Made by a program: the position numbers and the translations under genes
Part shown: positions 1 to 5,032 of the stretch, one piece after another
How positions within the stretch are numbered: position 1 is the stretch's first letter
How the letters are laid out: the number at the start of each line of letters is the position of its first letter
From: a virus
Length of the DNA stretch: 5,032 bases
Strand: one strand, 5' to 3'
Virus record (IMG/VR): IMGVR_UViG_3300045988_003444
Location: 1-5,032 of that record
The notes under the pieces: model-generated
The model's input: the letters and a program-made list of their open reading frames with translations, nothing else
What the model was told of the DNA's origin: nothing
The model's database searches: none

Positions 1-55
1 AGACGAGCATTCTGGGCAGCGAAGCCTGCGGCAGAATTAGACTGATTAGCTGAAG
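1..55. repeat. Terminal direct repeat, identical to 4978..5032. This is the overlap signature of a circular genome (unit length 4977 nt).
   Basis: I compared the two ends base by base. agacgagcattctgggcagcgaagcctgcggcagaattagactgattagctgaag occurs at both ends. The minus-strand ORF leaving position 1 continues in frame at 4977 (4977 is divisible by 3). Confidence 0.95.
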
Positions 56-593
56 CTATATTAGAAAGTATGCCTGAAGAAAGATAAGATCCTTGAAGTC
101 TTAAGTTCTGAAGCTCCTGATCCATTTTCTGAAGCTCGTAACCAAGACGTTTTTCATACGTCTGCTCAAGAAGATTCAAATTATTAGCCTTAATGCCATT
201 ATCAATAACTACTCCATGGGCATTCTGACGAAAGTAATTGGCTTCTGCGAAGTTTTTATCAATTTGAGATGCTGCGAGATGTTCGACGTTCTTAGCCTGC
301 CGTTCAGCAGCACCAGCGGCTCTAGCAGAGTTCATAGTAGAACCAATATCACTCATGCCAACAGAAGCAGCTGAAGCTCCAGCTATAGAACCGCCTATAC
401 CATTAGTTGCAGCAAGTATAGGATTGAGACCAGCGGCACGCATATCATCAACAGCCCATTGATAACGATGCTTATAGTTTTCGACGTTCCACGCGTTAGC
501 CTGTGCGGCATTAGCGGAATTATAATGATTCTGAACTGCAGAACCAAGAAGAGAACCAGCGACACTGCCTAATGTATCGGAAAGCCATGACAT
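1..593 (-). CDS. VP2: DNA pilot / minor capsid protein VP2, N-terminal 197 codons. The gene runs off the left edge and continues at 4977 on the circle.
   Basis: ATG at 593..591 is preceded by AGGAG with an 8-nt spacer (ctagAGGAGttggttatATG). I checked every codon from 593 to 3 by hand and found no stop. The translation starts MSWLSDTLGSVAGSLLGSAVQNHYNSANAAQANAWNVENYKHRYQWAVDDMRAAGLNPILAATNG. The YKHRYQW..DDMRAAGLNPIL segment is typical of gokushovirus VP2. The ORF track missed it because the stop lies beyond the window edge. Confidence 0.85.
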   Translation of the reverse strand, partial: MSWLSDTLGSVAGSLLGSAVQNHYNSANAAQANAWNVENYKHRYQWAVDDMRAAGLNPILAATNGIGGSIAGASAASVGMSDIGSTMNSARAAGAAERQAKNVEHLAASQIDKNFAEANYFRQNAHGVVIDNGIKANNLNLLEQTYEKRLGYELQKMDQELQNLRLQGSYLSSGILSNIASANQSNSAAGFAAQNAR

Positions 594-606
594 ATAACCA
601 ACTCCT

Positions 607-2328
607 CTAGAAGTGATCTACGAGACCAGGGGTACCAAACATAGGCATAGGACGCACAGTAGTATAACGGAAGCCTACGTCGAGCAAGAACTCAGGCTCA
701 TCTTGAACCGCGACAATGCGCTTAATAGGCGGATTTTCAGTGATGAATTCCTCATTGAGAGTAGGAGCATTACTGAAGAATTGAGATAAGTGCCAGACGT
801 CGAGATTACCACCGACTACAGAGCTACGGAACTTGCCTGTGATCTGAGAAGGTTTATAACGATATTCAGCGTAGCGTTCCTGGTAGCCGAAAACAGTAGT
901 ATCAGCTTCAGAACCTTGAGCATAGATCTCACGAAGTTCAATGGCCTGCTCACCAAGATGCGCGAATGTAGGCCAATAAAAATCATAAACAGTAGAACGA
1001 AGCCACATTTTGTTAATACCTTGCTGATAGGTTAAGTCAGCACGAGCGCAAACAAAGCCTATAATATAGCCGTGTTCAACAAAAGACTTTGTAAAACCAT
1101 GGAATCTAGACGCAGTAACGCCATAAGCGGAGAGATTGCCTTGAGGGGAGGTGTTGTCGGTTGCTGAAGTCTGAGCTATTGGATTGACGTTAACCATCTT
1201 CGTGAAGGAGCCGAGGAACTCAGGACGCTGAAGACGAGCGTCTGGAGAAACAACGCCGAAGAAAGAGCGAAGCACTTCAGTATACCGACTGCCACCGCGG
1301 GCAAGACGCTCATAGAACTTCTGCATTTGGAAAGCAGTGCGTAAGCTGTTGATAGTGAATATACTTGAGCTGTCGAGATCAGCATATGAATCCTTCGACA
1401 GCCAAGAAGAACCGGGTTGGGCAGTAACAGTAGCTAGACCAGAACCGTTAATAGAGTGACCAGCTATAGAGACATGATAACCACCTTGATACTTCAATGT
1501 GCCGCTTCCGGTATAGACACTATGAACACCGCCGCTTTCAGAAAGCTGAGCAGCACCTAAGTTATTATCAGACTGCTGAACGAAATAGCCTGAAACAGGC
1601 GAAGGGTCGACTAGGGTAGCGGTACCGGCCAGGCCTATAGATACACCGGGTCCTTTCTGCGTCCAAGGCAATGCCGAAGTGAAGTAATCATGACGCTTAC
1701 CGCGAGGCGGACAAGGATATCCGGGGAAAATGGAAGTTCCAGATTTAAATAGCCAAGAAGGCTGATCGGAAGCGCGAGAAGAATCCAATACTTCATTCTT
1801 ATCGCCTTTCTGAATCTTAACGGATTTCTGGAGGTTCTCGTCTCTGAACCATTCGTTCCAGATAAGGTATACAGCACGGAATGGAAGAGCGTTAATACCA
1901 GATATAGTATTAGACGTGTTAATAGGCAATCCGAAATAATCCCATAGAGAACCTACATAAGTATTGTTAGTGTTATCGTTACCCATCATGACCGGGATGA
2001 CATAATCAGTACTATCATCAGGATCTTCCTGTTCGAAGCAGAAATTCTGCCAGTGGTCCCATACTAGGCGATTGGGAACAAAGAAGAAAAACCAGTCAAG
2101 ATAAATATTATCCATGATAGGCTTAATCGGGGTAGCCAGGCGAGCAAAGTAATTGACAGACATACGAGTAGTATCGCCAGGCAGTACTTCATCGACGAAC
2201 ACAGGTATGAGCCTGCCTGAATTGAAAGTTGTCTTATAGACATGCGAACGGTCGAACTTAGTTCTTCGCATATACATTGCAGGAGCATCACTGAAGCGAT
2301 GTCCTCTAACTCTAATTTTTCGAGCCAA
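607..2328 (-). CDS. VP1: Major capsid protein VP1 (Microviridae F-protein family), 573 aa.
   Basis: This is the largest ORF. The N-terminal segment RRTKFDRSHVYKTTFNSGRLIPVFVDEVLPGDT and the central segment TINSLRTAFQMQKFYERLARGGSRYTEVLRSFFGVVSPDARLQRPEFLG are hallmark conserved blocks of microvirus major capsid proteins. The start is TTG at 2328, preceded by AAGGTG and a 5-nt spacer. The stop is TAG 609..607. Confidence 0.97.
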   Translation of the reverse strand: MARKIRVRGHRFSDAPAMYMRRTKFDRSHVYKTTFNSGRLIPVFVDEVLPGDTTRMSVNYFARLATPIKPIMDNIYLDWFFFFVPNRLVWDHWQNFCFEQEDPDDSTDYVIPVMMGNDNTNNTYVGSLWDYFGLPINTSNTISGINALPFRAVYLIWNEWFRDENLQKSVKIQKGDKNEVLDSSRASDQPSWLFKSGTSIFPGYPCPPRGKRHDYFTSALPWTQKGPGVSIGLAGTATLVDPSPVSGYFVQQSDNNLGAAQLSESGGVHSVYTGSGTLKYQGGYHVSIAGHSINGSGLATVTAQPGSSWLSKDSYADLDSSSIFTINSLRTAFQMQKFYERLARGGSRYTEVLRSFFGVVSPDARLQRPEFLGSFTKMVNVNPIAQTSATDNTSPQGNLSAYGVTASRFHGFTKSFVEHGYIIGFVCARADLTYQQGINKMWLRSTVYDFYWPTFAHLGEQAIELREIYAQGSEADTTVFGYQERYAEYRYKPSQITGKFRSSVVGGNLDVWHLSQFFSNAPTLNEEFITENPPIKRIVAVQDEPEFLLDVGFRYTTVRPMPMFGTPGLVDHF

Positions 2329-2350
2329 TTTTTCACCTTCTTTAGAGTGT

Positions 2351-2390
2351 AAACCTAAGAATTGACCTGAAGCAATATATTCTTAGGTTT
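2351..2390. other. Perfect 12-bp inverted repeat with a 16-nt loop in the VP3-VP1 intergenic region.
   Basis: aaacctaagaat (2351..2362) is the exact reverse complement of attcttaggttt (2379..2390). The loop is tgacctgaagcaatat. It lies 23 nt upstream, in mRNA sense, of the VP1 start. Confidence 0.6.
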
Positions 2391-2413
2391 TAGTTTATTT
2401 TTGCGTCACCTAC

Positions 2414-2440
2414 GCCAGTTACATCAAGTAAGTAACTGGC
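2414..2440. other. Perfect 9-bp inverted repeat with a 9-nt loop, just downstream of the VP3 stop.
   Basis: gccagttac (2414..2422) pairs with gtaactggc (2432..2440). The loop is atcaagtaa. It begins 11 nt after the VP3 TAG in mRNA sense. No U-tract follows it on the coding strand. Confidence 0.55.
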
Positions 2441-2451
2441 TTCGGTGCCGC

Positions 2452-2934
2452 CTATTTTAGTGTTTCTTCATTATTTTGTGTTAAAGTGTTATTTTTTTCT
2501 TGTGTTTGTTCACTACTTACGGACTGTTGTGGTTTATCAGAGGTATAATCACTACCATACAGACCTTCTCGTTGGAGATATTCGAGCGTTTCAGGGTTAT
2601 TTAATTGGCTGATGAAATTCATGGGATCGTGGCCGAATTTAGCTCGAATGTAAGCGGGCAAGCTGTAGAATTCTTCACGAACTCCAGAGACAAGTTCGAG
2701 AGCCGTGCTATAGTCGCCGGGAAGTGTTGCATCTCCGAATTGTAGATAAGCATACTGCGAACTATCGCCGAGATCCAGAGTAGCTATACCTTTCTGACCA
2801 TCAGCATACTTGTTGACGATATAGTTGATATCAGTTTCATCTTTCTCGTCCTGAACGGCGAGGGAGGGCATAGTAAACTCAATGCCGCAATGATCATGTT
2901 CTTCTACGGGATCATAAGCTGTTCTAAACTTCAT
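2452..2934 (-). CDS. VP3: Internal scaffolding protein VP3, 160 aa.
   Basis: ATG at 2934 is preceded by GAGGTG with a 5-nt spacer. The pattern MKFRTAYDP...PSLAVQDEKDETDINYIVNKY...EEFYSLPAYIRAKFGHDPMNF matches the conserved layout of gokushovirus/chlamydiaphage VP3 scaffold proteins as I recall the family. The position immediately upstream of VP1 fits. Confidence 0.85.
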   Translation of the reverse strand: MKFRTAYDPVEEHDHCGIEFTMPSLAVQDEKDETDINYIVNKYADGQKGIATLDLGDSSQYAYLQFGDATLPGDYSTALELVSGVREEFYSLPAYIRAKFGHDPMNFISQLNNPETLEYLQREGLYGSDYTSDKPQQSVSSEQTQEKNNTLTQNNEETLK

Positions 2935-2980
2935 AGTTTCACCTCTTTTCGCAGGCGCCTAGACGCGGCGGGCGTGGCGC

Positions 2981-3015
2981 ACAGAAAAAGGACGATCTCT
3001 TGCGAGACCGTCCTT
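2981..3015 (-). terminator. Rho-independent terminator on the minus strand, downstream of the ORF5-like gene.
   Basis: The minus-sense RNA reads AAGGACGGUCUC-GCAA-GAGAUCGUCCUU followed by UUUCUGU. That is a 12-bp stem and a GNRA-type tetraloop, with a U-run of 5 counting the last two stem residues. The single non-Watson-Crick position is a G-U wobble in minus sense but an A-C mismatch in plus sense. The structure is therefore better on the coding-strand transcript. Confidence 0.65.
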
Positions 3016-3041
3016 ATTCTGATACGCTCTATATTAGATTA

Positions 3042-3254
3042 TCATTTAATCGAGTCGCTGTCAACATCCTGTACGTAGTCTACGGCGCGACCAACCAAGA
3101 CAGGAACGCGGGTTTCGTCAGAACTTTCAGTATAATAGAGGCCATCAGTATCGCCAAGGTTACCGACATAATAAATACTAAAATCTTCAGGGTAACTATT
3201 AATAAGCATCTTATCATCATTGACCAAACCTTCGAAAGCTCGCAGAGCGAGCAT
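3042..3254 (-). CDS. ORF5/VP5-like small non-structural protein, C-terminal 70 aa as an ATG-initiated ORF.
   Basis: MLALRAFEGLVNDDKMLINSYPEDFSIYYVGNLGDTDG carries the RAF...VND...(H/Y)PEDF.(L/I)...G.(F/L).D..G pattern that I recall from the small ORF5/VP5 family of gokushoviruses and chlamydiaphages. There is no convincing SD in front of ATG 3254, and the similarity continues upstream of this ATG (see the pseudogene entry and findings). Confidence 0.55.
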   Translation of the reverse strand: MLALRAFEGLVNDDKMLINSYPEDFSIYYVGNLGDTDGLYYTESSDETRVPVLVGRAVDYVQDVDSDSIK

Positions 3255-3277
3255 GTCATTATGGTATACCTGTGGAG

Positions 3278-3294
3278 GGCTGAATTATTCAGCC
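3278..3294. repeat. 17-nt perfect palindrome ggctgaattattcagcc (7-bp stem, 3-nt loop).
   Basis: ggctgaa pairs with ttcagcc. On the minus strand the loop triplet is TAA at 3287..3285, which is the in-frame stop of the ORF5-like frame. Confidence 0.9.
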
Positions 3295-3300
3295 TTGGAG

Positions 3301-3543
3301 TCATAAATGCAATAGAGTCTCAGCAGAACCATCTCCTTTTCTAAAAGCAACTAAATACCTACGAATCATGAGATATAGCGTAGCTGATATGACATAATAG
3401 TCATTATCAAGACGGATAACTCTAGAATCATCAGGCTTGAGGCGGTAAGCAGCATATTTGCTTCCGCGAAAAGAGTAATTGAAGAGAATATTACGATTCG
3501 AACAGAATTTTTCAACAGCTTCAAGCTCGCTAATAATAATCAT
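3301..3543 (-). CDS. Hypothetical protein, 80 aa, between VP4 and the ORF5-like gene.
   Basis: It fills the only otherwise unassigned same-strand gap. The start context is cagAAAGGAGATGatt, so the SD abuts the ATG with a 0-nt spacer, which is atypical. The stop is TGA 3303..3301. I recognise no family in MIIISELEAVEKFCSNRNILFNYSFRGSKYAAYRLKPDDSRVIRLDNDYYVI.... Confidence 0.5.
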   Translation of the reverse strand: MIIISELEAVEKFCSNRNILFNYSFRGSKYAAYRLKPDDSRVIRLDNDYYVISATLYLMIRRYLVAFRKGDGSAETLLHL

Positions 3544-3570
3544 CTCCTTTCTGATTTAATGATAACACAG

Positions 3571-4482
3571 TCACAATACTTTGTCAAGCTTTCGGCCAAG
3601 AAAATGCTTGTATTTCCCTTCCTGAACGCGACAGCGATCGACCAGACGCTCATAAGTATTGTTCTCCAAGTTATGAAGCATCTTCTCAATACGGTTATTG
3701 CGAATGAACTCCATCCAGTGAGGATGCGTTTCATTGAATTTATTATCGTAATAACGAGGAGGACGCATCTTCTTACCGTTAATGACAACGAAATCATTAG
3801 CATAACACTCCTCACCATGCTCTTCGAGCCATTTTCCGCCTATACCGGGACGATTAGATGCCAGCATGAACTCAGGAGTGCGACCATTATAATGAGCAGC
3901 AGCATTACTACCAGTCTGCTTCTTCACTATGTAGCGCGCGACGTAAGCAGCAGCGTCGAAACTAAAATCGCCAATAAGGTGCATACCGTATTTCCAGATT
4001 TTCGAAAAACGAGCAGAAGTATAAGTGTTATAACCATCTGTGCGGAACCGAAAAATTTTGTCATCAAAATCAATATTAAACAATATGTAATGATAATGGG
4101 GACGATCATGAAGTTCACCGTATTCACCACAGCTGAGGAAGCGAATACCACTGCCATACTCGCGACGAAGATTTTTCATGAACGTTTGATGAAATTTTTT
4201 GCTCAGACTCTTATTGGTCGGCAAATGATAATCATCAAAGGTGCACGTAACGAAATAAGCTGAAGACGAAGTACGGGCTTCGTGAACAGCTCTGACAGCC
4301 CATTGACGAGAATTTTCGAGCCGACAGCCGATGCACTGTTTGCAAGAGCAGCGAATGAAACGGCTATCGTTAGCGAGTTCAGGGTGAGAGGAAAGGCTGC
4401 CGTAGAAACTATAATGTTGTTTTCCGTTTTTCGTAATGGCTCCTTCGACTGGGCACATGAGAATAGGATTATAGCATACCAT
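3571..4482 (-). CDS. VP4: Replication initiation protein VP4 (HUH rolling-circle endonuclease, phiX174 A-like), 303 aa from ATG 4482.
   Basis: Motif 1 is FVTCTFD. The HUH motif is RPHYHYILF, with codons CAT TAT CAT verified at 4098..4090. The double-tyrosine catalytic motif is YVARYIVKK, with TAC GTC GCG CGC TAC verified at 3945..3931 (compare phiX174 A, YVAKYVNKK). The Cys cluster CSCKQCIGCRLENSRQWA is typical of gokushovirus VP4. I prefer ATG 4482 (AGGTGA plus a 5-nt spacer) over the track's GTG at 4491, because that GTG lies inside the SD. Confidence 0.95.
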   Translation of the reverse strand: MVCYNPILMCPVEGAITKNGKQHYSFYGSLSSHPELANDSRFIRCSCKQCIGCRLENSRQWAVRAVHEARTSSSAYFVTCTFDDYHLPTNKSLSKKFHQTFMKNLRREYGSGIRFLSCGEYGELHDRPHYHYILFNIDFDDKIFRFRTDGYNTYTSARFSKIWKYGMHLIGDFSFDAAAYVARYIVKKQTGSNAAAHYNGRTPEFMLASNRPGIGGKWLEEHGEECYANDFVVINGKKMRPPRYYDNKFNETHPHWMEFIRNNRIEKMLHNLENNTYERLVDRCRVQEGKYKHFLGRKLDKVL

Positions 4483-4499
4483 ATTTATCACCTGTACCG

Positions 4500-4528
4500 A
4501 TTGTATCAGGATTAAGTCAGAATGTCAA
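4500..4528 (-). promoter_or_regulatory. Sigma70-type promoter upstream of VP4.
   Basis: On the minus strand, TTGACA (4528..4523) is followed by an exactly 17-nt spacer and then TACAAT (4505..4500). The -35 box overlaps the TGA stop of the Arg-rich gene. The predicted start near 4493 gives a very short leader that begins at the VP4 SD. Confidence 0.6.
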
Positions 4529-4635
4529 ATCCTAAATCCACCACGTCCTACTCTTTTGAAATTTCTGCGGCGAGATTTGGAGGTGCGCCGAAAAAGGCGA
4601 CGAGAACCACGCTTAGATAATTTTCGACGTCTCAT
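4525..4635 (-). CDS. Small arginine-rich DNA-binding/packaging protein (phiX174 J-like, chlamydiaphage ORF8-like), 36 aa.
   Basis: Hand-translated codon by codon: MRRRKLSKRGSRRLFRRTSKSRRRNFKRVGRGGFRI, with 18 of 36 residues R or K. GGAGG lies 8 nt upstream. Its ATG (4635..4633) overlaps the TGA of the preceding gene as ATGA. It was too short for the supplied ORF track. Confidence 0.8.
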   Translation of the reverse strand: MRRRKLSKRGSRRLFRRTSKSRRRNFKRVGRGGFRI

Positions 4636-4871
4636 TTAGCGTCCCTCCAAGAACCGAAAAAACGGCTAGTTTTTTTAGAATCGTTTTTATTAGCAACTGG
4701 CTCAACAAGTTTATCAACATCGTGCGAAAAGTCGGATGCGACTTTACTGACAAGCTGAGTAGATGCAGTAGAACGGCCTTTCAATGCTTCGATCAGGTCA
4801 ACAACTTCCTGAATGAAGGGAACAACAACGGAAACAATAAAAGTTAGAATCATAGTAGTTTTGTTAGACAT
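4632..4871 (-). CDS. Small membrane protein, 79 aa, with one N-terminal transmembrane helix. Function unknown; lysis candidate.
   Basis: ATG 4871 is preceded by AAGGAG and an 8-nt spacer. The track's GTG at 4880 is part of that SD. The sequence is MSNKTTMILTFIVSVVVPFIQEVVDLIEALKGR...KKTSRFFGSWRDAK, with a hydrophobic stretch of about 16 residues at positions 6..21, then a polar, charged tail. It is tightly packed between VP2 (its SD overlaps the VP2 stop) and the J-like gene (ATGA overlap). Confidence 0.65.
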   Translation of the reverse strand: MSNKTTMILTFIVSVVVPFIQEVVDLIEALKGRSTASTQLVSKVASDFSHDVDKLVEPVANKNDSKKTSRFFGSWRDAK

Positions 4872-4883
4872 TATATACACTCC

Positions 4884-5032
4884 TTATTTGAGAATATAAC
4901 CAATACCGCGAAGAATGTGACCAAGACCTGAATTACCAACGCCTAACGAGTCATAGAAATCAGCTTCCTGCTTCGAAAGACGAGCATTCTGGGCAGCGAA
5001 GCCTGCGGCAGAATTAGACTGATTAGCTGAAG
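4884..5032 (-). CDS. VP2: VP2 C-terminal part (4978..5032 duplicates 1..55). The full circular gene is 593..1 joined to 4977..4884: 687 nt, 228 aa.
   Basis: In-frame continuation ...AAQNARLSKQEADFYDSLGVGNSGLGHILRGIGYILK, ending at TAA 4886..4884. The next gene's Shine-Dalgarno sequence overlaps this stop codon. Confidence 0.85.
   Translation of the reverse strand, partial: SANQSNSAAGFAAQNARLSKQEADFYDSLGVGNSGLGHILRGIGYILK
4978..5032. repeat. Second copy of the 55-nt terminal overlap (redundant with 1..55).
   Basis: Exact 55/55 identity with 1..55. An overlap of 55 nt is consistent with an assembler k-mer overlap on a circular contig (inference). Confidence 0.95.

Follow-up and report, generated by a model that had tools for sequence, protein, structure and literature searches.

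A probable inherited ochre allele of VP5 in a human-gut gokushovirus, with the stop codon in the loop of a hairpin shared by intact relatives

The VP5 (ORF5) gene of a human-gut gokushovirus is interrupted at codon 16 by an in-frame TAA, which forms the loop of a small perfect hairpin and lies where the relatives of this virus have a glutamine codon. The best explanation overall, to which we assign a probability of roughly three in four, is that the TAA is an inherited ochre allele derived from CAA, that the hairpin is a by-product of codon choice and that no device acts on the stop. The virus group is well known and the event of an ordinary kind: the stop is a nonsense allele, not a recoding signal.

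The window, i.e., the whole stretch of 5032 bases that was analysed, comprises a genome of 4977 nt in circularly redundant form, the ends overlapping by 55 nt, and represents the complete circular genome of a human-gut gokushovirus. Every gene is on the minus strand, and the order is VP4-orf80-VP5-VP3-VP1-VP2 (Table 1). The order VP4-VP5-VP3-VP1-VP2 has been described for human-gut Gokushovirinae (Roux et al. 2012, PMC3394797), and VP5 of the window, which sits between VP4 and VP3, matches that arrangement. Megablast retrieved ten gokushoviruses of GenBank, sampled from the faeces of humans, pigs and dogs, with 80-87% identity and, for nine of the ten, a coverage above 90% of the genome; in all ten an unbroken VP5 of 94-96 aa is annotated at the same place. 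The small orf80, for which searches of Pfam and PHROG matched no family, overlaps the start of VP5 by 32 nt in a different frame. The promoter-like site upstream of these two genes has 11 of 12 consensus matches, and a TG precedes its second hexamer. As to the host, a lone 23-nt match to Flavobacterium branchiicola among the GTDB genomes was considered as a clue and rejected as a chance match; no further similarity is found there.

Table 1. Features of the window, with coordinates, strand and the basis of each assignment.
Feature	Coordinates	Strand	Basis
79/82-codon ORF	4880..4632	-	PHROG 23638
Arg-rich ORF, 36 codons	4635..4525	-	
VP4 replication initiator	4482..3571	-	Pfam REP_ORF2-G2P
Promoter-like TTGACA-17-TATCAT, upstream of orf80 and VP5	3559..3587	-	consensus match only
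orf80, 80 codons, clade-conserved unannotated small ORF between VP4 and VP5	3301..3543	-	
VP5/ORF5, 96 codons and terminal TGA, interrupted at codon 16	3042..3332	-	PF20577, relatives' annotation
15-codon N-terminal remnant of VP5, MVLLRLYCIYDSKAE	3288..3332	-	translation
Ochre codon TAA, codon 16 of VP5, derived from CAA (Gln)	3285..3287	-	relatives' codon
Perfect hairpin/palindrome GGCTGAA-TAA-TTCAGCC, 7-bp stem, 3-nt loop	3278..3294		inverted-repeat search, folding
70-codon downstream ORF from Met27, candidate reinitiation product	3042..3254	-	gene callers predict exactly 70 aa
Terminator-like hairpin, 12-bp stem then T-run, just downstream of VP5	2988..3015	-	also inverted-repeat search
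VP3 scaffold	2934..2452	-	Pfam Chlamy_scaf
VP1 capsid	2328..607	-	Pfam Phage_F, E = 1.6e-164
VP2, 228 aa	593..1, continuing across junction	-	

Translation of the minus strand from 3332 to 3042 gives MVLLRLYCIYDSKAE, a stop, and then FSPPQVYHNDMLALRAF...; in the conceptual product, 15 codons precede the stop, 10 codons come after it, and the last 70 codons begin with the downstream methionine, which is residue 27. The 70-aa ORF alone matches the Pfam family PF20577 (Phage_ORF5) with 33.7 bits, from profile position 24. With the 25 upstream codons added, the 96-codon conceptual product scores 67.1 bits (E = 1e-18), and its match reaches profile position 1 (positions 1-64); both values exceed the Pfam gathering threshold for this family, which is 27 bits. 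PHROG 1670 was matched by the closest intact relative with E = 5e-23, and a close intact homologue, used as query in an exhaustive HMMER search, retrieved 2236 cluster representatives. In an alignment of 149 diverse representatives among these 2236, with their own residues 2-5 set against window residues 3-6, the N-terminal motif [YF]-x-[VI]-[YF]-D-x-K-A-x-x-[FY]-x-x-P is present near the start and corresponds to residues Y7 to P20 of the window; the near-invariant columns are D11 (147 of 149), K13 (124), A14 (108), F/Y17 (146) and P20 (141). The family score and the motif agree with the preliminary description of this DNA, which had recognized an ORF5/VP5-like gene with the family N-terminus upstream of the stop. 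The alignment that it had proposed as a check sets the stop against Gln within the clade and against a variable column (A/V/T/S/I/N/Q) in the family; Met27 is not conserved across the wider family. On the ground of this homology, the reading frame on either side of the stop is assigned to VP5. What the window carries is a disrupted allele of VP5/ORF5 and not a normal family member: it agrees with the family in HMM score, motif and synteny but lacks the uninterrupted ORF of about 85-100 codons. AlphaFold2, run on 40 close relatives, gave an unusable model (pLDDT 42.5), and a PDB profile search yielded no VP5 homologue of solved structure. To our knowledge, the function of VP5 has never been tested, and its role is only inferred in the literature.

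Codons 1-11 of the 15-codon remnant overlap the end of orf80, and the peptide that the remnant encodes is identical to the N-terminus encoded upstream in the intact relatives L132-L143. At codon 16, two of the ten GenBank relatives have CAA and eight have CAG. A search of IMG/VR with a degenerate DNA pattern in which codon 16 was left free returned 132 matches, each with CAG or CAA at this position, and the same pattern restricted to TRR codons had zero matches in IMG/VR. A codon-unbiased, protein-seeded sample comprised 78 unique sequences, all with Gln (CAG in 59, CAA in 19). These three sets confirm that, as had been supposed, the stop stands at a normally sense position. A premature stop in the gene body is found in none of the 141 unique VP5 DNA sequences of the clade; in seven of these the nominal codon 2 is a stop, and the start lies further downstream. 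The closest relative, KT264819, and L132-L144 carry GGCTGAACAATTCAGCC, and their CAA is one nucleotide away from TAA. Since every relative has CAA or CAG, the TAA can be traced to a single C-to-T transition; among the explanations offered beforehand, nonsense mutation is the one that gains support. Only four codons of the whole VP5 gene can be turned into a stop by a transition, namely Q16, Q21, R31 and Q88.

Neither further stops nor frameshifts are present in the interrupted VP5. Its pN/pS against the nearest neighbour is 0.31, the clade median being 0.145 and the 95th percentile 0.44, and in the stretch of 10 codons from the stop to Met27 all differences from the intact relatives are synonymous. 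There appears to be no clear sign of decay, which would fit a recent mutation and would equally fit continued translation of the gene. As to the source of the mutation, a C left unpaired in the packaged coding-sense ssDNA would be a plausible target of spontaneous deamination. An origin by APOBEC-type deamination of hairpin loops was considered and rejected, as the C opens the loop on its 5' side and follows an A, which differs from the preferred substrate geometry described in PMC10948833 and PMC7952602, and as the setting is bacterial.

The TAA is not confined to one assembly. The exact 70-aa product was found on L130, which is an ENA contig of the human-gut run ERR414452 (PRJEB5224); over 3657 nt this MEGAHIT contig and the window are 100% identical, and the contig has the same TAA and the same stem. 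Both are also present in L131 (UMGW01012454.1, assembly GCA_900527075.1), which is a different genome, 98.5% identical to the window. The 66 positions at which L131 differs cluster in two places, 4977..4312 and a 34-nt patch at the 3' end of VP5, with zero differences between 3015 and 828, a distribution that suggests a recombination-like mosaic relationship between the two genomes. When additional carriers of the TAA were sought, IMG/VR gave none and the JGI metagenome contigs gave one, L131; likewise, exact-protein look-ups of VP3 and of orf80 gave only the two contigs L130 and L131. The TAA sublineage thus appears to be rare among the sequences searched, and its allele, present in two assemblies and genomes, is best regarded as real and heritable. 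Within samples, the population may be a mixture of CAA and TAA. About a dozen homologues of 69-71 aa that start with MLALRAF were considered as possible cases of recurrent truncation and rejected, as they reflect start-site calls and not stops: in all 13 contigs that were retrieved for them the upstream frame is open, reads MVLLRLY[CS]IYDSKAEQFSPPQVYHND and has CAA at codon 16. Apparently, these database entries are start choices of the gene callers, which avoid in this way the 32-nt overlap with orf80.

The preliminary description had placed the TAA exactly in the 3-nt loop of a perfect hairpin, and these coordinates proved right by translation and by an inverted-repeat search, which returned GGCTGAAT and ATTCAGCC at 3278-3285 and 3287-3294 with 100% complementarity. 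The predicted folding energies are -9.3 kcal/mol for the RNA (z = -3.8) and -6.5 kcal/mol for the DNA (z = -4.9), and the hairpin is both the minimum-energy and the centroid structure in either prediction. The 106-nt context around it folds no better than shuffled sequences. Perfect hairpins with a stem of at least 7 bp and a loop of 3-5 nt occur three times in the window, with 0.97 expected from dinucleotide shuffles, 7% of which reach three; as a bare sequence feature, the hairpin is unremarkable. It was also considered as an intrinsic terminator and rejected: no T-run follows the stem, and a terminator-like site is found at 3015..2988.

The origin of the stem can be read from the relatives. 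KT264819 and L132-L144 have GGCTGAA-CAA-TTCAGCC, and most of the remaining relatives have GGCTGAA-CAG-TTCAGTC, with one G-T/U pair; since the intact relatives have the same stem around a CAA or CAG loop, the hairpin is older than the stop. The codons that form it are Lys(AAG)-Ala(GCT)-Glu(GAA)-x-Phe(TTC)-Ser(AGC)-Pro(C..). It is the spelling of the conserved peptide K-A-E-Q-F-S-P as AAG GCT GAA CAR TTC AGY CCN that creates the stem: GCTGAA, coding for Ala-Glu, is the reverse complement of TTCAGC, coding for Phe-Ser, so that the stem arises from codon choice. The coincidence of stop and loop, which had been singled out as the unusual part, is correct as to position and loses most of its emphasis; it is weak, given that the stem was there before the stop and that only four codons, one of them codon 16, can be converted by a transition. 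A comparison with close relatives, also suggested at that stage, shows that the stem of the palindrome is kept, often with a G-T/U pair, and that the stop is not, save in L130 and L131.

Among the alternatives, the one that survives best, although we hold it to be improbable, is that the hairpin is a selected RNA or ssDNA element, involved in mRNA stability, translation pausing or ssDNA recognition, and that the stop is tolerated as the loop alone would be free to vary. In 78-82 unique sequences, the wobble positions of the stem are nearly fixed (AAG 99%, GCT 100%, GAA 96%, TTC 98%), and AAG and TTC are not the preferred codons at the other Lys and Phe sites of VP5. Most changes turn a G-C or A-U pair into G-U (AGC/AGT 38/40, GAG 3, TTT 2), pair-breaking changes are rare (AAA 1, non-GCT 0), and the naive chance of four such codons is 0.355^4 = 0.016. 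However, equal invariance is seen in 35% of all VP5 codons, which form runs elsewhere in the gene; the sequences are phylogenetically related, and a compensatory double change is neither possible nor seen. Moreover, none of five distant VP5 genes has a hairpin at the homologous site; these five are the ones that could be placed and folded among eight GenBank regions. Rfam, searched at E up to 1, matched nothing in the window, and the folding of the 106-nt context, no better than that of shuffles, also speaks against a selected element. The related suggestion of a conserved DNA palindrome acting as a binding site finds no support, as the AGT codon of about half of the relatives breaks the symmetry of the double strand and the hairpin is absent from the distant genes that were examined. 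These data leave a hint, drawn from codon usage, of nucleotide-level constraint on the stem; even a selected hairpin would leave the nature of the stop unchanged.

More doubtful is a decoding of the TAA, in which an ochre-suppressor tRNA, supplied by the host or by a co-resident recoded phage, would insert Gln, or in which low-level readthrough would occur, the virus being a natural "sus" mutant. The ancestral residue is indeed Gln, which is inserted by classical ochre suppressors (supB type) and in TAG/TAA-to-Gln codes; the 10 codons after the stop are free of amino-acid changes, and the pN/pS given above does not clearly indicate a relaxation of constraint. Nevertheless, a recent mutation explains the unchanged codons and the mild pN/pS equally well. 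Several findings count against decoding. The stop is limited to one rare sublineage. The internal TAA is the only one found in-frame in the genome, all other ORFs being intact, and no tRNA gene was found in the window or genome. TAA also serves as the terminator of VP2 (TGA is used five times and TAG twice for the further stops), and its readthrough in this genome would fuse VP2 to orf82. This VP2-TAA-orf82 arrangement was considered as a second suppressible TAA and rejected as a coincidence, as the relatives have the two ORFs in different frames. The context of the stop is UAA followed by U, which reportedly gives the most efficient termination in E. coli (Poole, Brown and Tate 1995), and we know of no reassignment of TAA in bacteria.

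The arrangement of the hairpin also speaks against structure-assisted readthrough, which had been raised at the outset: the stop lies inside the loop and not upstream of a structure, and none of the relatives has it. With the A-site codon at its centre, a 17-nt hairpin is enclosed in the mRNA channel of the ribosome and is unwound on decoding; from this position, inferred from ribosome structure, the hairpin cannot act as a downstream stimulator. Programmed readthrough is recognized by a stop that is conserved in relatives, which here all have CAA or CAG, and by a leaky stop or context followed within a few nucleotides by a stimulatory structure, a combination not seen at this site. A reassigned codon would be expected inside several reading frames and at the end of none; the TAA of this genome shows the opposite behaviour, with one in-frame case and VP2 ending in it. 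Recoding or readthrough is therefore unlikely, because of the UAA-U context, of VP2 ending in TAA and of the lack of a genome-encoded tRNA. We give marginally less credit still to the bolder proposal that the TAA lineage is a suppressor-dependent ("sus") microvirus, with UAA-16 read as Gln and wild-type VP5 regained in its natural host or in cells that a recoded phage with a suppressor tRNA has co-infected, or, in a softer version, that the hairpin of the clade is functional and the stop survives in its loop.

A sequencing or assembly error, with C as the true base (CAA) and an intact VP5, is very improbable. The difference is of a single base, and C-to-T is the commonest class of damage and artefact; however, this option, which the preliminary description had listed, is largely refuted by the two further carriers: the same T is found in the identical MEGAHIT contig L130 and in the different genome L131 with its 66 differences, and assemblers report the majority base. 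Least credible of all is a programmed bypass like the hop of T4 gene 60, or a designed two-piece gene whose 15-aa and 70-aa products act together: the stop directly after a sense codon within a small hairpin superficially resembles the gene 60 take-off site and an in-frame AUG lies 30 nt downstream, but the relatives are colinear with a plain Gln codon and leave no gap needing a bypass, the next GAA landing codon is codon 34, use of which would delete conserved residues, the arrangement is absent from all of the 141 or more relatives, and the other 70-aa "VP5" entries are gene-caller starts with an open upstream frame.

For the inherited ochre allele, the following course of events is proposed. 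In the sublineage, one C-to-T transition changed Gln16 of VP5 from CAA to TAA; ribosomes starting from the ATG at 3332 would stop after 15 codons, and full-length VP5 would not be made in appreciable amounts. At best, some of the terminating ribosomes may reinitiate at AUG-27 (3254); no other in-frame start follows the stop. That translation can restart beyond a nonsense codon is a classical observation, as in lacI and T4 rIIB; here, no Shine-Dalgarno sequence was seen at a useful distance from AUG-27 on reading the sequence, so that reinitiation may be inefficient. The 70-residue product would be without the most conserved N-terminal motif of the family, Y..YD.KA..F..P. The hairpin would play no part as a device acting on the stop, the mutated codon merely happening to be its loop. 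Because the N-terminal motif is strongly conserved and the ORF is intact in all 141 other sequences of the clade, the truncation should be costly and normally selected against. The lineage could persist because the host tolerates the loss or a hypomorph, or by means of VP5 from co-infecting gokushoviruses. Some gokushoviruses are without a recognisable VP5 (PMC3394797), which makes a tolerance of VP5 loss conceivable.

Compared with known systems, the locus is homologous to the VP5/Chlamydia-phage ORF5 family (PF20577, PHROG 1670) along profile positions 1-64 and has the same synteny; unlike every other examined member, which is uninterrupted, it has its frame broken by the TAA. It resembles the classical amber and ochre mutants of small phages such as phiX174, in which a single base change turns a Gln codon into a stop, and the restarts of lacI and T4 rIIB, in that a nearby downstream in-frame AUG could support a putative reinitiation; unlike the classical nonsense mutants, the allele was found in natural metagenome assemblies and was not selected in the laboratory. 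With the recoding of gut phages (TAG read as Gln, code 15; TGA read as Trp, code 4) it shares an in-frame stop in place of Gln, whereas here there is one occurrence, of TAA and not of TAG or TGA, in the strongest termination context; the codon also ends VP2, no suppressor tRNA is encoded in the genome and the stop is unconserved. In programmed readthrough, as for Qbeta A1 and retroviral gag-pol, the structure is downstream of the stop, whereas here it surrounds it. As far as sequence comparison can tell, the locus behaves like a classical phage ochre mutant, and it lacks the defining features of programmed readthrough, codon reassignment and bypass.

Some practical lessons can be drawn. A perfect palindrome can come simply from reverse-complementary codon pairs, such as those for Ala-Glu and Phe-Ser. 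Caution is also needed in annotation, as many of the 70-aa "VP5" proteins in databases do not come from truncated genes; the overlap with an upstream ORF that lacks annotation forced the gene callers' choice of start. For the biology of the family the significance is modest: the window provides a natural knock-out or hypomorph allele of VP5, a gene conserved across thousands of gokushoviruses. If the suppressor-dependent reading were true, the host range would be set by suppressor status. If the genome is not viable alone, it would be an example of a defective microvirus maintained by complementation; if it is viable alone, the N-terminal motif of VP5, or the whole of VP5, would be dispensable in some hosts.

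Between VP4 and VP5, the gokushovirus genome in the window carries an 80-codon ORF, orf80, whose frame is open and conserved in essentially all relatives of the clade, with a length of about 79-80 aa, and whose product contains ...FRGSKYAAYRLKPDDSRVIRLDNDYYVISATLYLMIRRYL...; it found no match in Pfam or PHROG, and in the GenBank relatives it is left without annotation. The ORF overlaps the start of VP5 by 32 nt. Since a promoter-like site precedes orf80 and a terminator-like hairpin follows VP5, the arrangement suggests that the two genes are transcribed together as one small unit. A second promoter-like site was also identified.

Features of the window around VP2, orf80 and VP5
Feature	Window position	Strand	Description
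VP2 end / orf82 start	4871-4893	minus	junction TAA GGA GTG TAT ATA ATG
Second promoter-like site	4528..4500		strong; ahead of VP4
Promoter-like site	3559-3587	minus	TTGACA-17-TATCAT, strong; directly upstream of orf80
orf80	3301-3543	minus	80 codons, between VP4 and VP5
Terminator-like hairpin	2988-3015	minus	12-bp, with T-run; directly after VP5

Numerous publicly available “VP5” predictions, 69-71 aa long (P0014, P0034, P0035, P0059, P0079, P0085, P0093, P0100, P0106, P0107, P0109 and P0110 in the protein database; loci L132-L144) begin at Met27 despite an open upstream frame, and they were accordingly rejected as truncated genes: they are annotation artefacts that mimic truncation, the internal ATG seemingly having been chosen by gene callers to escape the overlap with orf80. 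In seven members of the clade (L026, L055, L067, L072, L089, L104 and L113), VP5 codons 1-2 read ATT TAG instead of ATG GTT, so that translation of their VP5 has to begin at a later codon, such as the TTG of codon 4. In the window, the annotated ATG at 3332 touches its GGAG with zero spacer, and for this reason it may not be the sole VP5 start used in the clade.

VP2 terminates with TAA and is followed, in the same frame, by the 79/82-codon orf82. This layout was dismissed as a coincidence, because VP2 and the following ORF occupy different frames in the GenBank relatives KX513872 and KT264819. The C-terminal ~45 residues of VP2 in the window are unrelated to those of relatives. The 23-mer AAAGCTGAATAATTCAGCCCTCC, which includes the TAA loop of the VP5 hairpin, was also found in the Flavobacterium branchiicola chromosome (NZ_JBHSGV010000001.1; L240 3373-3395), where nothing else beyond it is similar to the phage; by our own estimate, chance alone would produce about 0.3 matches of this kind in the genome collection searched.

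The window (828-5020) was compared with the second genome carrying the TAA, L131 (UMGW01012454.1, 1-4196). Among the 66 differences, 55 fall within 4977..4312 (about 8%) and seven within 3083..3050, while 3015..828 contains none. This mosaic divergence points to recombination among related gokushoviruses or, possibly, to a chimeric strain assembly.
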